NCBI GenBank assembly: GCA_965248355.1
Contig: OZ252098.1
Location: 4,160,001 to 4,224,000, forward strand
Length of the DNA: 64,000 nucleotides
Source of the DNA: Candidatus Latescibacterota bacterium
Lineage (GTDB): Bacteria > Latescibacterota > UBA2968 > UBA8231
Direction: 5' to 3'
Positions 1 to 64,000 of the stretch are shown here, piece after piece; position 1 is the stretch's first letter; every line of letters starts with the position of its first letter. The translations under genes and the position numbers were made by a program. The notes under the pieces were generated by a model, which was not told where the DNA came from, ran no database searches, and worked only from the letters and a program-made list of their open reading frames with translations.

Positions 1-2
1 GC

Positions 3-938
3 TTCGCCGTCGGCGCGGAGGGCGAGCTGCCGAAGGACATGTTCCACCTGATGTTCTACGGCAACGAGTTCGATCGTCCCTACGACATCTCCGACTGGGA
101 CGGCTCCGGATGGGCCGTGGCGAGCCTGAACCTGTCGGGCGCCAGGCCGTGGCTTCCGCCGGAGCTGCAGCCCTTCCTGGGGGAGCTCTCCTTCGGCCTG
201 ACCCTCAAGCTCCTCGGGGGCGGCTACGGTGAGATCGTGGAGACCGGGGGCGTTCTCGAGGTCCTTCCCGTGGGTGCCGAGCTGGACGACCTGCAGGGAC
301 TGGCGCAGTTCGGGGGCGGCATCGGATTCGGCATCGACCTCGGCGTCGCCGCCGTCACCCGGGATCGCCGGACGACCTTCGGCCTCGGTGTGCTGAACCT
401 GCTCGACGCCATAAGCTGGAGCATCTCGGCGGAGCAGGACTCGTTCTACGCCTCCGCCAGGGGCCTCCGGGTGACCCGTCTCCTCGACGTGGAGAACCTC
501 TGGGACATCCTCGACAAGGCCGACCTGAACGGGGACGGCGTCGAGGAGCTGGTGGAGAGGGTCGGCACGGAGGGTTTCTGGCGCTCCCTGCCGGCCCAGG
601 TGCGCGTTGGTGTGGCCCATCGGCGGACCTCGCAGTTGACCCTGCTCGGGAACTACGACCAGGCCCTGACCGAAGGGTTCGGGATGACGACGGCGCCCAG
701 GGTCTCCCTCGGAGCCGAGTACCGGCTGGTCCGCTGGTTGCCGGCGCGGTCGGGTATCTCCCTGGGTGGGCGCAGCCCCAGCACCGGGGTCGGTTTCTCC
801 TTCGGGCCATTCACCATCCGGCGCACGGAGCTGGAGCTCTTCGACTTCGCCTACGCCACCCGGGGTGGCCTGGTGCCCGGCTCTTCCAAGGGCTCGGCCC
901 TGTCCCTCACGTTCTTCCGGTTCAGCCTCATTTCCTGA
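3..938 (+). CDS. Probable outer-membrane beta-barrel protein (DUF5723-like), 5'-truncated by window edge
   Basis: Frame is open from nt 3. Alternating Gly/aromatic beta-strand pattern (GFGIDLG, LGAEYR, FDFAY) with an aromatic-rich C-terminus. Confidence 0.5.
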   Translation, partial: FAVGAEGELPKDMFHLMFYGNEFDRPYDISDWDGSGWAVASLNLSGARPWLPPELQPFLGELSFGLTLKLLGGGYGEIVETGGVLEVLPVGAELDDLQGLAQFGGGIGFGIDLGVAAVTRDRRTTFGLGVLNLLDAISWSISAEQDSFYASARGLRVTRLLDVENLWDILDKADLNGDGVEELVERVGTEGFWRSLPAQVRVGVAHRRTSQLTLLGNYDQALTEGFGMTTAPRVSLGAEYRLVRWLPARSGISLGGRSPSTGVGFSFGPFTIRRTELELFDFAYATRGGLVPGSSKGSALSLTFFRFSLIS

Positions 939-1036
939 AGTCGCCGGCGCGTTGCCGGCCCGGTGAGCGTCCGCTACCTTGGGCCAAGGGCGCCGGAGCG
1001 CGTACCGGCCGGCCCCCGCGGAGCCAGGAGGATCGG

Positions 1037-1882
1037 ATGGGCAAGACCAGGAAGCAGGACCAGGGCGGCGGCAACGCCGTCGAGGGGGGCATCTACAAGA
1101 AGAGCGGCCGGTTGAAGGCCGGGTTCTACGAGCGCGAGCTGCTGCGGCTGCAGAACGAGCTCGTCAACCTTCAGTACTGGATCAAGGACCGCGACCTTCG
1201 GGTGGTGCTCCTCTTCGAAGGACGCGGGGGGGCCGGCAAGGGAGGGGCGATCCAGCGCATCACCGAGCCTCTCAACCCCCGGGGTTGCCGCGTCGTGGCC
1301 CTGGCCAAGCCCTCGGACCGCGAGCGCACCCAGTGGTACTTCCAGCGCTACATCTCCCACCTGCCGTCGGCGGGCGAGATCGTGATCTTCGACCGCAGTT
1401 GGTACAACCGGTCCGGCGTGGAGAAGGTCATGGGGTTCTGCACCGACAAGCAGTACCGCGAGTTCCTGCGCTCCTGCCCCGAGTTCGAGCGCATGCTCGT
1501 GCGCGACGGCATCACCCTGCTCAAGTACTGGTTCTCCGTGAGCTCCGAGGAGCAGGAGAAGCGCTTTCAGGCGCGCGCCACCGATCCCACGAAGCGTTGG
1601 AAGCTGAGCGACATCGACCTGGCCGAGCGCGACCGGTGGGTCGACTTTTCCCGGGCCAAGGACGAGACCTTCTTCTACACCGATATGGAGGAGGCGCCCT
1701 GGAGGGTGGTGCTCTCGGACGACAAGAAAAAGGCGCGGCTGAACTGCATCCGAGACATACTGAAAGCCATGCCCCACAAGGACATTACGCCACCCGACGT
1801 GGCCCTGCCGCCGCGGGCCGATCCGGAGCCGTACAAGCGTCCGCCGCGCGAGGAGCAGCACTTCGTGCCGGAGGAATACTGA
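1037..1882 (+). CDS. ppk2: Polyphosphate kinase 2
   Basis: FEGRGGAGKGG Walker A; QWYFQRY, FDRSWYNR, KRWKLS and DKKKARLN motifs; AGGAGG RBS. Confidence 0.95.
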   Translation: MGKTRKQDQGGGNAVEGGIYKKSGRLKAGFYERELLRLQNELVNLQYWIKDRDLRVVLLFEGRGGAGKGGAIQRITEPLNPRGCRVVALAKPSDRERTQWYFQRYISHLPSAGEIVIFDRSWYNRSGVEKVMGFCTDKQYREFLRSCPEFERMLVRDGITLLKYWFSVSSEEQEKRFQARATDPTKRWKLSDIDLAERDRWVDFSRAKDETFFYTDMEEAPWRVVLSDDKKKARLNCIRDILKAMPHKDITPPDVALPPRADPEPYKRPPREEQHFVPEEY

Positions 1883-2089
1883 CCGCCTCACCCCACGCTG
1901 GCAGGTCCCCTTGAACCCGCTGCCCCCACCCTGACCAAGCCGGGGCGCTCCGTCCTCGGTAGCTCGGCCACCTGGGCGAAGACAGCCCAAGCGGGACTCC
2001 GTTGGCTCACCACGGCCGAAGTGAGCCTGATCGGCACTACTCCAGTCCGATTTCCCCGGCAAACGTGCCGATCAGGCAGATTCTTGCCC

Positions 2090-2116
2090 GGGGTACGCCT
2101 TTTGCGGCAAAAGGCG
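2090..2116 (+). promoter_or_regulatory. Putative sigma54-like -24/-12 element overlapping a 21-bp palindrome upstream of clpB
   Basis: GG(2092-93)-N10-GC(2104-05) in GGGTACGCCTTTTGC; palindrome CGCCTTTTGC-G-GCAAAAGGCG at 2096-2116. Confidence 0.35.
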
Positions 2117-2159
2117 GGCAGGTAATGGAGCGACCCCGGTGACAGGTTGAAGCCAGGCC

Positions 2160-4131
<1,972 letters not shown>

Positions 4132-4136
4132 GCACC

Positions 4137-5573
4137 GTGAACAGAGCGATCTCGACGGCCGTTACGGCCGCCGTCTTGTGGTCCGCGCAGGCGTCCCCCG
4201 GGTCCGCGGCCGGGACCGAGGAGCTGCAGCGCCTCTCCAAGGCCTTCTCCGAGCTGGCCGAAGCCGTGAAGCCGGCGGTGGTGGCGGTGAAGACCGAAAA
4301 GGAGGTCCGCATGGAGTACGGGTCCCGCCGGGGCTCGCCCTTCGAGGACTTCTTCCGCGGCCACCCCTTCTTCCAGCAGCCCGAGGGGGGCCTGCAGAAG
4401 GGACTCGGGTCCGGGGTCATCGTCTCCGCCGACGGCCACATCCTCACCAACAACCACGTGATCACGAGCGGGCGGCGCCCCGGGGACTCCCCGGCCGACC
4501 GCATCCTGGTGGAACTGTCCGACGGGCGCACCTTCGAACCCCGTATCGTCGGCCGGGATCCGGGCACGGATCTGGCCGTGCTGAAGATCGAAGCGGAGGA
4601 GGACCTGCCCTTCCTCGTCTTCGGGGACTCGGACCAGCTCGACGTGGGCGAGTGGGTGGTGGCCGTTGGCAACCCCTTCGGTCAGCTCCACACGGTGACT
4701 TCCGGGATCGTCAGCGCCCTCGGCCGCAGCGCCCGGATGTCCCAGTACGAGGACTACATCCAGACCGACGCGGCGATCAACCCGGGCAACTCCGGCGGGG
4801 CCCTGATCGACCTGGGCGGCGAGCTGGTGGGCATCAACACGGCCATCGCCTCGCGCTCCGGCGGCTACCAGGGGATCGGTTTCGCCATCCCCGTGAACCT
4901 GGCCCGCAAGATCATGGGCCAGCTCGTCGAGCACGGGCAGGTCCGCCGCGGGATGCTCGGCATCTACATGGACGAGATCGACTCGGACATGTCGGCCACT
5001 CTCGACCTGGATGCGCCCAAGGGCGTGCTCGTGGCCGAAGTCATGGAGGACACGCCCGCCGAGGAAGCGGGTCTGAAGACCTACGACGTGATTCTGGCCG
5101 TCGACGACACCCGCACCGACGGTCCGGCGGCGCTGAGGAACTACATCGCCCACCAGCCGCCCGGCACCGAGGTCGAGCTCACCGTGCTGCGCGATGGCCG
5201 CGAACGCAAGGTCACGGCCGAGCTCGCCCCGCTCGACGAGGAGCTGCTCGCCGCGGCCCCGGAGCCTCCGGAGGAAGGGAAGCTGGGCATGGCCGTGAAG
5301 GACCTCACCCCGGAGTTCGCCGCACGTCTCGGGTTGGAGGAGGAAGAGGAGAGCGGGGTGCTCATCTCCGAGGTGCAGCGGGGCTCGCCGGCGGCCCGGG
5401 CCGGTCTGCGTCCGGGAGACCTGATCATCGAGATCGACCGGGAGCCGGTGGACGGCGTGCGCGAGTACCAGGAGGCCATCGCAAAGGCCGACGGCCGCGC
5501 CCTGCTGCTCATCCGCAGGAACATCCGCGGGCGCCTGCAGAGCGACATCGTCGCCCTGAGGATTCCCGACTAG
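4137..5573 (+). CDS. degP: DegP/HtrA (Do family) periplasmic serine protease with two PDZ domains
   Basis: Signal peptide; TNNHV, DLAVLK and QTDAAINPGNSGG motifs; two PDZ-like repeats. GTG start chosen from the RBS. Confidence 0.9.
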   Translation: MNRAISTAVTAAVLWSAQASPGSAAGTEELQRLSKAFSELAEAVKPAVVAVKTEKEVRMEYGSRRGSPFEDFFRGHPFFQQPEGGLQKGLGSGVIVSADGHILTNNHVITSGRRPGDSPADRILVELSDGRTFEPRIVGRDPGTDLAVLKIEAEEDLPFLVFGDSDQLDVGEWVVAVGNPFGQLHTVTSGIVSALGRSARMSQYEDYIQTDAAINPGNSGGALIDLGGELVGINTAIASRSGGYQGIGFAIPVNLARKIMGQLVEHGQVRRGMLGIYMDEIDSDMSATLDLDAPKGVLVAEVMEDTPAEEAGLKTYDVILAVDDTRTDGPAALRNYIAHQPPGTEVELTVLRDGRERKVTAELAPLDEELLAAAPEPPEEGKLGMAVKDLTPEFAARLGLEEEEESGVLISEVQRGSPAARAGLRPGDLIIEIDREPVDGVREYQEAIAKADGRALLLIRRNIRGRLQSDIVALRIPD

Positions 5574-5634
5574 ACGCTTCCCGGAGCGCGGACGGCCGCT
5601 TGACGGCGGCGACGGCAATCCCGTTCTACCGTCC

Positions 5635-7767
5635 GTGAGTCATCGACCCATCCGACATGGTCCAGGCTGCGGTGCGCTCCTGCTCCGCCGCAGCCTGGTC
5701 CTCGAGGGACCCTGCCGCGGCGGACGGCTGCGGGTGGCCGCCAACGCACCCGTGCAGCTCTACGTGGACGGCCTGCGGGTCGGCGGCGCCCCCGGCGGGG
5801 CGATCGCCGAGCGCCCTCTGTGGCAGCCCCTCGTTCTGCAGGGCGTTCTGGAGGCGGGTCACCACGAGTTGCTCGCCGTCGTGGGAGCGTCCCCCGACCG
5901 CCGGCCCTCCTGGTTCGCCTGCGACGGCCGCCTGGAGGCCGGCGCCGGAGGTTTCGACCACCCGGTCGTATCGGACCTCCGCTGGCAGGCGTTCCCCCTG
6001 CCCCCGGCCGCCGCGTACCCGCGAGCCTCCGAGCGCTACTCGGCCGCGGAGGATCGTCCTCTCGAGGAAGAAGACTGGGAGGGAGTCGAGACGGCCCCGG
6101 GGATCGAGGTCGTCGACGAGGCCCCGCAGACCGAGGAACGGCTGGTGGCCGCGCGCCGGTTCGCGGCCTTCGAGGAGACCCGCCCCGGTGGCGATCTCTC
6201 CTTCGCTCCCGAGTCCGTAGGGCCCGGGCGCAGCAAGTGCGTGCACCGGGACGGATTGCTCGCCCTGTCGGGGGCGACCTCGGTGCTCACCGGCCAGGAG
6301 CGGGGCATCTCCTTCGTCCTCGACTTCGGACGCGTCGTCACCGGCTATCCCTGCCTGCGCCTGCGGGAGGGGTGGGGCGGCGTGATCGAGGCCGGCGCGG
6401 CGGCCGCCTGGGGCCGCGTCGACCACGAGTTGCGCTACGTCTGCGGCTCCGGCCGGCAGGATTGGTACGGGTTGTCCCCGGTGCGTTGCCGCTATCTCGT
6501 CGTGCGCCTGAGCCGTTTCGAGGAAGAGGTCCGGATCGAGCGCCTGGCCATGGCCGAGCGTTTCGTGCCGGCCGGCGGCGAAGCCGGGCTTTCGGCCGGC
6601 GCTGGCCACGACCTGGCCTGGGAGGCGGGCCTCCCCTCCCTCCAGGGCAGCCGGCTCGACGCCTATCTCACCCATCCGCCGCCATCGACCTGCGACTGGT
6701 GGGGCACGCGGGCCCTGTTGCTGGCCGACGCCGTGCGAACCGGCCACCTGGCCGCCGGCCGGGCTACGCTGGTGGGGCGGGCCCCCGACCCGGGCCGCCC
6801 GGGGCCGGAGGACCGCCCCTTCCCGGTCTGTCTCGAGGCCTATCACGACTACTCGGGGGACGCGGACACCCTGGGGCGGCTGCTGCCGGCGGCCTTGGAG
6901 GTGGCTCTGCGGGAGTCCGATGCCGACGCCGTCTCCTTGGCCACGGCCGCAGGGGCCGCAGAGGCCACGGCCCGTCTGTGCCGGTGGGCGGGTCGGGACT
7001 CGGACGCCGAGCGCTGCCATGCGGCCGAGGCGGCCGCCCGGGAAGGTCTGGAGCCGCTGTGGCGGCCGGAACAGGGCCTCTACGCCGACGCCGCCGGGGG
7101 CGGCTGCAGCCAGCGCGCGAACGGTCTGATCCTGGCGGCGGGCGCCGCCCCCGGAGTCCGTGTCGGGCCGATGGCCGCGGGCCTGCGCGGCCACGGGGTG
7201 GCGCCGGTGGCCGATCTGACGGAGGCGGTCCTGCTGGCCGAGGGGCTCTGGCGCTCCGGGCAGGGTGCGCGTGCCCTGGAGGCGATCGACACCTGGTGGC
7301 TGCGGATCGTGGGACGGGATGGTCCTGCCTGGCGCGACAAGCGGGGGCCCGAGGCGTCGGCGGCCGCCCCCGGTCCCGACTACCTGCTGGGCCGGTTCCT
7401 CCTCGGTATCTCACCGTCGGAGCCGGGCTTCGCGAGCCGAAGGGTGGAGCCCGCCCTGTCCCTGGCCGACAGCGCCCGGGGCCGTCTGCCGACGCCGGGG
7501 GGAGATCTGTCCCTCGAGTGGCGCACCGCCGAGGTGGACGGCGTGGTGCGCACGACGGTGCGGCTCGCGGCGGCGGCCCCCGGGGAGACGGCCCTGGTCC
7601 TGGATCGCGGGGGACGCCGCCGGCCGACGCTGAGCGTCAACGGCGAGGAGGTCTGGCGCAACGAGAAGATCCACCTGAACGCGAGCGTCCGGGAGATCGC
7701 CGCCGAGCCCGGGGCGGTGGTCCTCATCTTCCATGGACAGGGCGACTGGGAGGTGATTCTGGAATGA
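5635..7767 (+). CDS. Divergent alpha-L-rhamnosidase (GH78)-like protein
   Basis: LYVDG..G, LDFGRVVTGYP, SQRANGL and GRLPTPGGDLSLEW motifs in the GH78 domain order; the catalytic region is degenerate. Confidence 0.55.
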   Translation: MSHRPIRHGPGCGALLLRRSLVLEGPCRGGRLRVAANAPVQLYVDGLRVGGAPGGAIAERPLWQPLVLQGVLEAGHHELLAVVGASPDRRPSWFACDGRLEAGAGGFDHPVVSDLRWQAFPLPPAAAYPRASERYSAAEDRPLEEEDWEGVETAPGIEVVDEAPQTEERLVAARRFAAFEETRPGGDLSFAPESVGPGRSKCVHRDGLLALSGATSVLTGQERGISFVLDFGRVVTGYPCLRLREGWGGVIEAGAAAAWGRVDHELRYVCGSGRQDWYGLSPVRCRYLVVRLSRFEEEVRIERLAMAERFVPAGGEAGLSAGAGHDLAWEAGLPSLQGSRLDAYLTHPPPSTCDWWGTRALLLADAVRTGHLAAGRATLVGRAPDPGRPGPEDRPFPVCLEAYHDYSGDADTLGRLLPAALEVALRESDADAVSLATAAGAAEATARLCRWAGRDSDAERCHAAEAAAREGLEPLWRPEQGLYADAAGGGCSQRANGLILAAGAAPGVRVGPMAAGLRGHGVAPVADLTEAVLLAEGLWRSGQGARALEAIDTWWLRIVGRDGPAWRDKRGPEASAAAPGPDYLLGRFLLGISPSEPGFASRRVEPALSLADSARGRLPTPGGDLSLEWRTAEVDGVVRTTVRLAAAAPGETALVLDRGGRRRPTLSVNGEEVWRNEKIHLNASVREIAAEPGAVVLIFHGQGDWEVILE

Positions 7768-8444
7768 GTGAGCCGGCCCCCCTGCACACGGCCGTGAGGG
7801 AACCGCGGATGGCCGGATCCGGTGCGCCGCCGCTGCTGGTGATGCTCCACGGGTACGGCAGTGACGAGGCCGATCTGCTCGGTCTGACCGACTTTCTCGA
7901 TCCCCGGCTGCGCGTCCTCAGCTTTCGCGCCCCGATTCCCCTGGACATGGGCGGCTACGCCTGGTTTCCCCTCGAGATCACCGCGGTGGGCCTGGCCGCC
8001 GACTACGAGGCGGCCGAACGCTCCCTGGCCCGGCTGGGACGGCACCTCGACGCTGTGCAGGGCGAGCAAGGCGAGGGCGCCGGGGACACCTTCGTGCTCG
8101 GCTTCAGCCAGGGCGGCGCCATGGCCCTCGAGCTGCTGCTGGCGCGGCCCTCGACGGTCTCCGGAGTCGCCTTTCTCAGCGGCCTCTGGTCGAAGAAGCG
8201 GATGCCGCAGGATCCGGCGAGGAGGGCCGCGGTGAAGGGCAGGCCCGTGTTGCAGACCCATGGCGCCGGCGACCCGCTGATCCCCCTCGCCGAGGCGCGT
8301 GCGTCGCGGGCCCTGCTCGAGGAGCTCGAGGTCGACCTCACCTACCGCGAGTACGACATGGGCCACCAGATCGACAAAGCCTGCCTGCGCGACCTGATCG
8401 CCTGGGTCGGAGATCGGGTAGAAGCCTCCGCTTCCGGCGCCTAG
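7764..8444 (+). CDS. Phospholipase/carboxylesterase (alpha/beta hydrolase)
   Basis: LHGYGS, GFSQGG nucleophile elbow, HGAGDPLI, MGH; ATGA overlap with the upstream gene. Confidence 0.9.
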   Translation: MSEPAPLHTAVREPRMAGSGAPPLLVMLHGYGSDEADLLGLTDFLDPRLRVLSFRAPIPLDMGGYAWFPLEITAVGLAADYEAAERSLARLGRHLDAVQGEQGEGAGDTFVLGFSQGGAMALELLLARPSTVSGVAFLSGLWSKKRMPQDPARRAAVKGRPVLQTHGAGDPLIPLAEARASRALLEELEVDLTYREYDMGHQIDKACLRDLIAWVGDRVEASASGA

Positions 8445-8456
8445 TCCCTTCCTGGC

Positions 8457-9506
8457 TCAGCCGCCGTCGTCGTTCGCCCAGCCCGAGGCCTCGGCGCGCA
8501 CGATCTCCGCCATGGCGTCGAGCCAGCGCGGGTGGTCGTTCAGGCACGGAGCCAGGTGCAGGGACCGCCCGCCCGCCTCCCGGAAGATCTCCCTTCCCTC
8601 GTTGCCGATCTCGTCGAGCGTCTCCAGACAGTCGGCGGTGAATCCGGGGCAGGCGGCCAGCAGGCGGCCGGCCCCCCGCGCGGGCAGCTCGCCGAGGAGG
8701 TCCTCGGTGTACGGCTGCAGCCACTCCTCCTTGCCGAAGCGCGACTGGAAGCCCAGCGCCCACTGCTCCGGAGCCAGTCCGAGGCTCGCGGCCAGCAGGC
8801 GCGCCGTCTCCCCGCAATGGTCCCGGTAGGGATCGCCCTCCTCCACGTAGCGCAGGGGGATGCCGTGGAAGGTGATCAGGTAGCGGTCGGGCGGGGTGTC
8901 GAGCTGCGCCGCCTGCTCCTCGAGGATCGCCCGCAGGCTGTCGATGTAGGCCGGGTGGTCGTAGTACGGAGGCACGAAGCGCAGCGTGGGCATGCGGCGC
9001 CTGCGGTCGAAGAACCAGGTGCAGCGGCGGCCGAAGGCGGCGCGGGTCACGGCGTCGTAGATCGAGCCGGTGGTGGAGCAGGAGAACTGGGGGAACATGG
9101 GCAGGACGAGGATGCGCTCGATGCCCTCGCCGGTGAGGGCGGCCATGGCCGACTCGAGACTGGGCTCGCCGTAGCGCATGCCCAGGACGACGCGGTAGGC
9201 CGGGCCCAGCCTCTCCCGCAGGCCGCGCTCCTGGGCCCGCGAGTGGACCATCAGCGGCGAGCCCCGGTCGGTCCAGATGCGGCGGTAGAGGCGGGCCGAG
9301 CGCGCCGGCCGCCGGGTGAGGACGAAGAGATGGAGGATGGGCCACCACTTCCAGGGGCTCAGGTCGATGACCCGGCGGTCGCCGAGGAACTGGCGCAGGT
9401 AGGGTCTCAGGGCCCGCGCCTCGGGGGCGGCGGGCGTGCCCAGCTGGGCCATCAGCACGCCCACCGGGGGGGTCGGCGCGGAGGCTGGCGCGGGGGGCTC
9501 CGTCAT
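8457..9506 (-). CDS. hemH: Ferrochelatase
   Basis: QLGTP, LGDRRVI, GMRYGEP, FHGIP, FQSRFG..WLQPYT, DCLETLDEI and PCLND motifs. Confidence 0.95.
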   Translation of the reverse strand: MTEPPAPASAPTPPVGVLMAQLGTPAAPEARALRPYLRQFLGDRRVIDLSPWKWWPILHLFVLTRRPARSARLYRRIWTDRGSPLMVHSRAQERGLRERLGPAYRVVLGMRYGEPSLESAMAALTGEGIERILVLPMFPQFSCSTTGSIYDAVTRAAFGRRCTWFFDRRRRMPTLRFVPPYYDHPAYIDSLRAILEEQAAQLDTPPDRYLITFHGIPLRYVEEGDPYRDHCGETARLLAASLGLAPEQWALGFQSRFGKEEWLQPYTEDLLGELPARGAGRLLAACPGFTADCLETLDEIGNEGREIFREAGGRSLHLAPCLNDHPRWLDAMAEIVRAEASGWANDDGG

Positions 9507-9590
9507 TCTCGTGTGGTGGCCGGCCGTGGAGGGGCTGACTAATATACCGCCGCATCGTCGCGGCGGTTGCAATCAGCGAAAGGACACCGG

Positions 9591-10310
9591 ATGCGTTGCG
9601 TCTTCGTCGGCATCGAGTACGCCGGCAAGTCGACCCTGATCGACCTGCTCATCGAATACTATCGCCATCGCAGTCAGCGCGTCCACGTGGACGACCACTT
9701 CACCATTCCCGACTCCACTCTCAGTCCCGAGTCGCGGGCCCTGTACGTCGACTTCCCCGACGACGTCAAGGAGCGCATGCAGCGCATGCAGCTCCAGTAC
9801 CACGTGGAGGTCATCAAGAACTACGACCACGTGATGATCAGCGGCTGGCACATGGAGGAGTCCATCTACTCGGCCTTCTACGGGGAAGATCCCGGGCACC
9901 CGTACTACCCTCGCTACGCCCGGAGTCATCACCGGCTCTACGAGGTCCAGGTGCTGGAGGCGCGGCTGCCCGACCTGGCCCTGATCCACGTGACCGCCTC
10001 GGACGAGGCCATCCGCGAGCGCATGGAGTCGGACCCGCACGAGTACCAGATCATCCGGCCGCCGGACGTGGCCGAGTTGAAGGCGAGGTTCACGGAAGAG
10101 GTGGCCGACTCCCTGTTCACCCACAAGCACCGGCTCATCGAGCTGGACACCACGGACCGGAGCCCCGCCGAGTCCCTCGACGAGCTGCTGCTCGAGTCGG
10201 AGCCGCTGATCACCCAGGGCGAGCTGGCCTTGAGGAGCCTGCCGGTCCCGGAGAGCGAGTACGACGTGGTCTACGAGAACGGCGTGCGGCGCACGGTGCC
10301 CAGGACCTGA
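9591..10310 (+). CDS. P-loop nucleotide-kinase-like protein
   Basis: N-terminal Walker A GIEYAGKST, followed by a HVTASDEAIRERM lid-like segment and LDTT. Confidence 0.6.
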   Translation: MRCVFVGIEYAGKSTLIDLLIEYYRHRSQRVHVDDHFTIPDSTLSPESRALYVDFPDDVKERMQRMQLQYHVEVIKNYDHVMISGWHMEESIYSAFYGEDPGHPYYPRYARSHHRLYEVQVLEARLPDLALIHVTASDEAIRERMESDPHEYQIIRPPDVAELKARFTEEVADSLFTHKHRLIELDTTDRSPAESLDELLLESEPLITQGELALRSLPVPESEYDVVYENGVRRTVPRT

Positions 10311-10381
10311 ACGGAGTGCCCGGCCGGCTACCGTTCCCGGCGGCCGGACCGTTCCTCAAACCCCTCCCTCGGGCAGAACCC

Positions 10382-10846
10382 ATGTGCGGACCCCGGTCTT
10401 CGGCGGGCATCTCCCGGCGGCTGGTCAACGCCCTCCTGGGCGCGGGCCTCGCGGGGGTGGTGAGCGGCTTCGCCGGAGCCGTCCTGGCCTACCTGTGGCC
10501 GTCCGGCCGCGCCGGCGGCGGCACTGACCTCCTCGTCGATGCCTCGGGTCCGGTCGATCCCGCCGGGATCGGACCCGGCGAGAGCGTCGTCGGCCGCTGC
10601 CGCGCCGGCAAGGTGCTGGTGATCCGCGGGGAGGAAGAGCTCGTCGGCCTCAGCGCCACCTGCACCCACCTCGGCTGCACGGTGATCTGGAACGCCGCCT
10701 CGCGGCAGGTCGAGTGTCCCTGTCACGGCGCCGCCTTCGACCTGCGAGGGCAGGTGCTGGGCGGGCCCGCCCGCGCGCCCCTGGCCGTCATGGAGGTGAC
10801 CGTCGAGCAGGGAGCGATCCAGGTGCGGCCCACGGCCGGGGGCTGA
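10382..10846 (+). CDS. Rieske [2Fe-2S] subunit of a bc-type complex
   Basis: SRR plus a transmembrane helix; CTHLGC and CPCHG boxes; GGPARAPL. Confidence 0.92.
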   Translation: MCGPRSSAGISRRLVNALLGAGLAGVVSGFAGAVLAYLWPSGRAGGGTDLLVDASGPVDPAGIGPGESVVGRCRAGKVLVIRGEEELVGLSATCTHLGCTVIWNAASRQVECPCHGAAFDLRGQVLGGPARAPLAVMEVTVEQGAIQVRPTAGG

Positions 10847-12003
10847 TGCCGCTGCGGTCGCGCCTGCGGCTCTGGATCGACGAGCGCCTGCCCGTCTCCG
10901 GCGCCGCCGCGGCGGTGCGCCGGAACCTGCGCCGGCCGCTCCCGGGACATGTGAACTGGCTCCACACCCTCGGCGCCGCCCTGGTCCTGCTGCTCCTGGT
11001 GCAGGCCGTGACCGGCGTCCTGCTGATGGTGTACTACAAGCCGTCGGCGCAGGAGGCCTTCGCCAGCGTCGAGAGGATCGTCTCCGACCTCCGCCTGGGC
11101 TGGCTCTTCCGGTCCGTCCACGTCTGGGGATCCCACCTCATCCTCCTTCTGGTGCTGGCCCACCTGTTCCGCGTCTTCCTCTACGGCGGCTACAAGCGCC
11201 CCCGCGAGCCGACCTGGATCGTCGGCGCCGCCCTGCTGGCGGTGGTCCTCGCCTTCGGTTTCACCGGATACGTGCTGCCCTGGGACCAGGTCGCCTACTG
11301 GGGCACCGTGATCGCCACCGAGGCGCCCGCCTCGATACCGGGGGCGGGCCCGGTGATGCGCGGGCTCCTCATCGGCGGCGGCGAGGTCGGCGATCCGACC
11401 CTGGGCCGGTTCTACGTCATCCACGTGCTCCTGCTGCCCCTGGCCCTGCTCGGCCTGGTGGGCGTGCACCTTTTCCTCGTCCGCTGGCAGGGGTTCTCCT
11501 CCCTGCGGCGCACCGATGAGCGGGAGCCCGAGGAAGAGGGCGGTGTCCCCTACTTCCCCCACCACTTTCTGAAGGAAGGGGCCGCCACGTACGTCGCCCT
11601 CGGCGTGCTGCTCTCCCTGGCCCTGCTGTGGCCGGCGGGCCTCGGAGAGCCGGCCGATCCCCTGAGCACGCCGGCCGGCATCAAGCCGGAGTGGTACTTC
11701 CTGCCGGCCTACCAGCTGATGAAGTACGTCCCGGGGCCCGCGGGGGTGATCCTGCCGGCCCTGGCGTTCCTGGCGCTGCTGGCCCTGCCGCTGGTCGACA
11801 CCTCTCCCGAGCGCCATCCCGGCCGCCGCCGGCGGGTCGTGGCCGGCTGGCTGGCCGTCTGGGCGGTCATCGGCGGCCTGGGGGTCCTCGGGCATCTGTC
11901 CGAATCGACCCGAACGATCTTCGGCAGGACCTGCCACTTCGACGTGATGGGTTGGCCGCGGCAGGTCGCCCCGCCGCAGGCGCAAGCGGAGGGCGGCGGG
12001 TGA
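10846..12003 (+). CDS. Cytochrome b subunit of a bc-type complex
   Basis: Heme-ligand His pairs; GFTGYVLPWDQVAYWG, GRFYVIH and PEWY motifs. Confidence 0.93.
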   Translation: MPLRSRLRLWIDERLPVSGAAAAVRRNLRRPLPGHVNWLHTLGAALVLLLLVQAVTGVLLMVYYKPSAQEAFASVERIVSDLRLGWLFRSVHVWGSHLILLLVLAHLFRVFLYGGYKRPREPTWIVGAALLAVVLAFGFTGYVLPWDQVAYWGTVIATEAPASIPGAGPVMRGLLIGGGEVGDPTLGRFYVIHVLLLPLALLGLVGVHLFLVRWQGFSSLRRTDEREPEEEGGVPYFPHHFLKEGAATYVALGVLLSLALLWPAGLGEPADPLSTPAGIKPEWYFLPAYQLMKYVPGPAGVILPALAFLALLALPLVDTSPERHPGRRRRVVAGWLAVWAVIGGLGVLGHLSESTRTIFGRTCHFDVMGWPRQVAPPQAQAEGGG

Positions 12004-12842
12004 GAGGCCTGGCCGCCTGCGCCACCCTGCTCGCCGTCCTGGCCCAGCCCCAGGAGGCCTCGGCGCGGGAGGAGAACGGAGTGTCTGGACAGGGTTCACT
12101 GGACGATGTCTGGTGCGCCGTCTGTCACTGGACGCAGGCGGACCTCTTCGCCACAAGCGTCCACTATCGGCAGGGGCATATGCTGTGCGACGACTGTCAC
12201 GGCGGAGACCCGGCGGATCCGGACCCGGAGACGGCCAAGGCGCCGGCCACCGGCTTCATCGGCCGTCCGGACCGCGGCCAGATCGCCGGGCTGTGCGGGG
12301 GATGCCACAAGGGGCCGGCCGAGTTCTTCCATCAGGGGCCGCATCACGATCCCGGCATCGCGGGCAATCCCACCTGCGTCACCTGCCATCACAACCACGG
12401 CGTCCTCGACGCCACCCTGGCCCTGATGGACACGGCCTGCGTCTCCTGCCACCGGCAGGAACCGGCGCCCCTGCAGCGCGCCTCCGACCTGCAGGGGGCG
12501 ATCCGCGCGGCGAAGGGGCGCATCGCCGTGACGCGGGTCCGCTTCGACAGCCTGAGGGCTCTCGAGCCGGGTCTGGCGCGTTCGGCCTACCTCCTGGAGG
12601 GGGCGGCCTCCGCCCTGAGGGAGGCGGCGCCGCGGACCCATGCCCTCGACGCCGCCCTCGTGACCGAGTCCCTTCTGGCCGTCGACGGGGAGCTGGCCGC
12701 GTGGGGAGAGGTGATGGACCGGGCCGAGAGGTCGAGGGACCGGCGCCGATGGGCCCTGTGGGGGGTGTGGCTGTTCGTCGCCGTCAACCTGCTGCTGCTG
12801 TGGGTGCGGCGCCGTCAGCTTTCGACTGGGGAACGGGGCTGA
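12000..12842 (+). CDS. Membrane-anchored pentaheme cytochrome c
   Basis: Signal peptide; five CxxCH motifs (CAVCH, CDDCH, CGGCH, CVTCH, CVSCH); C-terminal TM helix; GTGA overlap with cytochrome b. Confidence 0.85.
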   Translation: MRGLAACATLLAVLAQPQEASAREENGVSGQGSLDDVWCAVCHWTQADLFATSVHYRQGHMLCDDCHGGDPADPDPETAKAPATGFIGRPDRGQIAGLCGGCHKGPAEFFHQGPHHDPGIAGNPTCVTCHHNHGVLDATLALMDTACVSCHRQEPAPLQRASDLQGAIRAAKGRIAVTRVRFDSLRALEPGLARSAYLLEGAASALREAAPRTHALDAALVTESLLAVDGELAAWGEVMDRAERSRDRRRWALWGVWLFVAVNLLLLWVRRRQLSTGERG

Positions 12843-12846
12843 CGCC

Positions 12847-13383
12847 GTGCTGCCGCTGCGCAAGGTCGAGATCCGGAGGCTCTTCGAGCAGGCCGCGCGC
12901 GACTATCCGCCCCGGGCGGAGCTCGCCTTCCTGCTGCAGAGCATGGAGGACCCGCGCAACGTGGGCTCCCTGTTCCGGGTGGCCGACGCCGTCGGCGCCC
13001 GCGAGCTGGTGCTGGCGGGCCGGACCCCGGCGCCCCCCGACGAGGAGATCGACCGCACCTCCCGCGGCCACGACCGGCGGGTACCGTGGAGGCGCATGGC
13101 CGACACCCAGGCGGCGGTGCGCGCGCTGCGGGAGGAGGGGTATCACCTGGTCGCCCTGGAGACCGCCCGGGGGGCCCGGTGCTACCTGGAGTATCCGTAC
13201 ACGGACAAGGTCTGCCTCGTCCTCGGCAACGAGTCGAAGGGCGTGTACCCGGCGACCCTGGGCCTGTGCGACGGCGCCGTGTTCGTGCCCATGTACGGCA
13301 AGGGACCGTCGATGAACGTGCACGTGGCCGCCGCCCTGGTGGCCTACGAGGCGGTGCTGCGCAGGGGCGGGAAGGCGGGCTGA
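12847..13383 (+). CDS. TrmH/SpoU family RNA methyltransferase
   Basis: DPRNVGSLFRVAD, LVLGNESKG and PMYG..SMNVHVA motifs. Confidence 0.9.
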   Translation: MLPLRKVEIRRLFEQAARDYPPRAELAFLLQSMEDPRNVGSLFRVADAVGARELVLAGRTPAPPDEEIDRTSRGHDRRVPWRRMADTQAAVRALREEGYHLVALETARGARCYLEYPYTDKVCLVLGNESKGVYPATLGLCDGAVFVPMYGKGPSMNVHVAAALVAYEAVLRRGGKAG

Positions 13384-13434
13384 GCGGTTGCGGGGCTCGG
13401 GCGGATCGAGCGGATCGGAGAAGGCCCAGGTCGC

Positions 13435-14247
13435 CTAGCGGAGAGCCGCCATGGTCCGCTCCATCGACCTGCGGAACGGCTCCGGCAGCGAGTCGAGATA
13501 GGCCGGCTCCGCGTATTCCGGCTCACGCGCCCAGTCGCTGACCACCGACGACTCTCCCGCCAGTTCGGCGCTTCCGTAGATGATGAAGAGGGACCGGCGG
13601 CGGACGCCCGGTCCCTTCAGCCCGCGGTGGATCCCCCGTGCGTCGAAGGGTGCGGCGCTGCCGGCCCTGAGCCGGATCTGCAAGGCGCCGGGGAACCCGT
13701 CCTCGTTCCAGCCGGTGATCCCTTCCTCGTACCGCGCTTCCTCCTCCCTGGTGTTGGCGCGGCTGTGGGAGCCGGGGACGTACCAGAAGGAGGCGTCGTC
13801 CTCGAGGGCCACGAGGACCTGCGTCGCGGGAAGCCTCTCGATCTCCCGGAGCCGTCTCTCCGTGGGCGAGTCCTTCCCCCACGCGAAGTAGGAATCGCGG
13901 TGCCAGTTGGTGCGGTAGTCGAACTCGTCGTTCATGGCGAAGGCGGCGACTCCGTGCATGGCCGCGTCTTCTCCGCAGAGCCGCTGCGCAAAGGCCAGGA
14001 TGCCGGGAGCACCGAGCGTCTCCATCAGAGGCCGCCGCGCCAGGGAGGGGTGGTGGGGATTCTGGAAGCGGTAACCCTGGAGGAACCCCGTGGACTCGTC
14101 CCTCCGGGCGTGCCCGAGGCTCAGGGCCGCCTCGATCGTCTCCTCGTAGCTCTGGCGTACCTGGGGCAGGGACGCGGGGGGGATAACGTCCTTCAGGATT
14201 GCGTATCCTTCACGGTCGTAACCTGCCATCATCCCGTCGGTGATCAT
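13435..14247 (-). CDS. Phytanoyl-CoA dioxygenase family (2OG-Fe(II)) protein
   Basis: YDREGY, WHRD (HxD), YVPGSH, distal IHRG and RRSL motifs. Confidence 0.85.
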   Translation of the reverse strand: MITDGMMAGYDREGYAILKDVIPPASLPQVRQSYEETIEAALSLGHARRDESTGFLQGYRFQNPHHPSLARRPLMETLGAPGILAFAQRLCGEDAAMHGVAAFAMNDEFDYRTNWHRDSYFAWGKDSPTERRLREIERLPATQVLVALEDDASFWYVPGSHSRANTREEEARYEEGITGWNEDGFPGALQIRLRAGSAAPFDARGIHRGLKGPGVRRRSLFIIYGSAELAGESSVVSDWAREPEYAEPAYLDSLPEPFRRSMERTMAALR

Positions 14248-14307
14248 GGATCATCTTCCTCCTGAACCGCGCCGGCAGCGACCGGCGCCGGGCACCGGCG
14301 ATCCCTC

Positions 14308-15492
14308 ATGAAGGGGCGTCCCGACATCGTCACGCGGCACGTCGACAGCCGCGAGACCTCGAGGCTGGGCCTGCCCCTGGGCCGGAAGATCGGCCGGCTG
14401 GACACGACGACCAACTTCGTCCTGGACGACCGCTTCGATCACGGACCGTACGACGAGCTGCACCGGCGGCTCACCGTGGTCGACGCCTACTCGGCCGCGG
14501 TGGACCTGGAGGAGATCCTGCGCGGGGGCATCGACGTGGCCATCCAGGCCTTCGGGGTGGAGGAGCGCTACGTGGCCGAGGCGCCGCTCCTCGATCCCCT
14601 GGCCGAGCCGGTCCGCGGCGCCCGGCAGTGGGAGCCCTTCTTCGAAGGGGAGGAGCTGGGCGAGCGCGTGCTGATGAACCTCGACGAGCACCGCCAGTTC
14701 GCCGAGGCCTGCGCGGAGCACGTCGAGGTTGCCTGCTCCGGCGATGATGTGTCCAGGATCGTCGCGGGGGGCCGGGTCGCCATGGTGCTGATGCTGGTGA
14801 GCGGCTTCATCGCCGACAGCCTCGACGTGCTGCGCGAGTACCACCGACGTGGCGTGCGGGTCCTGTGCCCCAGCCACCTGAGCGCGACCTCCTGGGCCGA
14901 CTCGAGCGCCGAGCTGAACGATCCCCCCGGCCTGAACCGCTTCGGGCGCGACGTGATCCGCACCTGCGGCGAGCTGGGCATCCTCGTGGACCTGGCCCAT
15001 TGCTCCGACTACACCTGCCGGGACGCCCTGGCCGTGGCCACCCGGCCGATGATCGCCACCCACACCAAGGCCCGGGCCCTCAGCCGGAGCCTGCGCGACA
15101 TGCCGGACGACCTGATGCGGGGAATAGCAGATGGAGGAGGAGTGATCTGCGCCCTGGCGCCGGCGCCGAGAAGCCCTCTCGAACGCCACGAGGCCCGGCG
15201 CCGGCGCGACGACGCCCTGCACCGGCGCTATCCCGATCCCTTCGAGCGCGCCCGCGCCAAGCTGGCCGACGCCGAGGTCTGGGGCACCCGACTCGACTTG
15301 GCCACCATCGACCACCTGGTCGAGGTGGCCGGGATCGATCACGTGGGCCTGTCCAGCCACGCCCAGAGCGTGCCCCAGTGGAAGGAGTACACCGCGGACC
15401 TGATCGGCCACGGCTACTCCGAGAGGGACGCGGCCAGGATCCTGGGCGAGAACGTCCTGCGGGTGCTGTCCTCGGCCGGCGCCGCCGGCTGA
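14308..15492 (+). CDS. Membrane dipeptidase (M19)-like amidohydrolase with altered metal ligands
   Basis: GLNRFGRDVI, ILVDLAH, IATH, GIDHVGL and ILGENVLRV motifs; the N-terminal HxD and GSDFDG motifs are not conserved. Confidence 0.75.
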   Translation: MKGRPDIVTRHVDSRETSRLGLPLGRKIGRLDTTTNFVLDDRFDHGPYDELHRRLTVVDAYSAAVDLEEILRGGIDVAIQAFGVEERYVAEAPLLDPLAEPVRGARQWEPFFEGEELGERVLMNLDEHRQFAEACAEHVEVACSGDDVSRIVAGGRVAMVLMLVSGFIADSLDVLREYHRRGVRVLCPSHLSATSWADSSAELNDPPGLNRFGRDVIRTCGELGILVDLAHCSDYTCRDALAVATRPMIATHTKARALSRSLRDMPDDLMRGIADGGGVICALAPAPRSPLERHEARRRRDDALHRRYPDPFERARAKLADAEVWGTRLDLATIDHLVEVAGIDHVGLSSHAQSVPQWKEYTADLIGHGYSERDAARILGENVLRVLSSAGAAG

Positions 15493-15498
15493 GACCCC

Positions 15499-17529
15499 TC
15501 AGCCCGAGGGCGCCACGTAGGCCGAACCCGACCTGCCGGCCGCCTCGAGGTTGACCGGAAAGGGGATGGGGATCCCGTCCCCGTGCCAGGGGAAGGCGTA
15601 GCTCGGATCGTTGCTGAACCGGGAGAGGCCGGCCTCCAGGCGGACCCTGGTGGCTGGAGGCAGGTCGACGGCGACGTAGCGGCCGTTGACGGCTGTCGCA
15701 ACCGGCGCCTCTCCCTCGCCGCTGTCAGCCTTCACCTCGGTGAAGGTGTGCTCCCCGAAGGCGCCGGCCTGCACGATCAGGCGGCGGGACTCCTCCCGGC
15801 TGCAGTTGACCAGCTGGACCCCCACGGAGCCGGCGTCGAGATGGTCGACGAGGGCGGCCACGTCGGCGGGCAATCCGGGACGCTGCCCGTCCCCGTCGAA
15901 ATAGCGGACCGTGGCGCGCAGGAGCCCGCCGTTGTAGATCGACTGGGGGGCCCCCATGGTCACCTGGGTCAAGCCCTTGGTCAGGACCGGGTTGGCGGGA
16001 ATGGCGTTCGCCTGCAGCCTCTCGATCGCCGTGCGCCCGTCCTTGCGCATCTCGTCGATGGCCTTCATCGACCACTCCGCCTCGGCCGTCAGGATCTTCT
16101 CGGGCCAGTCCGGGTTGCTGCCTTCGTAGTACTGGAACCGGGCGAACTCGGTCTGGCCCCCGTTCTTCTCGCTGCCGGTGTCGCTCACCGAGTTCCAGTC
16201 GCGCTCGACCTCGCCCTCCCGCACCCGCTCGATCAGCTCGCGGTCCTCCGCGGACATGGAGGCGTGGTAGAGGTGGGCCAGCTCCTGCATGCGCCAGGGC
16301 ATGGGGCCCGTGTAGACGTGGCGCATGGGCACGATCGTGTCCTCCCGGCGCGGCAGGGGCGGGTCGTACTGCCATCCGGAGGGGCCGTAGCGGGTCGGCA
16401 TGATCAACTGGCCGTCCTCCCTCGTGATGGAGGCGTCCAGGAGGACCTTCACCTGGTCTCGCAGCAGGTCGAGATATCCGTAGTCGCCGGTGAGCAGCAG
16501 GGCGCACTCGGCGGCGATGTTGAGGCTGTGGAACATGATGTTGAAGCCCTGGTAGTGGTTCCACCCGTACTGGCCGCCCCAGAAGTTGCCGTTGCGGCGC
16601 TCGCCGACGATGCCGGTGGGCCCCACGTTGTCGGGCATGATGCCGCCGTTCTTCGCCGCCCGGTCCATCCACGCCTCGGTGTACTCCAGCACCCAGCGCT
16701 TGTACCTCTCGTCCCCCGTGTACAGGTAGGCGTGGGTCATCAGGGCGGCGGCGCCCAGGTTGTTGGGCGTGTCCGCCTGCAGGACCAGCTTGTTGAAGAG
16801 GTCGACGATCTCCTCCCGGCGCGCCGGGTCCTCCCACCAGTGGAGCTCGAGGTCCTCCACGATCGGATAGAGGCTGGCGCGGACCCCGTAGTAGTTGACC
16901 TCGCTGCCCAGCCAGCGCCCCGCCAGGAGCATGGCGTGGGCGGTCTCGGCGCTCGCTTCCTGCAGCGGACCCTGGCTCGACTGGAAGGGCGACCGGAGGA
17001 CCTTGTGGACCGGGTCGTAGTTGGGGGCCTCGGGGTCCTCGCCCGTGTAGAACCCGGCGAAGAGCTGGGCGCGGCGGGCCATCTCCGAGATCGTCGGGTC
17101 GGCGACGCCGAAGTCGTAGAAGGCCATCATGCCCTCGCCGAGATGGTGCCACTCCATGGCCTGCCGCAGGTTCCAGAACTCCCGCCTCGCCGAGGGCCGG
17201 AAGACCTTCTTGTGGTCGTTGAACCGGGTGCGGTGGACGACGTTCTCGTCGCTGATGCGGGCCGTCGCATTCCAGGCCGTGGCTGCCATCTCGAGGAGGC
17301 TGTCGTCCGCCCCCATGGCGTAGAACAGGCCCCAGTTGTAGAACTGCTCGAAGAGGTCGTCGAAGTCCTCGGCGTAGAGGATGGCCCCGCCGCGCTCCGT
17401 GCACTGGCGGAACCGCAACCGCGCCGCCTCCTCCATCTGGGCGATGAGATTGCGTTCCAGCAGGGCCCACGCGGGGGGCGCGCCAGCCTGGGTGGCGGTG
17501 ATCCGGGGCATGGCATTGGTATCGGTCAC
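15499..17529 (-). CDS. Uncharacterised ~670-aa protein, paralog A
   Basis: Long ORF with high-GC codon usage. Shares PPxWA, NWxxFYAMG, EWHHxxEG, PDNVGP, RATVRYFD, AGAFGEH and FPWH motifs with ORFs at 35408, 37354 and ~49622. Confidence 0.8.
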   Translation of the reverse strand: MTDTNAMPRITATQAGAPPAWALLERNLIAQMEEAARLRFRQCTERGGAILYAEDFDDLFEQFYNWGLFYAMGADDSLLEMAATAWNATARISDENVVHRTRFNDHKKVFRPSARREFWNLRQAMEWHHLGEGMMAFYDFGVADPTISEMARRAQLFAGFYTGEDPEAPNYDPVHKVLRSPFQSSQGPLQEASAETAHAMLLAGRWLGSEVNYYGVRASLYPIVEDLELHWWEDPARREEIVDLFNKLVLQADTPNNLGAAALMTHAYLYTGDERYKRWVLEYTEAWMDRAAKNGGIMPDNVGPTGIVGERRNGNFWGGQYGWNHYQGFNIMFHSLNIAAECALLLTGDYGYLDLLRDQVKVLLDASITREDGQLIMPTRYGPSGWQYDPPLPRREDTIVPMRHVYTGPMPWRMQELAHLYHASMSAEDRELIERVREGEVERDWNSVSDTGSEKNGGQTEFARFQYYEGSNPDWPEKILTAEAEWSMKAIDEMRKDGRTAIERLQANAIPANPVLTKGLTQVTMGAPQSIYNGGLLRATVRYFDGDGQRPGLPADVAALVDHLDAGSVGVQLVNCSREESRRLIVQAGAFGEHTFTEVKADSGEGEAPVATAVNGRYVAVDLPPATRVRLEAGLSRFSNDPSYAFPWHGDGIPIPFPVNLEAAGRSGSAYVAPSG

Positions 17530-17634
17530 GACAGTCTCCTCGGGTAAGCGGGGCGGCCCAAGCTAGGAAAACCCGCATTGGGGGACAACGCTGGACGCAC
17601 CCGGAGAGTCCGGCTATCCTCTCCGGCCTTCGCC

Positions 17635-19188
17635 ATGACCTCGAGAACCCCACCGCCGCGCTACCGCGTCATCTTCAACTGGGACGGCGACAGCCTGGCC
17701 TACGGCGAGCATCCGCAGTCGGCGGAGCAGCTCGTGGACCACATGTACGGCTCCCTCGAGGGCACCCAGGTGGACGCCGTGTTCTGGAGCATCGGCAGCC
17801 ACGAGGCCCTCTGGCCTTCCGAGGTGCACGAGCGGGAAGGGGAGCGCACCGGCCGCGTCTACGCCTCCATGCGCGCCATGCGCCACGCCGAGAATGTGTG
17901 GAGCCTCTTCGAGGCGGGCGAGAACGTGTACCAGGCCATGGTCGAGCGCGGACATCAGCTCGGGATGCACGTCTACGTCTCGATGCGGATGAACGACAAC
18001 CACTTCTACAACACCCGTCCGCGGGAATTCAAGAAGCTCGACAAGGGCACGAAGCTGCGGCAGGACCACCCCGAGTGGCTGCTGGACGTCGACGACGTGC
18101 CCGAGAGCCGCGGCATCGGCTCCTGGAACTTCGCCCACGCCGAGGTCCGGGAGCACAAGCTCTCCTACATCAGCGAGGCCTGCGCCCTGGCCGACTGGGA
18201 CGGCGTCGAGCTCGACTGGCAGCGCCATCCCTTCCATCTGCCCCAGCACGACGGCTACCGGCTGCGCTACGTGCTCACCGACCTGCAGCGCGCCGTCCGC
18301 CGCATGGCCGACGGGATCGCGGCGGAGAAGGGGCGCCCCTTCCACGTGGCCTCGCGCGTGGCCACGACCCTCGAGTCGTGCCGGCGCATCGGCTACGACG
18401 TCCCCCGCTGGTGCAGCGAAGGCCTGTGCGACGTCCTCATCGGCGCCGGCGGCTCGTCCACCGACCCCGGCTTCGAGGTGGCCGGGTTCAGGCGCCATTC
18501 CGACGGCACCGGCATCCGCCTCTACGGCGGCTTCGACAGCTCCTACCGGCAGGAGGCCGCCCGCCTGGTGAGCCGCGTCGAGTGGCGCGAGGCCTTCTTC
18601 CGCGCCGTGGCCGCGGGTTATCTCGACGAGGGGGCGGACGGGATCTACACCTTCAACTGGTTCCCGAAGAAGGCCGACTGGACCGGGCTCCTGAGCACCC
18701 TCGGCGCCGAGGAGACCCTGCGGGGCAAGGACAAGATCTACTCGGCCCTGCGCCGCGGTCCTACCTGGCTGGACGACCCCTCGGCCAACGCCGTGAACGA
18801 CCGCATCCACGGCGAGACCTCCGTGGCGCTGATGCCCGGCCTCACCGGGGACGGACCCACCTTCACGCTCAGCTTGCACGACGACTTCTCGGCCGGGGCG
18901 CCAAGGCCGGGTTCCCTGCAGCTGCAGATCGAGATGGCCCACTGGGCGCCCGGGGACGCCGTCAAGGTCACCCTCGACGGCGAACCTCTCGGCGAGCCGG
19001 CCATCCGCGACGCGGCGGAGAGCGGCCCTCCCTACGTATCGGAGAACAAGTGGCTCCTCTGGGACCTGGATCCCGAAGGCATGGGAAAGGGTCCGCACAC
19101 CGTAAAGGTCGTCCTGATCAACCGTGACTCGCGGCTCGACCCGCCCCTCAGCGTCGAGCACGTCGACCTCCACGTGAGCTACCGGTAG
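17635..19188 (+). CDS. GHL10 (DUF187)-like TIM-barrel protein
   Basis: IFNWDG, SMRMND, HPEW, WNFAHAEVR, DGVELDW and ADGIYTFNW motifs. Confidence 0.7.
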   Translation: MTSRTPPPRYRVIFNWDGDSLAYGEHPQSAEQLVDHMYGSLEGTQVDAVFWSIGSHEALWPSEVHEREGERTGRVYASMRAMRHAENVWSLFEAGENVYQAMVERGHQLGMHVYVSMRMNDNHFYNTRPREFKKLDKGTKLRQDHPEWLLDVDDVPESRGIGSWNFAHAEVREHKLSYISEACALADWDGVELDWQRHPFHLPQHDGYRLRYVLTDLQRAVRRMADGIAAEKGRPFHVASRVATTLESCRRIGYDVPRWCSEGLCDVLIGAGGSSTDPGFEVAGFRRHSDGTGIRLYGGFDSSYRQEAARLVSRVEWREAFFRAVAAGYLDEGADGIYTFNWFPKKADWTGLLSTLGAEETLRGKDKIYSALRRGPTWLDDPSANAVNDRIHGETSVALMPGLTGDGPTFTLSLHDDFSAGAPRPGSLQLQIEMAHWAPGDAVKVTLDGEPLGEPAIRDAAESGPPYVSENKWLLWDLDPEGMGKGPHTVKVVLINRDSRLDPPLSVEHVDLHVSYR

Positions 19189-19219
19189 CGCCGCCGCCGC
19201 GCACCCAGGAGCAGCCCCC

Positions 19220-20758
19220 TTGGCCGAGAGACCGTACCGGATCATCTACAACTGGGATGGCGCCCCCCACCACTACGACGAGCACCCCCAGGCGATGGAG
19301 TCCTTCCTGCGGAGGGTCTATGCCCCGCTGGCCGGCACCCAGGTGGACGCCCTGTTCTGGTGCATGGGGATCCACGAGGCCACCTGGCTGTCCGACGACC
19401 TGGCCGTGAAGGGGGATTCCGCCGCCCGGGTCTACGACAGCGTGCTGGTCATGAGGGATGTCGAGAACCTGCGGTCCATGCTCGAGGGGGGCGAGGATCC
19501 GTACGCGGCCATGGTCGCCCGGGGGCGCGAGCTGGGCATCGACGTCTGGCCTTCGATCCGCATGAACGACCAGCACTTCTGGAACATCCAGGACCTGGAG
19601 ACGATGCAGCGGTCCACGGTCAACGAGATGACGGCGCTGCGCAAGGAGCATCCCCAGTGGTGTCTGGGGGAGCACGCCCCGGGCTGGTGCGCCACCTCGT
19701 GGAACATGGCCGTCCCCGAGGTGCGCGCCCACAAGCTCGAGATGATCACGCAGGCCTGCCGGCTGGCCGACTGGGACGGCGTCGAGCTGGACTGGCAGCG
19801 CCACGCCTTCCACCTGCCCGCCAACCACGAGTACCGGCTGCGCTACGCCCTCACCGACCTGCAGCGGGCCGTGCGCGAGATGACCCGGGGGCTGGCCGAG
19901 GAGCGGGGCCGGCCCTTTCCCGTGGCCGTCCGCGTCGCCGCCACCCTGGAGTCCTGCCGGCGCGTCGGCTACGACATCGAGACCTGGGTCGAGGAAGGCC
20001 TGTGCGACATCCTCATCGGCGGCGGCAACTCCGGCACCGATCCGTGCTTTGAAACGGAGGAATTCCTGAGACTGGTGGAGGGCACCCAGATCCAGGTCTA
20101 TCCGGGCTTCGACTTCGACACCCGGCAGCAGGCTGACCGCCTGATCCCCCACGGCCGCTGGCGGGACCGCTGGTTCGCCGGCATGGCGCAGGGCCACCTC
20201 GACCGCGGCGCCCACGGCATCTACGTCTTCAACTGGCACGCCGACGAGACCATGCGCCGGGAGTCGTTGACCACGATCGGTTCCACCGGGACCCTCCGCG
20301 GCCTGGACAAGGCCTACACCGCCGTGCACCGCAGCACCGGCGGGAACCCCCTGCGCAAGGACGCCGAGCGGGACGACCGCATCTACGGCGAGGCCCCCGT
20401 CGACCTGCACCGCACCCTGACCGGCGACGGCCCCACCTTCCACCTGACCACCCACGATCCCGGGGCCGCCGGCGTGCAGCTGCTGATCGAGATGGCCCAC
20501 CACTCCCCCACCGGCGACGAGGTGGCCGTAACCCTGGACGGCGCGGTTCTGGGCGCGCCCGAGGTGCGCAACCACGTAGCGGAGAATCCCCAAAACCCCG
20601 CCGACGTGGACGAGAACAGCTGGCTGGTGTGGGACCTGGATCCGGCCCAGGCCGCCTCCGGGGCCCACGAGATCCAGGTCGTCCTGCTCAAGCGGGATCC
20701 GCGGATTCGGCCGCCGCTGACGGTGGCCAACGTCGAGATCTGGACGAGCCATGACTGA
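19220..20758 (+). CDS. GHL10-like TIM-barrel protein, tandem paralog of 17635
   Basis: IYNWDG, SIRMND and ACRLADWDGVELDWQRH shared with the upstream gene; TTG start with a GGAG RBS. Confidence 0.7.
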   Translation: MAERPYRIIYNWDGAPHHYDEHPQAMESFLRRVYAPLAGTQVDALFWCMGIHEATWLSDDLAVKGDSAARVYDSVLVMRDVENLRSMLEGGEDPYAAMVARGRELGIDVWPSIRMNDQHFWNIQDLETMQRSTVNEMTALRKEHPQWCLGEHAPGWCATSWNMAVPEVRAHKLEMITQACRLADWDGVELDWQRHAFHLPANHEYRLRYALTDLQRAVREMTRGLAEERGRPFPVAVRVAATLESCRRVGYDIETWVEEGLCDILIGGGNSGTDPCFETEEFLRLVEGTQIQVYPGFDFDTRQQADRLIPHGRWRDRWFAGMAQGHLDRGAHGIYVFNWHADETMRRESLTTIGSTGTLRGLDKAYTAVHRSTGGNPLRKDAERDDRIYGEAPVDLHRTLTGDGPTFHLTTHDPGAAGVQLLIEMAHHSPTGDEVAVTLDGAVLGAPEVRNHVAENPQNPADVDENSWLVWDLDPAQAASGAHEIQVVLLKRDPRIRPPLTVANVEIWTSHD

Positions 20759-20820
20759 GGCCGTGTCGAAACCCACGTACCGCGCCGCCATCATCGGGGC
20801 CGGCCGCATGGGCGGCCTCC
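20751..20820 (+). CDS. Gfo/Idh/MocA oxidoreductase, 5' exon (interrupted by group II intron)
   Basis: MTEAVSKPTYRAAIIGAGRMGGL (Rossmann GxGxxG) plus 1 nt, followed directly by the intron 5' end GTGCG. Confidence 0.88.
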
Positions 20821-22758
20821 GTGCGCCGGTCACACCGGCGAGGTGTAAGATGTGAAAGTCATCTGTGTCGAAGGTGTAGCGAACCACGACAGCCCCGAGT
20901 CATGCGTCGGTGCGGGTAACCGTAGTGGCGAAGCGTTGGCAGGGGGAGGTGTAGGTCCGGTATTGAGCCGCGAAAGCCATGAACCACTCCGGGAGGCCGA
21001 GACGGTGGAGGACGAGCGAAGGCCATACCTGACGCTGCGATATCGCGAGCGGTGTCGGGCTCCCGCGCGGTCAGAGACCCGGTGCATGCACCCAAGCACC
21101 TCGTGCGGGAACCGGGAGGTCCCGCGCCTGGCCCGGCCGGATGGCGGCCGGGTCCGCAAAAGGAACCCGTTCAGGGGACACTGGCGATGAACGGGCGCGG
21201 GAAGTCGGACAGCCCCATAGTACCTGCGAAGCCCTCGAACCAAGGCCGCGCGGCTGCGACGCGGCCGGCGGAGGGGGTGGAGGGAAGGGGGGGTTGCCCA
21301 AGGGCAACTCGGGCGAGCCCACCAGGTCCCGGACGCAGAGCCGGTCCGACCTGCAACAAGCGCTTGACCGGGTGCGCCAGGCAGCGGTTCGAGATCGGAA
21401 GGGGCAGTTCACGGCGCTCTGGCACCACGTCTACTGTGTGGATCGTCTCCGGCAGGCCTACTTCGGCCTGAAGCGCAACGCCGCCCCGGGGGTGGACCGC
21501 GTGACGTGGCACAGCTACGGCGAGGATCTGGAGGCGAACCTGACAGATCTGTCGGCGCGGCTGCGACGCGGAGCCTATCGAGCCCGGCCGGTGAGGCGGA
21601 CCTACATCCCGAAAGCGGATGGACGGCCGCGGCCCCTCGGCGTGACCGTGCTGGAGGACAAGATCGTCCAGCGGGCCACCGTGGAGGTGCTCAACGCCGT
21701 GTACGAGGCCGACTTTCTCGGATTCAGCTACGGTTTCCGCCCGGGACGCTCGCCGCACATGGCGCTGGACGCGCTGGCGGTGGGGATCCAGCAGCGGAAG
21801 GTGAACTGGGTGCTGGACGCAGACCTTCGTGGCTGCTTTGACGCCATCGACCACGATTGGCTGATGAAGTTCGTCGAGCACCGGATCCGCGACCGGCGCG
21901 TCCACCGCCACCTGAAGAAGTGGCTGAAGGCGGGCGTGCTGGAAGAGGGGCAGTGGCGGCAGGTGGAGGCGGGCGTGCCTCAGGGGTCCAGTGTAGGCCC
22001 TTTGTTGGCCAACGTCTACCTGCACTACGCCTTCGACCTGTGGGCCCAGGACTGGCGGCGGCGGCACGCGAGCGGGGACGTGGTCCTCGTGCGCTTCGCC
22101 GACGACATCGTCTGTGGGTTTCAGCAACGGTCGGATGCCGAACGCTTCCAAGCCGAGTTTCGCGTACGCCTGGCGAGGTTCGGCCTGGCGGTGAACCCCG
22201 AGAAGACGCGCCGGGTCGAGTTCGGCCGCTTTGCGGCGGCCAATCGACGGCGGCGCGGCGAGGGGAAACCCGAGACCTTCCACTTCCTCGGCTTCACGCA
22301 CAGTTGCGACAAGACGAAGAAGGGGAGGTTCATCGTGCTTCGGCAGACCCAGAAGACGCGCATGCGGCGCAAGCTGAAGGAGGTGAAAGCCGAACTTCGG
22401 CGACGGCTGCATGACCCCGTAGACGACGTAGGAGCGTACCTGCGGAGCGTGGTGGTCGGGCACTTCCGTTACTATGGGGTGCCTCGTAACGGTCCGGCGT
22501 TGAGCTCGTTCCGCCATGCCGCGGTCTGGCTGTGGTGGCGTAGCCTTGCAGCGACGGACCCAGCGTCACCGATCGCATCGCAAGCTCCTGCGGCGTTTCC
22601 GCGTATGGGTCGCGCACTTCATCCCCTCGGCGCATATCCTCCAGCCCTATCCCGAGCAGCGCCTGCGCGTCATGACCCAAGGGAGGAGCCCAGTGCGCTA
22701 ACCGCGCTCGCTGGGATCTGTGGAGGGGGCTGTGGGCAACCATGGTCCCTACTCCGAC
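20821..22758 (+). mobile_element. Group II intron copy 1 (En-minus bacterial type, probably class E/D-like)
   Basis: 5' GTGCG; domain V GAGCCCAGTGCGCTAACCGCGCTCGCTGGGATC; domain VI ending CCCTACTCCGAC; encodes an RT/maturase. Class assignment is tentative. Confidence 0.93.
21187..22701 (+). pseudogene. ltrA: Group II intron reverse transcriptase/maturase with two frameshifts
   Basis: APGVD, YIPKADG..RPLG, SYGFRPGRS, GVPQGS, RFADD and FLGF motifs. Relative to copy 2 it has two extra G at ~21287-21293 and one extra base at ~22547. Confidence 0.88.
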
Positions 22759-23692
22759 TTACGCTTCCGCTTCGATTTCGTCGATGAGTTCCTTGAGACG
22801 AGCATAGTTCGTCCGCATCGCATCGACGGGGGAACCACCGGGGGGACGGAAATGGGTCGCCACCGCCAGCACCGCGTCGCATCGGTAGTCGCGCAATTGA
22901 CGCAGGACCGCTCTGAAATCCACATCCCCATCGCCGATGGGACGGTACTCGAATTGCAGATGCTCACCATCGGCGAGGTGCAGGTCCTTTGATGTGGAGC
23001 CCGTGCAGATATGGCCGCACATTGTCGAAACCGGCAGAGGTCACATCCGCCTCGCCGCAGTTGAGGTTGTCGGCCGGACCCCACATGACCTTGATTCTCG
23101 GTGAGCCGACGCTTTCCGCAACGCGCCGGAAGTTCCCGGTCGTGTTGGTGTAATTCCAGGGCATCATGGAGAGGGCAACATCGACGTCGTATTTCTCGGC
23201 TTGCTCCACGACCAGCGAGAACGCCTTCACCAGTTTCTCCATATCCGCATCGGCGATGATGCCACCGCGGGTGTGCCAGCGCATCGGCCAAGTGGGCTTG
23301 CCGCCGCCGTACTCCCCGGGCCAGGCAAAGGTGAACGAACAGACAGCGCCGACTCCCAGGCGGGAGGCGATCTGCATCGCGCGGACCAGATTGTCGAAGT
23401 CACAGCGGAATTCCGGATGCTCCTGCATCCCATCCAGGTCGAGCTCGGTCAGGTGCACCTTCTTGAACGAGTTTTCCGCCGCTATGAGGTGGAGCTTGAG
23501 GCCGTGGTTGGACACGCGGGCAGCCATGTCGTCTACCTGGGCATCGGTCATTTCGGCGATCGGGGTCTCATCGCGCAAGCGCGGGAACCAGACGTACTCG
23601 GCACCGATATCCTTCGCCGTAGCCAGGGCCTGGTCAAAGGGCAGGTCCAATTCGGGTAAGTACATGCCGAGCTTGAACCGGTAATCTGCCAT
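22759..23692 (-). pseudogene. Sugar phosphate isomerase/epimerase (xylose isomerase-like TIM barrel), frameshifted
   Basis: HGLHIK continues in a second frame as DLHL...PIGDGDVDF; extra A at ~22988-22990. The TAA stop abuts the intron 1 3' end. Confidence 0.8.
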
Positions 23693-23811
23693 CAGTTACC
23701 TCCTGAACGTAGTGGGTGAAGACGCCGATCAGGTCGCAATTGCTCCCTCCTGTTCAAGCTAGCGTTTGAAATTGAATCGCCCCGAGTTTTCCGGAGACTC
23801 GGTTGTTTGAG

Positions 23812-25034
<1,223 letters not shown>

Positions 25035-25210
25035 GACTCCAATCCTCTCAAGAAATGGAGCCTCCGGCAACCCCGGGGCGGTTCACTCGACGGGAGGCGA
25101 GGGTTTTGGTGACTTCGCCTCTCACGAGGGTCAGTTGATCCTCAACCGGGATCGCACCTGGCCGCGGGCGGGAATGCGCCTACGGCCGCGAGGGGACTGA
25201 GCCTCGATCG

Positions 25211-25245
25211 GAGGCGAGGGCTTCGGCTCTCGCCTCTTTCTTGTT
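25211..25245 (+). terminator. Probable intrinsic terminator
   Basis: Stem GAGGCGAGGGC/GCTCTCGCCTC with a TTCG loop, followed by TTTCTTGTT. Confidence 0.55.
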
Positions 25246-25257
25246 CTGCCCACGGAC

Positions 25258-25469
25258 CGACAGACCGATACGAGTGCAGAGCTTGCTGTGAGGGCTTTGT
25301 GCAGGGAAGTTGGATTGGCCTATCGGATCAGCAACCGTGACCTTCCTGGAAGCCCAGACATAGCCAACCGATCCAAGAAATGGGCGATCTTCGTCAACGG
25401 ATGTTTCTGGCATGCCCACCGGAACTGCCGTCGCCTTGCCCCGGGCCGCGACCACACGCCAAGGACTAA
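25258..25469 (+). pseudogene. vsr: Very short patch repair endonuclease fragment
   Basis: RQTDTSAELAVR...LPGSPDI...FVNGCFWHAH; cut at the ISAzo13 end. Confidence 0.8.
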
Positions 25470-26766
25470 GGCTTTGTCCCGAAACAGATGATTCACTTCA
25501 ACCCTCAGTGGCCGGCCGGATCGTGTAGTTCCAATCCCCGTGGAACGCATGGGGCGAGAGATGGATCCGCTCCATTTGCTCGTCCTTGACGACCACGGCC
25601 TTGGGATACGCTCGCTTGTCGATCTCGGCGCGCACGCGAAGCCCTTTCTTCGTTGTCGTCCGGCCGATCAGGTTGACTACCGTGGCCAGACTGACCAGAG
25701 GTTGGCCTCGCCAGTTCATGGCGATATAGGAGAACAGGCGATGCTCGATGCGGTTCCACTTGCTCGTGCCCGGAGGATAGTGGCAGACCGTGATCGTCAG
25801 GCCCGTGCGATCGGCCAAGCGCTGCCATTCCCATTTCCACAGCCGCAGTCTCGGACCGTTGCGGCCCCCCGCATCGGCCGTGATCCACAGGTGCGAGGCC
25901 GCCGGGTAGGCCGGACGACCCATGCGTTTCCACCAGCTGCGGATGGCGTTCACCGCGAAGTGGGCGGTGTCGTGGTCGACGCCGACGCTGACCCAGCCCT
26001 CGTTGCGGCCCAGGTCGTAGACCCCGTAGGGAATCGCCTGGCCCTGGGCCGGGATGATGAAGTCGTGGACCTTCACGCGCTCCGGCTCGCCCTTCGGACG
26101 CCATTGGCGACCCACGTTCTTGAAGTCGCCGATCAGCTCCTTCTTCTTGGTGTCCACCGAAATGACCGGCTGGCCTTGGGCCTGGGCCCTTCGGACCTGG
26201 TCGTGGAGGTAGTGAAACGGGGCGTCCCGATCCGGGTGTTGCGTGCCTTCTTTCGTCTTGCGATTCGCCTGCAGCGTGTAGCCGAGCTCGTGCAACAGTC
26301 CGTGGACGAGGCCAGGACTCACCGAATGGCCCAGGGCCTGCAACTCGACCGCCAACTTGCGGACGCTCTTCGACGTCCATCGCAAGGGGCTGTCGTCCGG
26401 CGCCCCGGCGGTGACCGGCTCGAGCAGGGCGTTGAGGTCCGACAACAGCGTCACGTCGGTGTCGACGCGCCGCTTGCGGCCGCCGCCCGGCCGACGCACA
26501 CGGCCGGAGTCCAACGGGGCGTCCGACCGCAGTTCCTGCAGGCCGCGAGCGATCCGGGTCCGCGACAGGCCCGTCGCACGGGCCACCACCGCAATGCCGC
26601 CATGTCCCAGGGCTTGCGCCTCCGACGCGGCCCACAAGCGTCGCGTGCGCTCGTTCAACACCGGCGTCAAGGCTTCGTATTTCGCCCGCAGGGTGCTTTC
26701 CGTGTCCACCCGTCAAGGATAACACCTTTCTATCAGAAAGAACAGCGTTTATTTCTGCGCAGTGCC
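25470..26766 (-). mobile_element. ISAzo13 family insertion sequence
   Basis: Imperfect inverted repeats GGCTTTGTCCCGAAACAGA / GGCACTGCGCAGAAATAAA with TAA on both sides. Confidence 0.85.
25498..26709 (-). CDS. ISAzo13 family transposase
   Basis: LNERTRRLWAASEA, WTSKS, ISVDTKKKEL, PPGTSKWNRIEHRLF and FHGDWNYTI motifs. Confidence 0.93.
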   Translation of the reverse strand: MDTESTLRAKYEALTPVLNERTRRLWAASEAQALGHGGIAVVARATGLSRTRIARGLQELRSDAPLDSGRVRRPGGGRKRRVDTDVTLLSDLNALLEPVTAGAPDDSPLRWTSKSVRKLAVELQALGHSVSPGLVHGLLHELGYTLQANRKTKEGTQHPDRDAPFHYLHDQVRRAQAQGQPVISVDTKKKELIGDFKNVGRQWRPKGEPERVKVHDFIIPAQGQAIPYGVYDLGRNEGWVSVGVDHDTAHFAVNAIRSWWKRMGRPAYPAASHLWITADAGGRNGPRLRLWKWEWQRLADRTGLTITVCHYPPGTSKWNRIEHRLFSYIAMNWRGQPLVSLATVVNLIGRTTTKKGLRVRAEIDKRAYPKAVVVKDEQMERIHLSPHAFHGDWNYTIRPATEG

Positions 26767-27014
26767 TAAGTGGTTGATTGCGTTACGTGGTCCGGCAGCG
26801 GTGACCCGACGAAGATGATGTCGACATCGCTGCCCAGGAGATCCTCGAACCGGGTATAGGCCTGGGGAATATTGTACCTGTCGGCGATGGGCCGAACGGT
26901 CTCTTCGTGGCGGGTGCAGAACGCCGCCACCTCCGTCTCCGGCATCACCCTGAAACACTGGAGTGCCCCTTCCCCGCGCTTGCCCACGAATCCGACCTTG
27001 AGTGGCAGGTTCAT
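26767..27014 (-). pseudogene. Gfo/Idh/MocA oxidoreductase N-terminal fragment truncated by ISAzo13
   Basis: LKVGFVG...YTRFEDLL..DVDIIFVGSP..H, ending at the IS boundary. Confidence 0.8.
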
Positions 27015-28048
27015 CAGACGTTGTCTCCAAACTGTTCGATGCTGGCCGGCAACTCGCCATCGGGCAGGTAGAAGTCCGCGCTCAAATCTACGGCGACCGG
27101 CTGATTGGTCTGCATCGCTTCCACCGCTTTTTCGACGATGAGCGTGGGGATGCAGGCTTCCCAAACATCCATGGGGCTTTCACCACCGTCAAGGCAGTAC
27201 TTCGCAAACATCTCCATCTCTTCATCGAAGCCGTTGTGATAGGCATTCTCTTCGATGCCAGGCTCATCGGTTCCCTGGAAGATGAGATTGCCAAAGCGGA
27301 CGGTCGCGGCGCTGATCGGTCCGGCCATGACCTCGGCGTAATGCTTGGGCAGATATCCACCCTGGCCGACGACGCCGTACACGGAGGTGGCGAGCCCGCC
27401 GTTGGCGAAACGGATATTGATAGTGCTGGTGTTGCTCGGTTCACCACCGTACCCCATGGCGTTGATTTCGACCGGCTGTGAACGCATGACATGCCAGATC
27501 CAGTGGAGGTTGTAACCGGCCGCATCGAGTACGCCATTGCACCCCAGGGGCCCCTCGGGATCATTCGGTTTGGCGTTCTCGTAGCGCGTGCTCGAGAGTC
27601 GGCACAGGAACAGGACGAAATACGGTTGAGGGATGACCTCGCGCAGTCGTTTGGTAACCGGTGAGTGTTTGAACCACCAGCCACCCATGAGCTTGACTCC
27701 TGACTCGTGGACGGCCTGCTGCAGACGCCGGGCTTCGTCGAGGGTGATGGCCAACGGTTTCTCGGCGTAGATGTGCTTGCCGGCGGCGCAGGCGTCGATC
27801 GCTATCTCGGCGTGGGTATCGTGAGTCGAGAAGATGAGGACCGCATCGATGGAATCGTCCGCGAGGACGCGCTCCATGTCGGTGGTGTGGTAGGAGGCGC
27901 CGTACTCCTCCGCACGACGTCGAGCAGCCTCTTCCGAGATGTCCATGGTGGCGACCAGGTGCATGTCGGGTGACTCGAGCACCCTTGGCAGGTGGGCGCC
28001 GCTTATTCCGCCGCAGCCGATGGCGGCCACATTGAGACGGGTGGTCAT
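27014..28048 (-). CDS. Gfo/Idh/MocA oxidoreductase
   Basis: IGCGGI, AGKHIYAEKPLA. Confidence 0.9.
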   Translation of the reverse strand: MTTRLNVAAIGCGGISGAHLPRVLESPDMHLVATMDISEEAARRRAEEYGASYHTTDMERVLADDSIDAVLIFSTHDTHAEIAIDACAAGKHIYAEKPLAITLDEARRLQQAVHESGVKLMGGWWFKHSPVTKRLREVIPQPYFVLFLCRLSSTRYENAKPNDPEGPLGCNGVLDAAGYNLHWIWHVMRSQPVEINAMGYGGEPSNTSTINIRFANGGLATSVYGVVGQGGYLPKHYAEVMAGPISAATVRFGNLIFQGTDEPGIEENAYHNGFDEEMEMFAKYCLDGGESPMDVWEACIPTLIVEKAVEAMQTNQPVAVDLSADFYLPDGELPASIEQFGDNV

Positions 28049-28189
28049 GACAGCTCCGTGCGCCGGCTAAACCGGCGAGGTGTAAGATGTGAGAGTCATC
28101 TGTGTCGAAGGTGTAGCGAACCACGACAGCCCCGAGTCATGCGTCGCGTCGGGTAACCGACGAGGCGAAGCGTTGGCAGGGGGAGGTGT

Positions 28190-29585
28190 GAGGTCGTGTC
28201 AAAAGGTGTGTAAACGAGATCAGGCGGCCCTCTTGTTCCCTTCCCTGGTAGAGGCGTCCTCTTGGATCGGTTTTCCGTCCTGGTATCTCCGACCGGCGTA
28301 GACCGCCGGCAGGAGCTCGGGCGCGTTGAGCTTGCGGAATCGTGTCTCGGCCACCCTCAGCAGGCGCCAGATGAGGGCGGTGGCCCCCTGGACTCGCTTG
28401 TAGCGCTTGCCCGCGTTGGTCCGCAGACGGACCGAGGCAAAGGGGCTCTCCACCGGGTTCGTCGTTCGCAGATGTTTCCAGTGCGCCTCCGGGAAATCGT
28501 AAAACGTGACCATGCGATCCCAGTCGCGCTCGAGGGTGGCCGCCGCGGCCGGATAGGCCTCGCCGTAGCGAGCCACGAAGCGATCGCGTCGTCTCTGGGC
28601 TTGCTGACGGGTCTTGGCCGTGGGGATCTGCGTCAGCAGCGCCCGGGCGGCGCCCTGCACGCGCTTGGGCAGGTCGTCGAGGACGTTGAGGATCTTGTGA
28701 TTCCAGCAGCGCTGCTGCGCGGCCTCGGGCCAGACCTGGTCGACGGCGCTCCAGATCGGCAGGCCGCCATCGGCCAGCATCAGGCGCGGCGCCGGCAGCC
28801 CGCGGTCGCGAAGATCGCGCAGCACGGCTCGCCACGACTCGGTGGACTCGCGATGGCCGGGCCGTATCGCCAGGATCTCCTTGCGGCCGTCGCTCAGGGC
28901 CCCGATGACGACCAGCAACGCCGCCTTGTCCTTCTCCAGGCCGGCCTTCACGTAGATGCCGTCGGCCCAGGCGTAGACCAACTCCCGGTCGTCCAGGCGC
29001 CGCTGCTGCCAGGTCTCGAACTGCTCTTCCCAGGTGGCCCGCAGACGGGCGATGGACGAGGGCGACAGAGGCGCCCCGTCGCCCAGCAGGCCCCGCAAGG
29101 CCAGCTCGAAGTCGCCCTGCGACAGCCCGTGCAGGTAGAGTTCGGGCAGCAGCCGGGTCACCTCCTGCGTGCGTCGCTGGAACAGCGGCAGGATGCGGCT
29201 CTCAAAGCGCTCCTCCAGGCCTCGAATCCGCGGCCGTCTCACCTCGATGGGGCCCGACATCAGCGCCAGCCGCCGCGGCTTGCCGTAGCCGTTGCGCGAG
29301 CCCGGGGCGTCCACCGCCGACCGGCGCGCATACCGCGTACGCCCGAGCGCTTCGGTCACCTCCTCCTCCAGGATCCGCTGCAGCAGGTCCTGGATCCAGC
29401 CCCGGACCCATCCTTCCAAGGTCTCCCAGGTGGGCATGGACGCGCGGGGGATCTCCAACATAGATTCCTTCACGGCGACTCTCTCCTTCCAAGCCCGGCG
29501 TCATCCGGGCGGTTTGTGGTGTGCTGCTAAAATAGGAAGGGTAGGGTCGCCTTTTCTCTTTTTCCACACCTTTCGATAGTAACTC
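28190..29585 (-). mobile_element. IS256 family insertion sequence inside intron 2 domain I
   Basis: 25-bp imperfect inverted repeats (GAGGTCGTGTCAAAAGGTGTG / GAGTTACTATCGAAAGGTGTG); 8-bp target duplication GGAGGTGT at 28182-28189 and 29586-29593. Confidence 0.95.
28220..29473 (-). CDS. IS256 family transposase
   Basis: RNGYG, WADGIY, ESTESW, LADGG, QRCWNH and RTTNPVES motifs. Confidence 0.93.
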   Translation of the reverse strand: MKESMLEIPRASMPTWETLEGWVRGWIQDLLQRILEEEVTEALGRTRYARRSAVDAPGSRNGYGKPRRLALMSGPIEVRRPRIRGLEERFESRILPLFQRRTQEVTRLLPELYLHGLSQGDFELALRGLLGDGAPLSPSSIARLRATWEEQFETWQQRRLDDRELVYAWADGIYVKAGLEKDKAALLVVIGALSDGRKEILAIRPGHRESTESWRAVLRDLRDRGLPAPRLMLADGGLPIWSAVDQVWPEAAQQRCWNHKILNVLDDLPKRVQGAARALLTQIPTAKTRQQAQRRRDRFVARYGEAYPAAAATLERDWDRMVTFYDFPEAHWKHLRTTNPVESPFASVRLRTNAGKRYKRVQGATALIWRLLRVAETRFRKLNAPELLPAVYAGRRYQDGKPIQEDASTREGNKRAA

Positions 29586-30030
29586 GGAGGTGTAGGTCCG
29601 GTATTGAGCCGCGAAAGACATGAACCACTCCAGGGGGCCGAGACGCTGGAGACCGAACGAAGGCCATATCCGGCGCCGCGATATCGCGAGTGGCGCTGGG
29701 CCCCTGCGCGGTCAGAGACCCGGAGCATGCACCCAAGCACCTCGTGCGGGAGCCGGGAGGTCCCGCGTCTGGCCCCGGTCGATGGCGACGGGGTCCGCAA
29801 AGGGAACCCGAATAGGGGATACCGGCGATGAACGGGCGCGGGAAGTCGGACTGCTCCGCAGTACCTGCGAGCCGGAAGTGTACCCCGTCAACTGGACAGG
29901 AATTGGGCTTGTACAAGCGAGAGTCTCGAGATGTAATGGAGCCGTACTGCGCCCCGGCGCTGGGACCGAAGCCCCGCCTCCCGGACTTGCACCCAGGCCG
30001 GGCCACCGAGGCCGTGAGGAGCCCCCGCGC

Positions 30031-30858
30031 TCAGGCCGCCCGGTGGTAGACATCGCTGGGGGTCTCGTAGTCGAAGGCCTGGTGCGGCCGCTCGAGGTTG
30101 TAGAAGCGGAAGTAGGCCGCCACGCCCTCGATCAACTCGGGGACGCTGTCGTAGGCCTTCAGGTAGATGTCCTCGTACTTCAGGGAGCGCCACAGCCGCT
30201 CGATGAAGATGTTGTCCAGCACCCGGCCGCGGCCGTCCATGCTCACCCGGGCCCCGGCCGCCTCGACCCGCCCGGTGAAGGCGGTGCTGGTGAACTGGGC
30301 CCCCTGGTCGGTGTTGAAGATCTCCGGCCGCCCCTGGCTCAGGGCTTCCTCCAGGGCCTCCAGGCAGAAGGCCGCGTCGAGGGTGTTGGAGACCCGCCAG
30401 GCCAGCACGTAGCGGCTGAACCAGTCCATGACCGCCACCAGGTAGACGAAGCCGGAGGGCATCGGCAGATAGGTGATGTCGCTGCACCACACCTGGTCCG
30501 GCCGGTTCACGGTCACCCCTCGCAGCAGATACGGATAGACCCGGTGCTGAGGGTTGGGGGTAGTCGGTCGCGGCCGGGGATAGATCGCCTGCAGGCCCAG
30601 GGCCTTCATCAGGCGGTGCACGCGCTTGGGATTGACCGGGTAGCCGTCCCGCCTCAGGGCCGCGCAGATCCGGCGCACGCCGTAGACCGGGTGCTCGGTG
30701 TAGATCCGGTCGATGGCGTTCATCAGGTCGAGGGTGAGCCGATCCGGCGCCTCCGGGCGGTAGTAGAAACTGGAGCGGGCCAGCCCGAGCAGTTGGCACT
30801 GCCGATGCACGCTCAGCGGGCCGGGGTGCGGCTCGATGAGGGCGCGGCGCTCAGCCAC
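30031..30858 (-). CDS. IS3 transposase OrfB
   Basis: [30 protein letters not shown] and [11 protein letters not shown] motifs. Confidence 0.92.
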
Positions 30859-31145
30859 CGAGAGCCTCGTGTTTTTTTTGAAGCCACTCCAGTTCCATCT
30901 GCAGCCGCCCGATCTGCTGGTAGAGCTCGGGCACCAAGGCGGCCTCGTCGTCGGCCCGGCGGGTCCCGGGGCCCCGGAAGACCTCGGGCAGCCGCTCCAG
31001 CAACTGCTTCTTCCAGCCGTGGATCTGGCTGGGGTGGACGGAGAACTTGTGGGCCAGCTCGTTGACTGTCTGCCGTTCGCGCAGAGCCTCCAAGGCCACC
31101 TTGGCCTTGAACTGCGCCGAATGCGTCTTGCGTTTCCTCGTCATC
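30851..31145 (-). CDS. IS3 transposase OrfA
   Basis: [14 protein letters not shown] and [15 protein letters not shown] motifs; start position approximate. Confidence 0.88.
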
Positions 31146-32746
31146 CAAGCCCCTCCGGACAGTGGGTCGGTGGACGCAAAGTCTCGCTTAGCCACCTGTC
31201 CAGGATTTGGGGTACACTACCGCCCTCGAACAACGGCGGCGTGGCTGTCACGGCGCCGGCGGAGGGGGTGGAGGGAAGGGGGCAGCCCAAGGGCAACTCG
31301 GGGGAGCAAACCAGGTCCCGGGCGCAGATCCGGAGCGACCTGCAACATGCGCTCGACCGGGTACGTCAGGCAGCGGAACGTGATAGGGAACAGCAGTTTG
31401 CGGCGCTCTGGCACCACGTCTACCACGTTGACCGACTTCGGGAGGCCTACCTCGGCCTCAGGCGCAAGGCCGCACCGGGGGTGGACGGCGTGACGTGGCA
31501 CAGCTACGGGAAGGATCTGGAGGCGAACCTGACAGATCTCTCGTTGCGGCTGCAACGCGGAGCGTACCGAGCCAAGCCGGTGAAGCGGACCTACATCCCG
31601 AAGGAGGATGGACGGCAGCGGCCCCTCGGCGTGACCGTGCTGGAAGACAAGATCGTCCAGCGCGCCACCGTGGAGGTGCTCAACGCCGTGTACGAGGTCG
31701 ACTTTCTCGGTTTCAGCTATGGTTTCCGCCCGGACCGCTCGCCGCACATGGCGCTGGACGCGCTGGCGGTGGGCATCCAGCAGCGGAAGGTGAACTGGGT
31801 GATCGACGCGGACATTCGAGGTTGCTACAATGCCATCGACCACGAGTGGCTGATGAGGTTCGTCGAGCACCGGGTGAGCGACCGGCAGGTCCGGCGGCAC
31901 ATCAAGAAGTGGCTGAACGCCGGGGTGCTGGAAGAAGGGGAGTGGCGGCGAGCGGAGGAAGGTGTGCCGCAGGGCTCCAGTGTCGGGCCCTTGCTGGCCA
32001 ACGTCTACCTCCACTACGCCTTCGACCTGTGGGTCCAGGACTGGCGTCGACGGCACGCGCGCGGGGATGTGGTGCTCGTACGCTTCGCCGACGACATCGT
32101 CTGCGGGTTTCAGCACCGGTCGGATGCCGAGCGCTTCCAGGCCGAGTTTCGCGCGCGACTGGCGAAGTTCGGTCGGGAACTGAACCCCGAGAAGACGCGC
32201 CTGATCGAGTTCGGCCGCTTTGCGGTGGAGAATCGACGACGGCGCGGCGACGGGAAGCCCGAGACCTTCAACTTCCTCGGCTTCACGCACAGCTGCGACA
32301 AGACGAGGAAAGGGAAGTTCATCGTGCTTCGGCAGACCCAGAAGAAGCGCATGCGGCGCAAGCTGAGGGAGGTGAAAGCCAGACTTCGGCAACGGCTGCA
32401 TGATCCCGTCGAGGAGGTGGGGGTGTACTTGCGCAGCGTGGTGACCGGGCACTTCCGCTACTACGGAGTGCCCCGCAATGGCCCGGCGTTGACCTCGTTC
32501 CGGCATGCCGTGGTTCGCCTGTGGGGACGCAGTCTTCAGCGCCGCAGCCAACGCCACCGCTCGCAGCGCAGGCTGCGCCGCCGCTTCTGGCGATGGGTGG
32601 ACCGCTTCATCCCTTCGGCGCGTATCCTCCAACCGTATCCCGAGCAGCGCCTGCGAGTCATGACCCAAGGGAGGAGCCCAGTGCGTTAACCGCGCTCGCT
32701 GGGATCTGTGGAGGGGGCTGTGGGTAACCATGGTCCCTACTCCGAC

Positions 32747-33825
32747 TCGAGGATGAGCAGCCGCCGAACACCTTCCGCAAGCCCCACGGCCATTTCGCCG
32801 CCTACGCCGCCATCGACCAGACGGAGGTGGTGGCCGTGGCCGGCCGCCGGCCGGGCCGGCTGAAGATGTTCACCGAGCGCTTCGGCATCGCGAAGACCTA
32901 TCTCGATTACCGCGAGATGATCGAGAAGGAGAAGCCGGACATCGTCAGTGTCACCACCCAGGCCCGGTTCCGCGCCGAGGCGATCCTCTTCGCCGTCGAG
33001 CACGGGGTCCGCGGCATCTACGCCGAGAAGGCCCTGTGCGCCTCCCTGGCCGAGGCGGATGCCATCGCCGCGGCCTGCCGCTCGAAGGGGGTGGCCTTCA
33101 ACTTCGGCGCCGAGCGTCGTTACCACGACGGGTACGTGCGTCTGCGCCAGGCCATCGAGCGCGGCGACATCGGCCAGCCGCAGTTCGCCTTCACCTTCTG
33201 GTGCACCGATCTCATGAAGCACCACTCCCACTCCTTCGACACCGTGGCCATGCTCCTCGGGGACCCGGCGCCGGTCTGGGTGGAAGGCCGTCTCGTGGAG
33301 CCGGGCGGTCCCCTCGATCCCGGGCAGAGCCGCATGGGACCCCGCGAAGGGGACGAGATGACCCGCCAGCCCCTGCCGATCCCGGCCTACGATCCGGAGG
33401 GCCACCGCTTCGTTCCCCCGGAGGGCACGCGCTATGCCGAGCCGGTTCTCGAATTCGCCCGCGTGGGCTACGCCGACGGCACCGAGTCCGTCTTCGTGCC
33501 CCGGCTGGGAGCGACCGAGTTCGAGGTTCACGGCGACGAGGGGCGCGTCTGCGCCTGGGACGGCGGCGAGGACTTCCGCGTGCGGCGCAGATCCAATGGC
33601 GGCCACGTGGAGGAGGTGATCCGGCCCGGGGGCGAGAGCCCGACGGTCCTCATCATCCGCGAGATCGTCCGCGAGCTGGAGACGGGGCAGCGCACCAGCG
33701 GCCACATCGACCGCACCCTGCAGTCGGCCGAAGCCGAGTTCGCCGCGGCCCATTCCCACCTGCAGGGCGGCGCCCGGGTCTCGGTGCCCGTGGAGGACCG
33801 CAGCCTTTACATCCCCGGCCATTGA
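32747..33825 (+). CDS. Gfo/Idh/MocA oxidoreductase, 3' exon
   Basis: Joined to 20751-20820 it reads ...GRMGGL-L-EDEQPPNTFRKPHGHFAAY...KPDIVSVTT...IYAEKAL, giving 1149 nt in frame. Confidence 0.88.
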
Positions 33826-33860
33826 CCGCGGTCACTGAACGCCCCACCCCAGGAGAGCAC

Positions 33861-35411
33861 ATGCAGCCTCTGCCGGACTCGGCCTGCCCCCCGCGTCTGA
33901 TCTACTACAGCGACGCCCACCACTTCCACGCCAAGCGCATCGATCCGCCCCTGAGCCTGCACAAGATGCGCTGGCCCATCGACGAGCTCTCCGGCACCGG
34001 CGTGGACCTGCTCGCCTTCGGCCTCGGCTTCGGCGACGTCTACTTCCACCAGACCCGCATCGGGCGCGTCATCGGCCAGGAGCAGGAGGTCTGGGACGAG
34101 TTCATCAACTGGCGCATCATGCGCATGGTCAGGGACGCCGCGGCCCTGGGCACCGACCAGCTGCGGGAGGTGATCCGTCACGGCCGGGAGGCCGGGACCG
34201 GGGTCTTCCCCAGTCTCAAGCTGCAGGATCCGACCCCCCAGGGCGGCGACCGCTGCGGCTGGCTCAAGTGGCGCCGGGGCATGGAGGTCACCCTGGGGAC
34301 GGGGGACGACCGCTTCCCCAATCACCAGACCGAGTGGTGCTACGACTACGCCAACGCCGCCGTCCGCGAGGAGAAGCTCAGCCTGATTCGGGAGGTCCTG
34401 GAGGACTACGAAGCGGACGGCATCGAGCTCGACTTCATGTTCTTCCCCCTCTACTTCCGGCGCTCCGAGACCGAGGCTCACGTGGAGACGATGAACCGCT
34501 TCGTCGCCGACGTGCGGGCCTTGACCCGCGAGATCGGCGAGCGCCAGTCGCGGACGATCCCGGTCATGGCCCGGGTCTGGCACCGGCGCGAGGAGAACCT
34601 GGGCATCGGGCTCGACGTGGAAGCCTGGATCGCCGCCGGCGACGTCGACTTCGTCGTCGGCCAGATCCCCAACCTGTTCCTGGACCCGTGTGTCACGGAC
34701 GGACGCTGGCTGGCCGACGCCGCCAACGCGGCGGGAGTGGCCTCCTACCTGCGGCCGGGGCGCCGGCTGGAGGACCCCCGCGCCTCCATCGCCAACATCG
34801 AGATGTTCCGCGCCTTCGGCGGCACCCTGCGGTGGCAGGGGTTCACCGGGGCCTATCTGGGCTACCTGCCGTGGCCCTTCGCGGATGCGGAGTACCGCAT
34901 TCTGCGCGAGCTGGCCTTCCCCGAAGCGGCCCTGCGCCACGACAAGCGCTACTTCCTGGCGGCGCGGGAGGAACTGCCCCCCTACGTCCGGCCCGACGGC
35001 CGCCGGCTGCCCCTGGTCCTCGAGGAGGGCGCCGCCGAGACCGTCGCCGTCACCGTGGCCGACGAGATCGAGGCGGCCATCGCCGACGACGAGATCCGCG
35101 ACCCCGTGCTCACCCTGACCTTCCAGCAGTTCTGCGTGGAGGACGAGGTGGCTTTCCGCTTCAACGGCAGGGAGCTGGCCGTCGAGGGCAAGGGCACGTA
35201 CGAGCCCCGGCGCGGGCTCTTCTGGCTGCGGTGGACCCTGGACGCGGCAGAGGTCGTGCAGGGCGAGAACAGGGTCGAGCTGGAGATCGTGCGCAAGGAG
35301 AGGACCGCCGGCTTCGAGCGCACCCTCACCGGTGTCGAGATCCACATGCGCTACACCGAGTTCGACCGTCCCGAGGCGCTCGACCCCGTCAAGATTCCGC
35401 CGCCCTCATGA
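33861..35411 (+). CDS. GHL10-like TIM-barrel protein (third paralog)
   Basis: LIYYSD, FPSLKLQD, YDYANAAVR and DGIELDF motifs; AGGAG RBS. Confidence 0.7.
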   Translation: MQPLPDSACPPRLIYYSDAHHFHAKRIDPPLSLHKMRWPIDELSGTGVDLLAFGLGFGDVYFHQTRIGRVIGQEQEVWDEFINWRIMRMVRDAAALGTDQLREVIRHGREAGTGVFPSLKLQDPTPQGGDRCGWLKWRRGMEVTLGTGDDRFPNHQTEWCYDYANAAVREEKLSLIREVLEDYEADGIELDFMFFPLYFRRSETEAHVETMNRFVADVRALTREIGERQSRTIPVMARVWHRREENLGIGLDVEAWIAAGDVDFVVGQIPNLFLDPCVTDGRWLADAANAAGVASYLRPGRRLEDPRASIANIEMFRAFGGTLRWQGFTGAYLGYLPWPFADAEYRILRELAFPEAALRHDKRYFLAAREELPPYVRPDGRRLPLVLEEGAAETVAVTVADEIEAAIADDEIRDPVLTLTFQQFCVEDEVAFRFNGRELAVEGKGTYEPRRGLFWLRWTLDAAEVVQGENRVELEIVRKERTAGFERTLTGVEIHMRYTEFDRPEALDPVKIPPPS

Positions 35412-37342
35412 GACGACCCATCGACATCGACCTGCCCACCGTCACGGCAACGACGGTGACGGCGCCGCCCGAATGGGCCCTGCTGGAGCGGCGGCTCTTC
35501 GAGGTCATGGAAGAGGGGGCCGCCCTCAGGGTGAGCCGCTACTCGCAGCGCGGCGGGGTGCCCTACTACGCCGACGATGTGGACGACCTCTACGAGATGA
35601 TCCACAACTGGGGCCTGTTCTACGCCATGGGCGCGGAGGAGCGGATCCTGGACCTGGCCCTGCAGCACTGGAACGCCGTGACCCGCTTCGGGGACGACAG
35701 CATCGTCAACCGGGTGCACCCCCGCTTCACCCAGCAGGTCCACCGGGAGTACTACGGCCTCGTCCATCCCGGCGACGCGGAGTGGCACCACGCGGGGGAG
35801 GGCAACATGGCCTTCTACCACCTCTGCCTGGCCGATCCGACGATCTCGGAGAACGTGCGCCGGGCGCGGCTCTTCGCCGGGTTCTATCTGGGTGAGGACG
35901 AGAAGGCCCCCAACTTCGATCCGCGCCACAAGGTTCTGCGCTCACCTTTCCAGACGAGCCAGGGCCCCTGGCTGAGGGCCAGTCCCGAGAAGGCCCACGC
36001 CTACCTCTACGGCCCCGCCGAGCTCGGCGGTGAGATCAACTACTACGGCGCCCGCGCCACTCTCTACCCGGTGGTGCCCGACCTGGAGGCGGACTGGTGG
36101 AAGGAGCCCCGGCGCCGGAAGGAGATCGTCGGCCTCTTCGACCACATTGTCCTCAACGCCGACTCACCCAACAACCTGGGAGCGGCGGCGCTGATCACCA
36201 ACGCCTACCTGCATACGGGGGACTCCCGTTACAAGGACTGGGTCGTCGAGTACGTGAACCTGTGGATGGAGCGCATCCGGGCCAACGGCGGCGTCATCCC
36301 CGACAACGTGGGCCCCACCGGGAAGATCGGCGAGCACCGCGAGGGCTGCTGGTGGGGCGGCGTCTACGGCTGGAACAGCTACTGCGGCTTCAACATCCTC
36401 TTCCACTCGCTGACCATCGCCGCCGAGTGCGCCCTGCTGCTCACCGGCGACTACGGCTACCTCGACCTGCTTCGGTCACAGCTGCAGGTCCTCATCGACA
36501 ACGGCATCACCCGGGAGGACGGCCAGTTCCTGCAGGCCGTGCGCCACGGTCCGGAGGGCTGGGGTCACAAGATGTGGCACCCCGTCACCGGGCTCGACCA
36601 GCCGGTGCGCATGAACGAGCTGGCCCACCTCTACCACGGCTCCCTGTCGCGGCAGGACCGCGAGCTGCTCACCTGGGTCAGGGAGCGGGACGTGACCATC
36701 GACTGGAGCGCCAACGAGGTCGAGGGGCCGGACTTCTACAAGGGCGTCCACGAGTACCCGAGGTTCCAGTACTACGACGGGAAGAACCCGGACTGGCCGG
36801 CGGCCATCCTGCGGGCCGAGCTGGAGAGCGCCCTGAAGGTCTACCGCGAGCTGTCCGGGGAGGAGCGCACCGTACAGGAGATCATCGAGGACAACCACCA
36901 TCCCCCGAATCCCGTGCACACCAAGGTCCTCACCAACGTCATGCTGGGCGCGCCGCAACCGGTCTATCACGGCGGCCTGCTGCGGGCGACGGTGCGCTAC
37001 TTCGACCCGGACAACGCCCGCCCCGGCATCCCGCGGGAGGTGGCCGCCCTGGTGGACCAGCTCGAGGCGGACCGCGTCGGCCTGCAACTGGTGAACCTGG
37101 ATCCCGCCGGCAGGCGGCGGGTCGTGGTCCAGGCCGGGGCCTTCGGCGAGCACGATTTCACCGAGGTCCGCGTCGACGCCGGGGAGTCGACCCAGGTCAC
37201 CAAGGTGGAGGGCCGGCATTTCGCCGTGGAGCTGCAGCCGGCGACGGCCATCCGCCTCGAGGCGGGCATGCGCCGCTTCGTCAACGCTCCCTCCCATGCC
37301 TTCCCCTGGCACGGGGACGGGATTCCCGTGCCCTTCCAGTGA
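35408..37342 (+). CDS. Uncharacterised ~645-aa protein, paralog B
   Basis: Same motif set as paralog A; ATGA overlap with the upstream gene. Confidence 0.8.
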   Translation: MRRPIDIDLPTVTATTVTAPPEWALLERRLFEVMEEGAALRVSRYSQRGGVPYYADDVDDLYEMIHNWGLFYAMGAEERILDLALQHWNAVTRFGDDSIVNRVHPRFTQQVHREYYGLVHPGDAEWHHAGEGNMAFYHLCLADPTISENVRRARLFAGFYLGEDEKAPNFDPRHKVLRSPFQTSQGPWLRASPEKAHAYLYGPAELGGEINYYGARATLYPVVPDLEADWWKEPRRRKEIVGLFDHIVLNADSPNNLGAAALITNAYLHTGDSRYKDWVVEYVNLWMERIRANGGVIPDNVGPTGKIGEHREGCWWGGVYGWNSYCGFNILFHSLTIAAECALLLTGDYGYLDLLRSQLQVLIDNGITREDGQFLQAVRHGPEGWGHKMWHPVTGLDQPVRMNELAHLYHGSLSRQDRELLTWVRERDVTIDWSANEVEGPDFYKGVHEYPRFQYYDGKNPDWPAAILRAELESALKVYRELSGEERTVQEIIEDNHHPPNPVHTKVLTNVMLGAPQPVYHGGLLRATVRYFDPDNARPGIPREVAALVDQLEADRVGLQLVNLDPAGRRRVVVQAGAFGEHDFTEVRVDAGESTQVTKVEGRHFAVELQPATAIRLEAGMRRFVNAPSHAFPWHGDGIPVPFQ

Positions 37343-37353
37343 CAGGAGGACGG

Positions 37354-39345
37354 ATGTCGGCCCCTCTCCAATACGGCCCCTCCATCGCCGCCTCGCAGAT
37401 AGCCTCCCCGCCGGAATGGGCCCGTCTCCAGCGCCGCCTCATCGAGGTGGGCGAGCAGAACGCGGCCCTCATGGTGGAGAAGCACTGCGCTCCGGGCGGC
37501 ATGATGTACTACGTCGACGATATCGACGACTACTACGAGAAGGTGGACAACTGGAGCGTGTTCTACGCCATGGGCGGCGCCCGCAAGGTCTTCGACGACG
37601 CCATGATGATCTGGAACGCGTCGACGCGGACCAACGGCCCCCGGGGCAATCCCGTCTTCGGCTGGATGCTGCCCCAGCTCTACAACGAGTACTACTGCCT
37701 GGGCCGGCAGGAGGAGTCGACCTGGGTTCCGGGGCGCCGCATGGTGAACGAGTGGCACCACCACTCCGAGGGCAACATGGCCTTCTACGGCTTCGGCCTC
37801 GCCGACCCGGAGATCCCCGAGAACGTCGACCGCGCCCGCCGCTTCGCGGACATGTTCATCGGCGCCGACCCGGAGGCCCCGAACTGGGACGCCCGCCACC
37901 GCATCATCCGCTCCCCCTTCCCCACGAGCCGGGGGCCCGTCTTCGAGGTCACCCTGGAAAACGCCATGGCCGAGCTGCACGGCAGCCGCGTCCACGTGGC
38001 CGGGGAGGACTACCTGTTCAAGGAGATGGGCACCAAGACGACCCTGCGGCCCCGCCTCGACAGCCTGGAGGATGGCTGGTGGAAGAAGCCGGCGCGGGCG
38101 GCCGAGGTCCTGAAGCTCTTCAACCACATGGTCCTCGACGGCGACGTGGCCAACAACCTGGCCGCCTGCAGTCTGGTGACCAACGCCTATCTCTACACCG
38201 GCGAGGAGCGGTACAAGAAGTGGGTCCTGGACTACGTCGAGGCGTGGATGGACCGCATCCGGAAAAACGGCGGCATCATCCCCGACAACGTGGGCCCCAA
38301 CGGCATCATCGGCGAGCACCGCGACGGCCAGTGGTGGGGCGGCCTGATGGGCTGGAGCTACTACATGGGCTTCAACATCATCTTCCACGGCCTCATCTCC
38401 GCCGCCGAATGCGCCCAGCTGCTCACCGGCGACGCGGGGTATCTCGACATCCTCCGCTCCCAGCTGAAGGTTGTGGCCGACAACGCCGTCACCGGCCGCG
38501 ACGGACAGCTCCTCGTCCGCTACCGGCACGACCACCGGGGCTGGGTCGACGAGAACGAGTACGGCCATCTCGGCGCCTCGCCGATGCGGGGCAAGGACCT
38601 GGCCCACCTCTGCCACGCCTCCCTCGCTCCGGAGGACTGCGAGTTGTTCAGGCACTTCCGCGACGGCGAGGTCCGGCGCGACTGGAACGAGATGCTCGGG
38701 GCCAGCGAGAAGGACCAGGGCGAGTCGGAGCTGGCCCGCTTCAACTACTACGACGGCCTCAACCCGGACTGGCCGGTGAGGATCCTGCGCCACGAGTTGG
38801 ACGACGCCCTGGGGCGCCGGCAGCGCCTCCTGAGCGAGGACCGCACGCCGCAGGAGCTCGTGGACCAGCACGCCCACCCCGTAAACGGCATCCGCTCGCG
38901 GGCCCTCATCCAGACCATGCTGGGCTGCCCGCAGATGGTCTACAACGGCAGCCTGCTGCGGGCGACGGTGCGCTACTTCGACGCGCGGGCGAAGCGGCCC
39001 GGCCTGCCCGCCGACACGGCCGCCCTCGTGGAGGAGATCCGGCCGGACGGAGCCGCCGTGCGTCTGGTGAATCTGAGCGCCTCCGATGAAGCGGCGATCA
39101 TCGTGCAGGCCGGCGCCTTCGGAGAGCACGCCTTCACCGAGGCGACCTGGCGCGAAGGCGAGGAGACCCGGCAGCGGCCGGTGGAAGGGAGATTCCTGAC
39201 GGTGACGCTGCCCGCGTCGACTTCCATCCGCCTGGACCTGGGGATGGAGCGCTTCGTCAACACCCCGTCGTACGCCCACCCCTGGCACGATGACGGGATC
39301 CAGGCCGCCTCCGAGCCGGAGATGCCGCCCGGCTACCCTTACTGA
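37354..39345 (+). CDS. Uncharacterised ~660-aa protein, paralog C
   Basis: Same motif set; AGGAGG RBS. Confidence 0.8.
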   Translation: MSAPLQYGPSIAASQIASPPEWARLQRRLIEVGEQNAALMVEKHCAPGGMMYYVDDIDDYYEKVDNWSVFYAMGGARKVFDDAMMIWNASTRTNGPRGNPVFGWMLPQLYNEYYCLGRQEESTWVPGRRMVNEWHHHSEGNMAFYGFGLADPEIPENVDRARRFADMFIGADPEAPNWDARHRIIRSPFPTSRGPVFEVTLENAMAELHGSRVHVAGEDYLFKEMGTKTTLRPRLDSLEDGWWKKPARAAEVLKLFNHMVLDGDVANNLAACSLVTNAYLYTGEERYKKWVLDYVEAWMDRIRKNGGIIPDNVGPNGIIGEHRDGQWWGGLMGWSYYMGFNIIFHGLISAAECAQLLTGDAGYLDILRSQLKVVADNAVTGRDGQLLVRYRHDHRGWVDENEYGHLGASPMRGKDLAHLCHASLAPEDCELFRHFRDGEVRRDWNEMLGASEKDQGESELARFNYYDGLNPDWPVRILRHELDDALGRRQRLLSEDRTPQELVDQHAHPVNGIRSRALIQTMLGCPQMVYNGSLLRATVRYFDARAKRPGLPADTAALVEEIRPDGAAVRLVNLSASDEAAIIVQAGAFGEHAFTEATWREGEETRQRPVEGRFLTVTLPASTSIRLDLGMERFVNTPSYAHPWHDDGIQAASEPEMPPGYPY

Positions 39346-40495
39346 TGGCCAGCCGGCACAAGTACCGTGTGGCCGTCATCGGCTGCGGCAGCCACGGCAC
39401 GCGCCTGCGCGGACCTTCGATCTGGACCCGCGGTGCCGGGTGGTGTGCGGGGCCAACAGGGGGCGGGAAGGACGGGACCTGTTCTGCGAGCGGTTCGGCG
39501 GCCTGCCCGGTTACCAGGACTACCGGCAGCTGCTCGCCGAGGAGGAGTTCGAGATCGCCCTGCTGGCCCTCCCGGTCTCCGTGAACCCCGAGGTCGTCGC
39601 CGCCTGCGCCGGGAAGGAGGGGGTCGCCGGCATCTTCAGCGAGAAACCGGTGGCTGTCAGTCTCGCCGAAGCCGACGGCGCCGTCGAAGCCTGCGCCGCC
39701 CGCGGCATCCCCTGGTCGGCGGGGGACATGTTTCGCAACGCCCCCGAGATCTGGACCGCCAGGCGCCTGGTCGAGTCCGGCGAGATCGGCGAAGTGCAGT
39801 CGATTGACATCTACGGCTGCGGCGGCAACCAGATGTCGGGCCAGGGCTGCCGGCAGCTCTCCGACGGCTTCATGTTCGCCGGCGACGCGGAGGTCGATTG
39901 GGTGGTGGGAGCCGTCGACGGGGATCCGGCCGACGCCCATCTGGGCCGCATCGACGAGCACAGCGACCATGATCAGGGGATCGCCTTCGGAGTCATCGGG
40001 TTCGCGAACGGCCTCACCGCCCACCTGCACCGGAACGTCTCGGCGAAGAATGGAATCGAGGTGCTGGGTTCCGACGGTGTGTTGTTCATCGGGCAAAGCC
40101 GCGTCGGAGAGATCCGGCGCCGGGACGGGCGCCATCTCAAGCCGGCCCGCAGCCTGTTCCCGCACCCCGACCCGGGGCAGGCCGCCCTCCACCAGTACGA
40201 CGAGGAGGGCTGGGAGATCCCTCGCACGCGCATGAGCGACAGCGTCGCGGCTTTCCTCGACGCCGTCGAGAGCGGGGTTTCCGTGAAGTGCTCGGGCGCC
40301 GACATGCGCAAGGCCCTGGAGGTGGCGGTCGCCATCCGCGAGTCCCATCGGCGCGGCGTCGTCAGGGTGGATCTCCCTCTCCAGGACCGCAGCCTCCGCA
40401 TCATCCCCAGCCTTCGCCGCTACCTCGGACGCCGGGAGTCGGAGGGCACCGAGGCCTTCCTCGCCCACATCCGCGGCCACAAGCGGGACAATTGA
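39345..40495 (+). pseudogene. Gfo/Idh/MocA oxidoreductase with one frameshift (possibly a sequencing error)
   Basis: YRVAVIGCGSHG, then a frame change at ~39405-39410 into ARTFDLD...SEKPVA; paralog of the ORF at 43711. Confidence 0.8.
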
Positions 40496-41403
40496 TGCCC
40501 TCGTTCCCCAGCTCCGAAATGAGCGCCGTGGCCGGAGACGTTCCCGGCCGCATCGGGTTCTTCGTCAAGGATCTCGAAACCGGGCTGCAGTGCGAATACA
40601 ACGCCGGCGAGCCCCTGCCCACGGCCAGCACCATCAAGGTGGCGGCCCTGATCGAGGTCTTCCGCCAGGCGGAGGAGGGTCTGCTGTCGCTCGATGATCG
40701 GCACCGCGTTCCCCGGACCGTCTCCGCCCAGGGCACCGGGGTGTTGAGCCGGACCCGGGACGATCCGGAGCTGACGGTGCGCGACTACTGCCGGCTCATG
40801 ATGGCCGTCAGCGACAACGTCGCCACCGACACCCTTGTCGGCCTCGTGACTCCCGAAGCCATCAACGCCGCCATGGAGGCCATGGGCTTCCACCACACGC
40901 GCTTTCCCATGCCCATCGGCGTCTGGCACTACCTCATGGAGGGCATCACGGAGACGCCGTCGCGGGAGAACGACGAGCTGAAGCTCGCCGGCCGGCTGAG
41001 CGGCGACGGCGACCGGGACCTGCCCTTCGCCAGCTCTCTCGACAACAACGTCGCCTCCGCCCGCGATCTGGCCCGGATGATGGAGATGATGCATCGGGGG
41101 GAGATCATCAGCTCCGATGCCTGTGCGCAGATGTTGGAGATGATGAAGAAACCGAGGAGCCCGAACCGCATCCGGCAGTACCTCAAGCCGGAGATCGAGG
41201 CGGCGCGCAAGAACGGCGGCAGCGGCCGCATCAAGGCCGACGCCGGCGTCGTCTACCTGCCCTCGGGTCCCCTGGTCATCGCGGCCCTCGCCACCACCGA
41301 CACGCGGGAGGAGTCGCAGATCGGGATGGACGCCATCGGCGAGATCAGCCGGTTGGCGATGGCGGCCCTGTCACCCGGAAGCGTGCTCGAACCAGATGAG
41401 TAG
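40495..41403 (+). CDS. Class A beta-lactamase-like serine hydrolase (no signal peptide)
   Basis: ASTIK (SxxK), SDN, and KNG in place of KTG. Confidence 0.8.
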   Translation: MPSFPSSEMSAVAGDVPGRIGFFVKDLETGLQCEYNAGEPLPTASTIKVAALIEVFRQAEEGLLSLDDRHRVPRTVSAQGTGVLSRTRDDPELTVRDYCRLMMAVSDNVATDTLVGLVTPEAINAAMEAMGFHHTRFPMPIGVWHYLMEGITETPSRENDELKLAGRLSGDGDRDLPFASSLDNNVASARDLARMMEMMHRGEIISSDACAQMLEMMKKPRSPNRIRQYLKPEIEAARKNGGSGRIKADAGVVYLPSGPLVIAALATTDTREESQIGMDAIGEISRLAMAALSPGSVLEPDE

Positions 41404-42433
41404 GAAAGACTCCATGTCCATCGATGCCGCAAAGCTCCACCGCGAGAGTCTCGTGATCGACTCCCACAACGACACCGCAGTCACCCTGATCAGTCACGGG
41501 GATCTGGATCTGGAAGGAAGGCCGCGGAACGATCGCGCCGGCTTCGTGGCCCACCTGAGAAAGCGCCTGCCGGCCGGCACGCGGGGTCCGCAGCTCACCC
41601 TGACCCTGTTGCGCGAAAGCGGTATCGACGTGGCCTTCTTCGCCGTGGACAACACTTCCGCCTGGGGCCACCACCTCCTCTACGTGATGGATGCCCACGG
41701 GTACCTGCTGCGGGAGATTCACGAGCACGACCACTGGATCCGCATCGTCCGGAGCTGCGCCGAGATCGACGCCAACCGGGAGGAAGGCCGTCTTGGCGCG
41801 CTCCTGACCGTCGAGAACTCGGAGGCCCTCGAGGGCTCCCTATACGTCCTCGACGCCCTGTACGAACTGGGTATACGGTCCTTGACCCTGACCCACTCCG
41901 CCCGCACCCGGGCGGGGGATGGTTGCGAGGTGGAAGGCGGCGGCGGCTTGACGGCCTTCGGACGGCAGGTCGTCAGGCGAATGGAGGACTTGGGGATGCT
42001 CGTTGACGTGTCCCACCTGAACGACCGCGGGTTCGAGGACGTCCTCGACGTGGCGAGCCGTCCCGTCATCGCCTCGCACAGTTGCTGCAGGGCCTTGTGC
42101 GGAGACCTCAGGAACCTGACCGACGGACAGCTTCGCCGCCTCGGCGAGACCGGGGGCGTCGTCGGCATCACCTACGTACCCTGGTTCATCGACACGGAAG
42201 ACCCACCGACCCTGGCCCGCCTCGTGGACCACATCCTGCACGCCCTCGAGGTCGCCGGCGAGGATGCGGTCGGCCTGGGATCGGACTTCGACGGCGGTGG
42301 GGACCTGTTCGCCGACGCCTCTCAGGTGCCGTCGATCACCGAAGAGCTCCTACGCCGCGGCGTCGGCGAGGCGGTGGTCGTCAAGGTGCTGGGGGGCAAC
42401 CACCGAAGGCTGCTGGAGACCACCGTCGGGTAG
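41396..42433 (+). CDS. Membrane dipeptidase (M19 family)
   Basis: IDSHND, TVEN, DVSH, ASHS and LGSDFDG motifs. Confidence 0.9.
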   Translation: MSRKDSMSIDAAKLHRESLVIDSHNDTAVTLISHGDLDLEGRPRNDRAGFVAHLRKRLPAGTRGPQLTLTLLRESGIDVAFFAVDNTSAWGHHLLYVMDAHGYLLREIHEHDHWIRIVRSCAEIDANREEGRLGALLTVENSEALEGSLYVLDALYELGIRSLTLTHSARTRAGDGCEVEGGGGLTAFGRQVVRRMEDLGMLVDVSHLNDRGFEDVLDVASRPVIASHSCCRALCGDLRNLTDGQLRRLGETGGVVGITYVPWFIDTEDPPTLARLVDHILHALEVAGEDAVGLGSDFDGGGDLFADASQVPSITEELLRRGVGEAVVVKVLGGNHRRLLETTVG

Positions 42434-42533
42434 TGGGCGACGCCATCCCCGGAAGGCAGCTGCAGCCGCGTCCGGTCGCGGCAGATCGCCGCGGGAGAGG
42501 AAGGCGCCGCGCCCATGCGTGGACCACCCCTGT

Positions 42534-43706
42534 CTACCGGGCGCGCACGGCCCGGCCGATGTTGCGCAGCTGTTCCAGTGTCAGCAGGCCGTAGTTGTAG
42601 AAGGTGACGCCGCCGGCGCCGGCCTCGCGGGCGGCCGCCAGTTGCTCCGCGATCGGCTCCGCCTCGCGCAGGTCTCCGACGGGGCTCAGGAACACCGTCC
42701 CGCCCGGGGCGATCATCCCTTCCAGCTCGCGGACCCGCTCGCCGGGCTCCTCCCCTTCGCGCAGGGTGTAGCTGAGCCGGTCCACCCGCCGGTTGATGAT
42801 CGGGTCGAGATCGTTGGCCAGCGCCCGGTCCGGGCTCGCCAGGTCGGCCTGCACCCTGGCCCCCCGGCTGCGGATCACCTCCGCCACCTGGAGCCACAGA
42901 TCCGTCGTCTGCCGTCGCGAGATCTCGAGATAGCGCTGCAGGCGGCCGTCGAAGGCCTCGGCGATCCAGGCGCCGGTGGCCGGCTCGTCCATGGCGGGAT
43001 CGGCGCCGGCGGCCAGCCGCGGGCGCATCCAGTCCACCAGGTCCCGCCGCAACGGCTCGGCCTCCAGGCCGGCGGCGTCGGCGAAGGCCATGGAGGCCGG
43101 GTTGAAGCAGAGACCCAGGAGGAACCGGCAGCGCTCCGGCATCTCGGCCCGCCTCTTGCCGGGCATGGAGAACCCGCGCCTGGCCAGGGACTCCACCCAC
43201 ACGGCGTCGGGCCGGAAGCGCTCCAGGACCTCTTCGGTGAGGGCCTGGAAGTAGTCCCTCACGTCTTGCGGCGCCGTGCTCAGCGCTCCCACGTGCGGGG
43301 TCCCGAAGGCGTCGTGCCGGGCGAACTCCGGGTAGCGTTCGGACAGGTGGTTCTGAAAGGTGTAGACCATCCAGGCCGAGAACCCGAGGCCCCGCCCGCG
43401 GATGGCCTCCACCATGCGGTCGAACCAGGCGGGGTCCGTGACCTCCCGGCTCACCCGGGGGCTGATGCGCGTCCCCTCGTAGCGGGACAGGTCCGGGGAG
43501 AAGTACACGGCGCCGTTCTCGCCGAAGTAGACGGGCCGCTTGGGGTTGTGGGGCAGATAGTACTCGGAGCGGTGGTAGCAGGGGGTGAGCAGGACCTCGC
43601 CGCAGGCGGCCAGGTCGGCGATGCGGCCCAGGGAAACCTCCAGGCCCTCGTCCGCCAGATCCCAGGGATAGGTGTAGAGGGATACGACGAAGGAGTCCGT
43701 GCTCAC
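42534..43706 (-). CDS. TIM-barrel glycoside-hydrolase-like hypothetical protein
   Basis: YTYPWDLADEG, YH, AVYFSPD, VWVES and FYNYG motifs. Confidence 0.55.
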   Translation of the reverse strand: MSTDSFVVSLYTYPWDLADEGLEVSLGRIADLAACGEVLLTPCYHRSEYYLPHNPKRPVYFGENGAVYFSPDLSRYEGTRISPRVSREVTDPAWFDRMVEAIRGRGLGFSAWMVYTFQNHLSERYPEFARHDAFGTPHVGALSTAPQDVRDYFQALTEEVLERFRPDAVWVESLARRGFSMPGKRRAEMPERCRFLLGLCFNPASMAFADAAGLEAEPLRRDLVDWMRPRLAAGADPAMDEPATGAWIAEAFDGRLQRYLEISRRQTTDLWLQVAEVIRSRGARVQADLASPDRALANDLDPIINRRVDRLSYTLREGEEPGERVRELEGMIAPGGTVFLSPVGDLREAEPIAEQLAAAREAGAGGVTFYNYGLLTLEQLRNIGRAVRAR

Positions 43707-43710
43707 TTCA

Positions 43711-44826
43711 CTATCCCCCACCCACCGCGGCGCCTCCGATGGGCCTTCCGGCGGCGGACCGGATCTGCTCGGCGTAATGCTCCTCGCCGAAGGTCTCCTT
43801 CTTGTTGAGATAGCGGCTCATGGCCGGGATGATCTTGAGGCTGCGGTCGGCGATGGGGAAGCGGACGGGCGCGTGGTCCTCGCGGTGCGACTGGCGCAGC
43901 CCGATGGAGATCTCGAGGACCTTGCGCATGTTCTGGCCGCTGCAGCGGGGCTCGATGCCCTGGTCGAGGGACTCGACGATCGACTGGATGCCGCCGCGCT
44001 GGCGGGTGCCGCTGGGGTTGATCCAGTCCTCCGGATCGCCGAACTCGGTGAAGAAGTCCTCCTCCTCCACCAGCTTTCCGTGGGGCTCGCCCCGCCAGAG
44101 GTGGCCGCTGGTCCAGTTCGAGTGGTAGACGCCCTTGCTGCACACCACCTCGATGCCCTCCAGGGGTGAGCGCCGGGTGTGGATGAAGGCGTCGACGCCG
44201 TTGGCGAAGCGGATGGCCCCGCCCATGCACTGGTCGTCGTCCGAGAAGGGGTCGCCGAGGCACCAGCCGGTCAGCCACTCGACATCGGCGTCTCCGGCGA
44301 ACAGGCGCAGGACGCTGAGGCCCTGGCAGCCGCCCCCCGAGATCTCGCCCGTCGACTGGTAGAGGTTGATGCTGCACAGCTCTCCCAGGTCGCCGGAGTC
44401 GATGAGCCTCTTCACCTTCCAGTGCTGGGGCATGTTCCGGTAGGCGTCGCCCGAGGCGAAGGCGATGCCCCGCGCTTCGCAGGCGTCGACCATGGCGTCG
44501 GCCTCCTCCAGGCTCGCCGCCATGGGCTTCTCGCAATAGACGGCCTTGACGCCCGCCTCGGCGCAGTCGATGACCACCCGCGGGTTGGGTCTCACCGGCA
44601 GGATCGGGGCGGCGATGTCGATCTCCTCCTGTGCGAGCAGCTCGCGGTAGTCGGCATACCCCGGCAGCGGGAAATGCTCCAGAAAGATCTTCAGATTGTC
44701 GGCGTCCGGATCGGCGGCGGCGACCACCTCGGTCCGCGGGTTGCCGGCGTATCCCCGGGCGTGTCCGTGTCCCTTGCGGCCGCAGCCGATCAAGGCGACG
44801 CGGTAGGTCCTGTGGTCCTGCGTCAT
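43711..44826 (-). CDS. Gfo/Idh/MocA oxidoreductase
   Basis: IGCGRKG, VYCEKPMA; GGAGGGAGGAG RBS region. Confidence 0.9.
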   Translation of the reverse strand: MTQDHRTYRVALIGCGRKGHGHARGYAGNPRTEVVAAADPDADNLKIFLEHFPLPGYADYRELLAQEEIDIAAPILPVRPNPRVVIDCAEAGVKAVYCEKPMAASLEEADAMVDACEARGIAFASGDAYRNMPQHWKVKRLIDSGDLGELCSINLYQSTGEISGGGCQGLSVLRLFAGDADVEWLTGWCLGDPFSDDDQCMGGAIRFANGVDAFIHTRRSPLEGIEVVCSKGVYHSNWTSGHLWRGEPHGKLVEEEDFFTEFGDPEDWINPSGTRQRGGIQSIVESLDQGIEPRCSGQNMRKVLEISIGLRQSHREDHAPVRFPIADRSLKIIPAMSRYLNKKETFGEEHYAEQIRSAAGRPIGGAAVGGG

Positions 44827-44897
44827 GGTCTCCTCCCTCCTGAGGCGGTAAGCACGGGGATATCGACAGGGTACACAACTTGCCCCTTCTTTGCAGG

Positions 44898-46889
44898 ATG
44901 GACGCCTCCCGCGCCCCACAAGCCGCCGGGCAACCCCGGCTGCGCTTTGGCCGGAGCATCATCGCCGGGGCGCTGCTGTCCCTGATCATCAGCGTCGGCT
45001 TCGCCTACTGCCGGCTGGCCCTGTCCACGGCCGGCATGTCCTCCGACTACATCACCGCCGGGGCCGTGGCCGTCTTCTTCCTCCTCACGGCCCTCCTCAA
45101 CCCGCTCCTCAAGCTCGTGCACCGGCCCTGGGCCTTCCACCGCGCCGAGCTGGCCGTGGTCTACGTGATGCTCATCATCGCCTCGACCATCCCCACCTGG
45201 GGCTTCTCGGCCAACCTCGTCCCCATGCTCCCGGCGGTCTACTACTTCTCCACCCCGGAGAACGACTGGGCCGAGCTGGTCCAGCCCCACATCCACCGCT
45301 GGATGGTGGTCCACGACCACGACGCCGTCACCTACTTCTTCCAGGGCCTGCCCGAAGGGGCGTCGATCCCCTGGGGCCCCTGGGTCGTGCCCCTGGCCGC
45401 GTGGCTCACCTTCATCGTCGCCATCTACCTGATGATGATCTGCCTCATGGTGCTGCTGCGCCGCCAGTGGGTGGAGCACGAGCGCCTGCTCTTCCCCCTC
45501 GTGCAGCTGCCCCTGCAGATGATCGAGGAGGGCCGGCCCGGCGACCGCTTCGGCCCCTTCCTGAAGAGCCCGCTCATGTGGATCGGGTTCCTCGTGCCCT
45601 TCTGCCTGCTGAGCACCTACGGCCTGAACTACTACTTCCCCATCGTCCCCAAGGTCGACCTCTACGCCATCATCGTGCCCTTCCGCGACTGGGGCGCCAT
45701 GGAGATCCTCCTCAGCTTCACGGTCCTCGGCCTGTCCTACTTCCTCAGCTTCGCCCTGTCCTCCAGCCTGTGGCTGTTCCATCTGCTGGCCGACGTGCAG
45801 ATGGGGATCCAGTACACCATCGGCTACCGGCTGTCGGGGGAGATCGAGAAGTTCATGGAGGGGACGTTGATGCTGGCCCACCAGGGCATGGGCGCCATGC
45901 TGGCCGTCATCGCCTACGGCATCTGGACGTCCCGGGGCCACCTCAGGGCGGTGGCCCACAAGGTCTGGCGGTCCGGTCCCGGCACCCTCGACGACAGCGG
46001 CGAGATGCTCTCCTACCGGACCGCCGCCGTGCTGCTGGGACTTTGCAGCCTGTACGTGACCGTCTGGCTCACCCTGTCGGGCGTGCCCCTGTGGGTGACC
46101 ATCGTCTTCCTGCTGGTGGCCTTCGGCGTCTTCCTGTTCATGGCCCGCCTCATCGCCGAGAGCGGCCTGGGTTTCATCCGGCCCCAGATGACGGCCCAGA
46201 CCATCGTCATCAACTTCCTCGGCACCCGCAACGTCACCCCCTCCGGCCTCTTCAGCCTGGCCATGACCTTCAGCTGGGCCGGCAACCTGCGCATCCTGCT
46301 CATGGCCTCGGCCATGAACGGCATGAAGCTGGCCGAGCGCGTCGGCGCCCTGCGCCGCCCCCTGTTCTGGGCCATGGTGGTGGCCATGCTCGTGAGCCTG
46401 CTCTCCTCGGTCTGGCTGGTCATCTACCTGGCCTACGAGCACGGCGGCATCAACCTGGAGCTGTGGGCCTACCAGGCCATGGCCAAGGGCCCCGCCAACC
46501 TCACCGCCTACAAGATCCTGAACCCCGTGAGCCTGCTGGACCCCTTCGACGTGATGGGTCCGCGGCTGCTCTTCACCGGCGTCGGCGGCGCCGTCATGAC
46601 CGCCCTCATCTGGGCCCGACACCACCTGCTGTGGTGGCCCGTGCACTACATCGGCTTCGCCGTGAGCGCCACCAACATGACCTCGGCGAGCTGGTTCAGC
46701 ATCTTCCTGGGATCGATCTTCAAGGCCTTCATCCTCAAGTACGGCGGGGTCCGGCTCTACCGCGCGTTGCGCCCGCTCTTCCTCGGCTTCATCCTGGGCC
46801 AGATCACCTGCTCCGCCTTCTGGCTCGTCGTCGACCTGATCGCCGGCGGCACCGGCAACAAGGTCCCGGTCTTCTCCCACCACTACTAG
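44898..46889 (+). CDS. DUF6785/DUF6784-like polytopic membrane protein (putative transporter)
   Basis: Many TM helices; AELAVVYVM, YYFSTPENDW, RRQWVEHERLLFPL, WWPVHYIGF and LKYGG motifs. Confidence 0.75.
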   Translation: MDASRAPQAAGQPRLRFGRSIIAGALLSLIISVGFAYCRLALSTAGMSSDYITAGAVAVFFLLTALLNPLLKLVHRPWAFHRAELAVVYVMLIIASTIPTWGFSANLVPMLPAVYYFSTPENDWAELVQPHIHRWMVVHDHDAVTYFFQGLPEGASIPWGPWVVPLAAWLTFIVAIYLMMICLMVLLRRQWVEHERLLFPLVQLPLQMIEEGRPGDRFGPFLKSPLMWIGFLVPFCLLSTYGLNYYFPIVPKVDLYAIIVPFRDWGAMEILLSFTVLGLSYFLSFALSSSLWLFHLLADVQMGIQYTIGYRLSGEIEKFMEGTLMLAHQGMGAMLAVIAYGIWTSRGHLRAVAHKVWRSGPGTLDDSGEMLSYRTAAVLLGLCSLYVTVWLTLSGVPLWVTIVFLLVAFGVFLFMARLIAESGLGFIRPQMTAQTIVINFLGTRNVTPSGLFSLAMTFSWAGNLRILLMASAMNGMKLAERVGALRRPLFWAMVVAMLVSLLSSVWLVIYLAYEHGGINLELWAYQAMAKGPANLTAYKILNPVSLLDPFDVMGPRLLFTGVGGAVMTALIWARHHLLWWPVHYIGFAVSATNMTSASWFSIFLGSIFKAFILKYGGVRLYRALRPLFLGFILGQITCSAFWLVVDLIAGGTGNKVPVFSHHY

Positions 46890-46905
46890 TCGAACAAGGA
46901 GGTTC

Positions 46906-47799
46906 ATGGTGGCCAGGTACAGTTTGACTTCAGGGCTTTTCTCTCTGGACGAAGAGAGCGCAGCAAAGGATGATCTCGCAGCGACACTCGAGTCGATTGC
47001 CGCCGCCGGTTTCAGCGAAACGGAACTGATGGCGGAGGGCGAAGAGTGGCAGAGACCAGGGCCGCACGACGCGGGACCGTGCCGCCGGGCACTGGAGCGA
47101 TGGGGGATCTATCCGCACACCATACACACGCCCATGACGGACGTGAACCTGGCAAGCTCGATCGAGGCGATTCGGCGTGACAGCGTCGCGCGCATCGGGG
47201 ATGCGATGCGGTTTCTCGGGGAGGTCGGCGGACGCACCGCCATCGTGCATCCAACAGGCCACCCCACCCCTGAAGAGCAGCCCCTTGCATTGGAGAACAG
47301 GGGTGCGGCGGTGGAGCGCAGCCACCGCTCCGTGAGTGAGCTGGTCGCGGTTGCGGCGGAGACCGGGGTCCGTATCGCGCTGGAGAACCTGGGGACTACA
47401 AGGAGCCCGCATCGTCCACTGCCGTCCATGCAGGAGCTGCGCGCCTTCATCGCCGGCTTTCCGCCGGAACACGTAGGGCTCTGCCTGGACGCGGGGCACG
47501 CCTGCATCAGCGGACTCGATCCAGCCGAGCAGGCGCGAGTCGCCTCGGAGCGGCTCTACGCGCTGCACATACAGGATGTGGACGGAAAGAGCGACTGCCA
47601 CTGGGTTCCGGGGCGCGGCGTCATCGACTGGTCCGCCCTGGGGGAGGCGCTTGCGGCCATCGACTTTGATGGTGCGTGGACGATAGAGGCCATGACGGGA
47701 GGCACGGAGGCGACGGCAGAGCAGGTCGCCGCCGAGTGCACTGCGTTGTCCGAACGCTGGGAAGCAGGAGGAATGTCGAATCCGGGGCCGCGCGGCTGA
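46906..47799 (+). CDS. Sugar phosphate isomerase/epimerase (TIM barrel)
   Basis: IVHP, IALEN, CLDAGH, LHIQD, DCHWVPGRG and TIE motifs. Confidence 0.85.
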   Translation: MVARYSLTSGLFSLDEESAAKDDLAATLESIAAAGFSETELMAEGEEWQRPGPHDAGPCRRALERWGIYPHTIHTPMTDVNLASSIEAIRRDSVARIGDAMRFLGEVGGRTAIVHPTGHPTPEEQPLALENRGAAVERSHRSVSELVAVAAETGVRIALENLGTTRSPHRPLPSMQELRAFIAGFPPEHVGLCLDAGHACISGLDPAEQARVASERLYALHIQDVDGKSDCHWVPGRGVIDWSALGEALAAIDFDGAWTIEAMTGGTEATAEQVAAECTALSERWEAGGMSNPGPRG

Positions 47800-47837
47800 T
47801 CCGGCTTCAGGCCGGCAGCCACGTTGGCTTGCCGGTC

Positions 47838-49621
47838 CTACAGGCGTATGGCGATCTGGTCCAGCAGCAGCAGGACGCCCAGGGGGAGGAAGTCGCCGAG
47901 GATGAGCCCAAGGAAGAAGGGCCGCATCCGGGTGAAGAGGCGGGGGCCGCCGTATCCCAGGATCAGGGTCTTCAGCAGCCAGGCCACCATCACCGTGAAG
48001 AACATCTTGTGGATCACCAGGCTGATGGGAAGCCGATGGGGTGCAGGGGCCACCAGATGAGTTGCTGGCGCAGGAGCATGAGTCCGGCCATGATGCCGCC
48101 GCCGATGGCCATGTAGCCCCAGTATTCCCACTTCGGCCCCACGGAGGAGCGCACCCGCGCCAGGGCGTCCTGCCAGGGATACTGCGTCTGCTCGAGGAAG
48201 TAGTGGGAGGTGTTCAGCCCGCCGTGCTCGTAGGCGATGGAAAGCATCATCCAGGCGGAGCTGCCCATGGTGACGACCAGGGCCACCACCATGCTCGGGA
48301 AGATCAACCGCCGTCCCCGCTTGACGTGCTCCTCGATGATCTTGAGCCCGTTGGAGCAGGAGACCATGACGAAGGTGATGATGTCGCTGGCCCACATGTA
48401 GGTGAGGGAGAGGGCCGCGATGCCGGTCAGTCCCAGGGCCCGGGTGCCGATCCCCCCGATCACCACGTCGGAGGCCACCATGGGCGTCACCAGGTAGGGC
48501 AGTCCTCCTTCGGAGATGATCCGCGTGATGCCCAGAAAGAGGACGAAGGCCAGGAAGAGGAAGACCGCCGTGATCCACGCCGGCATCCCCGCCTGCCACA
48601 GCCAGAAGCACATGAAGCCCAGACAAGCAAGAAGCAGCAGCACCGACCCCCGGTAGGAGAGGATCTCGTCGCCGTCGTCCATCCGCCGGCCTCGGCCGAA
48701 GGCATGGGCAAAGACCCTGCCGATGTGGCGGCGGCCGTTCCACAGGCTGAAGAGGGCGAGGACGACGAAGGCGCCGAACCCCTGGTGGGAGGCGATGGTG
48801 CCGCCCTGGGACCAGGGGCTGAAGAGGGGATCGATGCGCTCCACTCCCAGGCTGATCATCGCCGCTTCCTGGGCGAAGTTGATGATGGCGAAGACCCAGA
48901 AGCCGAGGGAGACCTCGCGCCGCACCAGGTAGGTGAAGCCGATCATCATGAAGTTGATGCCGATGCGCAGGCGCAGCTGGTCTTCGAAGAAGTGGAGGTA
49001 GTACCCCCCGATGGGGATGATGGGCAGGAAGTAGAAGTGGCGGTTGACGCCGTTGTAGCACTGGATGAAGAAGGGGATGGCGAAACCGAGCCAGAAGAGC
49101 CAGCTCTTGAAGAGGGGCTTGATCAGCCCCGGGGAGTCGCCATCGTCGATCATGGAGATGGGCAGCTGGGTCATGGGGAAGATCAGGCGCTCGTGGTGGA
49201 CCCATTGCCTCCGCAGGATGACCATGATGGCGATCATGGCCAGGTGCAGGGAGAGGGCGAGCGGCAGCCAGTGGAGCAGAGGCGGCAGCCAGATCCCCCA
49301 GGGCACGCCCCCGCCGGGGGCGCCCTCGTAGAAGTCCTTGATCTCGCCGAACTCCTTGGTGGGGATGGCCCAGTCCGGGATCAGGGGCAGCACCTCGTAG
49401 CCCCAGTTGTTCTCCGGACTGGCGTAGTAGACGGCGGCGGTCAGTATCGGCAGCAGGTAGGAGACGATGCCGCAGGTGGCCACCGCCGAGCCGATGATCC
49501 ACATGACGTACATCTGCGCCAGCTCGGCGGGGGAGAGCATCCACTTCCGGCGCATGAGGCCGGCGAGGGGGTTGCCCACCAGGATGACCGCGAAGAGGAT
49601 GATCAGCGCTCCCGGCGTGTG
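47838..49621 (-). pseudogene. DUF6785-like membrane protein paralog, 5'-truncated and frameshifted
   Basis: Begins abruptly at TPGALIILF; RRQWVHHERLIFP motif; single-C loss at ~48027; C-terminus continues in the 47838 frame. Confidence 0.75.
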
Positions 49622-50651
49622 CGCGACGGCCAGTGGTGGGGCGGGCTGCACGGCTGGAGCAGCAGCGAGAGCGCCGCCGACCGGCTCTTCCTCGGGCTCA
49701 TCGTGGGGCCCCAGTGCGCCCATCTGCTCAGCGGCGACGACGGCTACCTGGAGGTCCTGCGCTCGCAGGTCGTGGCCCTCCTCGATCGCGCGGATCGAGA
49801 ACGGCCGGCTGGTCGTGCCCAAGAGCCACGGCCCCGAGGGCTGGACCGGCTACGACGAGTTCAGCATCCGCGGCGGCCCCACCCACCTGGTCAACCTGTG
49901 GCACGAGTCCATGTCGCCTGGCGACCACGAGCTCGTCACCAGGGTGCGGGACGGCGGCGGCACCGACTGGAACGAGCTGCCGGCCATCGGCGACCGCGGC
50001 GGCGCCCGCACCGAGTTCGCCCGATTCCAGTACTACGACGGCAGGAATCCAGGCTGGCCGGTGCAGTGCCTGCAGGCCGACTACGGTCAGGTGGCCGCCT
50101 ACCTCGAGGGCATGAACCGCGACACCCGCACCGTGCAGCAGATCATCGACGACAACGCCTGGCCGCCGAACCCCGTGATCGTCAAGGGCCTGGTGCAGAC
50201 CACCATGGGCTGCCCCGGCCAGCTCTACAACGGGGGCATCCTGCGGGCCACGGTGCGCTACTTCGACGCCGCCGCGGCCCGGCCGGGCCTGCCGCCGGAC
50301 GTGGCCGCCCTCGTGGACGACCTCTCCGCCGGCGGCTGCGGGATCCAGCTGGTGAACACCAGCCACAGCGACAGCCGCAACCTCATCGTCCAGTCCGGGG
50401 CCTTCGGCGAGCACTCCTTCACCGAGGTGGGGTTCACGGGGACGGCCGTCGGCAGCGACGAGCCCAACCCCAACACCCGCGTGCGCGCCGACAGGACGGC
50501 CACGGCGGCCACCGTCCAGGTCGACGGCCGGCACTTCAGCGTGACCCTGCCGCCCATGACCTCCGTGCGTCTCACCTGCGGCCTGAGGCGGTTCGCCAAC
50601 GACCCGAGCTACGCCTTCCCCTGGCACGGCGGCCAGGTGCCCGTCGAGTAG
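49622..50651 (+). pseudogene. C-terminal half of the uncharacterised family, paralog D
   Basis: Starts at RDGQWWGG, changes frame at ~49790, then ARFQYYDGRNP, RATVRYFD, SGAFGEH and PSYAFPWH. Confidence 0.8.
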
Positions 50652-50669
50652 CCCCTGGCCCGAGGACTG

Positions 50670-51391
50670 ATGACGACCGGCCGCGCCCGCCCGGCCCCGA
50701 CCGCCAGGACGGGGTTGATCGAACGGGCCCGCCGCGTGATCCCCGGTTGCTCCCAGGCCTTCAGCAAGGGCCTGGACCAGTATCCCGGATCCCTCGGTCC
50801 CCACTACCTCGTGCGCGGCAGCGGGGCGGAGGACTTCACCATGGGGTTGTGTCCCGTCGTTCTGGGATATGCCGATCCCGAGGTGAACGAGGCCGTCCGC
50901 CGGCAGCGGGAGGGACCGGATCGCCTGCTGCGGCTATCACGGCTGGCACGACTGGTACATCGGGACGACCCCGCGCGATCTCGGGGTCCCGCGCCAGGTG
51001 GCCGATCTCACCCACACCTTTCCCTACGGGGACGTGGCCGGCCTCGCGCAGTTGCTGCAGAGCCGCTCGGCGCACGGCGGCGCGGTTCGGGCTCGGGGAC
51101 CGGCTGCGCTGCGTCGGGTGCGGCCCCCGAAGCGTGCTGCGGTTCACCGGGCCCGACGGCGGCGAAGATCCAGACATGCGCCGCGGCATCCTCACGGCGA
51201 ACTGCCACAACATGTGCCTGGCCCACACGCCCGAGGTCGTGGACCGGCTGCTCGCCGTGTACGGCGAGGTGATGGAGATGATCTCCGGTCTTCTGCGGCG
51301 CGGCGAGAACCTGCGCGCCCAAGTGGAGGGTGAGCTGGTACGGCCGGTCTTCCGGCGCCCCCTCCCCGGCTTCCAGCGGGCCCTCTCCTGA
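50670..51391 (+). pseudogene. Class III aminotransferase (GSA-aminomutase-like) remnant with multiple internal deletions
   Basis: IPGCSQAFSKG, LGYADPEVNEA, CGYHGWHDWY and LAHTPEVVD fragments in different frames; the PLP-Lys region is absent. Confidence 0.75.
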
Positions 51392-51402
51392 GCCTCGACG
51401 AC

Positions 51403-54075
51403 ATGCCCGGAGGGCCCGCCCGGGGCCTGCCCCCGATGGGCCGGGTCGTCCCCTGCCTGTTCTTCCTGTCCGGGGCCTGCGGCCTCGTCTACCAGGTCGT
51501 CTGGGCCCGCATGCTCGTCGTCGTCTTCGGGGCCACCGTGCTCGCCGTGAGCACGGTGCTGAGCGCCTTCATGGCCGGCCTCGCCCTGGGCAGCTTCCTC
51601 TTCGGGCGTTACGTCGACCGGCGCGGCGCCGGCGGCCTCCGCCGGCCGCTGCGCATCTTCGCCCTGCTCGAAGCCGGCGTCGGCCTCTACGCCCTGCTCT
51701 TTCCGGCCCTGGCCCGGGAGATCGGCTCGTCGGCGGCCATGCTGCAGGCCCTCGGCCCCGAAGGCGGCGCCCTCTCCCCGGTCCTGCGCTTCCTCATCAC
51801 CTTCCTGCTCCTGCTCGTGCCCACGACCCTGATGGGCGCCACCCTGCCGGTGCTGTCGAAGTTCGTCGTGCGCCGGCTGGCGGGCGCGGGCCCGGGGGTC
51901 GGCCTGCTCTACGGGATCAACACCCTGGGCGCCGTGGCCGGCGTCGTCCTGGTCACCTTCTTCCTCATGGAAGCCCTCGGGCTGCAGGGCAGCATCTGGG
52001 TGGTGGCCGCCGCCAACTTCACCGTCGCCGCCCTCGCCATGCTGGCCGACAGGAAGCTGGCGGCCCCCGCGGCTGACCCGTCTCCCGACACCGGCCTCGA
52101 ACCAGCCGGGGACCCGAAGGTCTCTCCCTCGTCGGCTGCGGCGGGCGAGCCGGTCCCGCGCCACCTCGTCACCGCCGTCATCGCCGCCTTCGGCCTCTCC
52201 GGCTTCGCCGCCCTCGGCTACGAGGTCGCTTGGCTGCGCCTCTTCTTCGTCTCCTTCGGCGTCAACACCCACTACGAGTTCAGCATCATCCTCATCGCCT
52301 TCCTGCTGGGGATCTCCCTGGGCAGCCTCGCCTGCGGCCGCTATCTCCGGGCGGAGAGGGACCTGCCCGCCCTCTTCGGGACGATGGAGGTCCTCATCGG
52401 CCTGGTGGGCCTCTGCTCCGTCTTCCTCTTCGTCTGGTGGCCGGAGTGGAGCGGCTGGATCCAGGGGGCCGGCACGTGGTGGGGCCACCGCCTGGGCGTC
52501 TTCGCGGTCTCCTTCGTCATCATGCTCGTGCCCACCCTGCTCATGGGCGCCCTCTTCCCGGTGGTGAGCCGCATCAACACCCCCCGCCTCGGCCGGCTCG
52601 GGCGCGGCGTGGGAGACGCCTACGCGGTCAACAGCCTCGGCGCCATCGCCGGCTCGGCCGCCACCGGTTTCCTCCTCCTCCCCGTCCTCGGCACGGAAGG
52701 CGCCTTCAAGGCCCTGGGCCTCGTCAACGTGACCGCCGGCCTCGTGGTCCTGGCGCTGCACCAGCGCCACCGCCCCCTCCGGCGCAACAAGGCGGTGGCC
52801 GCCGGCGCCCTGGCCCTCACCCTCCTCGCCCTGGCCCTGGCTCCGGGGGACGTCCTTAGGAGGATCGTCGAGCCGCGCACGCCGCGGGCCGAGCTGGTGT
52901 TCTACCGGGAGGGCCGCGAGGGGGTGGTCACCGTCGTGGCCGAGCCGGGATACCGCGTGATGAAGTTCAACCGGGGCAGCCAGGTGCCCACCGACTACGG
53001 CTCCTTCCAGGTCTTCCGGCTCCTCGGCCACCTGCCCCTGCTGCTGCACGATGCCCCGCGCGAGGTCCTCGTCGTCGCCCTCGGGGGCGGCCTCGCCCTG
53101 GGGGCGGTGGCCCAGCACGACGTGACCCGTGTCGAGTGCGTGGAGATCGTGCCCGACGTGCTGGCCGCGGCCCGGCAGGAGTACGGGCCCTTCAACCATC
53201 ACGTCCTCGACCGACTGGACGAGCACCCCATCCACATCTCCTTCGACGACGGCCGCAACCACCTGCTGTCGTCGGAGCGCCGGTACGACGTGATCACGGG
53301 CGACGCCACCCATCCCTCCAGCACCGACAGCTGGATCCTCTACACCCGCGACTTCTACGAGCTGTGCCGGTCCCGTCTGAAGGAGGGGGGCATCTTCGTG
53401 CAGTGGCTGCCCTTCCACGGCCTCCTCGTGGACGACTTCAGGACCGTGCTGCGCACCTTCGGGAGCGTCTTCGAGCACGCCACCCTGTGGCGCACCAACC
53501 ACTTCTCCGTCATGGTGGGCACCACCGGGCCCCTGCGCGTGGACCTGGCGGAGCTGGAGGCGAGGTTCGATCGCCGCTCCGTGCGCGAGAGCCTCGAGGA
53601 GGCGGACCTGGGGAACCCCCTCGACGTGCTGAGCTGCTTCCTCCTCGACGAGGACTCCTTCGCCGCGTACGTGGGGGAGGGGCCCGTCAATACCGACGAT
53701 CACCCGCACCTGAGCTTCGCCAGCCGCCGCGGCTATGGCGCCGAGGTGTGGCGCGTCCTGGCCGATCTGGACCGCCACCTCGAGGAGCATCCCCCGGCCC
53801 TCGGGCCCTGGCTCGAGTATCCGGACGAGGAGGCGCGTCTGGAGATGTAGCCGCGGCTGCGGGCCTGGTTCGAGGGCAAGCGCCACGTGCTGAAGGGGGA
53901 CATGCTGCGCCTGAGTGAAGACTGGTCGGGGGCGCTGGCCGCCTACGCACGGGCCCTGGAGGCGAACCCCCGGGAGCTGACGGCCCGCCACTACCAGGAG
54001 GAACTGGAGGGTCCCCTGCGCGAGTACAACCGCCGGCTCCGGGAGCGCCTGCCGCAGGTGGGAGGCCACCATTGA
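51403..54075 (+). CDS. Fused MFS-like membrane domain/spermidine synthase with C-terminal TPR; in-frame TAG at 53848-53850
   Basis: FFLSGACGLVYQVVWAR, LGGG, CVEI, DDGRNHL, YDVITGD and LYTRDFY motifs; the frame continues past the TAG into a TPR-like tail. Confidence 0.8.
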
Positions 54076-54146
54076 GCGGTTGCCCCGCCGGCGGGTCCCA
54101 TGCGATGATTAGGCGATCCCCCGATCCGGCCGTCGAGGAGAGCTGT

Positions 54147-55280
54147 ATGAAGATCACGGCGTCAGGCTGCGTTCACGATGGGCGTGAAGGGCCGGCGCAC
54201 CGCAGGTCCTGCGCCTTCACCACGGTCTACCTCGCCCGGGACGGAACCCTCTACGTCACCGGGCGCTTTGGCAGCGACCGCGAGTCCCTCGACGGCCATC
54301 CCTGCGTCTTCGCCAGCCGCGACCTCGGCGAGACCTGGGAGATGCGCCACGACGGCCACGGCCGCTGGGACTGGGACGGCGGTCCCGGCGAGAACAAGTG
54401 CCTGGCCCTCACCGAGGTGACCCCGGGCGAGTTCATCTCCACCTCCCTGATCGTGGACCGCTCCCGCCCCGAGCTGCCCTTCGTCAACCCCCGGACCCAG
54501 GGACTGCTGCCCATGCGGGTGGTGCACGCCACCTCCACCGACGGGGGGCGCACCTGGAGCCCGCCCCGGCCGATGGAGACGAGTCCCCATCCGGCGGCGT
54601 CCACCTGCACCCACGCCGTCATGGCCATGCCCGGCGGCGTCCTCGCCCAGCCGTACGAACACTGGAAGGAGTACGACGACCCCACCCCGGGGAAGCCCGG
54701 CGCCCTCCTGCGCTTCTCCTTCGACGGCGGCGCCACCTGGCCCGAGTTCGCCACCGTGGCCCGGCATCCGGAGCACCGCATGGCCTACTGGGACCAGCGG
54801 CTGGAGGCTCATCCGGAGACCGGCCGCCTGGTGGCCATGTTCTGGACCCACGACTTCGACGCCGGCCAGGACGTGGACGCCCACATCGCCTGGGGGTCGG
54901 CGGACGGCCGCCAGTGGTCGGAACCGCGGTCCGCCGGCCTGCCGGGACAGCATTGTCAGCCCCTGTCCCTCGGCGGCGACCGCCTGCTGGCCGCGTACCC
55001 GCGCCGCCGGGACCCGCCCGGCATCGTCCTCTCCCTCAGCGAGGATTTCGGCTGCACCTGGGACCGGTCCCGCGACCTGGTGGTCTATGACAGCACCGAG
55101 GGCACGGAGGCTGGGGCCGGGGACGCGCGGTTCGACGCCGATCTGTGGAGCGACATGGAGAGCTGGCGTTTCGGCCATCCCCGCGCGGCCCTGCTGCCGA
55201 AGGGGGAGGTCTTCGTCGTCTACTACGCGGGTGGCCGCGGGGTCAAGAGCGCCCGCTGGGCCAGGGTTTCGGTGGAGTAG
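54147..55280 (+). CDS. Sialidase-like/BNR (Asp-box) beta-propeller protein
   Basis: Asp boxes SRDLGETW, STDGGRTW, SFDGGATW, SADGRQW and SEDFGCTW. Confidence 0.85.
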   Translation: MKITASGCVHDGREGPAHRRSCAFTTVYLARDGTLYVTGRFGSDRESLDGHPCVFASRDLGETWEMRHDGHGRWDWDGGPGENKCLALTEVTPGEFISTSLIVDRSRPELPFVNPRTQGLLPMRVVHATSTDGGRTWSPPRPMETSPHPAASTCTHAVMAMPGGVLAQPYEHWKEYDDPTPGKPGALLRFSFDGGATWPEFATVARHPEHRMAYWDQRLEAHPETGRLVAMFWTHDFDAGQDVDAHIAWGSADGRQWSEPRSAGLPGQHCQPLSLGGDRLLAAYPRRRDPPGIVLSLSEDFGCTWDRSRDLVVYDSTEGTEAGAGDARFDADLWSDMESWRFGHPRAALLPKGEVFVVYYAGGRGVKSARWARVSVE

Positions 55281-55286
55281 AAACCG

Positions 55287-55955
55287 ATGATGAGCGACTA
55301 CGACCTGAGGCTGGTGGAGGACGAGCTGGCCCCCGGCGGCCGGATCGCAATCCCGGCGCTGACCGGTTTCCGGATCATCTACGTGGGCAGGGGCCGTGCG
55401 GAGGTCGCGCCCGCGGGCGGCGGCCAGCAGGAGCTGGGGGAGAACACGGCGCGCTTCGGCGCGGAGGCCTGCTCCGTGAAGGCCGGCGCCGACGGCGCCA
55501 CCCTGTGGCGCTGGGAGATGATGCGGGGCGAGGGCGGCTGGCGCGCCGAGGGCGAGGAGGCGAGCTGCCTCCTCAAGGCGTCGCACGGCCTGCAGTTGGA
55601 CCCGGGAGAGGAGTGGATGATGCGCTGCGACCGCGTCGACTTCCCGCCCGGGGGCATCGCCTACACCCACGTCCACTCGGGCCCGGGGTTGCGCTGCCTG
55701 CTGCGGGGCGAGCTCATGGTCCGGGTGGAGGACAGCAAGGAGTGGATCGTGCGGCCCGGGGAGACCTGGTTCGAGCGTGGTCCCGACCCGATCTACGCCC
55801 GCGCCTCGGACGAGCCGACGAGTTTCGTCCGCGCCATGGTGGTGCCCCGGTCCTACAAGGGACGCACCACCATCACCTACGTGAAGGCCGAGGACGCGGA
55901 CAAGCCGAAGCCGCAGCAGTACACCCGGTTCGTCGACGAGTTCATCGACCCATGA
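55287..55955 (+). CDS. Cupin-domain protein
   Basis: HVHSGPGLRCLLRGE and PGETWFE cupin motifs. Confidence 0.75.
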   Translation: MMSDYDLRLVEDELAPGGRIAIPALTGFRIIYVGRGRAEVAPAGGGQQELGENTARFGAEACSVKAGADGATLWRWEMMRGEGGWRAEGEEASCLLKASHGLQLDPGEEWMMRCDRVDFPPGGIAYTHVHSGPGLRCLLRGELMVRVEDSKEWIVRPGETWFERGPDPIYARASDEPTSFVRAMVVPRSYKGRTTITYVKAEDADKPKPQQYTRFVDEFIDP

Positions 55956-56554
55956 CCGGCCTGGTGCTGCAAGGAAGGGTCAACTGGTCCGGCGAGCACT
56001 GGATCAGCTATCTGCGCCCGCCGGGCGCCTCGGCGGACACCGGCATGGTCAGCCTCTACAACATGCGCTACACCGAGGCCGGCCACGGCTTCGTCGCCTT
56101 CGTCGTCATCGACGACGAAGGCGGTCCGGCCTTCAAGGGCCTGTGCACGGACAACCGGGGGCTGGTGGATTTCGTCCGCGAGCGGGTCCTCCACCAAGCC
56201 AGCCATCCGCCCTACGACGAAGAGCTGCCGGTGATGGAGGCCCACTTCACCCAGGCCGGACACGTGGCCCGCGACCCCTCGTGGACGATCGCCGCCGCCG
56301 GGCGAGAGATCACGGCCCGGTGGGGGCGGATCCAGCCGGTGGTCATCGCCGCCGGCCCCTGGCCGGGCGCCGGCCCGAGCAACTACGTCTGCTCCCTGCT
56401 TCACTTCGCCGAGGAGTCCTCCATCACCCTGGACGGGCGCGCCGTGGCAGGAAGGCCCTATCCGCGGGACATCTGGAGGCCCTCCATCGGCGGCGACCGC
56501 AGCTCCTGCGTCTTCGCCATCTCGGAGAGCCTGCTGACGGTGGAGCTGGACTGA
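55952..56554 (+). CDS. Hypothetical protein
   Basis: ATGA overlap with the cupin gene; codon usage matches neighbours. Confidence 0.65.
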   Translation: MTGLVLQGRVNWSGEHWISYLRPPGASADTGMVSLYNMRYTEAGHGFVAFVVIDDEGGPAFKGLCTDNRGLVDFVRERVLHQASHPPYDEELPVMEAHFTQAGHVARDPSWTIAAAGREITARWGRIQPVVIAAGPWPGAGPSNYVCSLLHFAEESSITLDGRAVAGRPYPRDIWRPSIGGDRSSCVFAISESLLTVELD

Positions 56555-56602
56555 GCGGGTACGCCAGGAAACGAAGCTCCTGACAGGTTCTTTTATTCGC
56601 AG

Positions 56603-56794
56603 CTATCGAAAGGAACCGGGGAGTCGCTGCGCATGGGGCTGGTAGCGGGGGAAGTGGTGAACCTTTTGGCCGTTCTCGCTCCACCGGGTAGCCACGCACA
56701 GGGCGCCGGGGCGGGCGCCACAGACGGGACACTCGACGGCCAGGTCGTCACTGTGGGCCCGGGCCGTCGTTCGGCGCCTCTCGGTCTCGGTCAT
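56603..56794 (-). CDS. Small phage-type zinc-finger protein
   Basis: CPVCGARPGALC...HAQR motif. Confidence 0.55.
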   Translation of the reverse strand: MTETERRRTTARAHSDDLAVECPVCGARPGALCVATRWSENGQKVHHFPRYQPHAQRLPGSFR

Positions 56795-56982
56795 CGGATC
56801 GCGCTTTCCCTCTCCGGGGTTCCCCGGCTCCTCGCTGGAGCCGGGCCGCACACAACCACCGCGAAGCCCGGCATTTCCCCGGGTATCGAACACGGAGGGA
56901 GCGCACGTTAGCAGAAACTAACCCCCGGCGCCTTCGACCGCCGCGGCGCCCGATCCGAGCCCTGGCGCAGCCCGGCGAGCAA

Positions 56983-57733
56983 ATGGCCCTGTTCCACCTA
57001 CCCCCGGACGTGGAATGCCTGTCCTGGCTGCTCAACGCCTACGACCAGTCCGGAGGCGAGGCCATGACCAAGGGCCGGGGCGCCCCTTGGGACCTGCGCC
57101 TATGGGTGGCCTTCATGCTGCACCTTTTCCATCGAGGACAGAGACGGACAGCTACACGGCTGCCGCTTCGCAGAGGCCCGCGTTATCCGATGGCTGCACC
57201 CGGACGGGTGGGCAACCGCCGCGGCGACTGGCACCGCTTCCCGGAGGCCCTGCGCCGCGTCTCCGGCCTGACAACCCCCTTCGGCAATTGGGACGTTCCG
57301 CTTATCACCGTCCAAGCCTTCCCCCGCGAGTACGACCCGGACGCCTGGATCCCCGTCAACCAAGTGTGCCCGCCGACCGCCGCCCGGGGCGCCCCCGTCG
57401 ACTTCGACCGCCTGACCCGCTACGGCACCGAGTCCGCCACCCTGTACCGCGCCTACCTGTCCGCCGTCGCCTGGATGGACCGGAGCGCCCGCCAAGGCCG
57501 AGCCCTCACCGCCGCCGACGGCGAGGCCCTGGCCCGCTTCAACCGGCCCCTCACAGCGGACGGCCTGGCCCGGCTGGCCGGCCTGGACCCCAAGGCCAAC
57601 CGCACGAACCGCCGCCGCTCCCTGGCCGCCTTCGAGCGCCTGGCCGACGACGGTATGCTCGACCTGGTGACCGATGGCCGCTCCCGGTTCCGCCTGCTTG
57701 GCCCGTGTCAACCGGGTACACTCGCCGCCGTAA
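56983..57733 (+). pseudogene. Phage/satellite hypothetical protein (possible replication initiator remnant with C-terminal wHTH)
   Basis: GRGAPWDLRLW and LYRAYL segments with a helix-turn-helix-like tail; apparent frame disruptions at ~57125-57210; 3' end approximate. Confidence 0.35.
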
Positions 57734-57977
57734 GTGACTGTCCCGCAACGGTTCCCATTTTAGCCCGAGCAGTACCCGAACAACGCCGCTCTAGCGAGCG
57801 AGCTTGTACTGCTACCGCACCGACAAGAACCCCACCCCCAAACCCAACAGCAGCAGCGAGGCGCCCCGGGGTTCTGCAACCCCTGACCCGCGAAGCCTAG
57901 ACACAACCCCCGGAACCATGGCGCGTATGCGCGGCTGTTGGCGCATACGAGGGCAGCCAGCACGACCCCCGTACCAT

Positions 57978-58228
57978 GGCGGAATATTCCGTAGCGTAGC
58001 CCCTAAGGCGCAGCGTCAAACGGAATATCTCTGCCAGGCACATAGCCCTCCTTCTCACTGCTGCGCCCCACGGGCGCCCTCACCGGTAGCGGTACAGCAC
58101 GAGCCAGCAGATACGAGACAACGGCGTACGCCATCAACAGCCGTCCGGCCGTTGATGGCCTAACAGTGCCGAGAAGGCCACGCTTACCGCTTCGCCCTTG
58201 AGGGGCTACGCTGCTGAATATTCCCGCC
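57978..58228. repeat. ~35-bp imperfect inverted repeat pair
   Basis: 57978-58010 GGCGGAATATTCCGTAGCGTAGCCCCTAAGGCG versus the reverse complement of 58193-58228, GGCGGGAATATTCAGCAGCGTAGCCCCTCAAGGGCG. Confidence 0.75.
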
Positions 58229-58820
58229 CCTGATACCTGATTGCAGACAGGCCCGGCACCCCGGATGCAGCAACAGCAAGATGGCAAGGGAACAGCAACA
58301 GCGCCGGACTCAAGCCACGGTTGACGCAGCTTGGGAAGGGCTGCCCGGGGTCCGTATCGTGAGCCGCGACGCCCGCGACGCCGACACTGGGGAGCGCGGA
58401 TGGATTGTGGTTCCAGAGGATGCCGCCGCCGCCATCGAGGCCCGATAAGGGGATTTGCCGCCAACCGGCGACGAAAACGGCCGTAAGTTGTTGTTTTTTC
58501 CCCATTATGCACCTCCCTCGACCCCGACAAGGAAGGGAAGGGGGGGGAGAAGGAACGGGCCGGGACGGCCTGACGGGCCGCCCTCCCGTCCTTCCTGCCC
58601 AAGAGCAACATGCAACAGCCTACCCCACCCCCACCCCCACCCCCACCGCCCCCACGCCCGTCAACAGCCGTCCGGCCATTGACGGCCTAACGGAGCCCGT
58701 CGCCACCCACGCCAGCCGAGCCCCAGGCACCGGCACATCGAGGCCCTGCAAGACAGGCCCGGCACCCTTCATGCAGCAGCAGCAGGGAAGGGTGTCCAAC
58801 GGTTTGACGCCCTGGGGAGC
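58130..58820. repeat. Imperfect direct repeat blocks
   Basis: CAACAGCCGTCCGGCC.TTGA.GGCCTAAC at ~58135 and ~58662; AGACAGGCCCGGCACC...ATGCAGCA.CAGCA at ~58245 and ~58751. Confidence 0.75.
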
Positions 58821-58835
58821 AACAGATACCCTCTA

Positions 58836-60006
58836 GTGTCGCGTCCGACAAATGAGTTGTAAAAACAGAGTCAAGGCCTTATCTTCAGGCCATGGCCCGC
58901 CCGGTGTCCCGCCTTGAGTTGACCGCGTCCGAGCGACAGGAGTTGGAGCGTCGCGTCAGGGCCCCCTCCGCGTCCCAGCGCGACAGCCTGCGCGCGGCCA
59001 TCGTCCTGCGCCGGGCCGAAGGGATCAAGCAGGTGCAGGTGGCCGCCGAGTTGGGCGCCAGTGTGGCGTGTGTGAACAAGTGGTCGCAACGCTTTGATCG
59101 CGAGGGTTTGGCGGGACTGAACGACGCCAAGGGCCGGGGCCGGCCGGCGAGCTTGCCGGCGGACAAGGTCGAGCAGGTCCTCACCGCGGTCACGCAGCCG
59201 CCGAAGCCGCGCACGCGCTGGAGCGTGCGCTCGATGGCCCAGGCGGCGGGGATGTCGCCGGACAGCGTGCACCGGATCTGGAAGGCCAACGACATCAAGC
59301 CCCATTTGACCAAGACCTTCAAGGTCTCCACGGACCCGCACTTCGAGGAAAAATTCTGGGACGTGATCGGGCTCTACCTGGATCCCCCCGAGCGCGCGCT
59401 GGTGCTGTGCTGTGACGAGAAGAGCCAGTGCCAGGCGCTGGAACGGACCCAGCCGGGCTTGCCGCTGGGGATCGGCGACATCCGCACCCGGACCCACGAT
59501 TACAAGCGCCACGGTACGATCACCTTGTTCGCCGCGCTCAACTACCTCGACGGCAAGCTCATCGCGCGTCTGGAGGCGCGTCATACCCACGTCGAATGGC
59601 TCCGCTTTCTCAAGCAGATCGACCGCGAGACGCCCAAGAACCTGTCGCTGCACCTGATCGTGGACAACGCCGGCCCCCACAAGGAGGAGAGCGTGCAGCA
59701 TTGGTTGTCTCGGCATCGGCGCTTCCATGTCCATTTCATCCCCACCAGTTCCTCCTGGATGAACTTGGTCGAACGGTTCTTCGGCGAGCTGACGCAGGAT
59801 GTGATTCGGGACGGCAGCTTTGCCAGCGTCGGGGAGTTGGTGCGCGACATCGAAGCCTACTTGGCGCAGCGGAACTTGGCCCCCAAACCCTACCGCTGGA
59901 AGGCCGACGGCGAGACCATCCTGCGCAAGATCCAGCGCGCTCGGGAGACGGTGGCGGCGACATCGGACAGCCCTTGTTGATTCTTCTTAATTCTCGGACG
60001 GGACAC
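58836..60006 (+). mobile_element. IS630 family insertion sequence
   Basis: Inverted repeats GTGTCGCGTCCGACAAAT / GTGTCCCGTCCGAGAATT with TA on both sides (CTAG context). Confidence 0.92.
58892..59980 (+). CDS. IS630 family transposase
   Basis: CCDEKSQ, HDYKRHGT, IVDN and SSWMNLVERFF motifs. Confidence 0.93.
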   Translation: MARPVSRLELTASERQELERRVRAPSASQRDSLRAAIVLRRAEGIKQVQVAAELGASVACVNKWSQRFDREGLAGLNDAKGRGRPASLPADKVEQVLTAVTQPPKPRTRWSVRSMAQAAGMSPDSVHRIWKANDIKPHLTKTFKVSTDPHFEEKFWDVIGLYLDPPERALVLCCDEKSQCQALERTQPGLPLGIGDIRTRTHDYKRHGTITLFAALNYLDGKLIARLEARHTHVEWLRFLKQIDRETPKNLSLHLIVDNAGPHKEESVQHWLSRHRRFHVHFIPTSSSWMNLVERFFGELTQDVIRDGSFASVGELVRDIEAYLAQRNLAPKPYRWKADGETILRKIQRARETVAATSDSPC

Positions 60007-60008
60007 TA

Positions 60009-61313
60009 GTGGCCGCCATCTTTCTCGCCTACCTGGTGGGACCCCTGAACGAACGCGGCTGGCGTGGTCTGGTGGCGAGCCTCACCGGACGCCTGGCCGG
60101 CGAGCTGCGAGAGGCCACCCGCGACACGGCCCTTGTCTCCGGTCTCCAGGTCCACCGGCGGCTGAGTCCTCCCCCGGGCCGCCTCACTGGGGAGAACGGC
60201 GCCACGGTCGACTTCCTGGCCGCCGACCGCGCCGGAGCTCATGCCATGGGCGCCGACCTGGCCGTCGTCGACGAGGCCGGCCTTCTGCAGGAACGTGACC
60301 GCCCTTTGTGGGATTCGGTGGTGTCGTGTCTTGGAGGCCGCAACGGGCGGCTGCTTTGCATCTCGATTCAAGGCCGCGGTCCGATGTTCGCCGAGATGAA
60401 GGCGCGCCGGAAGGACCCGGCCGTAGTGTATCACGAGTACGCCGCCGAGCCGGAGGATGACCCCGCTTCGGAAGCGACGTGGCACAAGGCGAATCCCGGC
60501 CTGAAGTCTGGCGTCAAGAGCATCGAGCACATGCGACGGGCCGCCCGCCGCGCCCTGGGCGCCCCGGAGGCCATGCCCGGCTTTCTGAGCTACGAGTTGA
60601 ACATGCCGACGGACCCGGCTATGCAGACCATCGTCTCCGTGGACGAATGGCTACCGCTCTACGAGGCCGAGGTCCCGGAGCGCGACGACGACGTTACGAT
60701 TGGCGTCGACCTGGGCGGCAGCACGTCGATGACCGCCGCCGCGTTGTACTTCCCGCGCACCGGGCGGCTGGAGGTCCTGTCAGCCTTCCCCTCTACCCCG
60801 GACCTGCGGGAGCGAGGCCGCGCCGATGGCGTTGGTAGCCTCTACGAGACCCTGCGAGACACTGGGGAGTTGCTTGTGCTGCCGGGCCGCGTCACCCCGG
60901 TTGACGAGTTCCTGGCGAGAGTGGGCGAAGAGGTGGCCGACCTGCGAGTTGTGTCCGCCGGCGCCGACCGCTTCCGCCGGGCCGAGTTCGAGCAGGCCGT
61001 TGAGAACGCCGGTCTCCAGTGGCGTCTGGAGTGGCGCGGTTCCGGCGCCCACGGCACCACCGAGGCCGCCCACGACGTTCGAGCCTTTCAGCGCGCCGTC
61101 AGAACCCGGGCCCTGTTCCCTCACCGGCACCCGTGTCTTGCCCTGGAGAGCGCCATAGCCGCCTCGACTCTGACGTTCGACGTGGACGGAAACCCCCGCC
61201 TCGACCGGCGTACTCGCCGGGGACGAATCGACCCGTTGAGCGCGACCGTGATCGCCTGCGGTCTGGGCGAGCTGGCCCGGCCGAGGCTCGACCGCCGTTT
61301 CCTCATCCGATGA
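60009..61313 (+). pseudogene. Phage terminase large subunit, N-terminus (Walker A) lost
   Basis: Walker B AVVDEAG, ISIQG, WHKANPGL, GVDLG and IDPLSA motifs; begins directly at the IS630 end. Confidence 0.8.
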
Positions 61314-61365
61314 CAACCCCCTCAAATCGCCCGTATCGGGCGTTTTCACCGAAGGAGCACCACCC

Positions 61366-62573
61366 ATGTTGAAGTCACAGAAGGCCGCCCTCGCACTCTC
61401 CAAGCTGCGCGAGCGCGCCGCGATCCTCACCGGGCAGGAGACCGCACCGCCGAGGAGGACACCGAGCTGCAGGCCTTGCCCGGCCAGGTCGCCGAGGCGG
61501 AGAAGCAGTACCGCACCGCCGTCGAGGCGGAGGACGCGGAGAACCGCCGTGAGCCCGACGGCGAGGTCCGCGAGCTGGCCGGCCTACAGTCGCGCGCCAG
61601 TGTCGCCGAGATCGTGGCCGGCGCCATGTCCGGAGGACAGCCCGAGGGCGCCACCCGGGAGCTGCAGAAGCACCACAACCTGGCCGGCAACCAGGTTCCG
61701 CTTTCCCTGTTGGTCGACCGCCAGCAGCCCGAGGACCCGGACCTGCAGAAGCGCACGTCCGGGGTCACCCCGGGGCCCACGTCCGGGCCGGCCATGCAAC
61801 AGCCGGTGATCCCCTTCGTGTTCCCGGAGTCCGCCGCCGCCTTCCTGCAGATCCCGCAGCCGACCGTCCCGGCCGGCGAAGCCGTCTACACCGTGGTCAG
61901 CACCGCAGCGACCCCGGGCAAGCCCGCCGAGGGTGCCGACCAGGACCACAGCGCCGGAGCCCTCACCGCGTCGGTTCTCACCCCGTCGAGGATCCAGGCC
62001 TCGTTGTTCTTCAGCATCGAGGACCGCGCCCGGGTGCCGCAGCTCGACGCGGCGTTGAGGGAGAACCTGTCCGCCGCCCTGGCGGATGAGCTGGATGAGA
62101 CCGTGATCGACGACCTGCTGACGGGCTCCACCCTGTCGCAGATCGACGCCAGCGCGGCCGACACCTTCGAGACCTACCGCTCCCGGTTCGCCTTCCTTCG
62201 CGTGGATGGCACGTACGCGAGCGACACCGAGGCCCTGCGCCTGGTGATCGGTTCGGCAACCCTGGCCTCCATGGCCGCCAAGTTCCGCGGCACCGCCTCC
62301 GACGTGGACGCCTACATGAGCCTGAAGGAGATCACCGCCGGGGTGCGGGTGTCCGCGCACGTCCCGGGCGTTACCAGCAACAAGCAGCCCGGCGTGGTCC
62401 GCCGAGGATCGAGGATGGACGCCGTGACTGCCATGTGGCAAGGCGTCGAGCTTTTGGAGGACAGGTATACGCAGACCAAGGCCGGGGAGGTGGTCCTGAC
62501 CGCGACCATGTTGTACGCGCACCAGGTACTCCGCACCGCCGGCTTCCCCCGCGTCGAGGCGCAGCACGCATAG
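61366..62573 (+). CDS. HK97-like major capsid protein with one frameshift at ~61440 (possibly a sequencing error)
   Basis: Coiled-coil N-terminal delta-like domain; PAEG and LTPSRI motifs; DRYT..KAGEVVLTATM tail; AAGGAG RBS; flanked by terminase and protease. Confidence 0.7.
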
Positions 62574-62578
62574 GCCAC

Positions 62579-62611
62579 GGGCCCGGGGGTTCAACACTCC
62601 CGGGCCCCTTC
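62579..62611 (+). terminator. Hairpin after the capsid gene
   Basis: GGGCCCGGGGGT-TCAAC-ACTCCCGGGCCC followed by a weak T tract. Confidence 0.45.
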
Positions 62612-62627
62612 AGAGAAGGAATCCAAG

Positions 62628-63137
62628 ATGCAGCCGGAGAAGCGATACAGGTACGCGCCCCTCACGTTGCGCCAGGATGGCGACGGCCGGCGGCTGGAGG
62701 GCGTGCTCGTTCTGTATTCCGAGATCGCCCCGGCCTTCGGGAAGAGGATCGAGCCGGGCGCCTTCGGTGACGTGGGCCAGGTCGACGCGATCTTGAACCT
62801 GCAGCACGACAGGAGACGACCTCTCGCCCGATCCGGTGCCGGTCTCGACCTGGTGGACACCGCCGAGAACCTGCAGGTCCGCGCCGAGCTGCCGGATACC
62901 ACCGACGGCAACGACGCCCTGACCCTGGTCAAGGCCGGAGTGCTGCGAGGCCTGAGCGCGGAGTTCTTCGTCCGAGAGGCGCACACAAGCCCGGAGGGCG
63001 TCGAGGTCGTGACCGGCGCCGAGCTGGTAGGTGTCGGCCTGGTCGACCGCCCGGCCTATCCGAGCGCGACCGTGGAGGCCCGCCAGGAGGCGCAGAGACG
63101 CCGCCTGAGCCGTTCGGCCGCCGGGGTGTGGTTCTGA
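62628..63137 (+). CDS. HK97 family prohead protease
   Basis: RIEPGAF, NLQHD (catalytic His), GLSAEF (catalytic Ser) and GLVDRPAYP motifs. Confidence 0.85.
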   Translation: MQPEKRYRYAPLTLRQDGDGRRLEGVLVLYSEIAPAFGKRIEPGAFGDVGQVDAILNLQHDRRRPLARSGAGLDLVDTAENLQVRAELPDTTDGNDALTLVKAGVLRGLSAEFFVREAHTSPEGVEVVTGAELVGVGLVDRPAYPSATVEARQEAQRRRLSRSAAGVWF

Positions 63138-64000
63138 TGGGGTGGCCCTTCCGAAAGCGAGAGGCGCCCGTCAGGGTGGACTACACATCCCAACGGATCG
63201 CCGAGATCCTGAGCCGGGCCAACGCCCCGGAGGTGGACGCGGCCGCCGTCAGCGCGGTGGCTATCGCCTCCAGCCTCTACGAGTCCGCCGTCGTGGCCGC
63301 CACCTTCACCGCGGAGGGCGTCGACTTCCCGGCCTGGTGGAGAGCCCTACTCGGCCGCGCCCTGATCGAGCGAGGCGAGTTCGTGTCCGTGATCGACGTG
63401 GAGGACGGAGGGCTGGACCTGCTGCCCTGCACCTCGTGGGATGTGACCGGACGCGCCCGGCCCTCCGAATGGCGCTATCGCTGCGACGTGGCTTCGCCGT
63501 CCAGAACCTTCACAAGACGGGTGCCGGCCGAAGGCGTGGTCCATGTGAGACTACACGCCTCCGCCTCCGCTCCCTGGAAGGGCCGCGCCCCGTGGGCCGT
63601 GGCGTCCAGAACATCGGCCCTGGCCGGCCGCATCGAGACGGCCCTCGAGCGCGAGGCCGTCTTGCCCTCCGGCACACTGACGAGCTTCCAGGACCTGACC
63701 GCCGTGCAGATGGATCAACTTGAATCCCGCTTCAAGACCGGAGGCCACACCGCTGTCAGCTCTGGAGGCCCCGCCTCTCAAGTCTCCAGTGCGCCGACCC
63801 GCTTCGGACCGGCCCCCGCCTCGGCGATGGTTTCGCTTCGTGAGCAGGTCCAGGGTGACGTTCTGAGCGCCTGCGGTATCGTCCGCGAGCTGGTGCAGTC
63901 CGGCCAAGGGACCAACGCCCGCGAGGTGACGCGACGGTGGAGGACTCTGCACCTGGAGGCCGTCGGCGACCGCATCCGCGAAGAGCTGGAGGCGAAGCTG
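63137..64000 (+). CDS. Portal-like protein, 3'-truncated by window edge
   Basis: Open frame from ATG 63137 (MGWPFRKRE...) to the window end; RALIERGEF, VVHVR, PWKGRAP and LSACGI motifs as in HK97-type portals. Confidence 0.65.
   Translation, partial: MGWPFRKREAPVRVDYTSQRIAEILSRANAPEVDAAAVSAVAIASSLYESAVVAATFTAEGVDFPAWWRALLGRALIERGEFVSVIDVEDGGLDLLPCTSWDVTGRARPSEWRYRCDVASPSRTFTRRVPAEGVVHVRLHASASAPWKGRAPWAVASRTSALAGRIETALEREAVLPSGTLTSFQDLTAVQMDQLESRFKTGGHTAVSSGGPASQVSSAPTRFGPAPASAMVSLREQVQGDVLSACGIVRELVQSGQGTNAREVTRRWRTLHLEAVGDRIREELEAKL

Follow-up and report, generated by a model that had tools for sequence, protein, structure and literature searches.

Group II introns are usually viewed as retroelements that move as single units, and their effects on genome structure are ascribed to recombination between copies. 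IS-based composite transposons move by transposase-driven DNA transposition and have outer inverted ends. Several described loci place a block of DNA between introns. A pSP-G3C4-like plasmid lies in the chromosome of Staphylococcus pseudintermedius with a group II intron RT gene on either side (PMC12540322); Wolbachia Octomom has group II introns on both sides and is lost as a unit, with one copy left (PMC13719037); an 80-kb duplication in Mesotoga has flanking group II introns (PMC3516359); and group II introns also occur in tandem or nested within one another as twintrons (PMC12584367; PMC4424553). A hypothesis cited in PMC3001079 holds that genes could be joined or packaged by introns that sit antisense at their boundaries.

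Here we analyse an 11.9-kb insert (20821-32746) within a 64,000-nucleotide stretch of a Candidatus Latescibacterota genome, hereafter the window, in which two related terminal introns enclose a cargo and the outer flanks together form one target site. The insert resembles the S. pseudintermedius plasmid in having foreign DNA between two intron copies, as expected from exchange between an incoming and a resident intron; compared with that plasmid (PMC12540322), however, its arms belong to two sublineages that differ by 13%, without a crossover that can be discerned, its cargo has no remaining replication or mobilisation genes, and its outer flanks are the halves of one protein-coding gene. It shares with Octomom and Mesotoga direct-repeat introns as recombination substrates around a gene block, but those loci lose or duplicate resident genes, whereas here foreign genes sit at an intron target within a gene. 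The repeated use of one target seen in tandem and twintron arrays recurs in relatives of these introns (L022, L024), yet tandem copies adjoin directly (...CGAC followed by GTGCG), whereas the copies here are separated by 5.3 kb of non-intron DNA. The gene-packaging hypothesis, as cited, concerns another intron class, whose targets are attC or terminators. Like IS-based composite transposons, the insert has cargo between two terminal mobile elements at a single target site, but it terminates in directly oriented ribozyme ends, and any mobility is hypothetical.

Anatomy of the insert

Excision of the insert rejoins the host Gfo/Idh/MocA gene (G) exactly. Seven of eight fetched G homologs (377-382 aa) read the junction unbroken, as ...GR(M/I)GGL(L/M)EDE..., the eighth (P0143) being a 331-aa truncated call. 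Exon 1, whose start overlaps the stop of the ORF upstream (ATGA), matches the homolog N-termini, ends in ...GGCGGCCTCC and translates as MTEAVSKPTYRAAIIGAGRMGGL. A reading made earlier from the sequence alone had given the insert these same coordinates, which the junctions at 20820/20821 and 32746/32747 confirm, and its uninterrupted ORF on deletion of the insert is borne out by the seven homologs. The same holds for its anatomy, in which each intron borders the host gene on one side and the cargo on the other, here exon 1-intron 1-TIM end and Gfo2 start-intron 2-exon 2. G is inactivated in this strain, and the insert is now probably passed on passively. The components are as follows.

20751-20820, + strand: exon 1 of G, 23 codons plus 1 nt
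20821-22758, + strand: intron 1 (lineage a), 1,938 nt, starting GTGCG and ending ...CTACTCCGAC
20977-20982: putative EBS2 of intron 1, CCATGA
21007-21012: EBS1 loop of intron 1, GGAGGA, assigned by covariation
21187-22701, + strand: IEP of intron 1 in its native frame, Pfam RVT_1
~22685-22719 and ~22721-22756: D5 and D6 of intron 1, from the predicted fold
22759-23692, - strand: TIM-barrel sugar phosphate isomerase/epimerase gene (TIM), Pfam PF01261
23773-25085, - strand: cargo IS3-family element, with an ALIL frameshift pseudoknot at 24640-24756 and ~24-nt inverted ends
25086-25454, + strand: debris, with a truncated Vsr endonuclease fragment (~25255-25422) and terminator-like hairpins
25455-26789, - strand: ISAzo13-family element, transposase at 25498-26709, ends approximate
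26790-27014, - strand: Gfo3', the first ~75 codons of a Gfo/Idh/MocA gene, cut off by the ISAzo13-family element
27014-28048, - strand: Gfo2, an intact 344-aa Gfo/Idh/MocA oxidoreductase, Pfam PF01408
28058-28189, + strand: intron 2 (lineage b), part 1, nt 1-132
28190-29585, - strand: IS256-family element in intron 2 domain I, with an 8-bp duplication GGAGGTGT at 28182-28189 and 29586-29593
29586-29873, + strand: intron 2, part 2, holding the second copy of the IS256 duplication
29874-31221, - strand: IS3-family element interrupting the IEP gene of intron 2 at its start, flanked by a 3-bp duplication GCC at 29871-29873 and 31222-31224
31222-32746, + strand: intron 2, part 3, with the remaining IEP, then D5 and D6
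32747-33825, + strand: exon 2 of G, the translation continuing (L)EDEQPPNTFRKPHGH

Both introns are bacterial group II introns with an RT/maturase lacking an endonuclease domain (Rfam group-II-D1D4-6); profile searches of the IEP reported no HNH or endonuclease family. The Rfam model (RF02005) matches intron 1 at 20855-21080 with 174.9 bits (gathering score 49) and intron 2 in two pieces, 28092-28222 and 29576-29721, with 88.2 and 83 bits. The ends are canonical (5' GTGCG, 3' ...CCCTACTCCGAC), and 22672-22758 is predicted to fold into two hairpins with a bulge at -9/-8 (-42.1 kcal/mol, z -2.73); the Rfam D5-D6 model gave no match at E values up to 0.1. Intron 2 (28058-32746) starts GTGCG, ends ...CCGAC and measures 1,934 nt once its two IS elements are removed. 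Its IEP scores 340.9 bits against NCBIfam TIGR04416 (cut-off 300) and has the C-terminus ...TQGRSPVR, with the stop (32687-32689) in the D5 loop. Intact 503-aa IEPs are encoded by the relatives L001 and L004, and both introns here are now defective, intron 1 through two IEP frameshifts, at 21294-5 (+TT) and 22544 (+C), and intron 2 through a 1-nt deletion and the IS256-family and IS3-family insertions. Frameshifts at short base runs could reflect sequencing error.

The 5.3-kb cargo (22759-28057) has a G+C content of 0.57-0.67, compared with 0.66-0.72 in the flanking genome. Described earlier as metabolic genes and IS, it consists mostly of IS elements and damaged genes. It ends exactly at a stop codon on the intron 1 side and at a ribosome-binding site (RBS) on the intron 2 side: the TIM stop TAA (22759-22761) adjoins the 3' end of intron 1, and the Gfo2 RBS GGAG (28054-28057, opposite strand) adjoins the 5' end of intron 2. 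The TIM frame is shifted by one additional A in an A-run near 22975, and its stop at the junction is native, intact 310-aa forms (P0002, P0124) ending in ...EIEAEA. Joined together, the two inner flanks read TAA followed by GGAGCTGTCATG, an ordinary stop/RBS/start junction. A 5-bp duplication CTCCT around the cargo was considered as a transposon-like target duplication and rejected, there being no terminal inverted repeats and the ends being the native stop codon and RBS.

Within the cargo, the start of Gfo3' overlaps the Gfo2 stop (TGATG). Comparison with a full-length relative (P0444, 383 aa, 94% identical), by which the ISAzo13/Gfo3 breakpoint was placed, shows divergence after ...PLPDHV. 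The ISAzo13-family transposase is matched by Pfam PF07592 (451 bits) and NCBIfam NF033519 (562 bits), and no target duplication is evident at the element's approximate ends. The cargo IS3-family element likewise has no target-site duplication (flanks AAT and CTC), which together with the truncated Gfo3 points to an internal rearrangement joint in the cargo. The Vsr fragment covers positions 16-71 of the 74 in its profile (Pfam PF03852, E 3.5e-17), and the 80 nt upstream of TIM contain a 26-codon open frame, ...LRPDRRLHPLRSGGN, unlike the C-terminus of P0444 (...VDVPNFRES). This difference weighs neither for nor against the frame being the lost end of Gfo3, which would turn the cargo into a single contiguous operon.

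The products of TIM, Gfo2, Gfo3' and G exon 2 had no tblastn match in 79 fetched loci; on plasmids, matches were only 24-27% identical for TIM and only 64-68% for intron DNA. The window holds no further copy of either intron or of the four IS elements, and promoter and terminator scans found nothing above shuffled expectation.

Divergence of the two introns

Introns 1 and 2 agree in 1685 of 1938 alignment columns (86.9% identity) and differ in 253, so the "direct-repeat" introns of the sequence-only reading are direct in orientation but not near-identical. We aligned intron 1 and intron 2, the latter with IS elements removed, with their two closest relatives, L004 and L001. Lineage-informative sites pairing intron 1 with L004 and intron 2 with L001 number 142, against 3 of the opposite pattern, across nt 10-1878 of 1938. 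By these sites the introns evidently represent two sublineages and are not copies of each other. The crossover point that was to be located by aligning them did not emerge: there is no switch point, the lineages are pure from nt 10 to 1878, and no reciprocal chimeras surround a crossover. Any exchange is therefore confined to the last 60 nt, and this confinement weakens simple recombination and keeps the idea of unit mobility alive. The last 60 nt (D5-D6) differ between lineages a and b at 1 position; they form the eighth-longest interval without lineage-fixed differences, which is not unusually long, and amount to ~3% of intron length, or ~6.6% under length-minus-25 weighting. Inversion between inverted intron copies was rejected, as it would leave inverted arms, and the arms are direct.

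The divergence also bears on whether the assembly is at fault, with a single intron in G and the cargo misplaced by repeat-driven misjoining, as the sequence-only reading had warned. Repeated mobile elements often break assemblies, and, of the four frameshifts, three coincide with short base runs (one in TIM, two in the intron 1 IEP), suggesting some sequencing error. Yet arms that differ at 253 of 1,938 columns are not collapsible repeats, and the same linkages recur in other assemblies: the TIM protein of another assembly (P0122) reads through into the intron 3' end, and, with contigs equated by size in bases, contig 57,720 carries truncated G, Gfo2 and a b-type IEP, and contig 8,273 truncated G and a b-type IEP. 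With the arms diverged and the linkages repeated elsewhere, we consider misassembly very improbable.

Further contigs, again equated by size in bases, show the same association. Cargo proteins occur on contigs with truncated G, a b-type IEP or G neighbour genes (5569580, 57720, 302043, 2684416) and are not listed on the intact-G contigs 2814621 and 2827147; the exact Gfo2 protein (P0269) is found on 8 contigs. That contigs 2,684,416 and 2,814,621 are two halves of one genome, in which G is intact and the cargo lies elsewhere, was rejected, both contigs carrying G neighbour genes. Related genomes had been proposed earlier as the place to look for alternative alleles: empty-site alleles of G were seen in some assemblies, and the same insert appears to be present in others.

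Guide sequences and the ends of the cargo

The EBS1 of these introns covaries with the 5' flank: at least 5 contiguous pairs with the intron's own flank are formed in 12 of 16 non-redundant introns, compared with 8% of 224 mismatched combinations. For the EBS1 of intron 1, exon 1 offers 5 pairs and the flank on the cargo side 4; the EBS1 of intron 2 forms 4 pairs with its own flank. EBS2 pairing is weakly supported (11 of 16 introns, versus 40% of controls). The motif (T)CAT-N-CTCC is the common 5' flank of intron 2, L001, L004, L075 and L069, and the clade's guide sequences are predicted to pair with the complement of an RBS and start codon. Such guides would put introns of this clade at gene starts, on the opposite strand. 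The cargo ends are sharp, we propose, because the clade targets the complement of RBS plus start codon. In a limited literature search, no report of this kind of target preference came up.

This preference would accommodate an operon already bracketed in the donor by introns a and b, at two antisense-RBS sites, and then transferred by recombination. Two independent insertions of an RBS-targeting clade would produce the sharp stop-codon and RBS ends, the left arm would stay pure if the resident intron were of lineage a, and the foreign G+C of the cargo is consistent with such a history. The block could have reached G in either of two ways: a resident intron served as partner for a double crossover or gene conversion, or a break at the intron target was repaired by means of short CTCC homology. 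The right-hand exchange, however, would still be restricted to the last 60 nt of b, more events would be required than for a single exchange, and the donor has not been seen. We consider this course of events unlikely.

A more radical possibility is that the whole insert moved by retromobility as one unit. Introns a and b, each antisense upstream of an RBS, would bracket an operon in the donor, and an RNA that begins with the 5' end of a and extends through to the 3' end of b would enter G, either as a giant intron by reverse splicing or through RT template switching onto a long precursor. Such a route predicts what the locus shows: two arms of different lineage, neither of them chimeric, outer junctions that fall precisely at a single target, and outer ends in agreement with the EBS1 pairing; the clade's target preference would bracket an operon from its own RBS to that of the next gene; and, with D5-D6 of a and b differing at a single position, a hybrid core would be compatible. 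Relatives with tandem copies (L022, L024) and a nested copy (L024) lend some support, as does tandem integration, which has been demonstrated by experiment for another intron (PMC12584367). Against it, each intron would normally splice alone first, neither arm is functional any longer, the arrangement assumed for the donor is hypothetical, and an IEP search of the genome contigs found no second site, the two closest loci lying on 2-3 kb contigs. The literature searched yielded cases of recombination only. We are aware of no earlier case in which a group II lariat of at least 6.5 kb carried whole foreign genes between two complete introns. Unit retromobility thus seems decidedly improbable to us, more so than recombinational transfer of a bracketed operon.

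Origin and significance of the insert

The explanation we favour, at about an even chance, is a cointegrate that arose when a resident intron recombined with one carried by foreign DNA, an event of a known type, and that has since decayed. Under this explanation, a lineage-a intron with an endonuclease-less RT/maturase would have inserted in sense orientation into G after ...CATGGGCGGCCTCC and before T, at a site mimicking the usual target of the clade. A lineage-b intron would have resided on foreign DNA of lower G+C, in antisense orientation, directly upstream of the Gfo2 RBS and directly after the TIM stop codon; we infer that TIM and Gfo2 were adjacent in the donor. One reciprocal exchange between a and b, confined to the shared last ~60 nt (D5-D6), would then have placed the foreign DNA in G, giving exon 1-a-cargo-b-exon 2. 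The donor would have been circular or tandemly repeated, or the exchange may have been the outer crossover of a double exchange. Decay is evident from the IS pair with target duplications in intron b, the duplication-less IS pair of the cargo, the truncated Gfo3, the Vsr fragment, and the frameshifts in TIM and the intron-a IEP.

Several features favour the cointegrate. Both introns have host-gene sequence on one side and cargo on the other, and G is restored on removal of the insert; the 5' flanks fit their own introns, as judged by EBS1 covariation; the cargo ends form the natural target of the clade, with a native TIM stop and inner flanks that rejoin as stop/RBS/start; and the cargo has lower G+C, an internal rearrangement joint and linkages that recur on other contigs. 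Against the cointegrate, a mid-intron crossover should leave chimeric arms, which the alignment does not reveal, and the homology between the introns is only 87%. Comparison of contigs through their listed proteins likewise brought to light neither a donor locus (Gfo2-b-TIM) nor a circular form nor an allele of G with a single intron. Of the alternatives joined in the sequence-only reading, "composite transposon or cointegrate", the second is thus our best explanation; a composite transposon is much the less probable, with no second site found and both introns defective. That reading had also overlooked the IS pair inside intron 2, the 13% divergence of the introns and the stop-codon and RBS ends of the cargo.

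Collectively, these results indicate that the insert is most likely a decayed recombination product and not a working transposon of a new kind. The locus is nevertheless a clean natural example of foreign genes placed at an intron target within a gene, and its lineage-informative sites provide an internal test that argues against ordinary mid-intron crossover. If unit mobility were true, the insert would represent a composite retrotransposon based on ribozymes, with the capacity to capture bacterial genes and move them.

Precise interruption of a Gfo/Idh/MocA gene

The host Gfo/Idh/MocA gene G starts at 20751, where it overlaps the upstream ORF's stop, and its 70-nt exon 1 ends ...GGCGGCCTCC. 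Because the translation of exon 1, MTEAVSKPTYRAAIIGAGRMGGL, joins that of exon 2, (L)EDEQPPNTFRKPHGH, and seven of eight fetched G homologs (377–382 aa) read unbroken across the junction as ...GR(M/I)GGL(L/M)EDE..., the sequence-only reading's claim that removing 11,926 bp precisely restores a 382-aa ORF holds. The eighth, P0143, is a truncated 331-aa call; the exon 2 product as query returned 348 protein matches (E up to 1e-60). Immediately 5′ of G lie two paralogous ORFs of 512–536 aa (17578–19188 and 19220–20758, the second overlapping the G start), with 75% identical stretches and no Pfam or NCBIfam match.

Features of the insert (all cargo genes on the minus strand)
20821–22758: intron 1, 1,938 nt, starts GTGCG, ends ...CTACTCCGAC
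22759–28057: cargo, comprising in order
TIM: TIM-barrel sugar phosphate isomerase/epimerase gene, with its native stop codon placed exactly against the 3′ junction of intron 1
IS3-family element after TIM: good inverted ends, no duplication
Vsr fragment: between the IS3-family and ISAzo13-family elements
ISAzo13-family element: between the Vsr fragment and Gfo3′
Gfo3′: a third oxidoreductase gene, of which the first ~75 codons are left
Gfo2: intact oxidoreductase gene, last in the cargo, its GGAG adjoining the intron 2 5′ end
28058–32746: intron 2, 1,934 nt after removal of two IS elements
28190–29585: IS256-family element in intron 2, 8-bp duplication GGAGGTGT
29874–31221: IS3-family element in intron 2, 3-bp duplication GCC

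When intron 1 was compared with the window by BLAST, intron 2 appeared as three collinear pieces separated by its two IS elements; with these removed, the introns are 86.9% identical (1685/1938 columns), with evenly spread differences. The Rfam model group-II-D1D4-6 matches intron 1 at 20855–21080 (174.9 bits) and intron 2 in two pieces (28092–28222 and 29576–29721), and folding the terminal 87 nt gives a hairpin resembling domain V and a domain VI bulged 8–9 nt before the end. The intron-encoded protein (IEP) is of the reverse transcriptase/maturase type (Pfam RVT_1; TIGR04416, 340.9 bits), no endonuclease family was reported for it, and the established class features are limited to this endonuclease-less state and the Rfam match. 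The IEP stop codon (22699–22701; 32687–32689) sits in the domain V loop, so coding sequence and catalytic hairpin overlap.

The IEP is intact (503 aa) in the relatives L001 and L004, whereas that of intron 1 carries +2 (21294–21295) and +1 (22544) frameshifts and that of intron 2 a 1-nt deletion where the IS3 element inserted. In TIM, one extra A (~22975) shifts the frame; the sister-assembly protein has 310 aa, ending ...EIEAEA (P0002, P0124). The intron 1 and TIM frameshifts all change the length of short base runs and so may reflect sequencing error rather than real pseudogenisation; relatives or sister assemblies are intact at all three sites.

Cargo composition and occurrence elsewhere

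G+C is ~66–72% outside the insert and 0.57–0.67 (as a fraction) in the cargo, which suggests a foreign origin. Joined on the coding strand, the inner flanks read ...GAAGCGTAA/GGAGCTGTCATG, an ordinary stop/RBS/start joint that would be equally expected from two separate clade insertions at two gene starts. A full-length Gfo3 relative (P0444, 383 aa) diverges precisely at the IS start. At the Gfo3′/IS joint (26771–26789), the truncated Gfo3 peptide of other assemblies has the same breakpoint (...DHVTQSTT) with another continuation (P0442, P0443: YRLKP...); the cargo interior therefore varies among strains, with the truncation in common. Between the IS3 and ISAzo13 elements lie two similar G+C-rich hairpins (25094–25130 and 25210–25237), the latter with a T-rich tail behind it.

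Other assemblies have cargo proteins that are identical or nearly so. Linkage there denotes listing on contigs of equal base count, which is suggestive and no proof of adjacency.

Contigs of other assemblies, by base count
5,569,580: truncated G, intact TIM, Gfo2, b-type IEP
57,720: truncated G, Gfo2, 482-aa b-type IEP
8,273: truncated G, b-type IEP
302,043 and 2,684,416: TIM, Gfo2, neighbour genes of G
2,814,621, 2,827,147 and 2,893: intact 378-aa G, no cargo proteins listed

In the TIM variant P0122 the reading frame runs on into the intron 3′ end, so the TIM–intron 3′ junction is present in another assembly. That the insert is an artefact of misassembly is very unlikely. It is conceivable that the truncated G calls reflect a different choice of start; the intact allele P0267 is identical to truncated P0143 over its last 325 residues.

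Two intron lineages and the origin of the bracketed block

A genome scan queried with the intron protein gave 79 loci, none of them in the genome of the window itself. The closest relatives are L004 (91% protein identity, 3.2-kb contig) and L001 (85%, 2.3-kb contig). DNA identity is 93.8% between intron 1 and L004 and 94.7% between intron 2 and L001, against 86–87% in all cross-comparisons. Across columns 10–1878, 142 sites group intron 1 with L004 and intron 2 with L001, 3 support the opposite lineage grouping and 7 group the two introns together. By these site patterns the arms belong to different sublineages, a (intron 1) and b (intron 2), and neither is chimeric; the crossover point that the sequence-only reading proposed to seek by aligning the introns did not emerge in these columns.

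Because direct intron copies bracket the block, every copy having one flank of each kind, we infer an exchange in which an intron resident in G would recombine with an intron on incoming DNA, leaving the cargo bracketed by direct copies. Several features agree with this: the EBS1 of intron 1 (a domain I loop) fits exon 1, the G+C is foreign in character, the IS3 element of the cargo has no duplication, and Gfo3 is cut short at what may be a closure or deletion joint. Against it stands the lack of chimerism, which confines the exchange point to the last 60 nt, the eighth-longest interval free of lineage-fixed differences and ~3–7% of the opportunity; for these reasons we give exchange an even chance. 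Published cases offer comparable structures: a plasmid that lies integrated with a group II intron RT gene on either side (PMC12540322), Octomom, which has group II intron flanks and is lost as a unit (PMC13719037), and an 80-kb duplication with intron flanks (PMC3516359).

Arms would instead stay pure by construction if a donor operon had already been flanked by a and b, a prerequisite that counts against both versions of this idea. Movement of such a block by recombination or break repair we regard as improbable. Its movement as one retroelement seems a distant prospect: relatives make tandem and nested copies, and tandem integration is demonstrated for another intron (PMC12584367), but gene-carrying unit mobility was not found reported in our literature searches. 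The relatives at L022 (9134–12947) and L024 (5672–11396) are head-to-tail tandem copies (...CGCGAC/GTGCGCC); in L024 one copy is additionally nested in another's RT gene (5′ end 6535, 3′ end 8445).

Predicted target recognition at gene starts

In an alignment of domain I from 20 family members, leaving out the aberrant copy L027, a terminal loop and the 5′ flank covary. At least five contiguous pairs from position −1 form with the intron's own flank in 12/16 non-redundant introns, compared with 8% of 224 mismatched intron–flank combinations. The covarying loop is the predicted EBS1 (21007–21012 in intron 1): that of intron 1 (GGAGGA) makes five pairs to exon 1 and four to the cargo flank, and that of intron 2 (GGAGAC) four to either flank. 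A putative EBS2 (20977–20982 in intron 1; CCATGA in lineage a, ACATGA in b) can pair with (T)CATG further upstream, a statistically weak pairing (11/16 versus 40% of controls).

Insertion sites
Intron 2: 28040–28057, verified gene start (Gfo2)
L075: about 9485–9508, start of a 191-aa ORF
L001: about 90–110, open up to the contig end
L069: about 120–141, open up to the contig end
L004: about 1165–1189, look-alike only
Intron 1: in G, look-alike only

The site in G, CATGGGCGGCCTCC/T, is a look-alike of the clade target within a coding region. Among intact G alleles of the window's 90% cluster (protein sequences only), the M of exon 1 GRMGGL (codon ~20806–20808) is replaced in two of three (GRIGGL; P0141, P0268), which would remove the CATG, a possible IBS2; P0267 keeps M.

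The 5′ flanks of intron 2, L001, L004, L075 and L069 read (T)CAT-N-CTCC, which is complementary to a ribosome-binding site and start ATG, and their 3′ flanks begin with T. Our literature search turned up no account of a preference for targets of this kind. EBS1 (GGAG...) and the putative EBS2 (CATGA) would together amount to the complement of RBS plus ATG, which is why members of this clade would tend to sit antisense, directly 5′ of gene starts.
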